Source: Candidatus Hecatella orcuttiae
GTDB lineage: Archaea; Thermoproteota; Bathyarchaeia; Hecatellales; Hecatellaceae
Reading direction: 5' to 3'
Assembly (NCBI GenBank): GCA_002011035.2
Contig: MTLY02000003.1
Span: 640,001-704,000, forward strand
DNA: 64,000 bases
Shown: positions 1-64,000 of the stretch, in pieces
Position numbering within the stretch: position 1 is the first letter of the stretch
Layout: every line of letters starts with the position of its first letter
Made by a program: the position numbers and the translations under genes
The notes under the pieces: generated by a model
Seen by the model: only the letters and a program-made list of their open reading frames with translations
What the model was told of the DNA's origin: nothing
Database searches by the model: none

Positions 1-129
1 TTCATGTCCTTCTGCCCTTGAGTTAAGTCGGTGGTTAGTCAAATTAAATCTTCCCTCTCTGGGGGCCGCTGGGGCTCAGCCATATTTTTATCTCAGTAAT
101 GCGTCCCTTTTTCAGGTCTGGTTTGGAGG

Positions 130-552
130 TTGTCAGGGCAACAGCTTTCCGAGAGCATCGAAGACTACTTGGAGGCCCTCTGGATCTCCGAGGAAGAGGG
201 CGCCAGCTTGGCGAAGATCAGCTGGATCGCCAGGCATTTGGATGTTTCCTCGCCCAGCGTCGTGGAGATGCTGAAGAAGCTGGAGAAGCAGGGCCTCGTC
301 GTCTACGAGCCTAGGGACGGTGTTAGGCTGACGGAGACGGGTAAAAAGAAGGCTGAGCAGATCATCCGAAGCCACAGGCTGGCTGAGCTTCTCCTCACAG
401 ACATCCTCAAGATGAAGCTGGATATGAAAACAGCCTGCGGGCTTGAGCATCATCTCTCCGAAGACGTGGCCGACGCCGTGTGCACCTACCTCAACCATCC
501 CCGCCTCTGCCCTCATGGAAACAAAATCCCCAAAGGAAACTGCTGTCCCTAA
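130..552 (+). CDS. DtxR/MntR-family metal-dependent transcriptional regulator (no FeoA domain)
   Basis: EDYLEAL start, HTH 'IARHLDVSSPSVVEMLKKL', 'RSHRLAELLL', 'ACGLEH', C-terminal 'CPHGNKIP'. Confidence 0.92.
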   Translation: MSGQQLSESIEDYLEALWISEEEGASLAKISWIARHLDVSSPSVVEMLKKLEKQGLVVYEPRDGVRLTETGKKKAEQIIRSHRLAELLLTDILKMKLDMKTACGLEHHLSEDVADAVCTYLNHPRLCPHGNKIPKGNCCP

Positions 553-609
553 GGTTTGGGAGCCCCGGTTTTTTGGCGTGGAGGAAGCAGCCTCTAAGGG
601 AGCGAGCCG

Positions 610-1701
610 TTGGTTAGAGTTGCAGGTATAGACCCGGGAACTGGAAGCTACGACCTCTGCGGGCTGGCCGACGGAGAGCTCATCCTCGACGAAAGCATCC
701 CCACCGAGGAAGTAGCCGGCAACCCGAGTCTGCTGCTGGAAGCCTTGAAGGCAGTGGAGCCGCTGGACTTGGTGGTAGGCCCCTCAGGCCACGGCCTCCC
801 CCTCATCCCCCTTAACCAAGTGGGCCGCCGGGAATACGCCCTTCTAGCCCTCCTCAGGCGGGATGAATGGGGCCTCCGCCCTCACCTAGGGCTTCGGAAA
901 GTTTTGCGGGAACTGCGGAAATCCCGGTTCAGGGTGATGCTCATCCCCGGGGTTAAACATCTTCCTACGGTTCCGGCTTTCAGAAAAGTTAACAGGATCG
1001 ACCTGGGAACCGCTGACAAGCTCTGCTGCGTTGCCTTGGCCATCGTCGACCAAGCCCGCCGGCTGGGCTGTGGCTACGCGGAGACCTCCTTCATCCTCGT
1101 GGAGTTGGGCGGAGGTTTCAACGCCTACCTGGCTGTGGACGGGGGGAAAATTGTCGACGGCCTTGGGGGTACCTCCGGATGGCTGGGCTTTCTCTCCCCC
1201 GGCCACTTAGATGGGGAGCTGGCCTACCTCCTCGAGGGGTTTAGGAAAACCCTCCTAAGCCGGGGAGGCGCCGCGCACGTTGCCGGATTGAAGCAGCTCA
1301 GCCTCCAGGAATTCGCTGAGAAGCTGGCTTCGGGGGACGGTCGATGCCGCTTGGCTTGGGAAGCCTACTTGGAGGGTGTGGAGAAAGGAGTCTCGGTGAT
1401 GAAGGTCTCCCTGCCAAGGCCGAGGGAAATTCTGCTCTCAGGCCGGGTGGTGAGGATGGACGCCCTGTGGAGGGATGTCCAACGCCGGCTGGCCTCGCGG
1501 GGAAAACTCAGAAAGCTTGGGGGGTTTGCCAAAAAAGCCAAGGAAGCCGCGCAGGGAGCCGCCCTCCTAGCCGACGGCTTGGCGGGAGGAACCCACAGGA
1601 GGCTGGTGGAGTGTTTGAAGCTCAGGGAGGCAGCGGGGACGGTTGTGGACCACATATACCTGGAAGGCTTCGACACGGTGAGGAGAAGCATCCTAGGTTA
1701 G
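610..1701 (+). CDS. DUF1464-family ASKHA-fold (butyrate-kinase-like) protein
   Basis: N-terminal 'AGIDPGTGSYD', 'GPSGHG', 'NRIDLGTADKL', 'KEAAQGAALLADGLAGG'. Confidence 0.8.
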   Translation: MVRVAGIDPGTGSYDLCGLADGELILDESIPTEEVAGNPSLLLEALKAVEPLDLVVGPSGHGLPLIPLNQVGRREYALLALLRRDEWGLRPHLGLRKVLRELRKSRFRVMLIPGVKHLPTVPAFRKVNRIDLGTADKLCCVALAIVDQARRLGCGYAETSFILVELGGGFNAYLAVDGGKIVDGLGGTSGWLGFLSPGHLDGELAYLLEGFRKTLLSRGGAAHVAGLKQLSLQEFAEKLASGDGRCRLAWEAYLEGVEKGVSVMKVSLPRPREILLSGRVVRMDALWRDVQRRLASRGKLRKLGGFAKKAKEAAQGAALLADGLAGGTHRRLVECLKLREAAGTVVDHIYLEGFDTVRRSILG

Positions 1702-1705
1702 CAGC

Positions 1706-2359
1706 TTAAAGGCTCGCTCCGTGTCCTCGAAGGACTTCTACAAGCTCCTCCATGAGCTTCTCTTTATCGGTCTTGGGAGCGGTTCTCCCCACCAGCTGCC
1801 GGTAGTGGGCGATGAGGGCCAGCAGCCTTCCCGCTTTCGTCTTCTTTCCCGTCTTCAGAAGGAAGGCCACCCTGGTGGCGTGGATGATGCTTTCGATGAG
1901 GGCGAAGGTCGCCCGGCAGTAGGCTTTAGGGCCTGAGGTCAGAGTTCGAACTTTCTCCACTCTGCAAAAGACAGAGGCTCTCTCCCGGTTTTCTCCCTGA
2001 ATGTCGACGACGGAGGCCTCCAAGTAGGCGTCAGAGTCCCTCAGCCGCGGGGCGTTCACCTTCTCCGCTTTCTCAAACCACTCCGGGGGGATGCTGATGC
2101 TGGGTTTTTCTCCTTTGAAGGCGGTGTGGAAGAAGATGCGGGGGTCGGCTGTCAGGTTGACGACGCAGTGGCGGCGGCTTCGGAGGTTTCTGAAGGTCTG
2201 GGTGTCGGTGAACGGTCTGATGACCAGTTTCCCCCCCTCATCCAAGGTGACGCCCATGGGCGCGGCGGCGGGCTGCCGGTTGGGGTTGTAGGTGGAAACC
2301 ACCGTCTCCACAATGAGGCCGGGGGCGAAGCCCAGCCTCAGAAGCCGTTTTTCCATCAT
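1706..2359 (-). CDS. DUF447-family protein (split-barrel, flavin-binding-like)
   Basis: 'ETVVSTYN...AAPMGV', 'TQTFRNL', 'CRATFALIESIIHATR'. Confidence 0.8.
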   Translation of the reverse strand: MMEKRLLRLGFAPGLIVETVVSTYNPNRQPAAAPMGVTLDEGGKLVIRPFTDTQTFRNLRSRRHCVVNLTADPRIFFHTAFKGEKPSISIPPEWFEKAEKVNAPRLRDSDAYLEASVVDIQGENRERASVFCRVEKVRTLTSGPKAYCRATFALIESIIHATRVAFLLKTGKKTKAGRLLALIAHYRQLVGRTAPKTDKEKLMEELVEVLRGHGASL

Positions 2360-2596
2360 GGATTTACATGGGGGCCTGTGGAATTTAAAGCCCCCTCCGC
2401 CTAGGAGCCGCCAAAACCTACCATCCCCCTGGGGGAATGCGTTTTCCGCTTTCCTGCGCTTCGGTTACAACGGTGAGATATGGTAGTATGTTTTCCCACC
2501 TTTTTTTTTTCAGCAGGTTTATTTCGGTTCGCAGGGATGTTCCCTTAAGGTTTCCTCCGGAGGCAGAAGCCCCGAAGCCTTGGGTGTCTCCGACAC

Positions 2597-3349
2597 ATGG
2601 ACTACCGCCGCTGGTATCCTCGGTATCGCCGCATAGCCCAAGCCCTGGGTCTAAGTGAAACCCACGACCAGCAGGCAACCGGCCTCCTCGCCAGCCTCAT
2701 CCGGGGGAGAGCTCTACGCCCCGAGGCTGTGCGCCGGAGGATGGCAGGCCGGAGGGTGGTGGTGCTGGGGGCGGGGCCTTCTCTGAAACTCGACTTGGAG
2801 AGGCTGCGGGAAGCCGGCCTTCACAGGAGTAGCTTCCTCGTTTCAGCGGACGGAGCGACCACGGCTCTGCTTGAAGCCGGCTTCACTCCTTCCTTGGTGG
2901 TCACCGACTTGGATGGGAGGCTGGAGGACATAGCGGAGGCTGGGAGGCACGGCGCCCTTTTGACGGTTCACGGCCACGGTGACAACATACCTGCTTTGAA
3001 GAGCTGGGTGCCTAGGATTGAAGGCCTCATCCTCGGAACCACCCAAGTTAAGCCGGAGGGGGAAGTCTACAACTTCGGAGGCTTCACCGACGGGGACCGA
3101 GGAGTCTTCCTAGCGGAGGAGATGGGCGCTAGGGAGATCATCCTAGCCGGCATGGACTTGGGAGAGCGGGTTGGAAGGTTTTCGAAGCCAAGCCTTGCCT
3201 CCGACGTGCCTGCCTCCCTGGTTAAAAGGTTGAAACTTCGAATAGCCAAGGAACTTCTGGAGTGGCTCTCCACCTGGGCTGAGGCTGAGCTTTGGAACTT
3301 CACCTCCGGGGGGGAGGACATCCGCGGGTTTCCTAGGCTGAAAAGCTAA
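2597..3349 (+). CDS. mptE: Archaeal 6-hydroxymethyl-7,8-dihydropterin pyrophosphokinase (DUF115)
   Basis: 'LGAGPSL', 'ADGA', 'VTDLDG', 'VHGHGDN', 'NFGGFTDGDR', 'KLRIAKELL'. Confidence 0.88.
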   Translation: MDYRRWYPRYRRIAQALGLSETHDQQATGLLASLIRGRALRPEAVRRRMAGRRVVVLGAGPSLKLDLERLREAGLHRSSFLVSADGATTALLEAGFTPSLVVTDLDGRLEDIAEAGRHGALLTVHGHGDNIPALKSWVPRIEGLILGTTQVKPEGEVYNFGGFTDGDRGVFLAEEMGAREIILAGMDLGERVGRFSKPSLASDVPASLVKRLKLRIAKELLEWLSTWAEAELWNFTSGGEDIRGFPRLKS

Positions 3350-3459
3350 AGCCCTCCCGGATGAGGCGGTGCTCCGGTGGCCCATAGTCTCAGCGGAATC
3401 CTCTTCTTCTAAGGTAACTGTTAAAGCTTGGGAGCCCCATAAAAATTAACGGTGAAACC

Positions 3460-3717
3460 ATGGAAGGAGAATGGCGTGAAGTAGGCCGGGTGGTTCATTA
3501 TTATCCGAAGATCGGAGTGGCCGTCGTCGAGCTGACGGGGGAACTCCGCGTGGGGGACAGGATCGCCTTCAAAGGCAGCACCACCAACTTCGAGCAGCCT
3601 GTGGAATCCATGCAGATAGAGCACAAGGACGTGCAGACGGCCCAAGCAGGCCAGTCCATAGGGCTTAAGGTGAAAGAAAGAGTCAGAGAACGCGACCTCG
3701 TCTACAAGCTGGCTTAA
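3460..3717 (+). CDS. Small EF-Tu domain II-like / U32 C-terminal-like beta-barrel protein
   Basis: 'VGRVVHYYPKIGVAVVEL...LRVGDRI...FEQPVESMQIE...GLKVKERVR'; GGTGA SD-like motif upstream. Confidence 0.8.
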   Translation: MEGEWREVGRVVHYYPKIGVAVVELTGELRVGDRIAFKGSTTNFEQPVESMQIEHKDVQTAQAGQSIGLKVKERVRERDLVYKLA

Positions 3718-3748
3718 CACCCTCCAGCCGGGGATTCCCAGCGCCTTT

Positions 3749-6136
3749 TCAGCCCTCGGGGAAGAGGGTTACCTGACCTTTCTTCTTCACCGCTCCAGCC
3801 TCTCCACCCTTCAACTGGTCTTCGGTGATGTTGAAAATTTGGAGAACCCTCAACGTAGCGGGAACTATCTGGTTGTCCACGTAGTAGTCCACGTCCAACC
3901 GGTCCGGTTCGGCTAGGAAGTAGGGAACCGCCCTCTGGTAGAGTTTCCCCTCCCCCCGGACGATGAGGTAGCCGACTTTGTCCCCGTAGGTCAACTTCCA
4001 ACCCTTCTCCCTGAGCTTTTTCGCCGCTTCCACGTGAGGAGCCCTCACCTGGTATTCCTCCAAAGGCTTGGTGATGGTCTTCCAGATGATGAGGTCCTCC
4101 ACGTTGAAGACTCCCCGCTTGAAGTCGAAGATGCGGCTGCGCACATATTCCACCGCCTTCTCCGGAAGCTCCTCCTTCAAGAGGATTTCCACCACTTTTT
4201 CCTGCACCTGCTTGGAGGCTTCACACCAGTCCCCCCGGGCTACCTCCAAACCCACGATGTCAACCCTCCCATCGGAGAGGAGCCCCGCGTACCTCTTCTT
4301 AGCCTCGGTGAACAGGACCCGCCGGTAGATGACGGAAGGCCTGATCTCCAAGCCGATTTCCCGGTTTACCCATTCCAGAAACTTCTTCACCTTGGCTTCC
4401 TCGTATTTCACGAAGACGCTGTCGGTGTCACCGTAGACGACCTCCAGCCCATGCTTCCTCGCCGCGGCGATGGTGTCTTGGATGGTCTTCCTCCCCAAGG
4501 CCGCTGTGGCTTCGGCTACTTGGCTCAGGAACCAGCGGGCGCCCCTCCAGCCGCAGTAGCCGTAGACAGCGTTGGTCACCACCTTGACGCTCTTCTGCCG
4601 GGCGTCCAGCAGCTTGTAGTTGAAGCTTCGGGGGTTCAACCCCTCCATCTTGCCGCGGATGTCCGCCCGGGCCTTCATCAGCTCCTCCAACACCTGCTTG
4701 TAGAACCCCGGGGGCTCCCTTCGAAACCGGTGGCCCACCTCAGGGGTGACGTAGGCTCCCCCGGGAGGCTCGGGCTCTTCGGGGTCTAGGTAGGTGTCTG
4801 GGGAGAGGTTGTACTTGATCATCAGATTGGGGTACATGGCTGAGAAGTCGAACACTGCTATGTCCCTGTGAAGCCCGGGCTCCGGCTCCAGCACGGCGCC
4901 TCCCTTGTAGGGGTAGTAGGGCTGCTCAACCCTCTTGGGAATCAGTTCTCCGAGGGTCAGGGCCTTCCGGGCCAGATACCAGTCTACTCTGAACCCCACC
5001 GCCGCGGAGCCCACGTGGTCCGCGGGAAGCCCTATGAGGTTGGAGAGCTGGAAGGCGAAGGGAAGCATCGCCTCCGAAAGACCCATCACCAGCCGGGTGT
5101 TCTGGACGCAGGCCTCCACCAGTCCCCTCCTTTTCTCCCGGTCTTTCCAGAGTTTACTGATCTCCGTCTCCGGGAGGTGGGGGGCCTTTTCAGAGCCCTC
5201 TACGCCCAGAAACCTAGCCACATTCGCGAGGGTTTTGACCTTCACTTCCGGTATGTCTTGGGCGAAGTCTTGGAGGTCCACGTTCGCCCGGCCGACGACG
5301 GACACGTGGCCGTAGAGGCTGGTGTGAGGTTCTCCTCCTGTCCTGTCCAAAGCCAGCTTGACTCCGTGTTTCCCGCATCGGTGGAGCAGATAAGGGAAGT
5401 CCAGCCTGTTGGAGCCGTAGCCCACCAGCACGTCGGGGTCGTAGGCTTGAACATGCTGGACGAAGGATTTCAGGAGGGCTCCGTCGTCGAATTCCTCCAC
5501 CTGAAAGGTTTTCACCGCTCCCTCACCGGTGAGGGTGGAAAGCACCAGCACAGGGTCTCTTTCAGGGTTGGGGGACCCTATCTCCGAGTGGTACACTGCT
5601 GAAAAGGCCAAAACCCTAAGCTTCGGAATGTCCAGCCTCTCCAGCATCCGCGGCTGCGACTTGGCCGAGTAGGCGGCTTTCACCTTGACTCCAGGAGGAG
5701 GGGTGATCTTCTCCCCGTCCACGCTCAGCCAGCCGCAGGGCTTGAGGTCTCCGTGGAGAAGATACTGGGATGAAACCCTGAAGTCGTCGTGGAGAACGTC
5801 CTTCACCAAGGGGTTTTTGGCCAAGACCTTAGGGTATTTTTCTAACGCTTCCTGGCCTACGACCTCAACCCTCACAGCCTTAAGCTCTCTGCCGAAGTAT
5901 TTTTTTCTCTCCACTTCCACGGCGACGAGGTCGGAGGCCTTGATGTTTTTCCTCGCCGCCTCGGCCACTTTCTCTGCGTCCTCCTCTCGATGGGGGAGAA
6001 GGTAGAAGGAGGGGTTGAAGCCTCTGTCCGCCACCAGAACCCGGTTTCCCGCTTCGTCCACCCCCCACATCCTCACTTCGGAGCCGCCGTCGACTGTCTC
6101 GTGGTTTACGTCCAGCAGCCAAAAAGAAACCTTCAC
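3749..6136 (-). CDS. polB: Family-B DNA polymerase (PolB3-like) with degenerate 3'-5' exonuclease motifs
   Basis: Polymerase motifs 'DFSAMYP', 'KVVTNAVYGY', 'YGDTDS', 'KKRYAG'; C-terminal PIP-like 'QVTLF'. Confidence 0.95.
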   Translation of the reverse strand: MKVSFWLLDVNHETVDGGSEVRMWGVDEAGNRVLVADRGFNPSFYLLPHREEDAEKVAEAARKNIKASDLVAVEVERKKYFGRELKAVRVEVVGQEALEKYPKVLAKNPLVKDVLHDDFRVSSQYLLHGDLKPCGWLSVDGEKITPPPGVKVKAAYSAKSQPRMLERLDIPKLRVLAFSAVYHSEIGSPNPERDPVLVLSTLTGEGAVKTFQVEEFDDGALLKSFVQHVQAYDPDVLVGYGSNRLDFPYLLHRCGKHGVKLALDRTGGEPHTSLYGHVSVVGRANVDLQDFAQDIPEVKVKTLANVARFLGVEGSEKAPHLPETEISKLWKDREKRRGLVEACVQNTRLVMGLSEAMLPFAFQLSNLIGLPADHVGSAAVGFRVDWYLARKALTLGELIPKRVEQPYYPYKGGAVLEPEPGLHRDIAVFDFSAMYPNLMIKYNLSPDTYLDPEEPEPPGGAYVTPEVGHRFRREPPGFYKQVLEELMKARADIRGKMEGLNPRSFNYKLLDARQKSVKVVTNAVYGYCGWRGARWFLSQVAEATAALGRKTIQDTIAAARKHGLEVVYGDTDSVFVKYEEAKVKKFLEWVNREIGLEIRPSVIYRRVLFTEAKKRYAGLLSDGRVDIVGLEVARGDWCEASKQVQEKVVEILLKEELPEKAVEYVRSRIFDFKRGVFNVEDLIIWKTITKPLEEYQVRAPHVEAAKKLREKGWKLTYGDKVGYLIVRGEGKLYQRAVPYFLAEPDRLDVDYYVDNQIVPATLRVLQIFNITEDQLKGGEAGAVKKKGQVTLFPEG

Positions 6137-6174
6137 GCCTCAGCCACCCGGAGGGAAGAATGAGGCCTCGAGAA

Positions 6175-6654
6175 CTATAAGTTTTCTGTGGCGGAAGGTG
6201 GCTTGAGGCGCAGGGACATCACCAGGGCGTTTTCCCCGTCCTCGTAGTATTTTTGAAGGATTTTCCTAGGCTGGAAGCCTAGGGACTTGTAGAGGCGGAT
6301 GGCAGCCTTGTTGCTTTCTCTAACCTCCAGCAAGACCTCGTCGACATCCTTGTTTTTGAGGGTTTTCACCAACTCCGCCATCAGCCTCCACGCTACCCCC
6401 CGCCGCCTGTAGTGGGGGTGAACGGCTACGGAGACCAGCCGGGCTGTGTGTCTTCTCTCGACGATGGACGACACGTAGCCTATTATCCTCCCTTCCCAAA
6501 CAGCCACTAGGAAGCCTTCAGGGCTGAGGGTCATCAGGTTTTCTAGGAGACTCCTAGGGTAGGCGTCTTTAAAGGAGGCTTTCTCTATTTCCACAATCCG
6601 CCCTATGTCCTCCGCCCGCACCGGCCTAACTTCGACGCTCGGCATGGCTTCCAC
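6175..6654 (-). CDS. rimI: RimI/Ard1-type GNAT N-acetyltransferase
   Basis: 'VAVHPHYRRRGVA', 'LEVRESNKAAIRLY..LGF', 'YYEDGENA'. Confidence 0.88.
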   Translation of the reverse strand: MEAMPSVEVRPVRAEDIGRIVEIEKASFKDAYPRSLLENLMTLSPEGFLVAVWEGRIIGYVSSIVERRHTARLVSVAVHPHYRRRGVAWRLMAELVKTLKNKDVDEVLLEVRESNKAAIRLYKSLGFQPRKILQKYYEDGENALVMSLRLKPPSATENL

Positions 6655-6724
6655 GGGCCTTGAAAGGCAACGTACATATATGAAGGTCTGAAGCTTTTAT
6701 TTCCTCTACCCTGAGGCAGCCTCC

Positions 6725-7807
6725 ATGAAGGTGCTCAGCTTCGACGCGAAGAAGGGAACAGCCGGCTTGGCCGTGGAGACGCTGGACGACCTTTGGCACC
6801 TCTACAACCTAATCTTCCAAGGGGACATCCTCTACGCCAAGACAAGCCGGGAGATCAAAGGAGCCAACGAAGGGGCGAGGCCCAGCTGCGGGCGGAGGGT
6901 ATGGATGACCTTAGGCATCAGGGTGGCCGACGTAGCCTTTGACAGGAGCACTAACAGGCTGAGGGTGCGGGGTCAAATCTTGGAGGCGCCTGAGCGCTAC
7001 CAAGGCCTCAAAGGAGCCTACCACACCATAACGCTTCTTCCCCACAGCCTCCTCAAACTCGTCAAAGAAAAATGGCCCCCCTACCAGCTTGACCGCCTCA
7101 GAAAAGCCTCTCGCGCCGAAGGGCGGCCCTTCATCGTGGTGGCAGCCGACGACGAGGAAGCCTGCGTCGCCGTGGTCAGGCGGTTCGATGTGGACGTGAA
7201 ATTCGAGGTAGCCGCCCGGCTGCCGGGGAAGAGGGAGGCGGGCAGGAGAAGGGGTGCCCTTCAAAAATACTTCGAGGAAGTGTCCAGAGGCTTGGGTGAG
7301 GTTTGGAAGTCAATCCGGGGGCCCATAGCCGTCGTCGGCCCGGGTTTCATCAAGGAGGAGCTCGCTGCATATGTGAGGAAGCATCCAGCCCTCCGGCCTC
7401 CTCCTAGGATAAGCCTCTTCTTCGCCAGCACCGGCGGCTTGGCGGGGGTTAAGGAAGCCTTGAGAAGCGGGGTGCTCCTCAGGTTCTTCAAGGAAAGCCG
7501 CCTCCTCCAAGAGGCAAGCTTGGTGGAGAAGTTTCTAGCCCGCCTCTCCACCCAAGGGAAGACCGCTCTCTACGGGGTGGAAGACGTGGAGAACGCAGCG
7601 CGCCGCGGGGCTGTGGAAGACCTGATGGTCGTTGACACCTACCTGCGAGGAGGCTCCGACGAGGAGCGGCTTCGCTTAGAGGAGGTCATGAGGGAGGTGG
7701 AGAGGAAAGGCGGAAAAGTCACCATCCTCAGCTCGGAGCATGAAGGCGGCGAAAAAATCCTCTCCTTCGGCGGCGTAGCCGCCTTGCTCAGGTACCCGCT
7801 GTGGTAG
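6725..7807 (+). CDS. pelA: Pelota (aDom34) ribosome-rescue factor
   Basis: 'ETLDDLWHLYNLI..GD', 'GAYHTI', 'VGPGFIK', 'SSEHEGGEK..SFGGVAALLRY'. Confidence 0.95.
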   Translation: MKVLSFDAKKGTAGLAVETLDDLWHLYNLIFQGDILYAKTSREIKGANEGARPSCGRRVWMTLGIRVADVAFDRSTNRLRVRGQILEAPERYQGLKGAYHTITLLPHSLLKLVKEKWPPYQLDRLRKASRAEGRPFIVVAADDEEACVAVVRRFDVDVKFEVAARLPGKREAGRRRGALQKYFEEVSRGLGEVWKSIRGPIAVVGPGFIKEELAAYVRKHPALRPPPRISLFFASTGGLAGVKEALRSGVLLRFFKESRLLQEASLVEKFLARLSTQGKTALYGVEDVENAARRGAVEDLMVVDTYLRGGSDEERLRLEEVMREVERKGGKVTILSSEHEGGEKILSFGGVAALLRYPLW

Positions 7808-8009
7808 ATTTGAAGGTTGGAAGCTGGAAGGTAGCCCGCTGTGAAACGGCGTTAACCCTTTCTCAGTGTTATGCCATTATAACATGGAATTATTCAGAGC
7901 AGCTTCAACCGTGCTGTCGGTGAGGGTTGTTGCGCTTTTTCCGCGGAGAGGGAGAGTCCTTAAAAGTTAGGAAGACGCTGTGTTATGAAAATTTCAGGGG
8001 AAGACCTCC

Positions 8010-8348
8010 ATGGAAGCCATCGTAGTCTACACCACCACCTCCAGCGTGAAGGAGGCTAGGAAGATCGCCCGCCACCTCCTCCGGAGAAAACTGGCAGCCT
8101 GCGTGTCTATCCTAGGCGGTGTGGAGTCGAATTTCTGGTGGAAGGGAAAACTGGACAGGGAAAAAGAATGCATCCTGATGGTTAAAACCCTGAAGAAACA
8201 CTACCCCTCGGTGGAGAGGGAGATAAAAAAAATCCACTCCTACGAGCTCCCTGAAATCATCGCCTTCAAAGCATCAGCCGGGCTTCGGGATTACCTAACG
8301 TGGATGGCCGAAGCCGTGGAGGCTGGGCCTCCAGAGGAAAAAGGATGA
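8010..8348 (+). CDS. cutA: CutA divalent-cation tolerance protein
   Basis: 'KLAACVSI', 'SNFWWKGK', 'IHSYELPEII'. Confidence 0.93.
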   Translation: MEAIVVYTTTSSVKEARKIARHLLRRKLAACVSILGGVESNFWWKGKLDREKECILMVKTLKKHYPSVEREIKKIHSYELPEIIAFKASAGLRDYLTWMAEAVEAGPPEEKG

Positions 8349-9478
8349 GCATGAACGCTGGGCTGACGGGGCAGGGAAACCTGCTGATTCTGCTTTTCCT
8401 CCTAGCTTGGCTTCTAATATACTCCTTGGGAAGCCGGTTTAGGCTGAGGGAACGCGGCTTAGACATCAAGCCCTTCATCCTCATCCTCAGGACTAAAAAA
8501 GTCAACGGGCTTCTGGAACTCCTAGCCGGCAAGCTCAGACGCCCCCTGCCCGTGATGAGCAACATCTCCTTGGTCCTCGGGGTCGGCTTAACAGCCTTCG
8601 CCACCTACATTTTCGTGAAAAACCTTTACTCCTTCTTCTTCCGGGTGGAGGAAGCTTTCCCCATCTTCCCCGCGGTGCCGGTTCTGACCATCCGGGAAAC
8701 CCTGCCCTACTTCCTCCTCTCCGCCGGCATCATCATCCTCGTCCACGAATTCGCCCACGGCGTGGTGGCGAGACATGAAAAAGTCGACGTCAAATCCGCG
8801 GGCATAGTCCTCCTAGGCTTGATTCCCGGCGGTTTCGTGGAGCCTGACGAGGAAAGCTTCAAAAAAGCGGAGAGGGAGAAAAAGCTCAGGATCCTAGCCG
8901 CAGGCTCCTCAGCCAACCTAGTCTTCGGCCTGCTCATGATTCTCCTCATCGTCGCTCTCTTCCCCCCAGCCGGGGTCATGGTCAACCAGGTGGTGGAGGA
9001 AAGCCCCGCGGCGGAGGCAGGGCTTCAAGCCGGAGACATCATCAAATCCGTCAACGGTGTTCCCACTTCTCACCTGGAAGCTTTCCGGAGGGAGATGGAG
9101 AAGGTTTCAGTGGGCTCCACCGTGGTGCTGAGGGTTGAATTCCACAACGGCACCCAAGCCGACTTGGCCGTGGCCACCATGGGGGCGGAGGACGATGAGA
9201 CCCGGGCTATCGTAGGCATCTACCCCTCCAACTACGTGAGGTTCATGAACTACTACTGGGCTGTTTTCTGGGTCCAAGTCTGGTCCATCAACATCGCCAT
9301 CTTCAACATGCTTCCCATCTACCCGCTGGACGGAGACGGCTTCTTCTACCATCTTGCGGAAAAATACGTCGGGCAGAGAGCCCGGCTTCTCCGCGTCGGC
9401 CTCACCGGCTTCTACCTTCTCCTCCTCGGACTGAACATCACGCTGACATTTATGAGGTTCGGCTTCATATCCATATAA
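8345..9478 (+). CDS. Site-2 (M50) intramembrane metalloprotease with PDZ domain
   Basis: HEFAH zinc motif, 'GGFVEPDE', PDZ 'SPAAEAGLQAGDII', 'NMLPIYPLDG'; ATG at 8345 overlaps the cutA stop. Confidence 0.92.
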   Translation: MSMNAGLTGQGNLLILLFLLAWLLIYSLGSRFRLRERGLDIKPFILILRTKKVNGLLELLAGKLRRPLPVMSNISLVLGVGLTAFATYIFVKNLYSFFFRVEEAFPIFPAVPVLTIRETLPYFLLSAGIIILVHEFAHGVVARHEKVDVKSAGIVLLGLIPGGFVEPDEESFKKAEREKKLRILAAGSSANLVFGLLMILLIVALFPPAGVMVNQVVEESPAAEAGLQAGDIIKSVNGVPTSHLEAFRREMEKVSVGSTVVLRVEFHNGTQADLAVATMGAEDDETRAIVGIYPSNYVRFMNYYWAVFWVQVWSINIAIFNMLPIYPLDGDGFFYHLAEKYVGQRARLLRVGLTGFYLLLLGLNITLTFMRFGFISI

Positions 9479-9586
9479 AATCCTTTGCTTTGTTCACCCA
9501 AACCGGATGGCTGCCATCTTTCCCTCACCCACGAAGAATAAAGGACGTAGAATGATACTTGGAAGCTTCTGGCTGAAAGTAGGAAG

Positions 9587-9919
9587 TCAGATTCCGAGCG
9601 TTTTAAGCGTGGAAACGAATTTTTCGGGGTTTTTAACCGACATGACCACTTCTTTCCAGTAGCTTCCTCTTCTCCTGATCTCTACACTTCTCCCGTGGTG
9701 GATGGCGAAATATAGCTTCTTTCCAAAGGGATTCAGCCTGAGCCCCCAGCCCACATACCAAGGGATTCCCTCCAAGACCCTAACCTCTTCTATGTCTGAA
9801 AGGGGAATCACATGCCTGTAAGGCCAGAAATAGGCCTCTACACCGTCTTCATAGATTCTGAAAGAGCTTGGAAAGAGCAGTCGATAGGATTTCTCCTCGT
9901 AGATCAACTTCCCCGTCAA
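9587..9919 (-). CDS. Hypothetical PH-like (bPH-type) protein
   Basis: 'IPLSDIEEV', 'GWGLR', 'SVKNPEKF' pattern typical of small bPH-like proteins. Confidence 0.55.
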   Translation of the reverse strand: MTGKLIYEEKSYRLLFPSSFRIYEDGVEAYFWPYRHVIPLSDIEEVRVLEGIPWYVGWGLRLNPFGKKLYFAIHHGRSVEIRRRGSYWKEVVMSVKNPEKFVSTLKTLGI

Positions 9920-10109
9920 ACCATCCCACTTCCACGAGGCTCAAGAATGGTCGAGGCTTCGTAACTTCCCGTCGACCACCCTGTGTTTACTGACCCACCA
10001 TCCAATAGTTTTTCCTAAGACTGAACGGATAAAACTTTATTTCAGCGCCGGAGATGAGATATACGCGCCTTCAACATGAGTTTGCGAAGTTGAGTTCCCC
10101 CGGAGGAAG

Positions 10110-11054
10110 ATGCTTCTGTTCTGCAACAAGTGCGGGAGAAGCCCCCCTGTCTTTTTCCGCCCTTACTCAGGGGAGCGGCTGTGCAGGGGATGTTTCCTCC
10201 GCTCCGTGGAGAAGCAGGTCCGCCAGACCGTTTCCAAATACCGCATGTTCAGGGAGCAGGACAAGATAGCCGTCGCCCTGTCCGGGGGGAAGGACAGCCT
10301 GGCCCTCCTTTACATTCTCCACCGGATTGAGAAAAACTTCCCCAAGGCCCGGCTCTTCGCCCTCACCGTCGACGAGGGCATCCCCCACTACCGGGAGGAA
10401 GCCGTGAAAAACGCCCGGAAGGCCTGCGAAGAATTGAACGTGGAACATGTGGTAGTGAGCTTCCGGGAGCTCTACGGCTTCACCCTCCAAACCCTAGCGG
10501 AAAAAATCAAAGACATCCGAGGGGAGATGACCCCCTGTTCCTACTGCGGAGTCCTCCGGCGGAGGGCTTTGAACAAGGTCGCCCGAGAAATGGGCGCCGA
10601 CAAACTGGCCACAGCGCATACCTTGGACGATGAGGTTCAGACTATGCTGCTCAACCTAGTCCACGGCGACATCCGCCGGATTTCGAGGGTGGAAGCCGTC
10701 ACCCCTGGGGCTGAGAAGCTGGTGCAGAGGGTGAAGCCTTTCAGCGAGGTTCCTGAGAACGAGGTCGCCCTCTACGCCTACCTGAAGGGCGTTGACTTCC
10801 AATCTTCCATCTGCCCCTATGCGCCCCAAGCCTTGAGGACGGAGGTCAGGGAGTTTGTAAACCGGCTGGAGGCTAGGCATCCTGGCTCCAAGTTTAAGCT
10901 CTACCGCTCCTTCGAGAAGCTTAAGCCCGCGGTGAAGGCGTCCTTCCCATCCCAGCTTTCTCAGTGCCAACTCTGCGGGGAGCCGGCTTCTCAGCCCCTC
11001 TGCGAACCCTGCCGCCTCCTAGAAAGCCTGAGGGCTAAGTTCCCGAAGCTTTAA
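10110..11054 (+). CDS. tRNA 2-thiolation protein (TtuA/Ncs6, TIGR00269-like)
   Basis: N- and C-terminal CxxC zinc fingers, PP-loop SGGKDS, 'CSYCGVLRR', 'AHTLDD'. Confidence 0.9.
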   Translation: MLLFCNKCGRSPPVFFRPYSGERLCRGCFLRSVEKQVRQTVSKYRMFREQDKIAVALSGGKDSLALLYILHRIEKNFPKARLFALTVDEGIPHYREEAVKNARKACEELNVEHVVVSFRELYGFTLQTLAEKIKDIRGEMTPCSYCGVLRRRALNKVAREMGADKLATAHTLDDEVQTMLLNLVHGDIRRISRVEAVTPGAEKLVQRVKPFSEVPENEVALYAYLKGVDFQSSICPYAPQALRTEVREFVNRLEARHPGSKFKLYRSFEKLKPAVKASFPSQLSQCQLCGEPASQPLCEPCRLLESLRAKFPKL

Positions 11055-11110
11055 AAATCCAAAAAACAATCTTCCATGCACACGGGAAAACGTTGAACAC
11101 GGTTTGAAAC

Positions 11111-12685
11111 ATGCAAGGGGAAAAGCCTCAGGGCAACGTAGAATACAAACTCAGGCTGGTGGACGTTTCCCCGGAAAGGCTGGATGAAATAGCCACCCAG
11201 CTGAAGTACCGGCTTGAAGAAGGCCTGGGGGAAGCCATCTACGAACTCGGAGTCATGGACGACGGGGAAGTCGTGGGGCTAAACGGCCGAGACCTAGACG
11301 AAACCCTGCGAACACTGGAGAAGGCGGCTAGAAAAATCAACGCCAAACTCACCCTCATCCGCAAAGTCAGCGGGAAAATAGGTGAAGCCTGCGAGGTTCT
11401 GATTCGGAGGACCAAGGAAGCAGGCAGCTTCCCCATCTGGCTCTACATCCCCGTCCTGGGAAACGTGGACTCTGGGAAATCCAGCCTGGTAAGCGTTCTG
11501 ACGACCGGGGAGCTGGACGACGGCAACGGAGGCGCCATGGTGAAGGTAGCCCGCTACCTCCACGAAATCAAGATGCGGAGAACCTCCTCGGTTTCCTCTC
11601 ACCCCCTAGGCTTCGACGAGTCTGGGAACACGGTGAACTACTCTTCCGCCTCCCCCTTGGACGAGGCGGAGATTTTCCTCAACTCCAGCAAGATCGTGGA
11701 CTTTGTGGACTTGGGCGGGCATGAACGATATTTTAAGACTACCCTCCGCGGCATCATGGGCCACCAGCCTGACTACTGCCTCATCACCGTGGCTGCGAAC
11801 ACGGGGATCAAGCCCATGACGGTGGAGCATCTGAAGGTAGTGGTGGGCCTAAGGCTTCCCATGATCTTCGTGATAACCAAGGCGGATTTGGCTCCGCATC
11901 TTCTGGAGAAGACCCTGAGGGACATCCAAAGCCTTGTGAAGCTTCCCAAGGTCAACGCTGTGCCCTTCCCCATCAGAAACTTCGACGACGCCGTGGTGGC
12001 CTCCAAGGTCATGCCCTGCGGCCGAGTGGCCCCTATCTTCACCATCTCCAACGTCACAGGCCGAGGAATAGACCTCCTCCGGGTTTTCCTCAACCTTCTC
12101 CCCCAGCGAACCCGGTGGGTGGAGCAGGCTAACAGGCAGTTTCTGATGTACGTGGACGAGGTTTTCAACGTGCGAGGCGTAGGCCCGGTGGTCTCCGGGT
12201 TGGTCATGCAGGGAGGCATCTCCGAAAACGACTACGCCCTCCTCGGACCCTTCAAGGACGGCAGCTTCAGAAACGTGAGGATAAAATCCATCCACCTCAA
12301 CAGAACCTTTGTAGACTGCGCGGTTGCGGGGAACGACGCCTGCCTAGCCTTAGCCGGGATCAGAGTGGAGGAACTCCGGAAGGGTATGGTTCTCCTCAGC
12401 GTTGAAGCTAAGCCCAAGGCGGTGACTGAGTTTGAGGGGGAAGTCTTCATTCTCCACCACCCCACCACCATCCGCCCGGGCTACCAAGCGGTGGTGCACC
12501 TTCACACCGTCCGCCAGGCTGCGGAGTTCGCTGAGATCCACGGCAAGGGCGTGCTGAGAACCGGGGACTGCGGCAGGGTTAGGTTCAGCTTCCTCTACAA
12601 CCCTGAATACGTGGTGGAGGGGCAGAACTTCGTGTTCAGGGAAGCCAACGCCAAAGGCATAGGCGTCGTAAAAAAGATACTTTAA
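11111..12685 (+). CDS. GTPBP1/GTPBP2-like translational GTPase
   Basis: N-domain 'GNVEYKLRL..TQLKYRLEEGLGEAIYELGV'; G1 GNVDSGKSS, 'DLGGHERY', TKAD; EF-Tu-like domains II and III. Confidence 0.9.
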   Translation: MQGEKPQGNVEYKLRLVDVSPERLDEIATQLKYRLEEGLGEAIYELGVMDDGEVVGLNGRDLDETLRTLEKAARKINAKLTLIRKVSGKIGEACEVLIRRTKEAGSFPIWLYIPVLGNVDSGKSSLVSVLTTGELDDGNGGAMVKVARYLHEIKMRRTSSVSSHPLGFDESGNTVNYSSASPLDEAEIFLNSSKIVDFVDLGGHERYFKTTLRGIMGHQPDYCLITVAANTGIKPMTVEHLKVVVGLRLPMIFVITKADLAPHLLEKTLRDIQSLVKLPKVNAVPFPIRNFDDAVVASKVMPCGRVAPIFTISNVTGRGIDLLRVFLNLLPQRTRWVEQANRQFLMYVDEVFNVRGVGPVVSGLVMQGGISENDYALLGPFKDGSFRNVRIKSIHLNRTFVDCAVAGNDACLALAGIRVEELRKGMVLLSVEAKPKAVTEFEGEVFILHHPTTIRPGYQAVVHLHTVRQAAEFAEIHGKGVLRTGDCGRVRFSFLYNPEYVVEGQNFVFREANAKGIGVVKKIL

Positions 12686-12710
12686 ACCGCCCGGATGCCG
12701 GCTGGCTTCT

Positions 12711-13811
12711 TCAGCCTCCGAAGCCCTGAGCTTCCCCCACGATGGGAATCTCCCACCCGCACCGGGGGCATCTCTTCTCCTTCGAAACCTTGTACTTGCA
12801 GACGGTGAAGCCGAATCTCTCGATGAGCAGCTCCCCGCAGCCGGGGCAGTAGGTGTTCTCCCCCGGATGGCCTGGCACGTTGCCTAGGTACACATACCGG
12901 ACGCCCGCCTTCTTAGCCGTGCGATAGGCTTTTTCCAACGTCTCCACCGGGGTCCTCGGCCTATCCGTCATTTTGTAGTCAGGGTGAAAACGGGTGAAAT
13001 GGAGAGGCGTGTCAGGCCCTGCCTCCTTCAGATGCTGTTCTATCAGCTCCTCCAAGCAGTCTTCACTGTCGTTTAATCCGGGGATCACTAGGTTGACTAC
13101 TTCCACGTGCATTCCCAGCCTCTTGGCTTTCCCCACGTTTCTCCAAACAACCTCCACATCGGCGCCGCAGTAACGTCGAACCGCTTCCCCGCCGCCTTTC
13201 ACGTCGAATTTGATGGCGTCCATTCCCGCGGCCTTCAGCATCTCCAAGGCCTCTCCGGTCATGTAGCCGTTGGAGACATAGGTGTTATAAAGGCCTCTCT
13301 CTCGCGCCAGGGGGAAGACGTCGAGGCTGTATTCGAAGAGCAGGGTGGGTTCGTTGAAGGAAATCGAAGTACCCCGGCATCCTTCGCGAAGGGTCATTTT
13401 CACAAGGGTTTCAGGGGCGACGTAGCTGGCTCTAGCCGGGTTTGGGGGGTATTTGCTGATGTCGCTGTTTTGACACCAAGGGCAGGCGAAGTTGCAGCTC
13501 CATGTGCCGATGGTTAAAGCCGAAGTTCCCGGCCAGAAGTGGAAGAAGGGCTTCTTCTCGATGGGGTTGGCTGACAGGGAGGATATGTCCCCGTACACCA
13601 GCGTGTAAAGCTTCCCCGCCTTGTTCCTCCTAGTTTGGCAGAAGCCGTCTTCGCCGGGGGTGACGATGCATCTTCTCTCGCAAGTTCGACAGCGGACTTT
13701 GTTGTTTCCCACCTTGTCGTAGAGAACTGCCTCCCGCACGGTGGGGTAGAGAGGAGCCTGCTTCTTCATGGGCTTCAATAGTTTAGGCGGGAAACTGGGC
13801 TTTAACTCCAT
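12711..13811 (-). CDS. AmmeMemoRadiSam-system radical SAM enzyme (PflX-like)
   Basis: 'PIEKKPFFHF', CNFACPWC cluster motif, 'SFNEP', 'YVYLGNVPG', 'TYCPGCG'. Confidence 0.88.
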   Translation of the reverse strand: MELKPSFPPKLLKPMKKQAPLYPTVREAVLYDKVGNNKVRCRTCERRCIVTPGEDGFCQTRRNKAGKLYTLVYGDISSLSANPIEKKPFFHFWPGTSALTIGTWSCNFACPWCQNSDISKYPPNPARASYVAPETLVKMTLREGCRGTSISFNEPTLLFEYSLDVFPLARERGLYNTYVSNGYMTGEALEMLKAAGMDAIKFDVKGGGEAVRRYCGADVEVVWRNVGKAKRLGMHVEVVNLVIPGLNDSEDCLEELIEQHLKEAGPDTPLHFTRFHPDYKMTDRPRTPVETLEKAYRTAKKAGVRYVYLGNVPGHPGENTYCPGCGELLIERFGFTVCKYKVSKEKRCPRCGWEIPIVGEAQGFGG

Positions 13812-13932
13812 CGTCTGCTCCGAAGTCCCCGCAGGCTTGTGAGAGGGGGGAAAAGTTTTAATTTTGCAAGTATATTGATTGAGAGAGAAGGATAGGAAAA
13901 GATGGGAATTGAAATTTTGAGAGGTGTGTAGT

Positions 13933-14676
13933 ATGGGTTTTGTTCCTCCAAGTGCTTACGACCGAGCTATAACTGTCTTCTCCCCCGACGGCCGAATTTT
14001 CCAGGTGGAATACGCCTTTGAACCTGTTAGAAAGGGCACAACCGCCATTGGCATGGCTTGCAACGGCGGGGTTGTGCTGGCTGTGGAGGAGAGACCTTTC
14101 TCCGTGCTTCAAGACGTCAACGTGCCTCAGAAGCTGTTTCAAATAGATGAGCATGTGGGTGCAGCTGTGGCCGGGCTGATGGGTGATGCGCGGATAATGG
14201 TGGATCAGGCTCGCATCTACGCCCAGTCCAACAGGTTGATGTACGATGAGCCCATAGGCATCGAGGTCCTGGGGAAGCGGGCTGGAGATATAGCTCAACT
14301 CTACACGCAGCACGCTGGGGTCAGGCCTTTCGGGGCTTCCATCATCTTCGCCGGCATCGACAAAACCGGCAGCAGGGTTTTCCTCAGCGAGCCCAGCGGA
14401 GCCTACTGGGGCTTCAAAGCTGTGGCCATAGGCGCTGGGGCTGATGTGGTTAAGCCCATTCTGGAGAAGGAGTACCGGGAGGACATGAACTTGGATGAGG
14501 CGGCAGCCTTGGCTCTTTACTGTCTCTCCAAGGTGATGGAAGGTAAGCTTGAACCTTCCAAGATTAAGATGGCTTTTGTGGATAAAGAAACCAAGAAGTT
14601 CAGAATCCTCTCCTGGGAGGAGATTGAAAAATACGCCAAGAAGGCGAATTCTTTCAAGGCAGCGGATAGGGGATGA
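13933..14676 (+). CDS. psmA: 20S proteasome alpha subunit
   Basis: 'YDRAITVFSPDGRIFQVEYA', 'GVRPFG'. Confidence 0.97.
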   Translation: MGFVPPSAYDRAITVFSPDGRIFQVEYAFEPVRKGTTAIGMACNGGVVLAVEERPFSVLQDVNVPQKLFQIDEHVGAAVAGLMGDARIMVDQARIYAQSNRLMYDEPIGIEVLGKRAGDIAQLYTQHAGVRPFGASIIFAGIDKTGSRVFLSEPSGAYWGFKAVAIGAGADVVKPILEKEYREDMNLDEAAALALYCLSKVMEGKLEPSKIKMAFVDKETKKFRILSWEEIEKYAKKANSFKAADRG

Positions 14677-15362
14677 GCCAAAAGTACACCGTGGCAAGGC
14701 TGGTTTTGGGCGGAGACAGGTTTGAAATAATGGTACACCCTGACAAGGCCATGGACTACAAGCTGGGTAAGCCGGTGAGCCTCTCGCAGATTCTCATAAG
14801 TGAAACGATCTTCAAAGACGTAAGCAAAGGGGAGCGGGCTTCCGAGGAAAAACTGAAAAAGGCTTTCGGCACCCTTGACTCCCAAGCCGTCTCCAAGGTC
14901 ATCCTGGATAAGGGAGAGCTTCAGTTCACCGCCCAGCAGAGAAGACAGCTTATTGAAGATAAGAAACGGCAGATAGTAGCCTTCATCTGCAAATACTGCG
15001 CCGATCCCAGAACAGGGCTGCCTCATCCCCCCCTCAGGGTGGAGCAGGCCATGGGTCAGGTCCGCGTGTCCATCGACCCCTTTCGAAGCACCGAGGAGCA
15101 GGCTAAGGAGCTCATCCAAGCCCTCCGCCCCGTGCTGCCGTTGAAGATGGAGATGGTCTCTGTGGAGGTTAAACTTCCGCCACGCTATGCCCCCGCAGCC
15201 TACGGGACTCTGAAATCCTTCGGCACCATCAAACAGGAACAGTGGACCTCCGACGGCTCGCTGGTGGCGGTGGTGGAGATGCCTGTAGGGCTTCACGGCC
15301 CCTTCTTGGAGAAGCTGGGAAACCTGACAAAGGGCTCCGTGGAGAGCAGGCTTTTGAAATAG
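14673..15362 (+). CDS. Ribosome maturation factor SBDS/Sdo1
   Basis: 'RFEIMV', 'IFKDVSKGERAS', 'GELQFT', 'DPRTGLPHPP'. Confidence 0.95.
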   Translation: MSQKYTVARLVLGGDRFEIMVHPDKAMDYKLGKPVSLSQILISETIFKDVSKGERASEEKLKKAFGTLDSQAVSKVILDKGELQFTAQQRRQLIEDKKRQIVAFICKYCADPRTGLPHPPLRVEQAMGQVRVSIDPFRSTEEQAKELIQALRPVLPLKMEMVSVEVKLPPRYAPAAYGTLKSFGTIKQEQWTSDGSLVAVVEMPVGLHGPFLEKLGNLTKGSVESRLLK

Positions 15363-15411
15363 TTTCGTTGAATGTTCGTGTTCCCTTTATGGTTTAAGAG
15401 AGGAGTTTGAA

Positions 15412-16122
15412 ATGGCTGTTCTGGTGGAAAAAAGACAGCTGGTCACGCCGGGAGAGCCTCTGGCTGAAGGGGATTTCATCGCCGGGGAGAACAGCTACCA
15501 GTCTGAGGGGAAGATTTACTCCCAAAAGCTGGGGCTGGCGGAAATAGATGGGAAAAAAATCTCCGTTGTGCCGTTGAAAGGCCCCTACATGCCGGCGGTG
15601 GGAGACTTGGTGGTGGGACAGGTGGTCGATGTGAGCATGGGCGGCTGGCATGTGGACATCAACGCCCCCTATACGGCTATCCTCCCGATTTCCGAAGTTA
15701 AGGGTAAACCCTTCGGCCCCCGGTTGGAGGCTCTCACCCGCATCTTCGGAATAGGCGAAATTCTCGTCTCTAAGGTCATCGCCTTCGACAGAACCCGAGA
15801 CCCGGTTATAACCATCCAAGGGCCCGGCTTGGGAAAAGTCCGCGACGGGGTGGTTGTGGGGCTGACTCCCACCAAGGTTCCTAGGCTTATTGGGAGAAAA
15901 GGTTCCATGATAAGCATGATAAAACGGGAAAGTGGCTGCGAAATCGTCGTCGGCCAGAATGGAAGAATCTACATCAGCGGCAGAAACCCGGAGAAGGTGG
16001 AACTTGTTATCAGAGCTGTCAGGATGGTGGAGGAGCAGGCTCACACCACGGGGCTGACAGACCGAATCAAAGCCTTCTTGGAAGCTGGAAAAGAGGTGAA
16101 GACGGATGAAAAGCAGCCGTAA
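15412..16122 (+). CDS. rrp4: Exosome cap subunit Rrp4 (S1 + KH)
   Basis: 'VTPGEPL', '[11 protein letters not shown]', KH '[10 protein letters not shown]', 'GQNGRI', 'AHTTGLTD'. Confidence 0.96.
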
Positions 16123-16858
16123 GTTGATCGATGAGAACGGTTTAAGGGTGGATGGAAGACGGTGGGATGAGCTGAGGCCTGTCAAGATGGAAGTAGGCCT
16201 GCTGGCCAACGCCAATGGCTCCAGCTACATCCAGCAGGGGAAAAACAAGATCATGGTAGCCGTCTACGGGCCGAAGGAAGCTCACCCCAAGCATCTGGGA
16301 AACCCGGACAGGGCTATCATCAGATGCCGGTTTCACATGGCTCCCTTCTCCACCGAGGAAAGGAAATCCCCAGCTCCCTCCCGCCGGGAGGTTGAGCTTT
16401 CCAAGATCATAAGAGAAGCCTTGGAGCCCGCTGTGTTCTCCGAGTATTACCCCCGAAGCATGATAGACGTGTTCATCGAAGTCCTGGAGTCGGATGGGGG
16501 AAGCCGGTGCGCTGGGACCATGGCTGCATCTCTCGCCCTAGCCGACGCAGGCATCCCCCTCAGGGATTTGGTCGCTGCCTGCGCCGTGGGGAAAGTGGAG
16601 GGACAGATAGTCTTGGACTTGAACGATGTGGAGGATAAAGAGGGGGAAGCCGACATGCCTGTGGCTGTCATCCCAGCCCTAGGCAGAATTTCCCTCCTCC
16701 AGATGGATGGGCAGTTCACCGAGGAGGAGTTTGCGGAAGCCTTGGAGCTGGCTCAGAAAGGCTGCCGGAGTCTCTATGAAATCCAGAAGCAGGCTTTGAA
16801 GCAGAGGTACCTCCCGGAGAAGGAAGCCTTAGAGGCTGAGGAGAAAGGAGGGAAGTGA
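16106..16858 (+). CDS. rrp41: Exosome catalytic subunit Rrp41
   Basis: '[12 protein letters not shown]', '[10 protein letters not shown]', 'DGGSR', 'DKEGEADMP'. Confidence 0.97.
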
Positions 16859-16861
16859 AGC

Positions 16862-17674
16862 ATGTCCATAACCTCTCAAGCCGAACCTCTGGCTAAGATT
16901 CGAAGCAAACAGATGATGGAGCTTCTCGCCTCAGGGAAGAGGATCGACGGGCGAGACCTTCTCGCCCAGAGGGAAATCACACTGGAAAGGGGAATCATAG
17001 AGAAGGCGGAAGGCTCAGCCTCCGTCACCTTGGGAAACACCCGGGTGCTGGTGGGGGTTAAAATCGAGGCTGGGGAACCCTACCCTGACACGCCAAACCA
17101 AGGGGTCCTAACCGTCAACGCCGAGTTCGTCCCCTTGGCTCACGAGTTCTTCGAGCCCGGTCCTCCTAATGAGAACTCTATCGAGCTTGCTCGAATAGTG
17201 GACAGAGGCATCCGGGAGTCTAAGGCTGTGGACTTGGAGAAGCTGGTCCTCACCCCCGGCCGCCTTGTGTACGTGGTCTTCGTAGACATCTACATTCTCA
17301 ACCACGACGGAAACTTGGTGGATGCCTCCGAGTACGCTGCTTTGGCTGCGCTTCAACAAGCCAAGCTGCCCAAGGTTGAAGTCGGGGAGGACGGTGAAGT
17401 CAAGAGGACGGGTGAATTCGAAAAACTGCCGGTGGTGGACACGCCTATATCCGTGACGGTGGCGGAGATAGACGGCAAACTTCTGGTCGACCCCAACTTG
17501 GAGGAGGAGAACATGGCGCAGGCTAAGGTAACCATGACGCTGACCAAAGATAACAAGCTTTGCGCTGTCCAGAAAAGCGGAGCCGGAACCTTCGCCTTCA
17601 ACCAAATTCTTGAATGCTTCAAGATAGCCCGAGAAAAGTCTTCGGAGATTCGGAGAAAGTTTTTCGAGGAGTAG
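16862..17674 (+). CDS. rrp42: Exosome subunit Rrp42
   Basis: 'KRIDGR', 'AEGSA', 'PYPDTPNQG', 'FEPGPP', 'VDRGIRES', 'HDGN'. Confidence 0.97.
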   Translation: MSITSQAEPLAKIRSKQMMELLASGKRIDGRDLLAQREITLERGIIEKAEGSASVTLGNTRVLVGVKIEAGEPYPDTPNQGVLTVNAEFVPLAHEFFEPGPPNENSIELARIVDRGIRESKAVDLEKLVLTPGRLVYVVFVDIYILNHDGNLVDASEYAALAALQQAKLPKVEVGEDGEVKRTGEFEKLPVVDTPISVTVAEIDGKLLVDPNLEEENMAQAKVTMTLTKDNKLCAVQKSGAGTFAFNQILECFKIAREKSSEIRRKFFEE

Positions 17675-17682
17675 CTGAAACC

Positions 17683-17949
17683 ATGGGGCGAACGAAAAAA
17701 GTAGGAATCGTCGGCAGGTTCGGAGCTCGAGGCGGCTCCAGCCTCAGGAAGGCTCGGGCTAAGATTGAAGAAGAAGCTAAAAGCATCTACGAGTGCCCCC
17801 AATGCCTCCGGAGGGCCGTGAAAAAGTTCAGCGTGGGAGTTTGGAAATGCTCTCGATGCGGCTTCACCTTTGCAGGCGGAGCCTATAAGCCCTCCACCAA
17901 GCTGGGGGAGACGGTGAAGAAAGAGAGAGACCGTCTTCTGAAACATTAG
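17683..17949 (+). CDS. rpl37ae: 50S ribosomal protein L37ae (eL43)
   Basis: 'TKKVGIVGRFGARGG', 'CPQC', 'GVWKCSRCGFTFAGGAY'; ATG at 17683. Confidence 0.95.
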   Translation: MGRTKKVGIVGRFGARGGSSLRKARAKIEEEAKSIYECPQCLRRAVKKFSVGVWKCSRCGFTFAGGAYKPSTKLGETVKKERDRLLKH

Positions 17950-18069
17950 CTGCGTTCTCAAAACACTCAGTCCAGCTTCTCCACCTGCGAGAAGAAGAGT
18001 GCGGCAGCTCAGCGGTCGAGCTAAATAGCTTCCCTGCATCCTTATCTTTCAGGAACCGGAGGATTATCC

Positions 18070-19425
18070 ATGCGTCCTGAGAGAAAACTTCCCGTCGCCC
18101 TCACCATAGCGGGAGTGGACAGCTGCGGAGGCGCAGGGGTAGCCGCTGACCTTAAAACCTTCTCCGCCCTAGGAGTCCACGGCGCCTGCGCAGTCACAGC
18201 CTTAACAGCCCAAAACACCCGAAGCGTCGCTGAAATTTCACCCGTGGAGCCTAGGTTTCTGGAAAAGCAGCTGGAAACCCTCCTGGCAGACCTGAAGGTC
18301 AACGCCTTCAAGACCGGCATGCTCCCCAGCCGGGAAACCGTGGAATGCGTCTCAGATTTCATGGAAGACGGCCGGCTGAAAAAGGCCGTGGTGGACCCTG
18401 TTTTCAAGGCGACCACCGGGAGACGGCTGTCGGCTGAGGACGCTGTGGAAGCCTACGCCCGAAGGCTTCTCCCCCAGGCAACGCTGGCCACTCCCAACCT
18501 CTGGGAGGCAGAAAAACTCTCAGGGGTCAGAATAAAAAGCCTCCGAGAGCTGAAGAAGGCGGCTAGAAAAATCTCCGACCTAGGGGTGAAAGGCGTCGTG
18601 ATCAAGGGAGGCCACCTCCGAGGCGGCAAGGCCGTAGACCTCCTCTACTGGAAGGGAGAATTCGCAGTCTACCCCAAACCTCGGCTTCCCGTCTCCCTGC
18701 ACGGGGGAGGCTGTGTTTTCTCAGCCGCCCTCACAGCCCTGCTGGCTAAGGGGCTGGAGCCCTGGAAGGCGGTAGAGGAGGTGGAGGCCTACATTCATCC
18801 CCTTTTCCAGTTCGGCCTCCAGGTGGGAAGCGGCTTGAAGGTGGTGAACCCTCTGATTCCCCTCTACAACGAAGCTGAAAAAGCCGCTGTGGCGGGGAAC
18901 GTGGATGAAGCCCGGTGGAGGATTGTGAAGGATAAGAGGTTTCACCCCTTCATCGCCCAGGTAGGCAGCCAAGTGGCCATGGCGCTGCCCTATCCCACCT
19001 CCACAAACCATGTGGCCGCCGTGGAGGGAAGAATCCGGAGGGAGGGCGGTGAAATCAAAGCCTCAGGCCCCGTCAGATTCGGAGTCTCCACCCACATGGC
19101 CCGGCTCATCCTAGCCGCCACTCAGTTGGGGTCCTCCAAGAGGGCGGCTTTGAACCTCCACTACCACAGAAGACTGCTTCAAGCCTTGAAGAAGGCGGGA
19201 ATGAAAACGAGAAGCTTCAACCGGCGGAAGGAACCCGGCCCTGTGAAAAAGGTGGAAGGAAGCACGCTGCCCTGGGGCCTCCGGACGGCTGCTCTCCGGG
19301 CGGGGGAAGTGCCCGACGTCCTCTACGACTTGGGGGAGAAAGGCAGGGAGCCGATGATAAGGGTGCTGGGGGAGACAGCGGTGGAAGCAGTGGAGAAAGC
19401 GTCTAGGGCCTTAGAGTTTTTATGA
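18070..19425 (+). CDS. thiDN: Bifunctional HMP(-P) kinase / thiamine-phosphate synthase ThiDN
   Basis: '[17 protein letters not shown]', 'TPNLWEA', 'KGGH'; ThiN part 'FGVSTHMAR', 'EGSTLPWG', '[10 protein letters not shown]'. Confidence 0.92.
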
Positions 19426-20053
19426 CTTCTTCCGCCCGCTTTTTCGCCTCCCCGAGCCTCCGTCTTCTCAGCAGCTGTTTGACGGTTTTGTCTCTGATGA
19501 TCCTGTAGAGCAAGCGGCGTTTGGAGTCCTCCCCTAAACTCATGCCTTTCAGCCGGGTTCTCACATGGTTTTGAAGTTTAACCTGCAAGAGGTCTTCCGG
19601 GGTTATAGTCTCTTCCACTCTTTTACGGAGAATCCTAGCCATGGCAGGGCTTTTCCCCCGAGTGGACACGGCTATCCTGAAGTCCCCCACCCTAGCCACC
19701 GCCGGGGTGATGAAATCGCTCACCGAAGGATTGTCCACCGCGCAGACGAGAACCCCGAGCTTTTTCGCCTCCCCCACCACAGCCTCGTTGAGGCAGCGGT
19801 CATCGCAGGCAGCGAACACAACGCTGGACTGAGCCATCACCCTGCGGAGTTTGGGGAGATTCTTTTCCACATCAAGCTCTACCAGTTTGACTCGCCCAGT
19901 TTCCCCCATTTTTTTAAGGCGGGGAGTGAAGTCTCTGCTGGCTATCACGACCTTCGCCCTTTCTTCCAGAGAATTTTCAGCCTTCCTTTCGCCGACTTTC
20001 CCGCCGCCTACTATGAGGACAGTTTTCCCGTCCAGCTTCAAGTCGATGAGCAC
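19403..20053 (-). CDS. sirC: Precorrin-2 dehydrogenase / sirohydrochlorin ferrochelatase (SirC/Met8p/CysG-N)
   Basis: 'VGGGKVGERK', 'AVDNP...DFITPA', 'AVSTRGKSPAMAR'. Confidence 0.9.
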   Translation of the reverse strand: MLIDLKLDGKTVLIVGGGKVGERKAENSLEERAKVVIASRDFTPRLKKMGETGRVKLVELDVEKNLPKLRRVMAQSSVVFAACDDRCLNEAVVGEAKKLGVLVCAVDNPSVSDFITPAVARVGDFRIAVSTRGKSPAMARILRKRVEETITPEDLLQVKLQNHVRTRLKGMSLGEDSKRRLLYRIIRDKTVKQLLRRRRLGEAKKRAEEVIKTLRP

Positions 20054-20096
20054 TTTCCCTTCCTCCCGCAGTTCAAAGCCTAGGATTCACTCAGCC

Positions 20097-21350
20097 TTAG
20101 TGGACGCCATCGTAGAGGCAGGAGGGGTCTTCAGCCTGCAAGTCGCCGTATTTCACGTAGGCCCTCACCCGGCAGCCTCCTCCGCAAAGCTCTTTGTAGG
20201 GGCATAGCCCGCATTTCCCCTTCAGGTTTTTTGTTTTACTTCGGAAGGCTGAAAGAACAGGGCTGTCGCTCTCATTCCAAAGCTGGCTGAAGCTTTTTTC
20301 CTTTACGTTTCCGATCCTCAACTCTCTCAGCTGGGCGAATTGGCAGGGATAGACGTCTCCCACAGCGTCCACGTTGGCAACTCTGTCCCCCGCGCTGCAC
20401 GCGTCTCCCATAAACTGGAGAAGCCTAACGGCGCCTTCGTACTCCGGCGAGTTCTCCTCCCTCATTCTATTCAGCAAGTAGACAGCGTCTTGAGGGGCGT
20501 CCACCGACAGGATTTCCATGCGGCTGGGGCCAAGTTCCTTCGCTTTCCTGTATAAGACATCTAAAACCCAAGCTGTTTGGCTGCGTTCCAGTTCTCTGCG
20601 GGTGAAGTTCACCTTACCTCTGCCGCTGGGAACAAGCCAGTAGAGGCAGAACCTAGGCACCTCCAACCGAGCGGAGAGGTCGATGAGGGAGGGGAGTTCA
20701 TGAAAATTAAACTGGGTAACGGTAACTCTCACCCCACACTTCAATCCCACCCTGATGCAGTTTCTCAGGGCTTGCACAGCCTTCTGGAAGCTTCCCGGCT
20801 GCCCCCTCATGGCGTCGTGGGTCTTCTCGCTCGCGCCGTCCAAGGAAATTCCAACATACTCGATTCCTAGGCTCTTTATTCTCTCCGCCGCCTTCTCCGT
20901 TATGAGGGTGCCGTTGGTGCTCAGCGCTGTCTTCAAGCCCCTCCGCCGGGCGTAGCTGGCGATTTCCCAGAAGTCCTCCCTAACCAAGGGTTCCCCTCCG
21001 CTGAACATGAGGAGAGGGACTGGAATCTGGGAAAGGTCATCTATGAAAGCTTTAGCCTCATCCAGCGACAACTCCCCCTGCCTCCGCGCCGAGGGCCCTG
21101 CGCTGAGGTAGCAGTGGCTGCAGGAGAGGTTGCATTCATTCGTCATGTTCCAGAAAACGAGAGGTCGCCGGGTTTCGGTGAAGGCCAGAAACTTGCTCGG
21201 CTGCAGGTGAGGCGGCTGTGTGCGATGCTTGATAACCTCGCTTACCACACCCTTTCCGTGCAGAAGCTCGGTGAAACGAATCAAGGCCTTCTCCTTCTTT
21301 CCTTTTTTTTCAGATGTTCTCCGTTTAGGCCTCCTCTTGTAGGTTTCCAT
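20097..21350 (-). CDS. ahbC: Radical SAM/SPASM 12,18-didecarboxysiroheme deacetylase (AhbC/NirJ1-like)
   Basis: 'RPLVFWNMTNECNLSCSHCY', 'FSGGEPL', SPASM cysteines 'PCQF..GKCGLC...CGGGCR'; next to ahbAB. Confidence 0.8.
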   Translation of the reverse strand: METYKRRPKRRTSEKKGKKEKALIRFTELLHGKGVVSEVIKHRTQPPHLQPSKFLAFTETRRPLVFWNMTNECNLSCSHCYLSAGPSARRQGELSLDEAKAFIDDLSQIPVPLLMFSGGEPLVREDFWEIASYARRRGLKTALSTNGTLITEKAAERIKSLGIEYVGISLDGASEKTHDAMRGQPGSFQKAVQALRNCIRVGLKCGVRVTVTQFNFHELPSLIDLSARLEVPRFCLYWLVPSGRGKVNFTRRELERSQTAWVLDVLYRKAKELGPSRMEILSVDAPQDAVYLLNRMREENSPEYEGAVRLLQFMGDACSAGDRVANVDAVGDVYPCQFAQLRELRIGNVKEKSFSQLWNESDSPVLSAFRSKTKNLKGKCGLCPYKELCGGGCRVRAYVKYGDLQAEDPSCLYDGVH

Positions 21351-21411
21351 TCAGCCAGCCGATAGCTAATATAGGAGTCGTTTTTCCTCCTATTAAAGGA
21401 GAACCCTACGC

Positions 21412-21882
21412 ATGGTCACCCTCGACAAGACCGACAGGAAACTGCTTCAACTGGTGCAAGACGATTTTCCCTTGGTGGAGAAGCCTTGGGCTGAGGTTGC
21501 AGCCAAACTCGGTGTGGGAGAAGAGGAAGCGATCCGCCGTGTAAAACGCCTCCTTAGAGAGGGGGTGATATCTAGGATCGGTCCTATCATCGACGCGAGG
21601 AAGGTGGGTTTGAAAGCTTCGACGCTAGTCGCTGTGAAGGTGGCTGAGGGTGAAGTTGAAAGAGTAGCTCGGATAATCAACGGCTTCAAGGAAGTTTCTC
21701 ACAACTATGAAAGGGACAACGCCTACAACCTGTGGTTCACCGTGACAGCCCGTGATGAGGAGGAGCTGGAAAAGGTTCTTAAAAAGATAAAGAGGAAAAC
21801 AGGGATTAGAGAAGATGATTTCCTAGAACTCCGCTCCCAACGTGTCTTCAAAATAGGTTTGAAGTTCAACTTCACGGAATAA
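21412..21882 (+). CDS. ahbA: Siroheme decarboxylase alpha subunit (Lrp/AsnC-like)
   Basis: 'QDDFPLVEKP', 'STLVA', 'VSHNYERDNAYNLWFT'. Confidence 0.88.
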   Translation: MVTLDKTDRKLLQLVQDDFPLVEKPWAEVAAKLGVGEEEAIRRVKRLLREGVISRIGPIIDARKVGLKASTLVAVKVAEGEVERVARIINGFKEVSHNYERDNAYNLWFTVTARDEEELEKVLKKIKRKTGIREDDFLELRSQRVFKIGLKFNFTE

Positions 21883-21902
21883 GCCGATCTCGGGATGAAA
21901 AT

Positions 21903-22370
21903 ATGGACAGCATAGACCGGGAGATACTGTATCTGCTTCAAGAAGGTTTACCTCTATCCAGTGAACCCTTCGCCCTCATAGCCGAGAAACTGGGAATAAC
22001 CCCCGGAGAAATCCTATCCCGGCTGAAGCTTCTGCGGGAAGAAGGTGTCATCCGAAGGTTCGGAGCTTCCCTCAGGCCGCCGAAGGTGGGAATATTGGCT
22101 AATGCCATGGTCGCTTGGAAGGTGCCCTCCGGCCGTGTGGAAGCCGTGGGAACGGCTCTCTCCCGCTTCCCAGAAGTAACCCACTGTTACGAACGCCGGA
22201 CGGTGCCGGGAAAATGGGACTACAACCTCTACACAGTTGTCCACGGCCCCAACCAAGAGACGGTGCGAAGACTGGTAGCCCGCATGGCGAAGAAGACGGG
22301 GATAAAAGACTTCATCATCCTCTTCAGCACAAAAGAGTTCAAGAGGGCGAGTGCGGGGAGGATCACCTGA
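21903..22370 (+). CDS. ahbB: Siroheme decarboxylase beta subunit
   Basis: 'IRRFGA', 'ANAMVAW', 'VTHCYER', 'YNLYTVVHG', 'LFSTKEFK'. Confidence 0.9.
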   Translation: MDSIDREILYLLQEGLPLSSEPFALIAEKLGITPGEILSRLKLLREEGVIRRFGASLRPPKVGILANAMVAWKVPSGRVEAVGTALSRFPEVTHCYERRTVPGKWDYNLYTVVHGPNQETVRRLVARMAKKTGIKDFIILFSTKEFKRASAGRIT

Positions 22371-23442
22371 ATTTTTTCGGCTGGTAGACGCACCAAGGCT
22401 CCTCGGCCAAGTAGTCTCCCTCCAGCCCTGTGGGCGCTCTCAAGCCTCCGCAGACGTCGGTGAAGTCGCGGGTTAACCCATAGGCGCGAGCCCGGCATCC
22501 CCCGCAGATGTCCCTGTAGTCGCAGACGCCGCATTTTCCCTTCAAATTGTCGAAGTTTCGAAGTTTCTTGAAGACCTCGGAGTGAAACCATATGTCCTTA
22601 AAGCTTTCTCTCCTCACGTTGCCGGCTTCCACAGGCAGGTAGGGGCAGGGAGTGACTTCCCCCGTGGGGTAGATTCGGCAGTACCAGAGCCCGGCGATGC
22701 AGCCGCGCCCCCACCTCTTCAGCTCCAAGCCTTCCTGTTTGGCTATGCGCATAAACTGCGGCGCGCAGGTGGGTTTCACCTCAAAACTGTAGCCGCCTTT
22801 CTTCCCCAGGAGCTTCCTTATCATTTTCTCATACTCAACCGGCGAAAGGTCTTCCAGCTCTCTTCCCCTGCCCGTGGGGACGAGGAAGAAAAGATGGAAG
22901 TCGCTGGCTCCCAGCTCTTGGGCCAGGTTTAAAATGTCTTCGATTTCCCCGTAGTTATCCTTGGTGACGGTGGTATTAACCTGCAGGTCGATTCCATGGC
23001 GGAGGCTGGCCTTTATCCCCCTGACAGCTGCCTCCCAAGAGCCTCGGAGGCCTCGGAACCTGTCATGCTTCTCAGGGTTTGCTGAGTCCAGGCTGACGGC
23101 TATCTTGGATATTCCTGCCTTCCTCAGCTTTTCCGCGATGATGTCGGTTATGAGAGTGCCGTTGGTGCCCATGACAACCTTTAGGCCCTTTTCCGTCCCC
23201 CAGCGGGCAAGCTGGAAGATGTCATCCCTCATCAAAGGCTCTCCGCCGCTGAGGATGAGGATGGGTTTGCCTACTTCAGCGATCTGCTCAATCAGCCTCC
23301 GTCCTTCCTCGGTGGTTAAGGCTCTGTCGTCCACCCGCTGCTGGGCGTCAATGTAGCAGTGGGCGCATCTCAGGTTGCATTTGAAGGTGGTGTTCCAAGA
23401 TATGAGGCGGGGTGTGAAGTTGTAGACCATGGCTGAGAGCAT
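22363..23442 (-). CDS. ahbD: Radical SAM/SPASM heme b synthase (AhbD/NirJ2-like)
   Basis: 'CNLRCAHCY', 'FFLVPTGRG', 'KPTCAPQFMRI', 'GCIAG', 'CGGCRARAY'. Confidence 0.82.
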   Translation of the reverse strand: MLSAMVYNFTPRLISWNTTFKCNLRCAHCYIDAQQRVDDRALTTEEGRRLIEQIAEVGKPILILSGGEPLMRDDIFQLARWGTEKGLKVVMGTNGTLITDIIAEKLRKAGISKIAVSLDSANPEKHDRFRGLRGSWEAAVRGIKASLRHGIDLQVNTTVTKDNYGEIEDILNLAQELGASDFHLFFLVPTGRGRELEDLSPVEYEKMIRKLLGKKGGYSFEVKPTCAPQFMRIAKQEGLELKRWGRGCIAGLWYCRIYPTGEVTPCPYLPVEAGNVRRESFKDIWFHSEVFKKLRNFDNLKGKCGVCDYRDICGGCRARAYGLTRDFTDVCGGLRAPTGLEGDYLAEEPWCVYQPKKFR

Positions 23443-23634
23443 CCTTGAAAGTTTTAAAGCCTCTGAAGGTATGCCTTCCTTTAGCTTGTTTTTTTGGGTA
23501 ACATGTAAAAAAGTTTTTGAGTAATAAGGCTTTTTCTACAGCTGATTTTTTGGAGAAAACTTATTAGAGAAACCGCCCATCTAAGTATCGCCGCAGCATT
23601 AAGGAAATCTTCTGTTAAGGATGGGTTCGGGGTT

Positions 23635-24957
23635 TTGAGGATCCTCAACCTCAAGGCTACATACAAGAGAGCGTCCATACCTTTGCTTGAGAAACTCACT
23701 TTCCAAGATCCTCAAAAAGCCATAAAGAAAATACGGGATATCGAAAACGTGGCCGAAGCTGTAATCCTCCAAACCTGCAACCGGGTGGAGATCTTCACCG
23801 CAGCCCAAAACCCTGAAGCCGGAGAAGCCGTCGGCGAGTATTGGAGGAAAGAAGTCAACGTCGAGAAAGAGAAATTTTACAGCCTCATCGAAGCAGCTTA
23901 TGACACTGAGGCTATAACCCACCTTTTCCGGCTGGCTTCAGGCCTTGAGTCCATGGTAATCGGGGAAGCTCAGATCCTCGGCCAGGTTAAAAAAGCCCTC
24001 CAAGAAGCGAAGAGAAACGACACCGTAGGCCCTCTGCTCGAAAAAGTTTTCACCAAGGCGATCAAGACGGGGGGTCGAGTTCGCCTTGAAACCAGCATAG
24101 GCCGAGGTGCTGTTTCCATAGGTTCGGTGGCCGTGAATTTAGCAGAAGAAGTTCTCAACGGCTTGGAAGGAAAGAGGTTTCTCATCCTAGGAGCTGGGGA
24201 AACCGGCACATTGGTGGGGAAAGCTCTCGCAGCCAGACGGCAGGCCGCGGTCATCGTGGCCAACCGAAGTTATCCCCGCGCCGTCAGATTGGCTCGGATG
24301 CTGGGCGGTCGAGCTGTGTCCTTCAGTCAGCTGGGGAAATTTCTGGCTGAAGCCGACGTGGTGGTGGTCGCCACCTCAGCGCCCCACCCAGTGTTAAGGC
24401 TGTCAGCAGTGGAGGAAGCTCTCAGGAGGAGAAGTAAGGCGGAGAACCCCCTGCTCATCATCGATCTTTCCCAGCCTAGGAACGTGGACGCCGAGATAGC
24501 CCGCCTTCCGGGGGTTCAACTCCACAACATCGATGACCTCCAAAAACTTGGGGAGGTAAATCTTAAAATGCGCGCCGCAGAGGTGGAAAAGGCTGAAAGG
24601 ATTGTTGAGAGGGAGGTTAAAAATTTGGAGTCAGCTTTGAGGCGGGAAACCGTGGAGCCGGTGATCTCAGCCCTCTACAGCAAGGCTGAGGAAATTCGGA
24701 GAAAAGAAGTGGAAAGAGCTCTCAGGATGCTGGGTGGAGGAGATGGGCGCTGGCGGAGGTTTCTCGAGGACCTGTCCCGTGAACTTGTTGAGCGGATTTT
24801 TCACTATCCTGTTCAAGCCTTGAGGAAGGCTGCTGAAAAAGACCAAGCTGCCTTCATCTCGGCGGTTCAGGAGCTCTTCAACCTAAAAGCCGGAGGGGAA
24901 ACCCGTGGTCTTCCCAACGCTTCGCATGAGAAGGTTGCGAAGGACATCGAAGCTTAG
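23635..24957 (+). CDS. hemA: Glutamyl-tRNA reductase
   Basis: 'QTCNRVE', 'SGLESMVIGEAQILGQ', 'GAGETG', 'DLSQPRNVD'. Confidence 0.96.
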   Translation: MRILNLKATYKRASIPLLEKLTFQDPQKAIKKIRDIENVAEAVILQTCNRVEIFTAAQNPEAGEAVGEYWRKEVNVEKEKFYSLIEAAYDTEAITHLFRLASGLESMVIGEAQILGQVKKALQEAKRNDTVGPLLEKVFTKAIKTGGRVRLETSIGRGAVSIGSVAVNLAEEVLNGLEGKRFLILGAGETGTLVGKALAARRQAAVIVANRSYPRAVRLARMLGGRAVSFSQLGKFLAEADVVVVATSAPHPVLRLSAVEEALRRRSKAENPLLIIDLSQPRNVDAEIARLPGVQLHNIDDLQKLGEVNLKMRAAEVEKAERIVEREVKNLESALRRETVEPVISALYSKAEEIRRKEVERALRMLGGGDGRWRRFLEDLSRELVERIFHYPVQALRKAAEKDQAAFISAVQELFNLKAGGETRGLPNASHEKVAKDIEA

Positions 24958-25882
24958 GCAGCTGGTAAGGGAGACGGTTCTGACTCCCAGCGACCTAGTT
25001 TATCCCCTCTTCGTGGAAGAAGGCCTTGAGAAGGCTAGGCCCATCGAAAGTATGCCCGGCCAGTTTCAACTCCCCCTCAACAGGGTGGCGGAGGAAGCGG
25101 AGGAAGTTGCCTCCCTCGGAATCCCCGCCCTCATCCTCTTCGGAATCCCCAAAACCAAGGACGACTGGGGCTCCTCAGCCTACAGCCCCCAAGGCATCGT
25201 CCAGCAGGCGATAGGCGAGATAAAGAGGGCGATGGGCGACAGGCTTGTGGTGGTGACGGATGTCTGCCTCTGCCAGTACACAAGCCACGGGCACTGCGGC
25301 ATCCTCCAAGGGCAGGAGATGGTCAACGACGCCACCTTGGAGGTTTTGGAAAAAGTCGCCCTCAGCCACGCTCGCGCAGGAGCCGACGTGGTGGCTCCCT
25401 CAGCTATGGTGGACGGTCAAGTTCAAGCTATCCGAAAGGCCTTAGACCGGGAGGGCTTCGAAAACGTGGCCATCATGGCCTACTCCGCCAAGCAGGCGTC
25501 CAGCTTCTACGGCCCCTTTAGGGAAGCCGCCTACTCGGCTCCAGCTTTCGGTGACAGGAGAAGTTACCAGATGGACTACGCCAACTCCGACGAAGCCTTG
25601 AGGGAGGTGGAGCTGGACGTAAAGGAGGGAGCGGACATCGTCATGGTGAAGCCGGCTCTCCCTTGCTTAGATCTCATCCACCGGGTGAAGACCGCGTTCC
25701 GAATGCCCACCGCCGCCTACAGCGTCAGCGGAGAATACTCGATGATCAAGGCGGCGGCTGCGAGAGGCTGGGTGCATGAGAAGGCGGCGGTGCTTGAGGT
25801 TTTAACCGCCATCAAGAGAGCTGGAGCCGACATCATCCTCACCTACCACGCCAAGGAAGCGGCTGGGTGGCTGAAAGAATGA
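24905..25882 (+). CDS. hemB: Porphobilinogen synthase
   Basis: 'DVCLCQYTSHGHCG', 'SFYGPFREA', 'GDRRSYQMD', 'MVKPA'. Confidence 0.97.
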   Translation: MVFPTLRMRRLRRTSKLRQLVRETVLTPSDLVYPLFVEEGLEKARPIESMPGQFQLPLNRVAEEAEEVASLGIPALILFGIPKTKDDWGSSAYSPQGIVQQAIGEIKRAMGDRLVVVTDVCLCQYTSHGHCGILQGQEMVNDATLEVLEKVALSHARAGADVVAPSAMVDGQVQAIRKALDREGFENVAIMAYSAKQASSFYGPFREAAYSAPAFGDRRSYQMDYANSDEALREVELDVKEGADIVMVKPALPCLDLIHRVKTAFRMPTAAYSVSGEYSMIKAAAARGWVHEKAAVLEVLTAIKRAGADIILTYHAKEAAGWLKE

Positions 25883-27156
25883 AGACGTCCAAAAGCTTCT
25901 ACGAGAAAGCTAAGGGCCTCATGCCCGGAGGCGTCAACAGTCCTGTCAGGGCTTTTGAGCCCTACCCCTTCTTCACCGATCACGCTGAGGGGTCCAGGCT
26001 TTTCGATGTGGATGGGAACGCTTACATCGACTACTGCATGGCCTACGGACCCCTTCTGCTGGGACATGCTCCCTCGGAGATTGTGGAAGCCGTCCGCCGG
26101 CAGCTGGGGAAGGGGACGATGTACGGGACTCCCACTGAAGCCGAGGTGGAGCTGGCGGAGCTCCTAGTTGAGGTTGTTCCCTGCGTTGAAATGGTTAGGG
26201 TGGTGAACAGCGGAACCGAAGCCACCATGCACGCCCTCCGGGTTGCCCGAGGCTGCACTGGAAAGGATAAAATTGTGAAGTTTGAGGGCTGCTACCACGG
26301 CGCCCACGACTACGTCCTCGTCCAAGCCGGCTCCGGGGCTACTGCCTTCGGAGCGCCCACATCCCTAGGGGTTCCGAAGGACTCCGCCAAGAACACCTTG
26401 GTTGTGCCTTTCAATAACCTAGGCGCGTTGGAAGAGGTTGTGGAGAAAAACCAAGGGGAAATCGCCGCGGTCCTCATGGAGCCGGTGGTGGGGAACGCGG
26501 GGGTCATCCTTCCCAGAAACGGCTACCTTCAAGCGGTCAGAAGGCTGACGGAAAAGAACGGAATCATCCTCATCTTCGACGAGGTGATCACCGGGTTTAG
26601 GCTTGCCTTGGGAGGAGCTCAGGAATACTTCCAGATCACACCCGACATGGTGACCTTGGGGAAGATCATGGGGGGCGGTTTCCCCATGGCCGCCTTCGGA
26701 GGGAAAAAAGAGCTCATGCAGCTTGTCTCCCCGGTGGGGAAAGTCTACCAAGCCGGAACCCTCAGCGGCAACCCCATCTCCGTGGTGGCAGGGCTTACAA
26801 TGTTGAATATTCTAAGAGAGAAGAAAACCCTCATCTACAGCCAACTGGAAAGGCAGGGCGACGCCCTCAGAAAAGGACTCTCCGACCTCGCCGAAGACCG
26901 AAAAGTGCCGGTGCAGGTGAACGGTTTGGCCTCCATGTTTCAGGTCTTCTTCACCCCCCAGCCTGTCTTCGACTACAAGGCGGCGCAGAGTTCGGATAAG
27001 GCTAAGTTTCAACGCTACCACAGAAAACTGATGGAGCGGGGAGTGTTCATTCCCCCCTCTCAGTTTGAAACATGTTTCCTCTCCACCGCGCACAGCGAGG
27101 AGGATGTGGCTGAAACCTTGGAGGCGGCAGACGCGGCTTTTCAATCACTCCGGTAG
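25879..27156 (+). CDS. hemL: Glutamate-1-semialdehyde 2,1-aminomutase
   Basis: 'PGGVNSPVRAF', 'NSGTEATM', 'FDEVITGFR', 'LGKIMGGG', 'YQAGTLSGNP'. Confidence 0.97.
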   Translation: MKTSKSFYEKAKGLMPGGVNSPVRAFEPYPFFTDHAEGSRLFDVDGNAYIDYCMAYGPLLLGHAPSEIVEAVRRQLGKGTMYGTPTEAEVELAELLVEVVPCVEMVRVVNSGTEATMHALRVARGCTGKDKIVKFEGCYHGAHDYVLVQAGSGATAFGAPTSLGVPKDSAKNTLVVPFNNLGALEEVVEKNQGEIAAVLMEPVVGNAGVILPRNGYLQAVRRLTEKNGIILIFDEVITGFRLALGGAQEYFQITPDMVTLGKIMGGGFPMAAFGGKKELMQLVSPVGKVYQAGTLSGNPISVVAGLTMLNILREKKTLIYSQLERQGDALRKGLSDLAEDRKVPVQVNGLASMFQVFFTPQPVFDYKAAQSSDKAKFQRYHRKLMERGVFIPPSQFETCFLSTAHSEEDVAETLEAADAAFQSLR

Positions 27157-27165
27157 CGGGTTGCC

Positions 27166-28098
27166 ATGAAACTGATCGTGGGAACTAGGGGAAGCAAGCT
27201 GTCCCTCATCCAAACAGACTCTGTAGTGCAGAAGCTCACCGAGGCTCTCCCAGACTTGAAGGTTGAAACCAAGGTCATCAAGACGACTGGGGACAAGTTT
27301 TCCCGCAGGCCTCTGCTAGCCATCAAGGAGAAGGGAATCTTCGAAAAAGAAATCGACATGGCCGTCCTCCGGGGTGAAGCTGACTTCGCCGTCCACAGCC
27401 TAAAGGACGTCCCCACCGAGCTGCCTCAAGGGCTGACCCTCGCCGCTGTTCCGGAGAGAGAGTCCCCCTACGATGTTCTTGTTTCCCGGGGAAACCTAGG
27501 CTTGGAAAACCTACCCCCAGGCGCCGTGGTGGGCACGGGAAGCCCTAGGAGGTCAGCTCAACTCCACGCCCTCAGACCAGACCTCCAGGTGAAGCCTATC
27601 CGAGGCAATGTAGACACAAGGGTTAGAAAGGTGAAACAGGGACTCTTCGATGCGGTCATACTGGCGGAAGCCGGGTTGAGGAGGTTGAGCATGGGCTCTC
27701 TCGCAACCAAACGTCTGCCCCCGGACCGTTTCACCCCAGCGCCAGGGCAGGGCGCCTTGGCAGTGGTTTCAAGAGAAGACGACGGGGAGGTCTTAAAAAT
27801 TCTAAGCCGCGTGGACCATTCTCCCTCTAGGGCGGAGGTCCTAGCTGAAAGAGTCTTTGTCAGGGAAATGGGCGGGGGATGTAAGGTTCCCCTCGGAGCC
27901 CTCGCTTGTGTGCAGGGACGTCGACTGCTCCTCCATGCGGCTGTATTTTCGCCTGATGGAAAGATATGCCTTCAGACTTGGGAGGTGGGAAGCGTGAAGT
28001 CGCCTGAAGAAGCCGGGGTGAAACTGGCTCGAAGGATGAGGAGGCAGGGAGCCGGGGAACTCATCCAACATTGGAGGGCCCTCTATGAAAAAAGGTAA
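27166..28098 (+). CDS. hemC: Hydroxymethylbilane synthase
   Basis: 'GTRGSKLS', 'AVHSLKDVP', 'IRGNVDTR', 'PAPGQG', 'GGGCKVP'. Confidence 0.97.
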   Translation: MKLIVGTRGSKLSLIQTDSVVQKLTEALPDLKVETKVIKTTGDKFSRRPLLAIKEKGIFEKEIDMAVLRGEADFAVHSLKDVPTELPQGLTLAAVPERESPYDVLVSRGNLGLENLPPGAVVGTGSPRRSAQLHALRPDLQVKPIRGNVDTRVRKVKQGLFDAVILAEAGLRRLSMGSLATKRLPPDRFTPAPGQGALAVVSREDDGEVLKILSRVDHSPSRAEVLAERVFVREMGGGCKVPLGALACVQGRRLLLHAAVFSPDGKICLQTWEVGSVKSPEEAGVKLARRMRRQGAGELIQHWRALYEKR

Positions 28099-28834
28099 GG
28101 TCTTCCTCGTGGGAGCTGGACCCGGGGACCCGGAGCTCCTGACGCTTAAAGCTTTGAAGATCCTGAAAAAGGCAGACGTCGTCGTCTACGACCGGCTGAT
28201 CGCCAGAGCGTCCCTTAAATTAGCCCCTAGAAAGGCTAAGAAGATCTACGTTGGCAAGGCTCACGGAAGCCACACCATACCCCAGGAAGCCATCCACAAA
28301 ATCCTAGTGGAGGAAGCCTCTGAGGGGAAAACCGTGGTCAGGCTGAAGGGGGGAGACCCCTTCCTCTTCGGCCGTGGAGGGGAGGAGGCTCAGGAGCTCC
28401 GCAGAGCCAAGATTCCCTTCGAAGTTGTGCCGGGGGTAACCTCAGCCCTAGCCGTGCCGGCCTACGCTGGAATTCCCCTCACCCACCGAAACTACGCCTC
28501 CTCCGTGGCCATTGTCACCGGCCATGAGGACCCTAGGAAACGGGAAAGCTGGGTGAAATGGGATAAAATAGCCGCCTCCGTTGACACCATCGTGGTGCTC
28601 ATGGGAGCCAAGAGGCTGGGTGAAATTGTCAAAAGCCTCCTAGAGGGAGGGCGAAGCCCGCAGACCCCTGTGGTCCTCATCGAGGAAGGCACCACAAAAC
28701 GGCAGAGAAAAACCCTGGGGACACTGGGAGACATCGTGAAGAAGGCCTCCCGGAGAAAGGTTAAGCCCCCCGCCGTCATCGTCGTCGGGGACATAGTTCA
28801 CCTGCACAAGGAGCTTTCTTGGTTTAAGCCGTGA
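28085..28834 (+). CDS. cobA: Uroporphyrinogen-III C-methyltransferase
   Basis: 'VGAGPGDPELLT', 'RLKGGDPFLFGRGGEE', 'AGIPLTHR'. Confidence 0.96.
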   Translation: MKKGKVFLVGAGPGDPELLTLKALKILKKADVVVYDRLIARASLKLAPRKAKKIYVGKAHGSHTIPQEAIHKILVEEASEGKTVVRLKGGDPFLFGRGGEEAQELRRAKIPFEVVPGVTSALAVPAYAGIPLTHRNYASSVAIVTGHEDPRKRESWVKWDKIAASVDTIVVLMGAKRLGEIVKSLLEGGRSPQTPVVLIEEGTTKRQRKTLGTLGDIVKKASRRKVKPPAVIVVGDIVHLHKELSWFKP

Positions 28835-28840
28835 ACTCCC

Positions 28841-29749
28841 ATGGCCCTTAGAGGTAAAACCATCGCCGTCACCAGGCCTGAGGAGCAGGCTCGCGGGATT
28901 TCCAAGCTAATCCGGAAGGAAGGGGGCTGCGTCTACCTAGCTCCCACGGTGGAGATAAAGCCGCCTAAGAGCCTAAGGCGGGCGGAGGCTCTCATCAAGG
29001 CTCTTGTCCAACGCAAGATCGACTACCTCATATTCATGAGCGTCAACGGCGTCCGAGGCCTCTTCGGCATCTCCAAAATTCTGGGGCTGGAAAGGGAGTT
29101 GCGGAAGGCTCTAGGCCGAACTCAGATTGCGGCCATAGGTCCTAAGACCCGGAGCGAGCTGGAAAAGAGAGGCGTCCGGGTGAAGCTTGTTCCCGCCCCC
29201 TATAGCTCTGAAGGGCTCATCCAAGCCTTCAGAAACCTGAGCCTAAAAGGCAAGACTGTGGCGATAGCTCGAACGGAGGACGCCGACTCCTACCTGCGGG
29301 AGGGGATGAAAGGCTTGGGAGCCAAGGTGGTGGAGGTTCCCGTCTACCGGTCGACGCTTCCCTCAGACAGGTCGAGGATGCTTCAGCTCGCCCGAGACCT
29401 CTCTGCGGCTAGGGTTGACGCTGTGACTTTCACCAGCTCCTCCACTGTCGAAAACCTCTTCAAGGTGGCTGCGAAAGCAGGTTTAGCTGGGAAGCTTAAA
29501 AAAGCCCTAGAGAGCTCGGTGACAGTCCTGGCCATTGGGTCGAAAACGCGGGAAACACTGCGGAAGCTTGGAGTTGCCTCGTCTCTGATGCCTGAGAAGT
29601 TCACCGCGGAAGCCATGTTGAAAGCTTACATCGACTTCTTGAAAGGGAGCTCACTTCCGCTCTTCCCTGCTTCAGGGAGGAGGCAGGTTTCCCCTTCCAG
29701 CAACCGTTTTAAAGGCTCTGTTCCTCCCCACCGTGAAAGGGAGGGGTAG
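28841..29749 (+). CDS. hemD: Uroporphyrinogen-III synthase
   Basis: 'IAVTRP', 'FMSVNGV', 'AIGPKT', 'FTSSSTV'. Confidence 0.92.
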   Translation: MALRGKTIAVTRPEEQARGISKLIRKEGGCVYLAPTVEIKPPKSLRRAEALIKALVQRKIDYLIFMSVNGVRGLFGISKILGLERELRKALGRTQIAAIGPKTRSELEKRGVRVKLVPAPYSSEGLIQAFRNLSLKGKTVAIARTEDADSYLREGMKGLGAKVVEVPVYRSTLPSDRSRMLQLARDLSAARVDAVTFTSSSTVENLFKVAAKAGLAGKLKKALESSVTVLAIGSKTRETLRKLGVASSLMPEKFTAEAMLKAYIDFLKGSSLPLFPASGRRQVSPSSNRFKGSVPPHREREG

Positions 29750-29751
29750 CC

Positions 29752-30843
29752 TTGGCTGAGGTCTACTTTTTCGACTACGGGAAAGGAACCAGCATACTAC
29801 CCGGCCTTGAAAAGCTTTTCTACTCCTCGGGAATGGCGGAGGTGGCCGCCCCCGGAGCTAGGGTTGCCGTAAAGGTTCACATGGGAGAGCGGGGAAACCT
29901 CACCTACCTCAGGCCCCCCATCGTCCGAAAGGTTGTGGAGCTGGTGAAGGCTGTGGGAGGCGTGCCCTTCGTCGCTGATACCACGGTGCTCTACCCCCAG
30001 AAGCGCTTCACAGCCCGAGACTGCTTGGAGACCGCTGCCTACAACGGCTTCACCCCTGAAACCGTTGGCGCCCCTATTGTCATAGCCGACGGGGAAGACG
30101 GCTACCAAGGGGTCTCCGTTGAAGTTGAAAGAACAGTGGACGGATGCAGGCTGAGGGAGGTAAAGGTTGCCTCCGCCTTCCTCGAAGCCGACGCCATGAT
30201 AGTCTTATCCCATGCTAAAGGCCACCTTCTCTCCGGCTTCGGAGGAGCCTTGAAAAACCTAGCCATGGGATGCACCACGAAGCATGGGAAAGCCGCCCAG
30301 CATGCCTCCCACGGCCTAGGGTTCGACGGGTCCAAATGCGACGGTTGCGGGAAATGTGTTGAAGCCTGCGTTTATGCAGCCCTCAGGCTGGAGGGAGGCA
30401 AGGCTGTTCGAGACCTTGAAAAATGTATGCACTGCTGCAACTGCCTCTTTGTGTGTGAGAAGAACGCCTTCTACTGGCCTGAAGGTTGCAGGGATGTCTT
30501 CCAAGTGTACATAGCCCACGCTGCCTACGCGGTTGCGAAAGTCTTCAAGAAAGGCCGAATGGGCTTCCTCAACTTCGTGCAGGACGTTACTTCCCGCTGC
30601 GACTGCTGCACCACCGCGGAGAAGGCTGTCACCCAGGACGTAGGCATCCTTGCCTCCTCCGACCCTGTGGCCGTCGACAAAGCCTCCGTCGACCTGATAG
30701 ACCAAGCGCCTAAGCTGGCTCAGCTTCCCCACGACCCGCCGGACATCCTAGGAAAGATAAACGGAACCAACTCCCTCATCCAGCTGCGCACAGCTCAGAA
30801 ACTGGGACTGGGAAGCCTAAAATACGAGTTGACGACGATTTAA
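29752..30843 (+). CDS. DUF362-domain protein with 2x[4Fe-4S] ferredoxin insert
   Basis: 'KVHMGERGN', 'SHAKGH..GFGGALKNLAMG', CxxCxxCxxxC twice, 'CDC', 'DPVAVD'. Confidence 0.85.
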   Translation: MAEVYFFDYGKGTSILPGLEKLFYSSGMAEVAAPGARVAVKVHMGERGNLTYLRPPIVRKVVELVKAVGGVPFVADTTVLYPQKRFTARDCLETAAYNGFTPETVGAPIVIADGEDGYQGVSVEVERTVDGCRLREVKVASAFLEADAMIVLSHAKGHLLSGFGGALKNLAMGCTTKHGKAAQHASHGLGFDGSKCDGCGKCVEACVYAALRLEGGKAVRDLEKCMHCCNCLFVCEKNAFYWPEGCRDVFQVYIAHAAYAVAKVFKKGRMGFLNFVQDVTSRCDCCTTAEKAVTQDVGILASSDPVAVDKASVDLIDQAPKLAQLPHDPPDILGKINGTNSLIQLRTAQKLGLGSLKYELTTI

Positions 30844-30870
30844 ACAATCAAACCATACGCTGGGTGAGGG

Positions 30871-31290
30871 ATGATGAAGGTGAACAAGGCGGTTATGGAT
30901 TTTTTCAACTTCCCCTGCGCCAAGGGCCGGCCTCCGGTTTGGGTGGCAACCGTCTGCAAGGGGGCTCCGCACGTGGTCCCCGTGTGCTTTGTGAAGCCGC
31001 TAGGGGATGACAGGCTGCTGATAGCAAATGTCTTCATATCCAAAACCGTGAAAAACTTAAAGGAGAACCCTCATGTGGCTGTGGGCGCGTCCAAGAAGGA
31101 CGAAGGCTTCGACGGCTACCTCCTAAAGGGCGCCGCGGAAATAATTGAAGAAGGCCCTGTGTTCGAAGAGTTCCGCAGAAACGTGGAGGAACTGAGCGGA
31201 GGAAAGAGAAAACCCCGCTCAGCCATACTGGTCCGCATAGAAGAGGTTTACTCCCTCCAACCTAGGCTGGGGAAAAAGAAACTTCACTGA
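30871..31290 (+). CDS. Pyridoxamine 5'-phosphate oxidase-like FMN-binding protein
   Basis: 'VATVCKGAPHVVP', 'KTVKNLKENP', 'GYLLKG', 'IEEVYSL'. Confidence 0.82.
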   Translation: MMKVNKAVMDFFNFPCAKGRPPVWVATVCKGAPHVVPVCFVKPLGDDRLLIANVFISKTVKNLKENPHVAVGASKKDEGFDGYLLKGAAEIIEEGPVFEEFRRNVEELSGGKRKPRSAILVRIEEVYSLQPRLGKKKLH

Positions 31291-31327
31291 AGGCTCCCTT
31301 CGTTTCAAAAGCCACGGAAGAGGAGTT

Positions 31328-32449
31328 TTAGCTCTTCAAAAATTCCACGACGTTCTCCTTTATTTCCCTAGAACTTAGGGGAACGTTTGGCAGCTCCACG
31401 TTGCCCGGCTTGGCCACGGCGTGGATGAAGTTAGGCCCCTCGCCCAACTCCTCTAAGACCCGGTGAAGCTGGTCTTTGGTGGCTACCTTATAGGTGTTTT
31501 TTATGCCGAACCCCCGGGCGACCAGCTCCAAGTCCGCGTAGCCGTTGGCCGCCGTGGGCTGGTTGCCTGTGGAGCCGTAGACTCCATTGTCGAAAACCAG
31601 TAGGGTGAGGTTTCGGGGGGCGGTCAGCGCGGTGGTGGCTAGGGTGCTGGGGTTCATCAGTATGCTGCCGTCTCCCTCCACCACGACGACTTCCTTCTGG
31701 GTGTTGAGGGCTATGCCTAACCCTACAGCCGAAGCCATCCCCATGCTGCCCAGCATGTAGAAGTTGGATTTCTGATGCTTCAGATGGTAGAGTTCCTTGC
31801 AAGGATAGCCCAAATTGCACACGACGGCTTTTCCCTCCAGATAGGGGACAGCTGCCTCCATGAGCTGAAACCTGGTGAAATGCGGGCGGATTCTCAGGAC
31901 TTTGTGCTGTTGCTCTTCCAGTTCTTTTCTTTCCACGACGATGTTTTCCATTCCGCGCATGTTTTCACCCCAGAGTTTCGGGTTCAGCAAAAAGGCGTGG
32001 ACGGTGTTTTCCTCGAAAACCTTTCCCAGAATGTCCTCCACCGCGGACAGCTCCCTAGGGTCCGCCAGCTCGGTGCGGCCTATCTCCAAGGCGTCCAGAA
32101 GTTTAGGGAGGTATTTTCCCATGGGAATCTGAGCCGCTATCCTTTCGTCGTAGACCCCCCTCCAGCTGACGAGGATGGGTAAGGGAAGCTGGTAAAACTT
32201 TGTCAGAGAACACAGAGCGTTGATGGTGTTTCCCACCCCGGAGCTTTGAATCAGCATCCCCGCCCTAGCGCCGGCTAGGGAGGCCCCTGCGCAGATGCCG
32301 ACCCCCTCCTCCTCCCTGCTCAGGGGAACATGCCTGAAATGGCGGGGTATCTCGGCCAGAAGCCTCTGCACCCTTTCGCAGGGGAGGGAAACCATGAGGT
32401 TGACTCCTTTCCTCTTGAAAGAATCGACGATGACGCGTTCAGGCTTCAT
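31328..32449 (-). CDS. comDE: Fused sulfopyruvate decarboxylase ComDE
   Basis: Alpha part 'SLPC', 'REEEGVGICAG', 'QSSGVGN'; beta part 'FYMLGSMG', TPP motif 'GDGS...N', 'GSTGNQ'. Confidence 0.9.
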   Translation of the reverse strand: MKPERVIVDSFKRKGVNLMVSLPCERVQRLLAEIPRHFRHVPLSREEEGVGICAGASLAGARAGMLIQSSGVGNTINALCSLTKFYQLPLPILVSWRGVYDERIAAQIPMGKYLPKLLDALEIGRTELADPRELSAVEDILGKVFEENTVHAFLLNPKLWGENMRGMENIVVERKELEEQQHKVLRIRPHFTRFQLMEAAVPYLEGKAVVCNLGYPCKELYHLKHQKSNFYMLGSMGMASAVGLGIALNTQKEVVVVEGDGSILMNPSTLATTALTAPRNLTLLVFDNGVYGSTGNQPTAANGYADLELVARGFGIKNTYKVATKDQLHRVLEELGEGPNFIHAVAKPGNVELPNVPLSSREIKENVVEFLKS

Positions 32450-33681
32450 GATAGAACCTCCCTGAGTTCTTTTTCCGAGATGTCCTTGGAAACTTTTATT
32501 CCGTCCACGGGGTATATGTCCACGTCTTCTTTAACCCTTTTCTCCCCGCCTCCTGAAACATTCAGTAAAACGGTGTCCTCCGCATCCACCTTCCCCACCT
32601 CAACCGCCTTGAACAAAGACGCCACGGCGACGGCGGCTGCTGGGACAATGTCCACGCCTTCCACTTCCTCGAAGAGTTCCCCTGCCTTCCGAGCTTCAGC
32701 GTTGGTCACCGCGTACATTTCCCCCCCGGTAGCCGTCAAGGCATCGTAGAGGCCCCCCTTCACACCGTAGAGGGGAGAGCGTTTAGAGAGCACTTTAGCG
32801 TAGATCAGGTTCACCGCCTCCCCGGGAGGAAAGTCCTGGGGCAGAATTTCCCTCCGCCCAGCCTTCCAAGCCTCCACCATGGGGGCGAAGGGGCTGTTCT
32901 GAGACAGGTGCAGCCGCGGCAGCTCCCCGCCGAACCTTCCATCCTCCAGCAGCCTCAACGCTGCCTCCCAGGCGCCGATTCCCCCTGTGCCGCTGCTCAC
33001 GGCTTGAAAATAATGCTCCGGCAGCCTACCTATCTCCCCCACAGCGTCCAGCAGCACCGTTCCCAGAGCGTCCCTCCGAGCGACGTTTCTGCCTCCCCCC
33101 TCGCAGGTGAAGCCTTCCATGGACCAAAGCTTCTTAGCCAAGGCATCCGCGTCGGAGTAGTCCCCCTCCACCACCAAGGTCTTAACCACAGGGGAAACCA
33201 CCGGGCTCCAAACGTCGCCGACGCAGCTCCGCGGCACCACAGCGACCAAGGGGAAACCAGTCTGAGAGCCTATGTGCACGAACGCGCGGGCGGAATTGCC
33301 CGCGGAGGATACGACGATGTTTTTCACACCGCCCTCCAAGGCCCGCTGGATCACCACAGGAGCCTCCAACTCCTTGAAGGTGCACGTCTTAATCTCCGCT
33401 CCCAGCTCAGGGCAGTACCCGCTGAAGGAAACATACAGGTTCCGGAGGCCGAGCTCCCGGGCTAGGCCCCGGCTTTTGTAGGTCACCGGCTTCCCATGGT
33501 AGTCTGTGGTTTTCTCCACAGGAAGCCATCCGTAGAAACGCCACAAGCCTGGAAGGCTGCGGAGAATCAGCCTTTTTTCCGGATAGTTACTTCTTAGGAT
33601 TCCATCATGCTTAGGGCATGTGAGGGTGAAGCCGCTGCTGTATTCTGCACCGCATTCCGGACACCTCAGAGTATACTTCAT
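32446..33681 (-). CDS. Cysteate synthase (PLP-dependent, threonine-synthase-like)
   Basis: 'TCTFKELEA', 'SAGNSARAF', 'EGGGRNVARRD', 'YFQAVSSGTGGI', 'LSQNSPF'; overlaps the comDE start. Confidence 0.88.
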   Translation of the reverse strand: MKYTLRCPECGAEYSSGFTLTCPKHDGILRSNYPEKRLILRSLPGLWRFYGWLPVEKTTDYHGKPVTYKSRGLARELGLRNLYVSFSGYCPELGAEIKTCTFKELEAPVVIQRALEGGVKNIVVSSAGNSARAFVHIGSQTGFPLVAVVPRSCVGDVWSPVVSPVVKTLVVEGDYSDADALAKKLWSMEGFTCEGGGRNVARRDALGTVLLDAVGEIGRLPEHYFQAVSSGTGGIGAWEAALRLLEDGRFGGELPRLHLSQNSPFAPMVEAWKAGRREILPQDFPPGEAVNLIYAKVLSKRSPLYGVKGGLYDALTATGGEMYAVTNAEARKAGELFEEVEGVDIVPAAAVAVASLFKAVEVGKVDAEDTVLLNVSGGGEKRVKEDVDIYPVDGIKVSKDISEKELREVLS

Positions 33682-33773
33682 GGCTAGGCTGCCGGCTCCT
33701 CTCAAGCGGAATTGTTTCCCAAGATTTAAATCATCAGGAGAATTTAAGTCCTATTCAAGCGGAGGGCGGTGTT

Positions 33774-34706
33774 TTGAGAAGAGGACAACTGAGGATCGGC
33801 CACCTTTCCACCTTCTACCACACCTCGTTCATTCTCATGGGCACAGGGTGGATTGAAGCAGAGATGAACGTGGACGTGGACTGGGAGCTGTTCGCCGCCG
33901 GCCCCGAGATAGTTCAAGCCTTCGCCGACGGCCGCGTAGACATCGGATACATAGGACTGCCCCCCGCCGTCATCGGAATCGACCGAGGCATCCCCATCAA
34001 ATGCATTGCCGGAGGCCATGTGGAAGGCACAGTCTTGGTGGCTGATAAAAAATTCAAGTCCTTGGAGGAGCTGGGAAGCGTGAAGGCTGTCCTTCAACAG
34101 TTCGGAGGCGGGACCATCGCCTCCCCCCAGCGAGGGTCAATCCACGACGTGATCATCCGCCACCTCATCAGGGAAGAGGGCCTCGAGGAAGCAGGCATAG
34201 CTGTGAAGAATTTCGAATGGGCTGACCTCATCCCCGACGCCCTCTTGGACGGAGAAGTGCAGGCAGCTGTGGGAACCCCTGCCTTAGCGGTGGCGGTTTT
34301 CCGGGTCTGCGACGGTAAGATGGTCATCCCCCCAAGCAGGATGTGGCCCTACAACCCCAGCTACGGAATCCTCGCCAGCAAGGAGATGGTGGAAAACACC
34401 CCCAGCCTGCTGGAGGATTTCCTAAGGCTTCACGAAAAAGCCTCAAACCTGATAAGAGAGGAGCCGGAAAAAGCAGCCCGCATAGTTTCCCGCGTGGTAG
34501 GGCTGGTGGACGAGGACTTTGTGCTCCAAGTCTACAGGGTCTCCCCGAGATATTGCGCCAGTCTCCCCAGAGAATACATCGACTCCACCCTAGCTTTTCT
34601 CCCCGTGCTGAAAAAGCTGGGCTATATCTCCCGGATGCTGAGGGAGGAGGACATATTCAACCTAAGCTTCATCAGAAAGATTCACCCCCAAACCCCCCAC
34701 TACTAG
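33774..34706 (+). CDS. SsuA/NMT1-like solute-binding-fold protein (no permease or ATPase alongside)
   Basis: 'IGHLSTFYHTS', 'DIGYIGLPP', 'GGHVEGT', 'GSIHDVI'; no obvious signal peptide. Confidence 0.75.
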   Translation: MRRGQLRIGHLSTFYHTSFILMGTGWIEAEMNVDVDWELFAAGPEIVQAFADGRVDIGYIGLPPAVIGIDRGIPIKCIAGGHVEGTVLVADKKFKSLEELGSVKAVLQQFGGGTIASPQRGSIHDVIIRHLIREEGLEEAGIAVKNFEWADLIPDALLDGEVQAAVGTPALAVAVFRVCDGKMVIPPSRMWPYNPSYGILASKEMVENTPSLLEDFLRLHEKASNLIREEPEKAARIVSRVVGLVDEDFVLQVYRVSPRYCASLPREYIDSTLAFLPVLKKLGYISRMLREEDIFNLSFIRKIHPQTPHY

Positions 34707-34736
34707 CGGCATCCAACCCGCAGAGGGGTTCTTTTA

Positions 34737-34868
34737 AAGTCTTTAAGGACAACTATTCCTATGGGAATCATTAAGCAATTTAACCTTTCAGAAGGAGATA
34801 AACTTAATTGGGAAATTAGAGCTGAGGATGGGGAGCTTATAATAGTTGTAAAGCCATTAAGACGGTGA
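34737..34868 (+). pseudogene. 5'-truncated AbrB/MazE/SpoVT-family gene
   Basis: Frame reads KSLRTTIPMGIIKQFNLSEGDKLNWEIRAEDGELIIVVKPLRR*; no start codon before SLRTTIP; sits where GC content drops. Confidence 0.6.
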
Positions 34869-34973
34869 AAAAGATGGATGAGTTCGTATATACTGCCAAA
34901 ATTAAAGAATAGCATGAACTTCGTATAATAAAAAAATTTAGGGTAGTTTAAAACTAAAAAGGAGGTGATCGAG

Positions 34974-35189
34974 ATGCCGTTGATTCAAATGTATTTTGGA
35001 AAGGGCGCTCTCACAGATGAGCAGAAGGCCGACTTGTCCAGAAAAATCACCGACTTGATCGTCAAGGAGGCAAAACAACCACAACATTACACGTGGGTCA
35101 TAATCCATGAGGTCCCCGTGGAGAACTGGATGGTCGATCGTCTCACCTTACCAGAGCTTAAGGCCAAGCTCATGGCCGAAAAGGAGTAA
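34974..35189 (+). CDS. 4-oxalocrotonate tautomerase-family protein
   Basis: Catalytic Pro-1 (MPLIQ), 'LTDEQK..L...IT', 'VIIHEVPVENW'; GGAGGTGA SD upstream. Confidence 0.88.
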   Translation: MPLIQMYFGKGALTDEQKADLSRKITDLIVKEAKQPQHYTWVIIHEVPVENWMVDRLTLPELKAKLMAEKE

Positions 35190-35227
35190 CGAGTGCCCAA
35201 AAAGTAAGGTAATAGAAGGTGAGAAAA

Positions 35228-35743
35228 ATGTCTGAAGAAAAACAACCTGATGTGAAGGAATTGCAAGAAAAAGTGATGCGATATTTCTGCGATAGACCCA
35301 GCAACTTCCCTACCGGGCGACCGTATAACTGCTGTGAAAGTGTTCTCTTAACTCTGCAAGAATATCTCGGTACAGATTCTGAGCTGATTCCGAAGATCGG
35401 TACGGCGATAGGTGCAGGGGTTAGCTTGAACGGGCTTCTTTGCGGTTCTATCTCAGGTGTGGCAATAGCTATTGGCATCAAATACGGGAGAAGTACTCCA
35501 GAGGAGAACCCGGAACCGGTATGGGCAATGATGAATGAATATGTGGCTGCCTTCAAAAAGAAGTTTGGCTATGTAAATTGCAGACAACTCACCGGTCTAA
35601 ACTTAAAGACACCAGAGGGATTGAAAGAATACTTTACAAGGGTTCATGACTACGAATGCACTGAGAGATTAAAATTTGCAGTTGAGAAGGCTGTAGAGAT
35701 CCTTAAAGGCAAGAGTAAAACATCGTCAGGGAACGTCGCCTAA
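35228..35743 (+). CDS. C_GCAxxG_C_C-family putative redox protein
   Basis: 'YNCCESVL', 'LCGSISG', 'FKKKFGYVNCRQL', 'C...' in last helix. Confidence 0.85.
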   Translation: MSEEKQPDVKELQEKVMRYFCDRPSNFPTGRPYNCCESVLLTLQEYLGTDSELIPKIGTAIGAGVSLNGLLCGSISGVAIAIGIKYGRSTPEENPEPVWAMMNEYVAAFKKKFGYVNCRQLTGLNLKTPEGLKEYFTRVHDYECTERLKFAVEKAVEILKGKSKTSSGNVA

Positions 35744-35825
35744 CAGAGCGTATCCGACTTCGGTGCTTCGCGCTTTCACCTAAATCCAGCAAAGCTGGAC
35801 TTCAGATACGCTCGGAACGTTAAGT
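35738..35825 (+). mobile_element. Integron attC-like recombination site (solitary)
   Basis: R'' GCCTAAC (contains the upstream stop codon) and R' GTTAAGT; arms GAGCGTATC (35746-54) / GATACGCTC (35805-13); internal hairpin TCCAGC-AAA-GCTGGA. Confidence 0.7.
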
Positions 35826-35920
35826 GAGACATTTTGTTCTATTTCAAGATCGATTTAGAGTTACCACTACGTCTGCAACACTACAAATGCAACACCCTAA
35901 GATTCAACAGAACCCGCGGA

Positions 35921-35936
35921 GGGAAAAGTTAATTAT
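35921..35936 (+). promoter_or_regulatory. BRE/TATA of the tRNA-Lys gene
   Basis: GGGAAAAG followed by TTAATTAT, predicting a start site near 35956-35960. Confidence 0.6.
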
Positions 35937-35972
35937 TTCTCCCCTGATAGTAACCATGGGCCTGCCAGAACT

Positions 35973-36126
35973 GGGCCCGTAGGCTGCCAGCCGCAGCCGG
36001 GAGGCTCAGCTAGGATAGAGCACCGGGCTTTTACGGGCCACCCGCCCAAAGCCACCCGGAAGAAGAAAGGCCAAGCCCGCCTCTTCTGGGGAAGGGTCTC
36101 GGGTTCGATTCCCGACGGGCCCGCCA
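35973..36126 (+). tRNA. tRNA-Lys(UUU) with introns at 9/10 (35982-36003), 37/38 (36034-36053) and 43/44 (36060-36093); a possible fourth intron would move the 5' end to 35958
   Basis: Spliced 78-nt cloverleaf: GGGCCCG TA GCTC-AGCTAGGATA-GAGC A CCGGG CTTTTAA CCCGG GGGTC TCGGG TTCGATT CCCGA CGGGCCC G CCA; BHB motifs at the junctions. Confidence 0.93.
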
Positions 36127-36408
36127 TTTCACTGGTTTAACGAATTCTTAAGCATTTGTTTATCAGCTGTATGAATTGTTTCTAAGGAAATAGCAGCGTC
36201 GTTGGTTGAAGGCTTTGGGAGCTGGCTTAGGATTAAACACTGTTCTGCTTTGATTTCCAGATTCAGTCTTAATTCTCCACTTCACCCATCCTAGAAAAGA
36301 CCCCTCTTCTGTTTCTGTTGTTCCCTTGTCTGAAATGTGTTAAAGCCGGTAGGAAACATGCAAAACTATTTAATCTATAAGCTTCAATAAGATACTGAGG
36401 GTATTTTT

Positions 36409-37416
36409 ATGTCGCAAAGCCTTATTTCTGATGCTCCGGGGATGAGAGACCTTGTTGGGACCTATGCGTGGGTTACGGGGAGGCACTCTGCGGCGCTCAG
36501 GAAGCTGGCTTCTAAGATTGTGAAATACTATGTTTCCTACGTGAAGGTTGAAGACGGAAAGGTGGTCAGCATCTCCCCTGAAAACGCTCACACACCCACC
36601 GTGGAGAACATGCTCTACCGTATACATGCAGGATGGTCCAAGGATCCTGAAGAAAAGGTTGGGCGGTTTGTGGACTCCAAGATTACCCTTGCAGAGCTAC
36701 AAGAGATCAGGGAAGCGGCGGACGCAGCGTTACGCGTGATAGAGGAGAACAAGTGGCCAGCGGGAAACATGGCCCGCTGCCTCGAACCCTTCTTAGGTGT
36801 GATACGTGAACTCTTTGAGCTGATAAGAAAGAAAGACGTTACCTCGAATAAAGTCATCAAAAAGTATGAGGAGGCCGTGAGGAAGTTCCATAAGGAACTT
36901 GTCGAGACACCGTGGGACAAGCTCCCAAAAGCCGATCCCCCTACGATAAAAGAAACATTAGCAGATTTCGCCAAGATACTGGGGGAGGTGCAAAAAGGAG
37001 TAGAATTTTGGACCTTTTATTTGCCGGGTCTCCCCACAGACTTCGACAGGATCGCATCAACCTTCTATGTTTCAGTCAGGGAAATAGACGATGCCTTCCG
37101 CGGATACGAGGAGCTGGTCAGAAGTTGTAAAGAAAAGTCAGGCTTCATGAAAGGACCCCCACCTGACCTCACGCAAAGCGCAATGCAAGCCATGCGCAGA
37201 TTATGGGATCTACTATGTGGACTGGGAATCCCAACCGTTCTGTCTTCCAACTATCTAAAAAAACCTATTTTCAAGAAAGAAGCGTTGAGAGAGATCGACA
37301 AAGCCATAGAGAAAGCTTCCAAGCAAGGCTACGTAGACGGCAAAGACGCGAGTAGAGTGCTCCATTTCCTAGGATTCGGCTCCCGTATGTCCATAGTCCG
37401 CTGGATGAACAGGTAA
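36409..37416 (+). CDS. Hypothetical, probably alpha-helical, protein (335 aa)
   Basis: Long ORF with TATA-like TTTAATCTATAA and GAGGG upstream; no recognisable family. Confidence 0.7.
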   Translation: MSQSLISDAPGMRDLVGTYAWVTGRHSAALRKLASKIVKYYVSYVKVEDGKVVSISPENAHTPTVENMLYRIHAGWSKDPEEKVGRFVDSKITLAELQEIREAADAALRVIEENKWPAGNMARCLEPFLGVIRELFELIRKKDVTSNKVIKKYEEAVRKFHKELVETPWDKLPKADPPTIKETLADFAKILGEVQKGVEFWTFYLPGLPTDFDRIASTFYVSVREIDDAFRGYEELVRSCKEKSGFMKGPPPDLTQSAMQAMRRLWDLLCGLGIPTVLSSNYLKKPIFKKEALREIDKAIEKASKQGYVDGKDASRVLHFLGFGSRMSIVRWMNR

Positions 37417-37630
37417 GATAACAAGGCTGGGGAGGGTAGCTACCGCAGTCTACTTCCACCGCCACATGGGACTAGGGATCAAAGGTGACACTCGCTACCC
37501 AGTCAAACAGTTTAGGAAACCTTGAAAAGTAGGCAGAACTGGTCTGCTTGATCCTTATAACGTAGCTGAAATCTTATCGCTTAAGAAGCAATTAAGGTCA
37601 CTTTATAAGACTGCTAGCTAACATATACTC

Positions 37631-38104
37631 ATGGCCCAGAAGATCTATCCTCTGATGAGACTGAGGGACATGGCCCTCATTTCTGTCATGTTTTTGTTCT
37701 TGTTCGCTGCTCTCAACGGGTTCCTGTTGCCTCTTTTAACTCGCTTCATTCCTGAAGCGGCATTGTTTTGGCTGGCTTGGGGTTGGATAATCTTTCTGTT
37801 ATTGATACTTAGCGTCATCAGCATGATCCTTAATGGGTTGGGCATCAGGAAGAGTGAGATAGTCCTTGGCGAAGAAGGCATGCTCATCAAACACACCTTA
37901 TGGAGGACGACTAGCATTCAAAAGGTAACAGATGTGAAGATATCCAAGTCTGGGAAAGTGACGGTCGAAGGCTTGAGTGCTGATGGAAAGAGAATCCGTA
38001 GAACGTTCTCAAGGACGTTTGGCTTAGCAAAGAAATGGGAGGATTTCAAGAAGGAATTGCAAAATTTCGTCACCCCCTCCAAGGAGCAACAAAGCCAAGG
38101 ATAA
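37631..38104 (+). CDS. Two-TM membrane protein with C-terminal beta-rich (PH-like) domain; paralogue of 39357-39815
   Basis: Two hydrophobic segments, then 'EEGMLI..VKIS..DGKRIR..WEDFKKEL'. Confidence 0.75.
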   Translation: MAQKIYPLMRLRDMALISVMFLFLFAALNGFLLPLLTRFIPEAALFWLAWGWIIFLLLILSVISMILNGLGIRKSEIVLGEEGMLIKHTLWRTTSIQKVTDVKISKSGKVTVEGLSADGKRIRRTFSRTFGLAKKWEDFKKELQNFVTPSKEQQSQG

Positions 38105-38173
38105 AAAGGAGGAGTATTCACTAAACACCCTCATAAGCTCTGTCAGTTTCTAAACTGGAACTTCACCCCTCAT

Positions 38174-38512
38174 TTATTCAAAGTTCCGACAGATCGGTTT
38201 ATCCAAGAGTGATGGAGAAATCTGTTTTATCCCCTTTTCGAACGTGAACAGACTTTTCGTCTTATCCACTATCACGCCAAGTTTATTCAACTCAGCCTCC
38301 AATGGGCGGACTTCCCCTTCCCTTCCTACTATCGTTTCAGCTCTGAGTCCGAACTCTCCCAAAACCCCGAATGTGTTCTGCCCGTATTCTGTCCTGTCAA
38401 GGTATTCCTTTATAGCCTTCGCCATTTCCGCGTTCAGGTTTCCCTTCTTCCAGCTTTGATTCTTTCTAAGCGTTCTAGCCAGTCGTACAGCGGTTTCCTC
38501 GCCTTCTCCCAA
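38174..38512 (-). CDS. Possible RHH/CopG-like fragment or hypothetical protein
   Basis: 'KKGNLNAEMAKAIKEYL' resembles an RHH helix; overlaps the upstream gene by 79 bp. Confidence 0.3.
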   Translation of the reverse strand: MGEGEETAVRLARTLRKNQSWKKGNLNAEMAKAIKEYLDRTEYGQNTFGVLGEFGLRAETIVGREGEVRPLEAELNKLGVIVDKTKSLFTFEKGIKQISPSLLDKPICRNFE

Positions 38513-39201
38513 TCATAATTCTCCGGAGCCCCGAATGGCTGTTCTCTCAGATAATATTCCTGATCACGGTTTATCTGTTCGATGCCATGTTTGACAGCAG
38601 CGATCATTTCCTCTACAGAGATGTATTTCTCTAGGAAAGAGGCGTATCCATGTGTTTTGATCAAGCTTAGAATGAGTTCCTTATCCCTGCGGACATCGGG
38701 GTCCATCTCTTCGAGAAGCTTTTCGAATGCTACCACTGGAGGAACGTAAATCGTCGCTAAGAACTTCAGTATCACTTCTTTATCTTTTCTCCACCTTGAA
38801 TCCTTGATGACAACTTCTGCTGCGGAACGGGAGTTCGGGGAGCCGGATGAGAGCATTATATCTCTGCATGTTCCATAATCTTCAAGCTTGACTAACGCCC
38901 GTTCGACGTGGGTAAGCCACGGACGATTTTTGTGATAACGATCTCTGTAGTATAATTCTCTGAGGGCTTGGACGGCATCCTCACCGCCTATGTTGGCCAA
39001 CGCCTCCACGCTCACCGGAGTATGTGAGAATTTTGCATATTCTAGGAGAGGTTTAACGGCACGCTTGTCACCAAGTTCTCCCAGCCTCCTAGCAGTCTTC
39101 TCCCCTTCCTTCCCATAACGTCCCCGCTCGGAAAGCGCTTTTTCTAATTTGTCAATGTACTTGGGGACTTGGTCGCCGCGGAATCTGTCTAAGAAGCCCA
39201 T
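38434..39201 (-). CDS. HEAT/PBS-lyase repeat protein
   Basis: 'ARRLGELGDKRAVKPLL', 'ALANIGGEDAVQAL'; N-terminal 'MGFLDRFRG'. Confidence 0.8.
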   Translation of the reverse strand: MGFLDRFRGDQVPKYIDKLEKALSERGRYGKEGEKTARRLGELGDKRAVKPLLEYAKFSHTPVSVEALANIGGEDAVQALRELYYRDRYHKNRPWLTHVERALVKLEDYGTCRDIMLSSGSPNSRSAAEVVIKDSRWRKDKEVILKFLATIYVPPVVAFEKLLEEMDPDVRRDKELILSLIKTHGYASFLEKYISVEEMIAAVKHGIEQINRDQEYYLREQPFGAPENYDWEKARKPLYDWLERLERIKAGRRET

Positions 39202-39356
39202 CCGAATCCAGCAGACGATTGTTTTGCGGTAGATTTAAATGTTTCTAGCCCTGGAGTAAGCTTTGAGATTTGGGCGTAATGTCTTTCACGACTTCGATTC
39301 TACTTATAGATTGAAGATAATCCCTCTTGCTTCGGAGAATGCCTTGCAACCTAGGT

Positions 39357-39815
39357 TCATGTACGTTCTCGGGTAATTGCGGTATCTATACGTAGACAAT
39401 TTAAGTCCTCTTTGAATTCCTCCCACCTTTCCTGCAGCTCCCCTTTCCTCGCAACCCGTTTCCTGATTTTCTTGCCGTCAGGAGCTTCGCCTACTATCGT
39501 TAAGCTTACCTCTTTCTTTCGAGCTCTCAAAGCCCTTCCTCTACTTATCTTTACCTCACCTATCTTCCTGATTACAATTTCTCCCAATGGTCGATGAAGA
39601 ATTACACCTTCTTCAGCGATGGTGATCCTCGTTATCGTAAAGAGCAACAGAGCTGCTGCCATAATGGCCAGCAGAAGAAAGTAGGCAGCAAGAGGTCCGG
39701 AGCTTGGAAGAACTTTGTATCTGTAACTTATTCCAGCAAACATAAGAAGTAGTAGTACTGCACCGGCGTCTTTTCCCAGCCCACCAAGCTTATAGACCTT
39801 CTCCTCCGTACCCAT
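39357..39815 (-). CDS. Two-TM membrane protein; paralogue of 37631-38104
   Basis: Two hydrophobic segments, then 'EEGVIL..VKIS..DGKKIR..WEEFKEDL'. Confidence 0.75.
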   Translation of the reverse strand: MGTEEKVYKLGGLGKDAGAVLLLLMFAGISYRYKVLPSSGPLAAYFLLLAIMAAALLLFTITRITIAEEGVILHRPLGEIVIRKIGEVKISRGRALRARKKEVSLTIVGEAPDGKKIRKRVARKGELQERWEEFKEDLNCLRIDTAITRERT

Positions 39816-39822
39816 AAAGACT

Positions 39823-41208
39823 TCAGCTCCTTCGTCTTCTTCTTACACCAAGATAGAGAGCTCCTGCTACCAAGGCTGTTAGCACGACAGCAAGCACGAC
39901 CGGCATGGTTCCTGCCCAGAATGTGGTGGGTGTAGGTGTGGGCTTCAGAGTGGGCGTAGGTCGGGGTGAAGGCTTCTCTTCTACTATTTCCCACCACCTA
40001 TCGATCTGTCCGGGATCGATCGAAGTTGGGTCTGAGGGTTTGCCGCCAGCTCTCACAACCGAGGTTTCATGCTGTTCTACAAGGACTGTCTTTGTGCGGG
40101 TTAGGTCGGAGAATTCAGCTGAACCCTCGAGGACGATTATGGTTGTAGTTCCATCTTCAGCGACCTCCAAGGAGAGTTCAGTCCCCCTAGTCCAAATCGT
40201 ACTGAACGGAGTTGTTATGAGAAACCTTGCTCCGTCGATCCCAATCCACATCTTACCCCAGGAGAATTCCAGTTCTCTATCCCTTTCCCCACGGCCCAGC
40301 TGCTTGATGCTTACACGTGAGCTCTCTCCAACAACAAGAGAGGCGTTTTCCTCAGGGATGACTATCTTCACCTGCGTTTCCGACGCCGTGATCACGGTGT
40401 CTCCGACTTGAAGCATGGCGTAGTTTTCGTAACGGTACTCACCTGAATACTCATCATACTCTCCGATTCGGTGAGCGTCTATCGTCATCGCTCGTTCTTC
40501 ATCGTCTCTAAGAACCTTGAAGTTGCCGTAGTAGGTGTCGGCGACCACGGAGAGACCCCATGTAGGATAGAGAACCTTCACGACCTCTCCCCCGGCCTTC
40601 ACCGAGTATGGATCTGACTGGTAGCTTGTAAAGAGCACCAGCTTTGGCTTAGGTGTTATAGGAGGCTCGCCCACAGTCTCCTCCACGTACGTGAGCTTTG
40701 CAAACAGCCAGAGCACACCTATCTGCCACGTTCCCCTCCATGTACTCGGTTCACCTTCCCTTGGAAAAAAGACTAAGGACGCCGTTATAGCAGGCTCCTC
40801 GTCGGGGTAAATTGACAGCTGAGGGGGATCTAGGGAAATGGTGCCGGTGATCCCGACCACATATTCGGTGGGGCTTATCTCAGCCGCTACATGGGTGATA
40901 TTTGGGTGATGATGGACGTAGTGTGGCTGCTGAAGTATGACCTTGGCCTTTCCGGCTAGGGGCGCAGATTTCCCCTCACTGCCTACATCCTGCACGGTGA
41001 ACGCCAGCTTAACCGTACACTTCCAGGTTGATGCCTCCTGTCCATGAGCCTCCGTCCATGTAGCTTCTAATTCCCCGCTCCAACTACCCGCATACTTGAA
41101 CCCGGAATCCTCCGCATGTACGCTTGGCACTTGGGTTGAAGCTGTGATCGAGGTTGATAGAGCAACAATCACTATGAGAAATACGGTTGCCAGCGCATGT
41201 TGAGGCAT
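39823..41208 (-). CDS. Secreted, C-terminally anchored protein with a FecR-like domain
   Basis: Signal peptide; FecR pattern 'LQVGDTVIT...GESSRV...GKMW...FLITTP...TRGT...VLEGS'; Pro/Thr linker, TM helix and RRRRR tail. Confidence 0.78.
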   Translation of the reverse strand: MPQHALATVFLIVIVALSTSITASTQVPSVHAEDSGFKYAGSWSGELEATWTEAHGQEASTWKCTVKLAFTVQDVGSEGKSAPLAGKAKVILQQPHYVHHHPNITHVAAEISPTEYVVGITGTISLDPPQLSIYPDEEPAITASLVFFPREGEPSTWRGTWQIGVLWLFAKLTYVEETVGEPPITPKPKLVLFTSYQSDPYSVKAGGEVVKVLYPTWGLSVVADTYYGNFKVLRDDEERAMTIDAHRIGEYDEYSGEYRYENYAMLQVGDTVITASETQVKIVIPEENASLVVGESSRVSIKQLGRGERDRELEFSWGKMWIGIDGARFLITTPFSTIWTRGTELSLEVAEDGTTTIIVLEGSAEFSDLTRTKTVLVEQHETSVVRAGGKPSDPTSIDPGQIDRWWEIVEEKPSPRPTPTLKPTPTPTTFWAGTMPVVLAVVLTALVAGALYLGVRRRRRS

Positions 41209-41390
41209 TTATACACTATCCGCCAAACCTCTTTTAGCAAGGAGAATTTATAAACTTTATATCCACGGCATACAAAGTTTCCAAAACTTGGAGACGTTTA
41301 TAGGCCTGTACAGCATGGAGTCGGGATTCCAACCTTCGCCCTAAGGAGGTTTTGACTTAACTTTCTTGAGGGCTAGCGTCGTCTTGTCAC

Positions 41391-42698
41391 CTATGCTGTT
41401 TCGCCTTTCGTCTCATGTCTCAACACATGAAGTAGCAGACCTTCTCGTAGCCTCTCTGCGTCCGGCTCAAGTTTCTCCGTATAGCTGAATACGTGGCTAC
41501 TGCACTTCCTACATTTCCACACCCATAAAGTCAGGGAATCACTCGTTTCCACCTTATACTCAAACCATTCCTTAATAGGCTTAGAAGACGGTCTCATTCT
41601 AGTTCGGATCTTTTCAAGCGCTTCCGCTGCTTTTCGGCGAACCAATGTACTATCTTTTGCAGTGTAATACGTATTCTCTACGTAGGTCCCATACCATTCG
41701 ACCGTGTCAATTAATGGTTCAACGGCCCTTTCATCCCCAACTTCACCCAAGGCCTCGGCGGCCCATGGTTTAATGTCAACGTCAACTCTGCTCCTTCTCC
41801 AACGGTCATCTGTCAGTACTTTGATGAGTGCTTCAACATCCCTTTCCTTTGTCATTTTATCTATCATCCTCTGAGAAATATATCGAACGGCGCTACGCGC
41901 AGCGTCGCTCACCGGATATTCATACTCGATCCTTGATTCTGAATAGTAGCCAGCTTCGTCTACGTTCTGATCGCTTACATGCCTTTCTTCCTTATACGGA
42001 TCTGAGATTGCCACTTGGAGAAGAAGTTCGATCGCTTGTTCGTTTCCAATTCGGCCCAGTGCTTCAGCCGCGTCTTTGCGTACTCCCCACCAACTGTCTT
42101 TAAGAGCTTCGATCAGAGGAGGCACCGCCCAAGCGCCACCTATTCTTTTCACCATTTCGACAACGGTATCCTTCCCGGGGACTTCCCTAGAGTCTTTACC
42201 AAGGGTCTTGGCCAATTGCCTGAAGGCAGGTTCACCGAGTTCTGCCAGCACATCGGCGGCAATGTCGGTGGGCACTTTACCGCAATATTTGATAAGGGTT
42301 GCGATGGCTTTCTCATCACCCTCCTTTCCTAGGTTAGCAAGGTCTTTAAATGCCCTAACACACTCTTCCTCTCCGAAATCCCCAAGCTCCCAGGCCAGTG
42401 CCTCTACGGTCGAGCTGTTCATCGCTCTCAACGCTTCAGCAGCACATCGGCATATCTGAACATATGCATCTTGATATGCACGCCAGTCCTTAGATGGTAT
42501 GCGGTGGGGGTCGTGCTGTTGAAGCGTTTTGCACAACGGTTCCACGGCGCGTCTATCACCAATTCGACCTAACGCTCGGGCAGCTCCGGCGCGAACATCT
42601 AGGTCCCTATGGTTGAGCGCCTTTACCAATCCCTCAACATTCCGTTTCCGCTCCATCTTCTCGATATCGGGCTTGCCGAATATTCCCATTTTTGTCAC
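41391..42698 (-). CDS. HEAT/PBS-lyase repeat protein with C-terminal C2H2-like zinc finger
   Basis: Repeats 'AARALGRIGDRRAVEPL', 'AAEALGRIG', 'AAEALGEVGDERAVEPL'; C-terminal 'CRKC...HVLRH'. Confidence 0.88.
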   Translation of the reverse strand: MTKMGIFGKPDIEKMERKRNVEGLVKALNHRDLDVRAGAARALGRIGDRRAVEPLCKTLQQHDPHRIPSKDWRAYQDAYVQICRCAAEALRAMNSSTVEALAWELGDFGEEECVRAFKDLANLGKEGDEKAIATLIKYCGKVPTDIAADVLAELGEPAFRQLAKTLGKDSREVPGKDTVVEMVKRIGGAWAVPPLIEALKDSWWGVRKDAAEALGRIGNEQAIELLLQVAISDPYKEERHVSDQNVDEAGYYSESRIEYEYPVSDAARSAVRYISQRMIDKMTKERDVEALIKVLTDDRWRRSRVDVDIKPWAAEALGEVGDERAVEPLIDTVEWYGTYVENTYYTAKDSTLVRRKAAEALEKIRTRMRPSSKPIKEWFEYKVETSDSLTLWVWKCRKCSSHVFSYTEKLEPDAERLREGLLLHVLRHETKGETA

Positions 42699-42746
42699 TC
42701 ACTTTTCATTAAGCTTTATTCCCATTTTGGCCGAAACATCTTCCCC

Positions 42747-43496
42747 TTATGGAAGCCAGCCACCTATGTTTATCCAAGCGTGCTCCAAGTCGATTTCATC
42801 AGCGGGGGATTTCTTCACGATGTGCCAAGCCAGTTTCATCAAATCTTTTCCGCCCATCTCATACAGTTCTTCCCCTATCTTCCTAGCTCGGATGTTCTTC
42901 CTCCTCTCCATTCCGCGCCCTTCTGGATAGAAACTGGGACCCTTTCCAAAGTATCCTTGAGTTACTCCTATTGAGATCAACTCCGTGACCAGTCTTTCAA
43001 ACTCCTCAAGTCTGTCGCCAGGAGTCACAACAGTCGTTATGATTTTCGCCTTCTTCTTGTAGATGATCTCGACGACGGCCCGCTGAAACACCTGGACCTT
43101 GTATATGCTTAGCTTTCTCCCAATTCCAAACACCCCCTTCCTACCTGGGGACGCCAATTCAACGCTTCTCAGCGACGCAGTATCGTCAATCCTTTTTTTC
43201 GCTCTCTTCTTGGCGTCCTCTTCATCGAGCGCTTCGATTGTAAACTCCTTCTTTCCAGAAGACAGGTAAACTTTCTTGTCTAGGACTTCTCCATCAGCGG
43301 GTACATCTTTTCTTGCCTTCTCGAAGGCTTCCTCGACCGTTTGCGCAACAGACCTTATCGTTTTGGGCTTTCCATCGGAAATGATCTTCGAGTCTAATTT
43401 CAAGAGAGGACCCATGATCGATAGTATCTCGCGCTTAACTTGTTTCCTGGCCTCTGCCAGAGATTCACCTTCGCCCACTATCTTTAGCGTAGTCAT
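42747..43496 (-). CDS. Protein with repeated Jag_N-like modules and a C-terminal 'IGEEL..GG..LM..AW..IGGW' domain
   Basis: 'AQTVEEAFEKA', 'ALDEEDAKKRA...VELASPGRKGVFGIGRK...YKVQV'. Confidence 0.65.
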   Translation of the reverse strand: MTTLKIVGEGESLAEARKQVKREILSIMGPLLKLDSKIISDGKPKTIRSVAQTVEEAFEKARKDVPADGEVLDKKVYLSSGKKEFTIEALDEEDAKKRAKKRIDDTASLRSVELASPGRKGVFGIGRKLSIYKVQVFQRAVVEIIYKKKAKIITTVVTPGDRLEEFERLVTELISIGVTQGYFGKGPSFYPEGRGMERRKNIRARKIGEELYEMGGKDLMKLAWHIVKKSPADEIDLEHAWINIGGWLP

Positions 43497-44028
43497 CTTA
43501 TCGCCCCTCTGGTATTAAATATACCACATTCGGAACATCTTTCAGGTACCCTTTTTTCCGCATGCGTGTCTTCTCCCAAAAACAGCTTATCAAATATTCC
43601 CAACCTTTGTTCACCTAGAGCTCATAATATGAAAGCCTACTAACATTTATTAAATGAGTAGTACTTCACCTAATGGGGCATCTCATGACTAAGGGCCATA
43701 TGAAGGATTCAGGTATAAGGCGTTGGCTTCACGAAGTGAACGGCATCAAGCCATGGGAGTAAGCATTATGAGCGCTTCGCCAACAGTAAAAAATAACATC
43801 TACAAAACAGGAGTCCTCTACGGGATTAACGTAAAGGAAAACATATACCAAGACTCAGCTCACGGTACTGCTTACACCTTGCTTGATAAGTATACCCCTA
43901 GTATCCGTGGGAGAAATTAGCATGCCAACCCTCCTATTAACGGCTGCTACAGGAGCCTTCGTGTTTTTCACGATTATCTTAACAGCGGGACAACCACCAT
44001 AAAAAATCTGAAATGAAAGGAGATAAAA

Positions 44029-45654
44029 ATGAGTGAGCCACCAACCTTAGTAAAATTAGAGGAAACATTACAACTCATCGAAAAAACCAGAACAGCAGAA
44101 TCACCGAGCCAAAAAGTTGAATTTTTAAAGAAAACTGCTGACCAAATTTTACCTTACATTAAACAATGGAAGCCCATTTATTTACGATTAGAATCTGGAT
44201 TTGAAGAAGAAACCATAACCGGGCCGCCACCCTATAGAAGACCCATAGAAACAATTATAAAAGAATACGTAAAAGAAAGTGGCAAACATGCAGATAAAGG
44301 TATTCTTCTCTACGAGCAGCCGATAGCAAATCGTAAAATTGGAGAGATATGCGAGATTTGGCTTCTTCGCTCTGGGCGTTTACTCCTAATAGAAACATTA
44401 AGCTGCGAATATAACGCTGGATATTGGGGTGGATATAAAGACGAAACTCATTATCCGAATACCTACAAATGGTCAGGGAAAGCTACGAAAACAGTTGACC
44501 CCGATGAGTTAGTTTCAAGATCAGATGAAATTGTGAAAGGTTTCGTTCAAATAATAAAGGATATCTTATTTACTATCAAAGAGGTTGAGGAAGGCCAACA
44601 AAAAACCCTATTTTATATTTTAGAAACTTTATTATCAGAGAATATAACCATCGATAGATTTCTTGAACAGCTGTCATCTAAATCTACATCCACCATTGGC
44701 AAATATCTCTTTGAAGGAAATGTTTTTAACACGCTCTCTAGAAGTCTGCTTTTATCTTTAATATCTGCCGGTGTTCTTGCAAAAGTTGGAAAAAATGTGA
44801 TCACGCCTTTGATTAAAAAGTTTAACGAGGCAGGTGAAAAAGACTCTGAACTTTGTTTGGAGATAATCAATGTTCTTTTAAAGATCGACGATGGTGATGA
44901 TACCACTGAGTTTCTCATAAAAGCAGTTGAAGAAGGTATTGGTTATAGATGGGGCAACTCCGTCATAGCCAGAAATGTTGCGGCTAAATTAGGGGAAATA
45001 GGTGATGAGAGAGCATACTTACCCCTCCTCAAATCTCTCAAAGGCCTTTCTCTCATAAAGGATGATGACCTGAGATTCAAAGCAATTCGGTCAACTGAAG
45101 AAGCACTGCTCAAAGTCGCGAGCAAGTTAACCGCAAAGTCTATCGAACCCCTAATTCAAGCTCTCAATGATACTGATTATAAAACACGCTTGTGGGCGGT
45201 GGTAGGATTAGGTGAAATTGGGGATGAGAAAGCAACGGAACATCTTATCAAAATCTTAGACGATGAAACTTGGGGAATAAGAGACAACGCAGTTGTGGCG
45301 CTAATGAAAATCGGGGGCGAAAAAGTGCTCAATGTTGTTATCCAAACCCTGATCGAAACGCTCGATGAGCCTTTTGATTTTAGGTGTAAGCAGGCGATAA
45401 TTAAATTAGGAGAAATTGGAGATGAAAGAGCAGCAGAGCCTCTTATCAAAATCTTAAACGAAAACACAAAGGTAGAACTTAGAATAGAAGCGGCAAAGGC
45501 TCTTGGCAGGATTGGTAGTGAAAAAGCTATAGGTGCTCTTGTCCAAGTTTACAAGAAAGATAGAGACAAACAGTTACAGTCTGTTGCAAAGGAAATCCTA
45601 GATAGGCTGGGCAAACGACCTAAATCTCGATTTGAGAAAATGTTTGGAAGATAA
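44029..45654 (+). CDS. HEAT/PBS-lyase repeat protein with unique N-terminal domain
   Basis: Several 'LGEIGDE(R/K)A..PL' repeats; AAGGAG SD; AT-rich. Confidence 0.88.
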   Translation: MSEPPTLVKLEETLQLIEKTRTAESPSQKVEFLKKTADQILPYIKQWKPIYLRLESGFEEETITGPPPYRRPIETIIKEYVKESGKHADKGILLYEQPIANRKIGEICEIWLLRSGRLLLIETLSCEYNAGYWGGYKDETHYPNTYKWSGKATKTVDPDELVSRSDEIVKGFVQIIKDILFTIKEVEEGQQKTLFYILETLLSENITIDRFLEQLSSKSTSTIGKYLFEGNVFNTLSRSLLLSLISAGVLAKVGKNVITPLIKKFNEAGEKDSELCLEIINVLLKIDDGDDTTEFLIKAVEEGIGYRWGNSVIARNVAAKLGEIGDERAYLPLLKSLKGLSLIKDDDLRFKAIRSTEEALLKVASKLTAKSIEPLIQALNDTDYKTRLWAVVGLGEIGDEKATEHLIKILDDETWGIRDNAVVALMKIGGEKVLNVVIQTLIETLDEPFDFRCKQAIIKLGEIGDERAAEPLIKILNENTKVELRIEAAKALGRIGSEKAIGALVQVYKKDRDKQLQSVAKEILDRLGKRPKSRFEKMFGR

Positions 45655-45960
45655 CGGTCAAATTAAATAGCGCTACACTTGCAAGCTAGCTGATTTAAGG
45701 AAAATGCTATCAAATTAGGAGTAGGTAAACTATTCTGATTAAGACCCTTTATCCCAATGTTCTTCATATGTTGTCAACTGCCTCACCGTTTACACTCCAT
45801 GCTTCTACGACCTACACTGCAGCTGAACAGCAGGGACAGCCGCTTTAGGGGCGGTGGGCGTCTCAAAAATTAAGCCAGCTGTTTAGTGAACTATGCAATA
45901 AACCTGCTATCTCCGCCACTATCCAATAAATTTAACCCGTTCCTTTTTTCTTCCTAGACC

Positions 45961-46335
45961 TTAAGAAAAATAGTGAGTTGAATAGAGGCATGTTCGTCCA
46001 AGCCTTTTCAGGGGCGCCTCACCCCAGGGGTGGGGTTTCGAGACACCGTGAGTCTGACGTTCTAATGCTTTTTTGACGGCTTCAAGTTCACCACGGACCA
46101 TTTTGAGTCTAAGGCCTTGTCTTAGAACGAAGTGTTTCCGATGCCTAGCAACGGCATCCTTGCTCACCGGCACGCCTAAGGCGCAAACTTTGGCGGCTAT
46201 CTGGCGTAGAGATATTCCTCGCTCTGTCTGACCCTTCACGGCTACCTGAAGCTTCGGAGGCGGGCTGCAAATCTTACAGGGACGCCCACCTTTACCCTGT
46301 CTTGAACTAACTCCCCTCAGCGATAAGTTATCTTA
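45961..46335 (-). pseudogene. Degenerate CxxC-HTH-HxxH protein, probably a mobile-element relic
   Basis: The frame extends upstream of the ORF call to 'GRPCKICSPP...GISLRQIAAK...VSKDAVARHRKH'; no canonical start precedes the CxxC. Confidence 0.45.
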
Positions 46336-46557
46336 CTGTTGAATATCTCCAGCAGCAAAGTAGCCCTAGGAGATTATGAGAAATAAGAAAATTGTTCCTT
46401 AGTTCTTATGAAGATTCAAGATCGGATGTAAATCCGCCTGCGTGCTGGCTAGGTTTGCCGGGTACTCCGACATAGGAGGGGTCTGAACAAGCTGTTCGAA
46501 GCGGCAAAACTCCTAACAAAATCACAGGAACAGTAAAGGTTTGAATGACTGTCGGGA

Positions 46558-47214
46558 TTATGTCAACATCTTGCCCAACTCTGATGCTTGGATTTGGATT
46601 TTTCTGCCTTCCCTCCTAAGAGTGACGAACCCATCGGATGCCAACCTCCGTAGGACCCTTGAAAGAGTTGAGGAGCTTACGTCGAGGGCCTTCAGAAGCT
46701 CGCCTGTTTCCATCATGCCTTCGCTGTTGCCCAGCGTTCTTAAGACCATGCGTTCTGTTTCGCTAAGTTTCCTGAGAAGACCTAGAGGTGTTAGCCTAAC
46801 CGTTCCGGCTGCCCCTTCAAGTTCTAGGTCGGTGAACGAGAGCCTTACCCCATTGATGGCGGAGAGTAAAGCGGCGGTGTAGGCTTCGAGGACGAGGGCC
46901 CGCATCCCCCCGCTGAGGTTGAGGTAGACCTCCCCTCTAGAGGCTTCCCGCTCGATCAGCCCCTTAACCAAGCTTACGGCCTGGACAAAGTCTTCCACCG
47001 GTATGTTTAGGCGTTCGAGGCCTATGGTTCCGCCGGAAATGGCGTTCAGCATTTCCCTCAACTTCTCCATGGCGTTAGAAACTCTGGCCTCGTCCCCGAT
47101 GCCCTTAGGAACGAGGACTACCAGCTTATCGTCCCGGCTAAGCCCCAGCCTAACCACCGGAGCCAAAACCGCAGACTCGGTAAAGCCGAAAGTGTTAATG
47201 AAAGTCTTAGACAA
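46558..47214 (-). CDS. csa3: Csa3 CARF-wHTH CRISPR regulator
   Basis: 'TFGF', 'YLNLSGGMRAL', C-terminal wHTH 'SSSTLSRVLRRL..GFV'; divergent from csa5. Confidence 0.9.
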   Translation of the reverse strand: MSKTFINTFGFTESAVLAPVVRLGLSRDDKLVVLVPKGIGDEARVSNAMEKLREMLNAISGGTIGLERLNIPVEDFVQAVSLVKGLIEREASRGEVYLNLSGGMRALVLEAYTAALLSAINGVRLSFTDLELEGAAGTVRLTPLGLLRKLSETERMVLRTLGNSEGMMETGELLKALDVSSSTLSRVLRRLASDGFVTLRREGRKIQIQASELGKMLT

Positions 47215-47248
47215 GCTTCAGCCTCCCAATTTCACTTATTAGGAAAAC

Positions 47249-47305
47249 ATTTCATAAAATTGAAATATAGGCTTTTCTATTTCAAAATACCGAAAAATTT
47301 AAAAA
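47249..47305. promoter_or_regulatory. Palindromic operators plus BRE/TATA in the csa3/csa5 divergent promoter
   Basis: ATTTCA-N6-TGAAAT (47249-66), ATTTCA-N6-CGAAAA (47279-96), TTTAAAAA (47298-305). Confidence 0.6.
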
Positions 47306-47345
47306 GCATATAAGACCCAAAAATATTTTTACGGGGGCCCTAATT

Positions 47346-47816
47346 ATGTCGTTAAAAGAAAGTTTTAGGGAAGAATTCCAAGAGGTGGTTGACGTCTTAG
47401 GCGTGTTTGCCAGAATGGGGGCTTACGGTTTAATAGACCGTATAGCCGGAGCCCTAACACCTGAAGCAGTTGAACATGCACTCTACGACGCTATGAGAAG
47501 CCTTAACGCATTAATAAGGCAAGCCTCAATCGTAAAGATTGAGAACAAAGATGAGCCCATGAAAATAGTTGACTGGACCGAAAAACTTGACGACCCTCGC
47601 TATCAACTAGCAGAGGAAGGAAAAGTTGTTGAAGTTATAAGCGGCTCAACCGAGTTACGTGGTAAACGTGTACGCTACGTTAAGGTACCAGATTATCTTC
47701 CAAGTCAAGAAAAGCTCGACAGCTTTGTAAGCCAAGTTAAAGAAAAAGGTTTTGAGGGTTTAAGCTTAGCCCGCAGAGTTGCACTTCTTTCACTGACACC
47801 TTACAGGAGAGGATAA
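47346..47816 (+). CDS. csa5: Type I-A small subunit Csa5 (Cas11)
   Basis: 'YGLIDRIAGALTPEAVEHALYDAMR'; first gene before cas7. Confidence 0.8.
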   Translation: MSLKESFREEFQEVVDVLGVFARMGAYGLIDRIAGALTPEAVEHALYDAMRSLNALIRQASIVKIENKDEPMKIVDWTEKLDDPRYQLAEEGKVVEVISGSTELRGKRVRYVKVPDYLPSQEKLDSFVSQVKEKGFEGLSLARRVALLSLTPYRRG

Positions 47817-47818
47817 GC

Positions 47819-49021
47819 ATGTTTTTAAGCGTTTCAGCCCGTTTTCTTGTAAACGTTGAAGCATTAAATATGGTCGAAAGCGTTGGTAACGTTGTCAGAC
47901 ATAGGAGAGCTCCTATAATAGTCCCAAGTAGCAATAAAAATGAATACGTGTTGGTTTATACACCAGTTATAAGTGGGGAGAGCATAGCAAATGCCTACCA
48001 ACGCTGGATGGCTGAACTTGCAAAACAAGAAAATCTACCGGTGTGTACTAACTGTGAAAGAGCTTTCTTCGTTAAACATGGAGATCGCGAAATATTTGGT
48101 GATAAGAATTGGGAAATTAAACTTAAAGAGATTATCGAAAGATTTGCTGAACGCAGAAGAATGGAAAACTGGAATGAGTTAAAACAACGTATTATGGATA
48201 TGAAAAATCTGGTAAACAAAGTTTCAAGCCACTGGGCAAACAGCTTCGATGAATGGATTAAAAACAAAGAACAAAATCCTCCTAAGCGCCGTGAAGAACT
48301 GGATAGCGCTTGGAATGAATTACGTTCATTATCTATCCATTACATGGAAGAATCCCTTATAAACAACTGCGTAGTTGAAGATATAGGTGGCTTCCTTTTA
48401 CCAGAAGAATTTCCAGTTAAGCGTACTTCTAAGTTTCAAGTCGGTTTTATGGTTCCAGCCTATGATCAGATAAGAACCTCTGCTTTAGAAGCTCAATTCC
48501 ACGTGAGATACGCTCCGGATCCCGCTAGACATAGCATATACTATGTGGAGTTAGGCTCGGCACTTTATGCATTTCATTTTAATATAGACTTAGGTGCGAT
48601 TGGTTACACTAGTATGATGAAAAAAGAGATGGTAGTAAATGAAGATGAAAGACTAAAACGGATAGAACTCGCAGTTAAAGCTTTAACCCACATGTTAGAG
48701 AATAAACTATTCGGTGCACATCTTTCACGTCATAATCCTGTAGGTGAACTTAGAAGTCTCGTAGCAGTCGTTAGTGAACCTTTACCATTTACAACCTCCA
48801 TAGCTCATGGAATCGATTACGTCGAAGATACAAGCAAGAGGGCCAAGCGATTTTCAGAAATTATTACAAATGAATCATCATATGGGCAGTTTATTAATAA
48901 AGAAGGTCTAGGAACAAAGGAAGTTTCTGAAGAACGAGTTAATCTAAAACGAACTGAAACCGTCTCGGAGGTCTTTAAAAATATAATTAAACATGTAACC
49001 GAGGAGCTTAAGACTAAGTGA
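47819..49021 (+). CDS. cas7: Type I-A Cas7 (Csa2)
   Basis: 'NVEALNMVESVGN..RHR', 'PVISGESIA', 'EDIGGFL', 'VKRTS', 'QFHVR', 'FGA'. Confidence 0.95.
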   Translation: MFLSVSARFLVNVEALNMVESVGNVVRHRRAPIIVPSSNKNEYVLVYTPVISGESIANAYQRWMAELAKQENLPVCTNCERAFFVKHGDREIFGDKNWEIKLKEIIERFAERRRMENWNELKQRIMDMKNLVNKVSSHWANSFDEWIKNKEQNPPKRREELDSAWNELRSLSIHYMEESLINNCVVEDIGGFLLPEEFPVKRTSKFQVGFMVPAYDQIRTSALEAQFHVRYAPDPARHSIYYVELGSALYAFHFNIDLGAIGYTSMMKKEMVVNEDERLKRIELAVKALTHMLENKLFGAHLSRHNPVGELRSLVAVVSEPLPFTTSIAHGIDYVEDTSKRAKRFSEIITNESSYGQFINKEGLGTKEVSEERVNLKRTETVSEVFKNIIKHVTEELKTK

Positions 49022-49027
49022 CTATGA

Positions 49028-49903
49028 TTGGTAGATTGGTATCTGCTAAAACTTAATGCGGATCTTGCATGGGGTTTCTCCATTAAAACACCTACAACTT
49101 CGGCTGCGGAAATGGCATTATTATGTCCTCCCCCTTCAACCTTATTTGGTGCCTTAGCTCGAGGGCTTGCATATCAATTTGAGGATTGGTCTGAATGTAT
49201 AGTTAACCCAAAGATTAATAGGCCTGAAAGCTCCACTACAAAAATATTAGACTTTATAATTTCAGCCCATTTTGGATTTTCAAAGGATACAATAGCAATA
49301 ACGCCTTGGAGCGACCTTACACATTCCTCTGCTATACCGTACCAACAAGTTCAACATAGAGTTGAATCTAAACGTGCAATGTGGTTTGGGGTACATGCAA
49401 GCGGTAAAATATATGCTGCCAATTCCCATGTTAACATCATTTATGTTATTAGAAGTGACAATGCTGAAAAAAAGCTTGGAAGCGACTGGAAAGACAAGCT
49501 GAAGAGAGCAGGTTTTTGTATATTAACATTAGGTAGTAAAGAAGGAATAATAGTCATTAAGCATGTGGAAGTTATTGACGCAAAAGTTATAGATAAAACC
49601 ACCTTAAAAACTAGTTATTATTTACCAGCTGAAGCCGTTAAAGACTATAAGCCTCAAGAACTTTGTGAAGGCGAATTCTGGGAACATAGGTATATCTCTC
49701 CGCATTGGAGAGGGACTTTCCGTAGAAAGGATAAAGCCGAACGAGAAGAAGTGACAAGAACTCGATACATTCTACCTTTAGACAAATTAAATTTCGGTCA
49801 AAGGAATGTTACTGTCCATCTATCCGAGCAGGGCATAGGATTAACGGCAGCAGACGGATCACCAGAATATACAGTGATACTTTTAAAAGATTGGATGGCT
49901 TAG
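49028..49903 (+). CDS. cas5: Type I-A Cas5
   Basis: 'WGFSIK', 'PPPSTLFGALA', 'LGSKEG'. Confidence 0.92.
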   Translation: MVDWYLLKLNADLAWGFSIKTPTTSAAEMALLCPPPSTLFGALARGLAYQFEDWSECIVNPKINRPESSTTKILDFIISAHFGFSKDTIAITPWSDLTHSSAIPYQQVQHRVESKRAMWFGVHASGKIYAANSHVNIIYVIRSDNAEKKLGSDWKDKLKRAGFCILTLGSKEGIIVIKHVEVIDAKVIDKTTLKTSYYLPAEAVKDYKPQELCEGEFWEHRYISPHWRGTFRRKDKAEREEVTRTRYILPLDKLNFGQRNVTVHLSEQGIGLTAADGSPEYTVILLKDWMA

Positions 49904-49905
49904 TT

Positions 49906-51072
49906 ATGTGCGCTACTCGTTTATCAGTTATTGTGAAACTACCCTCAGAAGGATTCTTAATTAGAGATTTTATGCTAACTACACTTGCATACATGTGTGT
50001 AAAGGTAGGCATGCCTGATGTAAAGACAATGGAAGCATCTATCAAAGTAAGCTCTACCATTAATTTAGCAAAAGCATATGTAGAAGTTTTAAGAAATAGT
50101 GCAAGAAAAAAGAATCTAAGGTTTTATCCCCCTGATAGGAGTGCTAAAAATAAACTTTTTTCTGGAATCAAAAAACTCTCAAAAAAACTCCCTCAGGATT
50201 TATCTGGAGTTTTTAACAGTTACGCTGATTGGCTCGAAAGCAACCCAAAACATGTAGAAGAAATATTAAAAAGTTTAGGCGTTTTAAGATGGTCTGGGCC
50301 CATAGATAACGACATCTTCTATTTTGGGCGTAATCCAACAATTCCCGCTGCTCAACTCTTTAAACTTAACTATTATGCGGGTAGGAGGGTTTTTCTTCCG
50401 CAACGCTACCAAGATGCTAGATTATACTTTGACATTCATACCTTCATATTTACATTAGCCGGCGCTTCTTTGTCTCTAGTTGGAACTATAAGAAATGGAC
50501 CAACTGTTTATGTCGCAGTACTCGATCCTGGTGCGATAGGTTTATGTGAAGCTTTACAGGGTTTCATCAATGAAGTGAAGTGTAGATTAGTTCCTGAGGT
50601 AATTTTTAGAGTTGCCTCAACCTTAAAAATAGCTAAACTTGGTGTTCACCCTATCAAGATAGTGATGATAAACGAGGTTGGGAATAGGCCCTCCTTATTA
50701 TCGTCTCAGAATGTTTTCGTCGATGAAGGTCTGTTACGTTTCACAAACTACTTAAAAACCGACATTCGTGAAAAGTTATTAAGACTTTTAACTTTCGCTC
50801 TCAGCGATTGGGAAACAGAGGATATAAATCAACGGATGATCGTAAGGATCGGATATGAGATTGCACAGGCCATCTATCTGTCAACTACAGGAGCCTTAAA
50901 GTCTGCCGATGTAATTTACCACGTAGCTAGGTCAACTTACGCTACAACAGGCGACAGGTTTGGTAGAGCTTTAAAAGAAGCTAAATATTCACCGATAAGA
51001 AATTTAGATGAATTTAAATATCTAGTTTTAGGCATCAAGGATGCATTGGAAAGATGTGTTCAAGCACCCTAA
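49906..51072 (+). CDS. cas8a: Type I-A large subunit Cas8a (Csa4-like)
   Basis: Position between cas5 and cas3'; 'AAQLFKLNYY', 'EVGNRP'; start uncertain. Confidence 0.65.
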   Translation: MCATRLSVIVKLPSEGFLIRDFMLTTLAYMCVKVGMPDVKTMEASIKVSSTINLAKAYVEVLRNSARKKNLRFYPPDRSAKNKLFSGIKKLSKKLPQDLSGVFNSYADWLESNPKHVEEILKSLGVLRWSGPIDNDIFYFGRNPTIPAAQLFKLNYYAGRRVFLPQRYQDARLYFDIHTFIFTLAGASLSLVGTIRNGPTVYVAVLDPGAIGLCEALQGFINEVKCRLVPEVIFRVASTLKIAKLGVHPIKIVMINEVGNRPSLLSSQNVFVDEGLLRFTNYLKTDIREKLLRLLTFALSDWETEDINQRMIVRIGYEIAQAIYLSTTGALKSADVIYHVARSTYATTGDRFGRALKEAKYSPIRNLDEFKYLVLGIKDALERCVQAP

Positions 51073-52949
51073 AATCTTTTGAGCAAATATATGGATATAC
51101 ACCTAGACCTGCTGTACGTGTATTACTTGAATTTATTGATAAAAAACTTGAGGGTGAAGATTCCAAATTTTTGGTGCTATTCTCAGCGCCAACTAGTTAT
51201 GGTAAGTCCTCGTGTACCATAGCTATAGCTAATACACTAGCACACAGTAGTAACTATCTAGGTGAACGTTTAATACATGTGCTTCCTCTCCGCTCAATTA
51301 TTGAAGATTTATACATGAAAGCTAAAGAAAAGAAAAGAGAGATGAAACTGAATAGTGAGTTAACAATTGGAGCGCAAGCTATGCACATATTAGATGCTGA
51401 AAAATCACCTTACATGATGCCTAAGGTTGTTTATACCACTATAGATTCATTTATTCACAACTTATTTAAAAGGCCAGTAGCTGAAATGTACAGAGAGCAC
51501 AGTCATTTTGACATTCCGAGATATGCTATATACTCGTCTCTTATCATATTTGATGAAGCTCATCTTTTTTCAAGTGAGATTAAAATTAGTGAAAATGAGC
51601 TGCAACAGAAGCATAATAGAATGTTTACAGCGTTCTGCGCCTCTATTCGAGCGCTCACTGAATCTTCAGTGCCAGTAATAGTTATGACAGCAACTATGCC
51701 AAATATTTACACACATAGCCTACTTCAACATGTTGCCAATCATACTGACATTTTTATGATCGGAGTTGATCCTGCGCTAAGTACAGAGGAAATAAGGGAA
51801 AGCTCTCCTACTGGTTTTAGAAATATTAGATGCTTTAGTACTGGTGTTGATAAAGATTTTTACCGTATTATTCAGGAAAACAATCCGGAACTGAAAAATA
51901 TAGTGGATGAAACTGACATCAAGAATATCGTTCTGAAGTATTGCACATTAGGAAATGTAAAAATTTTAGTGGTCAGAAATGTTGTGAAAAAAGCCTTAAA
52001 AACCTACAAAGACCTAAAGGAAGAACTGAAAAAAAGGAATCTACAATGTTTCGTACTACATGGTAGGATGAGTGTTGAGGATCGGGAAAATACATTACAG
52101 CTTATCAAGAAAACTGAACAAGATAATAGTGGGATAGTTCTAGTTTGTACGCAAGTTATAGAAGCTGGAGTAGATATAGATTTTGATATATTAATCAGCG
52201 ATGCTGCACCGTTTACCTCTCTTATCCAACGAGTTGGGCGGATTGGTAGGAGTTTAAAAGAAAGGAAAATTCATCCAAGTGTTTACATAGTTACGGGAAA
52301 CGGAGATGGCATCTACGATAAAGAGCTTGTTAAATCCACGCTTAATCATACGAGAAAAGCGCATAATCAAGGGAAACAGATAGGATGGAGAATTTCAACA
52401 AGATATGAAACTTACAACGGACTCATAAGTTACAAATGGTTGCTGGAAAAAATATATACTAGCCTCAAATATTCTGTCGATGAAAAATTGATAAACGTTT
52501 TACGTGAAATAGACCACTATTTTATTGGCTCTGAGAGTTTAGAGCTTCAACGTAAACTTTGCAGTTTCGTTAGGGATGAAGGATTTATAGCTACCTCAAC
52601 ATGGAAAGGTGAAAGTCAAAAATTTAAAAATAGACGCGAAGCTTTAGAGATAGCATATAAAAGCATGCTTCCACTAACTTTCAGCTTCTTGAAAGATAAA
52701 TGGAGGAAAATATTAAAGGTTAACGAACAAAAGATTGCTATACTAATTCATGAAGGCAATAATTTAAGATCAGAACTTTCAGAGGACATATATGAAATAC
52801 TGGAGAATGTTGAAAGAGGCAAGGAATGCTTCCTTTTATATAAACTAGATAAGGCTATGCGAAAACTTAGAAAAGGTGATCAGATACCCTTAGCAATTAT
52901 CTTACATAAAGACAGTTATAAACTAAAAGAGGGCTTAATCATTGAATAG
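51054..52949 (+). CDS. cas3: Cas3' helicase
   Basis: Walker A 'APTSYGKS', DEAH, 'MTAT', 'LHGRM', 'TQVIEAGVD', 'QRVGRIGR'. Confidence 0.95.
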   Translation: MCSSTLKSFEQIYGYTPRPAVRVLLEFIDKKLEGEDSKFLVLFSAPTSYGKSSCTIAIANTLAHSSNYLGERLIHVLPLRSIIEDLYMKAKEKKREMKLNSELTIGAQAMHILDAEKSPYMMPKVVYTTIDSFIHNLFKRPVAEMYREHSHFDIPRYAIYSSLIIFDEAHLFSSEIKISENELQQKHNRMFTAFCASIRALTESSVPVIVMTATMPNIYTHSLLQHVANHTDIFMIGVDPALSTEEIRESSPTGFRNIRCFSTGVDKDFYRIIQENNPELKNIVDETDIKNIVLKYCTLGNVKILVVRNVVKKALKTYKDLKEELKKRNLQCFVLHGRMSVEDRENTLQLIKKTEQDNSGIVLVCTQVIEAGVDIDFDILISDAAPFTSLIQRVGRIGRSLKERKIHPSVYIVTGNGDGIYDKELVKSTLNHTRKAHNQGKQIGWRISTRYETYNGLISYKWLLEKIYTSLKYSVDEKLINVLREIDHYFIGSESLELQRKLCSFVRDEGFIATSTWKGESQKFKNRREALEIAYKSMLPLTFSFLKDKWRKILKVNEQKIAILIHEGNNLRSELSEDIYEILENVERGKECFLLYKLDKAMRKLRKGDQIPLAIILHKDSYKLKEGLIIE

Positions 52950-53763
52950 CGAGCTAGCATATTCTTGGTGCGGTGAAAGGCTTGAGGAGCACTCACATAA
53001 GACTTCTGAGATTTTTAAATTAACCTTTGAAGACAGAATAATAAAAACGTTAAGCGGAAGATTAAACTATAAGTTTAATGATGTGGGAAAGTTTATCATC
53101 AGACTTATACCTTTACTACATGACATCGGAAAATCTCATGTACAGTATCAAAATACCATAAAATTTAAAGAGAGATGTCCTAAAACTGCCATCATATGTC
53201 GTGAATGTAAAGATAAACCAAACTTCTCATGGCATGAAGTATTATCAGCTCAGTTATGTTGGAGAGTGATAGAAGATTTACTCTTTAATTTAAGTTTATA
53301 TGATAGGTTTAAGAATCTACAAGAGATCGCAACTGCATCTATACTATTTCATCATCAGGGAATCAGAGCTATAGAATCAGAGACACCTCTTAAAGAAATC
53401 AATTTAAAAGAGTATCTTAATGAAACGCTATACACATTATTGCCTAAATTAATAGATATTGCTCACTACGGATTAAAACTAGATGGGCATCTGATTAGAG
53501 AAATAGTGTCTTCAGCACTACAAGAGCTAGAAAGTGACCTTAAAAGTACAAGGAGTCTTAAAGGCTTATCTACTAGGATACTGAATGAACTTAGAACTGC
53601 ACCAAAAAATTACCTAAAACTTTATTCTATTACTGCTGGTCCCCTCGTAATATGTGACTGGATTGCTGCTAGAGTATTACGTATCCAAAATCATTATCAT
53701 TATTCTCCTATGTTAAATGAAGCAGTATATTCTTTTCCAGAATTAGAAACTTATTTAAAATAG
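52942..53763 (+). CDS. cas3'': Cas3'' HD nuclease
   Basis: 'LEEHS', 'LHDIGK', 'HEVLSA', 'FHHQG', 'ICDW'. Confidence 0.92.
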   Translation: MNSELAYSWCGERLEEHSHKTSEIFKLTFEDRIIKTLSGRLNYKFNDVGKFIIRLIPLLHDIGKSHVQYQNTIKFKERCPKTAIICRECKDKPNFSWHEVLSAQLCWRVIEDLLFNLSLYDRFKNLQEIATASILFHHQGIRAIESETPLKEINLKEYLNETLYTLLPKLIDIAHYGLKLDGHLIREIVSSALQELESDLKSTRSLKGLSTRILNELRTAPKNYLKLYSITAGPLVICDWIAARVLRIQNHYHYSPMLNEAVYSFPELETYLK

Positions 53764-53791
53764 AACTTCTTTCCGGTTTCCGAAGGTAGCT

Positions 53792-54205
53792 TTAAACGTA
53801 TTTGGCTGGGTGGTTGTATTTTAGGTTGGCTATGTTTGTGTATGTTCTGTCGTAGCTTACCAGTCCGGCTTCTTCGACAATGCTGGCCGCTGCGTGGAGG
53901 CTGTCGAAATACGTTAACTGCTTGTACCTGCGCCTGAGCTCGTAGGCCTTTGCGTGGTAGAGTGGTTTGGATGGCAAGAGGTCTACGGCCCTGTATTCTA
54001 GGAGGTTTCCGAGGGCGGTGTAGAAGGCTCCAACTTCCCTGACGGCGACCTCACCCGACCTTATCAGCAGGTTTAGCTCTACTAGGGCATAGGGGGAGAG
54101 CAGCGTTTCCCCCTCAAACATGTCGAGAAGCCTGACGGCCTCACCGTGGTGTTTATCCCCCTTGGACACGAGGGCTAGGAGGACGTCGGTTTCGACCAAG
54201 ATCAC
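53792..54205 (-). CDS. vapC: VapC PIN-domain toxin
   Basis: 'LVETDVLLA', 'D.HH', 'E', 'LTYFDSLHAA', 'SYD'. Confidence 0.9.
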   Translation of the reverse strand: MILVETDVLLALVSKGDKHHGEAVRLLDMFEGETLLSPYALVELNLLIRSGEVAVREVGAFYTALGNLLEYRAVDLLPSKPLYHAKAYELRRRYKQLTYFDSLHAAASIVEEAGLVSYDRTYTNIANLKYNHPAKYV

Positions 54206-54210
54206 GGAGC

Positions 54211-54453
54211 CTAAGCCTCCAAAAGCTTACACTCAGCAGCCCTCCGCAGCCTTCTGATGTCCCTCTCCACGTTGCTCGTACCCTTGACGACGATTTTCTC
54301 CAAGGATTTTAACGGGTCTTCTATGGGCTCTAGCACAACCCTACCCTTTTCGACCTTAACCCTAACCCGCTTCGAGAGGCCCACCTCCCTGCGAACCTCT
54401 GCAGGTATGACGATTCTACCCTTCCTATCGACCTTAGCCGTCAACGGATCCAA
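54211..54453 (-). CDS. vapB: AbrB/MazE-type antitoxin
   Basis: 'KVDRKGRIVIPAEVRREVGL'; immediately upstream of vapC. Confidence 0.9.
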   Translation of the reverse strand: MDPLTAKVDRKGRIVIPAEVRREVGLSKRVRVKVEKGRVVLEPIEDPLKSLEKIVVKGTSNVERDIRRLRRAAECKLLEA

Positions 54454-54501
54454 ATTCCCACCTCAAATGAGATTCCTATCCCACCATATAAACATTCCCA
54501 C

Positions 54502-54716
54502 TTAAACCAGTGTGGGAAACTCCGTCCTAACCAAGGCTATGTTCGGCATATCCATCTGTAGCCGCAGCATCTCCTTCAGCTCCCCGTGGAGCCTGAGGTT
54601 TTCCTCCTGCTGAAGCCGAGCCTAGGAGCTGCATGGAGCACCCGCTCGAAGAAGACAATCCGGGGACAGTAGAGGAAATGCTTCGCGTCGGTCACCGAGA
54701 AAAGGGCCTCGGTCAC
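54502..54716 (-). pseudogene. cas4: Frameshifted, truncated cas4 relic
   Basis: 'SVTDAKHFLYCPRIVFFERVL..PRLG' continues in another frame as 'QQEENLRLH'; nuclease core and C-terminal cysteines absent. Confidence 0.7.
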
Positions 54717-54948
54717 GTCGGAGGTAGGCTGCCTACCTAGGTCTCTTCGGGGGCCTACCTGAGACTTTCGACGGCCCATAAAGTATTTCTAGTCTATGGC
54801 TCTGAGCCATCAGTTTTGAGAGCGGGCGGCAGGCGGGTTTTCTATTTTTCGGAGATTATCTCTCGAGCAAAGGTTTTAGCAAATTTTTCTTTGATATTTT
54901 TTGAAGTTTAAATCTATACGCGTGCTGATAAAGAATGAGGGACAATGC

Positions 54949-55860
54949 ATGATATTCGTATCAAAGATAGTATTACATCTCAATTTTGTTTCTCCTGCTA
55001 GGTTTCCTTACTGGATGGGTTCTATGTTTCGGGGAGGTTTCGGCCAAAACCTAAGAAAAGCTGTGTGCCCATCTCCTAATGCTGAGTGTTCTTCATGTGA
55101 TCAACGTCTTCAATGCCTTTTCTATCATACTCACATGAGAAGCGAGGCGAAAAGAGGCTATGCGCCTCCGTCTAAACCTGTCATCTTGATTCCCCCATTT
55201 TTCGGTAAGGCCATGGATATTGAAAAGGACGCCTGCCTCACCGTAGAAGCCCTCCTCTTAGGAGATTTCCGACGCTACCTTCCCCACCTCCTTTTGGGCA
55301 TGAATTTTCTCGGGCAAGTCGGCCTCGGCTCAACCCGCCACTACGGCCTAAGCAGGTTTGAAGTGGAAAAAGGCATCTGCGCCTTTTCAGGGAAAACCGT
55401 GTACGAGAGGGGAGTCATAATGCCGGCAAACATGAAATCTGTCGACGTAAGGGACATACCCCCTTACCCTGACAACCGTGTAAAAGTCGGCTTCAAAACT
55501 CCCTTCACAGGCAGCTGCTTTCCTCCCACGCCTGAGAGGCTTTTGTGGATGATTCGTAGGAGGCTGATAGGCTTCGTAAACGAATACGGCGACGGCTCAG
55601 AGGTAGCCGACTTCAAATGCAGCGGGCAAATAGTAAATCATTCCGTGCATGTTCACCACCTCCAGAGACGTTCTAAGCGCAGTGAGAAAAAATATTTTAA
55701 AGGATACACCGGCGTTGTGGACTACGAGTTCAGCGAGTTGGATGACGTGGGAAGATGGCTTCTGAACCTAGGCTTCATCATCGGCTGCGGCCCTGACTCC
55801 TCCTTTGGCTGCGGTTTCCTCCAAGATTTAACCAATCCTCCGTTTGAAACGCCAAGTTAA
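54949..55860 (+). CDS. cas6: Cas6 crRNA endoribonuclease
   Basis: 'GSMFRGGFG..LR...C...C..C...C'; C-terminal Gly-loop 'GCGPDSSFGCG'. Confidence 0.9.
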   Translation: MIFVSKIVLHLNFVSPARFPYWMGSMFRGGFGQNLRKAVCPSPNAECSSCDQRLQCLFYHTHMRSEAKRGYAPPSKPVILIPPFFGKAMDIEKDACLTVEALLLGDFRRYLPHLLLGMNFLGQVGLGSTRHYGLSRFEVEKGICAFSGKTVYERGVIMPANMKSVDVRDIPPYPDNRVKVGFKTPFTGSCFPPTPERLLWMIRRRLIGFVNEYGDGSEVADFKCSGQIVNHSVHVHHLQRRSKRSEKKYFKGYTGVVDYEFSELDDVGRWLLNLGFIIGCGPDSSFGCGFLQDLTNPPFETPS

Positions 55861-56678
55861 CCCCCCTCAGAGGGGCTTGTGGGTCACCCTAACACTGAGG
55901 CCAGAGAGCCTGCAACGCGGTACTACGCCAGCATGCTTTCCCCGCTTCCAGCTTTTTTCTCAGCCCTCGCAGCCTGCTCCGCGGCGTTATGACTGCAATA
56001 AGTTTGGCGGCCAAGTCTCTACAGGCTTTGTTCTACGGCGATTTTCCTGTTTTAAGAAGAAAATAATACTAAGGGAGAGCAATAATACTGGGTTAGCTCT
56101 GTAGTTTTAAAATGTCCAAAAAATTGGATGACCCCCGGAGGGAGGTTCTCCAAAAAATTGGAGACTTTGGAGGCATCAGCCATCTTCAATCTTCGGTGTC
56201 TTTGCGCAGACCTCCGTCAAACCTATTGCTGGAGTTAGTTTCTTCTCCTTGCCCTCCCTGGATTTCTTTCACTTTCACCCCAGCCTAGACCCCACAAAAT
56301 ATTCTATTTACGCGGAGTCTATTGCATAGGAAGTCATTAAATGGTCCCTGTGGTCGCGGAGGTCCTTAACGGAGGTTTTCTTCATGTTCCATAATACTTT
56401 CGCTGGCGGCTAAATGCTCAGCCAAAATTTCGTTAATTGTCTTGGAGGTCCCCTTTAGCCCCTTTTTCGGCCTTTAACATCTAAGTTATCCCTTAATATT
56501 ACGGTAGTCTTTCAGCCATAAACATAAACCGTTTATCTGCTTAAAACATTTACAATATGGCTTCTCCGGAAGTTTGTCCACATTTATCCAACCGACACCG
56601 GTAAGGCTTAAGGGTCGTAGAAGGTTCTTTAATCCATTTGGTGATCTCAGATCACCATCGAAAAAGGTGAGCTTGTTT

Positions 56679-56963
56679 ATGATGACCCTAGTCATCTATG
56701 ATATCTCCAACGATGACAGTCGAACTAAGCTTGCTAATTTACTTCAAGATTTCGGCCTTGAGAGGATCCAGTACAGTGGTTTTAAAGGAGACCTAAACAC
56801 CCACGACCGCCACATCCTCGCCCAGCAAGTAAAAAAGTTCGTAACGGGAGAACGCGACAGCGTATACATAATACGGCTCTGCAACGAATGCGCCAGCCTC
56901 TGCCACATCGTCTCCAGCAAAGAAGCAATTTTTATCGATAAATCCCATGTAAAAATCGTTTAG
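56679..56963 (+). CDS. cas2: Cas2
   Basis: 'LVIYDISND', 'GLERIQYSGF', 'LCNEC'. Confidence 0.95.
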   Translation: MMTLVIYDISNDDSRTKLANLLQDFGLERIQYSGFKGDLNTHDRHILAQQVKKFVTGERDSVYIIRLCNECASLCHIVSSKEAIFIDKSHVKIV

Positions 56964-56972
56964 AGGTAAAGG

Positions 56973-57857
56973 ATGATGTATTTCCTCTCCGAGCTAGAGC
57001 ACAAACTGCTCCTCCATAAACTTCTACCAACTGCCAGAGAGGTGGGTGTGAACCCTGACCTACGGGGATGGAACTGGCATCAATCCCCCCTCAAACCCTA
57101 TTACAACGAAAAGATTCCCATGTACGCTGTATGCTCAAAATACTGTCCAACCAACCGAGACATTTTCTTGAACCAAGTGAAAAAAGTCGCCCCCACCCTC
57201 AACTTCAACGTATCTTTAGGGAAACTTCTCCACGGCGTCGTCAGCGACGCTCTCCAAGCCATCATAGCTAGGGACAGCTTGAATTTTGAAGACTGGTGGA
57301 AGAAAATACGCTGGGAAGGAATGGTAGGTGACAGAGACCTGTTTAAGAAACGTGCCAGGCAAGTTTGGGACCATGTGCAAAAAACCTGCCATGCCAAATA
57401 CGCCCACGTCTCTACTGAGCAGCCCTTCGCATCCAACTACGACCTAATGGCCTCAGCTTTACCCTTCCTAGTAGAGCATAAGATTTCAGGTGAACTCCTA
57501 GGCTTAAGCGGGTTGCTCAGCCTTGACTGCTACGACTATCTTCGCTGTATCATGTTCGACTTGAAGGTGGAGAGCAAACAAGAAGATTGGCATAGGCTAT
57601 CCCCTGTGGGTTATGCTCTGGTTTTTGAAAGCGTGCACGAAGTACCAGTGGACATATGTTGCGTGCTATACTTGAACTTCCTTGACGATAAAATCGTGGT
57701 CAAGAAAGATCTCTTCTTCGCCAACAACGACCTGCGCAGCTGGTGGATAGAAGAGAGAGACCGTAAACTGGAGATTGTGGCCCAGAGGAAAGACCCTGGC
57801 ACGCCAAATGTCTGCGATGAGAGTTGCATCTACTACATGAGTTGCAGGGGTGGGTGA
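56973..57857 (+). CDS. csa1: Csa1 (type I-A Cas4-like nuclease)
   Basis: 'LRGWNW', 'YCPTNRD', 'DLK', 'GYALVFES', C-terminal 'C...C.Y...C'. Confidence 0.92.
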   Translation: MMYFLSELEHKLLLHKLLPTAREVGVNPDLRGWNWHQSPLKPYYNEKIPMYAVCSKYCPTNRDIFLNQVKKVAPTLNFNVSLGKLLHGVVSDALQAIIARDSLNFEDWWKKIRWEGMVGDRDLFKKRARQVWDHVQKTCHAKYAHVSTEQPFASNYDLMASALPFLVEHKISGELLGLSGLLSLDCYDYLRCIMFDLKVESKQEDWHRLSPVGYALVFESVHEVPVDICCVLYLNFLDDKIVVKKDLFFANNDLRSWWIEERDRKLEIVAQRKDPGTPNVCDESCIYYMSCRGG

Positions 57858-57860
57858 GTT

Positions 57861-58886
57861 ATGGAGCGTCTGGTGGTCGACGGCTTTGGAAAATATGTAG
57901 GTAGGAAAGGTAACAGAATAATTGTGAAAGACGGCGGAAGCATAGTCCACCAAGCATTACCCGAAGAATTGAGACAGATCTTGGTGACCGGTAAGGGGTC
58001 CATCGGCTTCGACGCCATAAACTTCCTGTCCTCCAACGGTGTAGACATAATCTTCCTGAATTCTAGAGGTCAACTCACCGCACGTCTTGCACCTTTGGAA
58101 ATGAGAACCGTTGAAACGAGGAAAGAACAATACTACGCCTACAAGGATGCTAGAAGTATGGTTCTCGGAAAAGCGTTCGCCCTAGCAAAGATAAAGAACC
58201 AATATGCAACCCTCGGCACCTTAGCCAAAAGGAGAAAAGACACTAACCCAAGCTCAGCTGAAGAAATATACAACAAAAGAGAAGAACTACGGTCGAAAAT
58301 ATCGGAGATGGAGCATGTTGAGGGAAAGAACATCGAATCAGTCAGGGACACCGTCATGGGCATCGAAGGCTCCGCCTCAGCCCTATACTGGCTTGGCGTC
58401 GCTCAAGTCATCCCAGAGGAATTCGGGTTTAAGGGGAGATCGGGAAGATACGCCCCTGACCCTGTTAACGCCATGCTGAACTATGGCTATGGAATCTTAG
58501 AAGGCGAAGTATGGCGTGCTGTGCACTTTGCCGGCTTAGACCCTTACGGCGGCTTTCTTCACGCCGACCGTCCTGGAAAGCCTAGTTTGGTCTTGGATTT
58601 AATGGAAGAATTCAGGCAGCAGCTCATCGATAAGAGTGTCATCAAGCTTATATCGAGGAAGGAGGTTGCTCCTGAAAATTTCACAGTAAAGGAGAATGTT
58701 TGCTCTTTAGGCGATGAAGCTCGAAGGACATTGTTGACAGAGGTATTGGAAAGATTTGAAGAATACGTGGCTGTTGGCGATGAGAAGGTCAGATGGTGTG
58801 ACCTAATAGTAAACCAGGCTAGAAAGATTGGAAAATACTTGAGGGGAGAGATACCGCTGTATGAAGGCTTCTTCCTCCGGTGGTAA
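57861..58886 (+). CDS. cas1: Cas1 integrase
   Basis: 'MGIEG', 'DPVNAMLNYGY', 'GLDPYGGFLH', 'SLVLDLMEEFR'. Confidence 0.97.
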   Translation: MERLVVDGFGKYVGRKGNRIIVKDGGSIVHQALPEELRQILVTGKGSIGFDAINFLSSNGVDIIFLNSRGQLTARLAPLEMRTVETRKEQYYAYKDARSMVLGKAFALAKIKNQYATLGTLAKRRKDTNPSSAEEIYNKREELRSKISEMEHVEGKNIESVRDTVMGIEGSASALYWLGVAQVIPEEFGFKGRSGRYAPDPVNAMLNYGYGILEGEVWRAVHFAGLDPYGGFLHADRPGKPSLVLDLMEEFRQQLIDKSVIKLISRKEVAPENFTVKENVCSLGDEARRTLLTEVLERFEEYVAVGDEKVRWCDLIVNQARKIGKYLRGEIPLYEGFFLRW

Positions 58887-59460
58887 ACTTCCAATAGACG
58901 TATGGGAGATAGTCCAGTATTACTACTGTCCTAGGAAAATTTACTTTCTAAGAACTTTAGGGGTTCCTGTGGTGCAGAAAAGAAAAATGGCTATGGGTCA
59001 AGATGAGCACTTGAAAGAGATAAAAAGACTGAAGGAGAGACAATCGGTCTTCGGCTTCAGGAAAAGCGATGTGGAAGAAATATACCAAAAACTGGCGTTA
59101 GAGGATGCGGAGCTGGGTTTAGCAGGACAGATAGATACTGTCATCAAACTTAAGAACGGTAAAATTATGCCGGTGGAGCTGAAATATTCCGACTATGTGG
59201 CCGCGTTCAGAAGCAGGAAAAAACAGCTCACAGCCTACGCCATTCTCTTGGAGAGAAAATTTAATCAGATTATAGATACGGGTATTCTCTATTTTCCCAT
59301 ACAGAATAAGCAAGTGACGGTTTCAATAACATACGAGGATAAGAAAAACTTACTCGCTGACTTGGAAAAGATAAGGCAGTTGATTCTCAGCGAGAAAATA
59401 CCGCGTAAATCTCAGAGCGAGAAATGCCGTTACTGTGAAGCCACCAGATACTGTGGTTAA
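58861..59460 (+). CDS. cas4: Cas4
   Basis: 'YYYCPRK', 'GQID', 'PVELK', 'QLTAYA', 'KCRYCEATRYC'. Confidence 0.95.
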   Translation: MKASSSGGKLPIDVWEIVQYYYCPRKIYFLRTLGVPVVQKRKMAMGQDEHLKEIKRLKERQSVFGFRKSDVEEIYQKLALEDAELGLAGQIDTVIKLKNGKIMPVELKYSDYVAAFRSRKKQLTAYAILLERKFNQIIDTGILYFPIQNKQVTVSITYEDKKNLLADLEKIRQLILSEKIPRKSQSEKCRYCEATRYCG

Positions 59461-59569
59461 TGTGAACGCCTTCATATATCCCACATCGATTTTTTAATGT
59501 TCACAGGGGAGGTCTTGAACCAAAAAGGATAAATGCCTATCAACAAAAAATAACCGTAGGTAAGGGACG
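59461..59569 (+). promoter_or_regulatory. CRISPR leader
   Basis: AT-rich non-coding stretch between cas4 and the first repeat; BRE/TATA-like AAAAAGGATAAAT near 59522-59534. Confidence 0.7.
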
Positions 59570-62500
59570 GTTTCAATAGGAAGACTCATAAAATGAGGAT
59601 TGAAAGGCTCCACCGCCACCTCAGGGTGGAGGCGCTCATACCGTTTCAATAGGAAGACTCATAAAATGAGGATTGAAAGAGGGAGAATTACGATTTTATG
59701 CTTGGTGGGCCGACAAGTTTCAATAGGAAGACTCATAAAATGAGGATTGAAAGCTTCCGATGGCCCACTGGGGAAATGCCCAAAATGCCGGTTTCAATAG
59801 GAAGACTCATAAAATGAGGATTGAAAGCACATTACTGGGACACGGAAGTGGGCGGCGGGTGGGGGTTTCAATAGGAAGACTCATAAAATGAGGATTGAAA
59901 GGTTAAGTTTTCTGCTGAACCGAGGAATTTCATTTTCGGGTTTCAATAGGAAGACTCATAAAATGAGGATTGAAAGAGGACTTCGGCTTGGCTGAGGTTG
60001 TGGTTTTCAGCCAAGTTTCAATAGGAAGACTCATAAAATGAGGATTGAAAGACCGACTGGAAAACATCCTAAAAAAAGTTGAACAAGTTTCAATAGGAAG
60101 ACTCATAAAATGAGGATTGAAAGGTCATATTATTTACCTAAAGTCCCTTTTGGTCATCCAGGTTTCAATAGGAAGACTCATAAAATGAGGATTGAAAGTG
60201 TAGTAGATGCGGCCGGCTGTCTCCAGCTCCACCTGCAGTTTCAATAGGAAGACTCATAAAATGAGGATTGAAAGTCAAGTTTCCCGATGGCAGTGAAGTG
60301 GAAACTTCTTAGTTTCAATAGGAAGACTCATAAAATGAGGATTGAAAGTTGAAGCGGTTAAAATAGGCAAATTCGAGGGAGAAGTTTCAATAGGAAGACT
60401 CATAAAATGAGGATTGAAAGTCGAAATAACTGAGCGAAAATGGAAATGCCTCAGATGGTTTCAATAGGAAGACTCATAAAATGAGGATTGAAAGTAATTC
60501 TGAAATCGTTTTTTATTTTTTCAGGCACGTTTCAATAGGAAGACTCATAAAATGAGGATTGAAAGAATTCTCCCGAAGCTCCTTGACCACCTTAGCCCTC
60601 ATGTTTCAATAGGAAGACTCATAAAATGAGGATTGAAAGGGCGTAGGTGTCGGTGCAGGTAAAGGCGTAGGAGCAGGTTTCAATAGGAAGACTCATAAAA
60701 TGAGGATTGAAAGTTAAAATCAGTCTCCTTGTAAAACATCATTTTTTATGTTTCAATAGGAAGACTCATAAAATGAGGATTGAAAGTGTATTGCGGTGGA
60801 TAAGGCTTTTTCTGGATCATCGAGTTTCAATAGGAAGACTCATAAAATGAGGATTGAAAGGTTATTTGTATGAACATCATCCTTCAACCTTCTTTAAGTT
60901 TCAATAGGAAGACTCATAAAATGAGGATTGAAAGCGACATACTGCGCTCCCAAGAAAATCAGGAGAATCAGTTTCAATAGGAAGACTCATAAAATGAGGA
61001 TTGAAAGTATAGCATTAGTCATCCTACCAGTCGCCTGTTGTTTGTTTCAATAGGAAGACTCATAAAATGAGGATTGAAAGTCTTTATAACCTCCATCCTC
61101 CTCTCTGAGTCTTTTTGTTTCAATAGGAAGACTCATAAAATGAGGATTGAAAGTGAAAGGCGCCGAAGCGCTCCGCAATCTCAGGTGTGAAAGTTTCAAT
61201 AGGAAGACTCATAAAATGAGGATTGAAAGAGTTTGAGAGCGTAATTACCCTTACGTAAGCACCGAGGTTTCAATAGGAAGACTCATAAAATGAGGATTGA
61301 AAGTGAAATTTTATTTTACTTTGATTTATCAGTCTAGCCATGTTTCAATAGGAAGACTCATAAAATGAGGATTGAAAGGGCTCACCGTCAACCGCCTCAA
61401 GCAGGCCTGCGAGGAGTTTCAATAGGAAGACTCATAAAATGAGGATTGAAAGAGACGACATCCTTCCAGAGCCCGGCGTCACCCCTGGTTTCAATAGGAA
61501 GACTCATAAAATGAGGATTGAAAGGAGTTTACGTTGTGGATGCGGAAGCAGGGGTTTGGGCCGTTTCAATAGGAAGACTCATAAAATGAGGATTGAAAGA
61601 ATTCCCCTTGGCAAGTTTATAGAAATGGAAGTGATGTTTCAATAGGAAGACTCATAAAATGAGGATTGAAAGAATTCCCCTTGGCAAGTTTATAGAAATG
61701 GAAGTGATGTTTCAATAGGAAGACTCATAAAATGAGGATTGAAAGGATGGCTGGTGCGCCCTTCCTCTACGGGCACAATCTGCCGTTTCAATAGGAAGAC
61801 TCATAAAATGAGGATTGAAAGGAGGGGACAGGTTGAGGGGGAGCTTCTCCTTCAGTTGTTTCAATAGGAAGACTCATAAAATGAGGATTGAAAGATGTCG
61901 TTAAGCCGCCTCTGATACCACTTGGCGACTTGTTTCAATAGGAAGACTCATAAAATGAGGATTGAAAGTCTATTCCAAAATCATAATAAAGCCACTCCAC
62001 TTCTGTTTCAATAGGAAGACTCATAAAATGAGGATTGAAAGAGTAGCCATCCTTTACGGTGTAGGCTGTGGTAGAAGTTTCAATAGGAAGACTCATAAAA
62101 TGAGGATTGAAAGGAAGGCTCAGGACTTGCCCGCCGACGTGACTTCGGTGTTTCAATAGGAAGACTCATAAAATGAGGATTGAAAGTAGGCGGATGTAGG
62201 GTCGCATCCAGCAGCCTAGTTTGTTTCAATAGGAAGACTCATAAAATGAGGATTGAAAGTTAGATGAGGAGTAAAACTCTATTTTTTATTCCCTAGTTTC
62301 AATAGGAAGACTCATAAAATGAGGATTGAAAGCTTTAATTCATCCCCCTTTTGAAAAGATAGGAAAGGTTTCAATAGGAAGACTCATAAAATGAGGATTG
62401 AAAGTTGAAGCGGTTAAAATAGGCAAATTCGAGGGAGAATTAGTTTCAATAGGAAGACTCATAAAATGAGGATTGAAAGTTTTATTCTCCTTTTAAAATT

Positions 62501-64000
62501 GAATTTATAGCTTCATGTTTCAATAGGAAGACTCATAAAATGAGGATTGAAAGCGCTCAACAAAGATTGAGTTTAAGACTTATTAAAAGTTTCAATAGGA
62601 AGACTCATAAAATGAGGATTGAAAGCGTAATCCGCGTTTTTCGGGCCGTTTAGGGCAAGTTTGTTTCAATAGGAAGACTCATAAAATGAGGATTGAAAGT
62701 TGCTTTCGGTTAAAACTGCTAATGTCGTTATTACAGTTTCAATAGGAAGACTCATAAAATGAGGATTGAAAGACCATTTTTCTATATCTTCCGCGGCTTT
62801 CGGTCTTGGTTTCAATAGGAAGACTCATAAAATGAGGATTGAAAGATCAGGCTAGCTAAAAGCTAGTCTAACGTTAGAATGGGTTTCAATAGGAAGACTC
62901 ATAAAATGAGGATTGAAAGCCTCTTCTCTGAGGTGAGGGTAGGCTTTCAGGTAGCGTTTCAATAGGAAGACTCATAAAATGAGGATTGAAAGCTTTTTTT
63001 GTAAAATTCAAGAAATAAATTTTTTCCTTTGTTTCAATAGGAAGACTCATAAAATGAGGATTGAAAGACGAGATCGCAGGCAAACCCCCAACTCCACCAA
63101 CGGCACCGTTTCAATAGGAAGACTCATAAAATGAGGATTGAAAGAAAAAAGTCAGCCCCCCCTCTCAGTTTCCTCTTTAAGTTTCAATAGGAAGACTCAT
63201 AAAATGAGGATTGAAAGTTATCATAACCACGGAAGACAATGTAAACGCAAACGCGTTTCAATAGGAAGACTCATAAAATGAGGATTGAAAGTCCCATTTT
63301 CCCTCTATGGCTCTTTCAAGTATTTTGGTTTCAATAGGAAGACTCATAAAATGAGGATTGAAAGGAGATTAAAAAAAACGAAGAATAAGCGTTCCCTTTA
63401 GTTTCAATAGGAAGACTCATAAAATGAGGATTGAAAGGGGCTCGGCATCGAAGCCTTAACCGTCACGTCTCCAAGTTTCAATAGGAAGACTCATAAAATG
63501 AGGATTGAAAGTCGGTTGTCTCTTTAGGACAACATTGCCTTATCTAAGAGTTTCAATAGGAAGACTCATAAAATGAGGATTGAAAGTAAATAAATTGTCA
63601 GCCCAAGACCACCGCCCACCAAGTTTCAATAGGAAGACTCATAAAATGAGGATTGAAAGCCTTACTTCTATTCCTCTATAGTAGTAATCATTCTCGTTTC
63701 AATAGGAAGACTCATAAAATGAGGATTGAAAGATCTTAGTGATCCTCTTAGTAGTAGAAGCTTCAACGTTTCAATAGGAAGACTCATAAAATGAGGATTG
63801 AAAGGCGGACTTGGAGCAGCGGGAGTCGGATGTGTTCTTCGGTTTCAATAGGAAGACTCATAAAATGAGGATTGAAAGACCGGCATACTGTCATTTCAGG
63901 CATAACACAATCAGGGTTTCAATAGGAAGACTCATAAAATGAGGATTGAAAGACGCGTGGAAACCCCACGGAGACCAACCTTGAACATAGTTTCAATAGG
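59570..64000 (+). CRISPR. CRISPR array, repeat GTTTCAATAGGAAGACTCATAAAATGAGGATTGAAAG (37 nt); 60 complete repeats and 60 spacers of about 34-40 nt; truncated at the window end
   Basis: Repeats appear invariant; hairpin CTCAT-AAA-ATGAG precedes the 8-nt ATTGAAAG tag; the leader side supports + orientation. Confidence 0.99.

Follow-up and report, generated by a model that had tools for sequence, protein, structure and literature searches.

Positions 35973-36126 (+ strand) of the window, the whole stretch of 64,000 nt that was analysed, hold a tRNA-Lys(UUU) gene that carries three introns and is almost certainly real and functional. The introns lie at tRNA positions 9/10, 37/38 and 43/44 and are 22, 20 and 34 nt long, respectively. 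The full reading of the locus, in which this functional gene is apparently the only one for tRNA-Lys(UUU) in its genome and would be spliced as proposed below, with intron 3 leaving before intron 2, is given a probability of about 0.88.

In the proposed pathway, the gene would yield a single precursor transcript of ~160-170 nt. A two-subunit, crenarchaeal-type (alpha-beta)2 splicing endonuclease would cut both bulges of each splicing motif, and the RtcB ligase would join the exons. Splicing of intron 1 would proceed through a fold that excludes the cloverleaf, with leader positions -1 and -2 and bases 1-3 paired to positions 11-15. Intron 3 would be removed first, with intron 2 still in place, and then intron 2; removal of intron 1 would be independent of both. 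From the sequence anatomy, its conservation and covariation and the presence of the enzymes, all observed here, we infer the transcription of this precursor, its cleavage and ligation, and the order of cutting.

Gene structure and splicing motifs

Along 35973-36126, the gene reads GGGCCCGUA, 22 nt of intron, GCUCAGCUAGGAUAGAGCACCGGGCUUUUA, 20 nt of intron, ACCCGG, 34 nt of intron and GGGUCUCGGGUUCGAUUCCCGACGGGCCCGCCA; all features described here are on the + strand. Exon 1 (35973..35981) provides positions 1-9, GGGCCCG UA, a 9-mer that is the same in every orthologue examined. It is followed by intron 1 (35982..36003) at 9/10, which is contained in a strict hBHBh' motif and has counterparts at the homologous site of 8 other distinct genes. 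Exon 2 (36004..36033; positions 10-37) contains the D-arm, the 5' strand of the anticodon stem and the loop CUUUUA with the anticodon UUU, and is 93% identical over 30 nt to the intron-less orthologue. Intron 2 (36034..36053) occupies the canonical 37/38 site, again in a strict hBHBh' motif, and its 3'-terminal GCC is also part of the outer helix of motif 3. Exon 3 (36054..36059; positions 38-43) is just the 6 nt ACCCGG, a hexamer that is unbroken in intron-less orthologues. Intron 3 (36060..36093) at 43/44 has a relaxed motif, and exon 4 (36094..36126) supplies the variable loop GGGUC, the T-arm, the 3' strand of the acceptor stem, the discriminator G and an encoded CCA. The T-arm of exon 4 matches tmRNA/tRNA-like models at 36098-36115. 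A split or circularly permuted tRNA gene is ruled out, since the four exons are colinear, on one strand and within 154 nt.

The earlier note on this DNA had placed the gene start at 35971. The tRNA actually starts at 35973, and the C and T at 35971..35972 are 5' leader, which lengthens the outer helix of the intron 1 motif by pairing with G15 and A14. Farther upstream, an A/T-rich box, AAAAGTTAATTATTT (35924..35938), ends 35 nt upstream of tRNA position 1, and comparable boxes are present ~32-33 nt upstream of the Lys orthologues in G005 and G006 (compared genomes are designated G###, the genome holding the present gene being G000, and further loci or contigs are designated L###). The box is a candidate archaeal BRE/TATA promoter element. 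Downstream, the T-rich trailer TTTCACTGGTTT (36127..36138) is a possible transcription stop.

Removal of all three introns was said to give a clean 78-nt cloverleaf with an encoded CCA, and this is what is obtained: ARAGORN calls the four joined exons, 78 nt including CCA, as tRNA-Lys(ttt). The spliced product has an acceptor stem of 7 bp, a D-stem of 4 bp, an anticodon stem of 5 bp and a T-stem of 5 bp, together with the anticodon loop CUUUUAA and a variable loop of 5 nt. As predicted, standard tools miss the unspliced gene. ARAGORN reports 0 tRNA genes in the whole window by default and, when introns are allowed (-i), miscalls the locus Gly(gcc). The Rfam search at the gathering threshold gives no match in the window; the tRNA model RF00005 reaches 21.3 bits at the locus versus a cut-off of 29.

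The motif of intron 1 contains a perfect central helix, CCCG/CGGG (4/4), bulges UA^G and AG^G, and an inner helix of 5 pairs, GCUGC/GCAGC. Its outer helix, CUGGG/CUCAG, also has 5 pairs, one of them G-U; 3/5 lie within the mature tRNA (G1-C13, G2.U12, G3-C11), and the leader contributes U(-1)-A14 and C(-2)-G15. For intron 2, the central helix is CUUU/AAAG (4/4), the outer helix is the 5-bp anticodon stem, and the inner helix has 4 bp. For intron 3, the central helix is ACCC/GGGG, with 3/4 pairs and an A.G mismatch, flanked by an outer helix of 3 bp and an inner helix of 6 bp. Thus, introns 1 and 2 are confirmed as strict and intron 3 as relaxed, and the coordinates and motif classes first assigned to the three introns are all upheld, both by this reading of the motifs and by a motif solver.

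The input of the solver was limited to the T-arm and the two complementary strands of the acceptor. It sought up to three introns (<=3) that restore a cloverleaf, each with a 4-bp central helix, 3-nt bulges and flanking helices. Its top solution at the locus is the same three introns, and the cloverleaf score of the spliced tRNA, 14, is the top value in the tRNA census of the genome. Alternative boundaries that it offered for intron 3 (e.g. 36062-36091, with a 9-nt variable loop) were rejected because uninterrupted orthologues carry the 5-nt variable loop GGGUC. As a chance control, the interior was mononucleotide-shuffled 1000 times with the acceptor strands and the T-arm held fixed. None of the 1000 shuffles reached a score of at least 10, versus 14 for the real locus; 997/1000 gave no solution at all, and the remaining three scored no higher than 9.

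A search for copies of the introns elsewhere in the genome with blastn-short, which is word-based and insensitive, gave chance-level partial matches only, the top one for intron 1 being 17 nt long (E 0.22). This search also missed the real homologue of intron 3, which was recognized by eye and alignment.

Orthologues, gene need and intron conservation

The locus was compared by BLAST with 41 genomes, of which 32 matched, mostly in the T-arm only. Within the same family, G005, G009 and G006, from two other genera, carry introns at 37/38 and 43/44 and none at 9/10, and G008, from another genus, carries a single intron, 24 nt long, at 9/10. An intron of 13 nt is present at 37/38 in G002 and G007, longer ones occupy this site in G035 and G040, and the Lys genes of G030 and G018 have no introns.

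These relatives provide uninterrupted versions of each exon junction. The sequence GGGCCCGUA-GCUCAG is unbroken in six genome orthologues (G005, G006, G009, G007, G002 and G035), and CUUUUA-ACCCGG-GGGUC is unbroken in G030, G018 and G008. The uninterrupted genes carry ...CUUUUAACCCGGGGGUC... and GGGCCCGUAGCUCAG..., identical to the joins predicted for G000, and a contig from run X9 has ...GCACCGGGCTTTTAACCCGG immediately ahead of the position matching 36094. The exon joins of the spliced product are, letter for letter, those of intron-less orthologues. The relatives also illuminate the imperfect motif of intron 3: its central helix is perfect in G005, G006 and G009 (ACCC/GGGU, ending in A-U), and a U-to-G change in G000 has produced the A.G mismatch. 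In the inner helix of this intron, compensatory changes are seen among G000, G005, G006 and G009.

The genome itself consists of 1.75 Mb in 3 contigs and is rated 97% complete, with an estimated contamination of 4.25%. It was searched for a second tRNA-Lys gene by ARAGORN with introns allowed, by Infernal (RF00005 to E = 1), by the solver with loose seeds and by BLAST with the intron-less orthologue as query, and none of these found one anywhere in the genome, with either anticodon. The existence of another intact tRNA-Lys(UUU) gene had been named as a reason to regard the locus as a pseudogene; four methods found none in this 97%-complete genome. The same four methods found no tRNA-Lys(CUU) either, in a census that is incomplete. 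Among 445 long open frames, AAA makes up 31.5 per 1000 codons, and AAA and AAG each account for ~3%.

Several candidates met in these searches were set aside. The best off-locus match to the intron-less Lys in G000, C2:99871-99907, is a tRNA-Arg(GCG) with an insert in the D-loop, and the G004 match (L008) is tRNA-Arg(UCU). Two 'TTT' solutions, C1:412193-412432 and C3:663416-663653, have low scores, are rejected by ARAGORN and need long relaxed introns; they are regarded as false.

The census recovered 27 tRNA genes whose spliced product is accepted full-length by ARAGORN, 13 of them uninterrupted and 5, 5 and 4 with one, two and three introns, respectively. It is rough and incomplete: many anticodons are missing, and at least two of its entries look wrong, namely Cys(aca) and a 'Met' of 94 nt. 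By this rough count, roughly one in two recoverable tRNA genes would be interrupted, several of them two or three times. Convincing multi-intron genes in the same genome are those for Phe(GAA), Ser(GCU), Ala(GGC) and Pro(GGG). In addition, strict-motif introns lie at 8/9 in Thr(GGU) and at 7/8 in Met(CAU), so the junction between the acceptor and the D-arm has been used repeatedly in this genome.

To find further introns at 9/10, public metagenome contigs were scanned for Lys(UUU) genes in which an insert of 12-40 nt separates GGGCCCGTA from the D-arm. The scan returned 10 loci, comprising 7 new distinct sequences and one identical to G008. Consequently, a 9/10 intron is found in nine distinct Lys(UUU) genes (G000, G008 and the 7 metagenome sequences). 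The exons of these genes are 91-97% identical to those of G000, and intron 1 is merely 41-72% identical and ranges from 19 to 33 nt. The motif is nevertheless retained in 9/9, with 3-4/4 pairs in the central helix, 3-6 pairs in the outer helix, 3-11 pairs of unrelated sequence in the inner helix, and a 3' bulge of AG^G or AA^G. Conserved exons, a divergent intron and a preserved motif are what would be expected if a spliced intron were held under structural constraint, and not if the gene were decaying. On these alignments, the 9/10 intron has been conserved within a group of uncultured archaea and is not an oddity of one gene. The earlier note had singled out 9/10 as an unusual site; the site is not private to this gene, being used in nine distinct genes, although it is indeed absent from the list of sites in the text of a review (PMC4090602).

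The metagenome Lys(UUU) genes represent 6/8 of the possible intron combinations, and intron losses or further gains must therefore have occurred. A tree of 18 genomes built from HisRS and a beta-CASP nuclease (843 columns) groups G000 with the genus of G008 as sister lineages (SH-aLRT 98), and the other clade (SH-aLRT 99) contains G002/G007 and G005/G006/G009. The Lys gene is assembled in seven of the 14 family genomes, and for these seven a 9/10 intron gained once is the most economical interpretation. A class-wide pattern search of 401 genomes for the 9/10 insert had G000 as its sole match; the pattern was too narrow and says little on distribution because it missed G008, which carries an insert. 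The relatives of HisRS at 57-64% identity are from MAGs named Bathyarchaeia, Bathyarchaeota or Candidatus Hecatellales, and the organism is therefore not a member of the Thermoproteales.

Three-intron genes with the same three sites are present in other metagenome contigs (L089, L090 and L091/L096), and these bear on whether the arrangement could be an artefact of assembly or a chimera of a metagenome bin. A 3-contig assembly with 4.25% estimated contamination gives some reason to ask. However, a contig from X4 (3944 nt, possibly the source run) covers 35800-36300 with 0 differences, and one from X7 (record 5, 222 nt, a run without a source flag) spans the three introns, likewise with 0 differences. 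The chance that the arrangement is spurious is put at next to nothing.

A decaying pseudogene, once a tRNA-Lys gene but since burdened with insertions and out of use, would likewise be rejected by standard finders, as this locus is, and might have an imperfect motif such as that of intron 3 with its A.G. Yet the four exons are intact and have kept their 91-97% identity to orthologues while the introns diverge. Every insertion lies exactly within a splicing motif, and all stems are intact after splicing. The architecture is kept across several genera and in metagenomes, no other Lys(UUU) gene was found to serve a common codon, AAA, and none of the 1000 shuffles mimics the locus. Loss of function is considered very improbable.

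Folding, cutting order and the splicing enzymes

In motif 1, acceptor bases 4-7 pair with the 3' end of the intron, and bases 1-3 pair with positions 11-13. The acceptor stem and the D-stem are thus both excluded while motif 1 forms. In 5/9 of the genes the outer helix extends into the leader, for a total of 4-6 pairs; the leader is not strictly needed, because the three pairs within the mature sequence would outlast 5' processing. At 37 C, the ViennaRNA optimum for the precursor (-75.9 kcal/mol) is a cloverleaf-like fold with the introns as hairpins, and enforcing motifs 1, 2 and 3 costs 10.4, 7.4 and 8.3 kcal/mol, respectively, above this optimum. Little weight is placed on these costs, since the enzyme binds the motif. 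The stability of the whole-precursor fold is not unusual (z = -1.65).

Motifs 2 and 3 compete for the same strand. The outer helix of motif 2 consists of positions 39-43 in the anticodon stem, and the central helix of motif 3 consists of positions 38-41; since both draw on overlapping sequence within 38-43, the two motifs cannot form together. In addition, the exon-side helix of motif 3 pairs the variable-loop bases 45-47 (GGU) with the final GCC of intron 2 (36051-36053). Once intron 2 is gone, no partner is left for bases 45-47. The distribution of the introns agrees with such a dependence. Intron 3 is present in 7/19 distinct Lys(UUU) genes, always together with intron 2, and alone in 0/19, and the 3' end of intron 2 is GCC in 7/7 genes that also carry intron 3, versus GAA or GTT in 7/7 that have intron 2 without intron 3; both patterns come from related sequences, and a 9/10 insert was the criterion by which the seven metagenome genes were chosen. 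Because the outer helix of motif 3 needs the GCC of intron 2, the arrangement suggests that intron 3 would be cut first and intron 2 later. For neighbouring introns elsewhere, the tRNAscan-SE 2.0 paper describes that one may have to be removed before the motif of the next can form (PMC8450103).

It could instead be that the gene is real and spliced with no obligatory order, the enzyme cutting intron 3 equally well after intron 2 has been lost. The central and inner helices would then suffice, as in a relaxed motif of the HBh' type, and the GCC would reflect inherited history rather than function. Indeed, after removal of intron 2, intron 3 keeps its 6-bp inner helix and 3/4 of its central helix, and broad-specificity (alpha-beta)2 enzymes are described as cutting relaxed motifs that lack one helix (PMC3241643; PMC4090602). 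The GCC genes may also share one ancestor, as G005, G006 and G009 form one clade. However, G000 lies across the family tree from these three, GCC is absent from all seven genes that have intron 2 only, no gene among the 19 has intron 3 by itself, and there is the described precedent for sequential removal (PMC8450103). Cutting without a fixed order is thought unlikely, though it retains real weight beside the preferred order, in which intron 3 would precede intron 2.

Judged by protein sequence, the splicing endonuclease of this genome is of the two-subunit, crenarchaeal (alpha-beta)2 type. That multi-intron tRNAs need an enzyme of broad specificity had been pointed out, and typing of the EndA subunits had been suggested; the genome contains two PF01974 paralogues (99.1 and 81.6 bits), one of catalytic type with the specificity-loop lysine (184 aa) and one with Pro in place of His (189 aa). 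Their genes lie at L021:1231-1785 and L022:1474-2043, minus strand. In Aeropyrum pernix EndA, the catalytic alpha subunit is the best match of the 184-aa protein (3P1Z_B, E 1e-46). This protein keeps the His aligned to the catalytic site, as does wild-type 3P1Z (3AJV has Ala there), and in its Crenarchaea-specific loop K occupies the places of both K44 and R46, in an ungapped alignment of IAKPKT with VEKPRG of A. pernix. The 189-aa protein has Pro aligned to the catalytic His, and its best matches are 5X89 and 1A79 (M. kandleri / M. jannaschii-type EndA); its match to the A. pernix alpha chains 3AJV_B/3P1Z_B has an E of 1e-13, and none of the matches listed for it is labelled as a crenarchaeal beta-subunit chain. 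The Pro at the position aligned to the catalytic His and the likeness to the M. kandleri and M. jannaschii enzymes are in keeping with the role of a non-catalytic partner. Assembly of the 184-aa/189-aa pair into a heterotetramer that cuts relaxed motifs is predicted. K44 of A. pernix EndA was shown to be required for non-canonical introns to be cut (PMC3241643). RtcB ligase is also encoded in the genome (589.8 bits).

Taken together, these features can be combined into a broader reading, which is held tentatively, at somewhat less than an even chance. A Bathyarchaeia-like family would have a tRNA-intron load like that of the Thermoproteales, a long-lived 9/10 intron and an intron 3 that depends on intron 2. 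Within this reading, the 5' strand of the acceptor stem and the D-arm would form the 9/10 motif, joined by the 5' leader in roughly half of the genes; the exon-side helix at 43/44 would be donated by the 3' end of the 37/38 intron, fixing the order as 3 then 2. If the first part is true, splicing would precede or compete with the folding of the cloverleaf and perhaps with cleavage by RNase P. If the second is true, intron 3 would be both evolutionarily and mechanistically dependent on intron 2.

Comparison with other archaeal tRNA introns

The phenomenon is a known one, here in a new lineage and in part at an unusual site, and the known mechanism of archaeal tRNA splicing is left unchanged by it. 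There are two practical consequences. ARAGORN finds no tRNA-Lys at all, RF00005 falls below threshold and the census is rich in introns; therefore, estimates of the tRNA complement, completeness or codon capacity of such MAGs are wrong unless intron-aware tools are used. Moreover, the pair formed by introns 2 and 3 is a compact natural test of the endonuclease on overlapping, mutually exclusive motifs, and could show whether one intron can come to depend on another.

In the Thermoproteales, tRNA genes with several motif-borne introns, located at many different positions, are well described (PMC4090602, PMC4033280, PMC8450103, PMC3218864). As in Pyrobaculum, Thermofilum and Caldivirga of that order, the present introns occupy strict or relaxed bulge-helix-bulge motifs and occur alongside a heterotetrameric endonuclease, and sequential removal of neighbouring introns may be needed; similar introns in different tRNA genes of one genome are also described there. 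The initial view that multi-intron tRNAs belong mainly to the Thermoproteales agrees with this literature, but the named relatives here are Bathyarchaeia / Ca. Hecatellales. Also unlike the Thermoproteales cases, one intron is at 9/10, and a neighbouring intron supplies the exon-side helix of one motif. The text of the review PMC4090602, whose full map is a figure, names the non-canonical sites 3/4, 20/21, 22/23, 25/26, 29/30, 30/31, 45/46, 53/54, 56/57 and 59/60, and 9/10 is absent from those named.

Recently, multi-intron tRNA genes have also been described in Asgard archaea (bioRxiv 10.64898/2026.10.13.758758). They resemble the present case in being found in an intron-rich lineage outside the Thermoproteales, in having introns at splicing motifs with repeated gains and losses, and in that introns in the 5' part and D-arm are missed by standard annotators; the Asgard archaea belong to a different phylum. 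The terms 'Position 9' and 'Bathyarchae' do not appear in the main text of that work, and in PMC7714728 Bathyarchaeota are named solely in a footnote that defines the TACK superphylum. Relative to the literature considered here, multi-intron tRNA genes in a Bathyarchaeia lineage are new and extend a distribution known so far from the Thermoproteales and, recently, Asgard archaea.

For the enzyme, the nearest comparison is A. pernix, whose (alpha-beta)2 EndA cuts motif-borne introns outside the anticodon loop, the substrate being a pre-tRNA-Thr with an intron in the D-loop (PMC3241643). This EndA is the closest solved relative of the catalytic subunit encoded here, and the lysine of the specificity loop is conserved. 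However, the A. pernix substrate contains one intron and the tRNA-Lys(UUU) described here contains three, and the second subunit is closer to EndA of the M. kandleri / M. jannaschii type than to the A. pernix alpha chain.

A relative of Lys intron 3 in a second tRNA-like gene

A tRNA-like gene with the anticodon loop CUCAUAA (Met/CAU) lies outside the window on the minus strand of another contig of the source genome (G000:C1:357090-357240). It has the acceptor stem and the first 16 nt in common with the three-intron tRNA-Lys(UUU) gene (window 35973-36126, plus strand), and it contains an insert at position 43/44, the same place as Lys intron 3. The insert and intron 3 have GGCCAAGCCC...GCCUC.UC.GGGGAA in common and align with a score of 16, a value reached by 0 of 2000 shuffles (mean -8.3, sd 3.7); judged by sequence, the two are clearly homologous. 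The presence of this homologue suggests that either intron spread or gene conversion has occurred between the two genes. The 94-nt product parsed for the Met/CAU gene by our bulge-helix-bulge solver is probably wrong.

Interrupted tRNA genes in this and other genomes

Throughout the source genome many tRNA genes contain several introns; examples are located at C2:322050-322200 (minus), C3:311255-311404 (plus), C2:281904-282017 (minus), and C3:415607-415704 (minus). Three introns are present in each of tRNA-Phe(GAA) and tRNA-Ser(GCU), two in tRNA-Ala(GGC) (37/38 and 44/45) and tRNA-Met(CAU) (7/8 and 37/38), and one in tRNA-Thr(GGU) (8/9). ARAGORN -i assigned wrong anticodons to several of these intron-bearing loci. 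A tRNA-Lys(CUU) gene was not found anywhere in the genome by ARAGORN with introns allowed, Infernal RF00005, the motif solver, or BLAST; this gene may be more heavily disrupted, split, located in an unassembled part, or absent.

In another genome, the Lys(UUU) gene (L013, G025:C10) is uninterrupted as far as the T-arm, and the 3' strand of its acceptor stem stops after CCGGG, followed by unrelated sequence (taattgtcag...). This break could mean that an intron interrupts the acceptor stem close to its 3' end, or that the gene is split. Among Lys genes with the 9/10 intron, those on metagenome contigs L089 and L092 do not encode CCA, having CAC and CCT, respectively, after the discriminator; the other seven encode it.

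Other calls within the window

A 64-aa open frame runs antisense across the entire Lys tRNA gene (window 35933-36127, minus strand). This frame is almost certainly not a gene, but software that predicts ORFs could report it at this locus instead of the tRNA. At window 10511-11028 (G000:C3:650511-651028, minus strand), ARAGORN with introns allowed also called a "tRNA-Leu(caa)" that contains a 422-nt insert. This call could be spurious, or the locus could hold a tRNA interrupted by one large insertion or by several.

Genes for the splicing endonuclease

The gene for the catalytic endonuclease subunit adjoins a β-CASP nuclease gene. A second endonuclease gene, presumed to encode the structural subunit, is present on contig C2 (L022:1474-2043, minus strand), adjoining the HisRS gene. 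Its product is closest to EndA of M. kandleri (E 1e-35) and M. jannaschii (E 4e-27), and the crenarchaeal chains are less similar to it than either of these.
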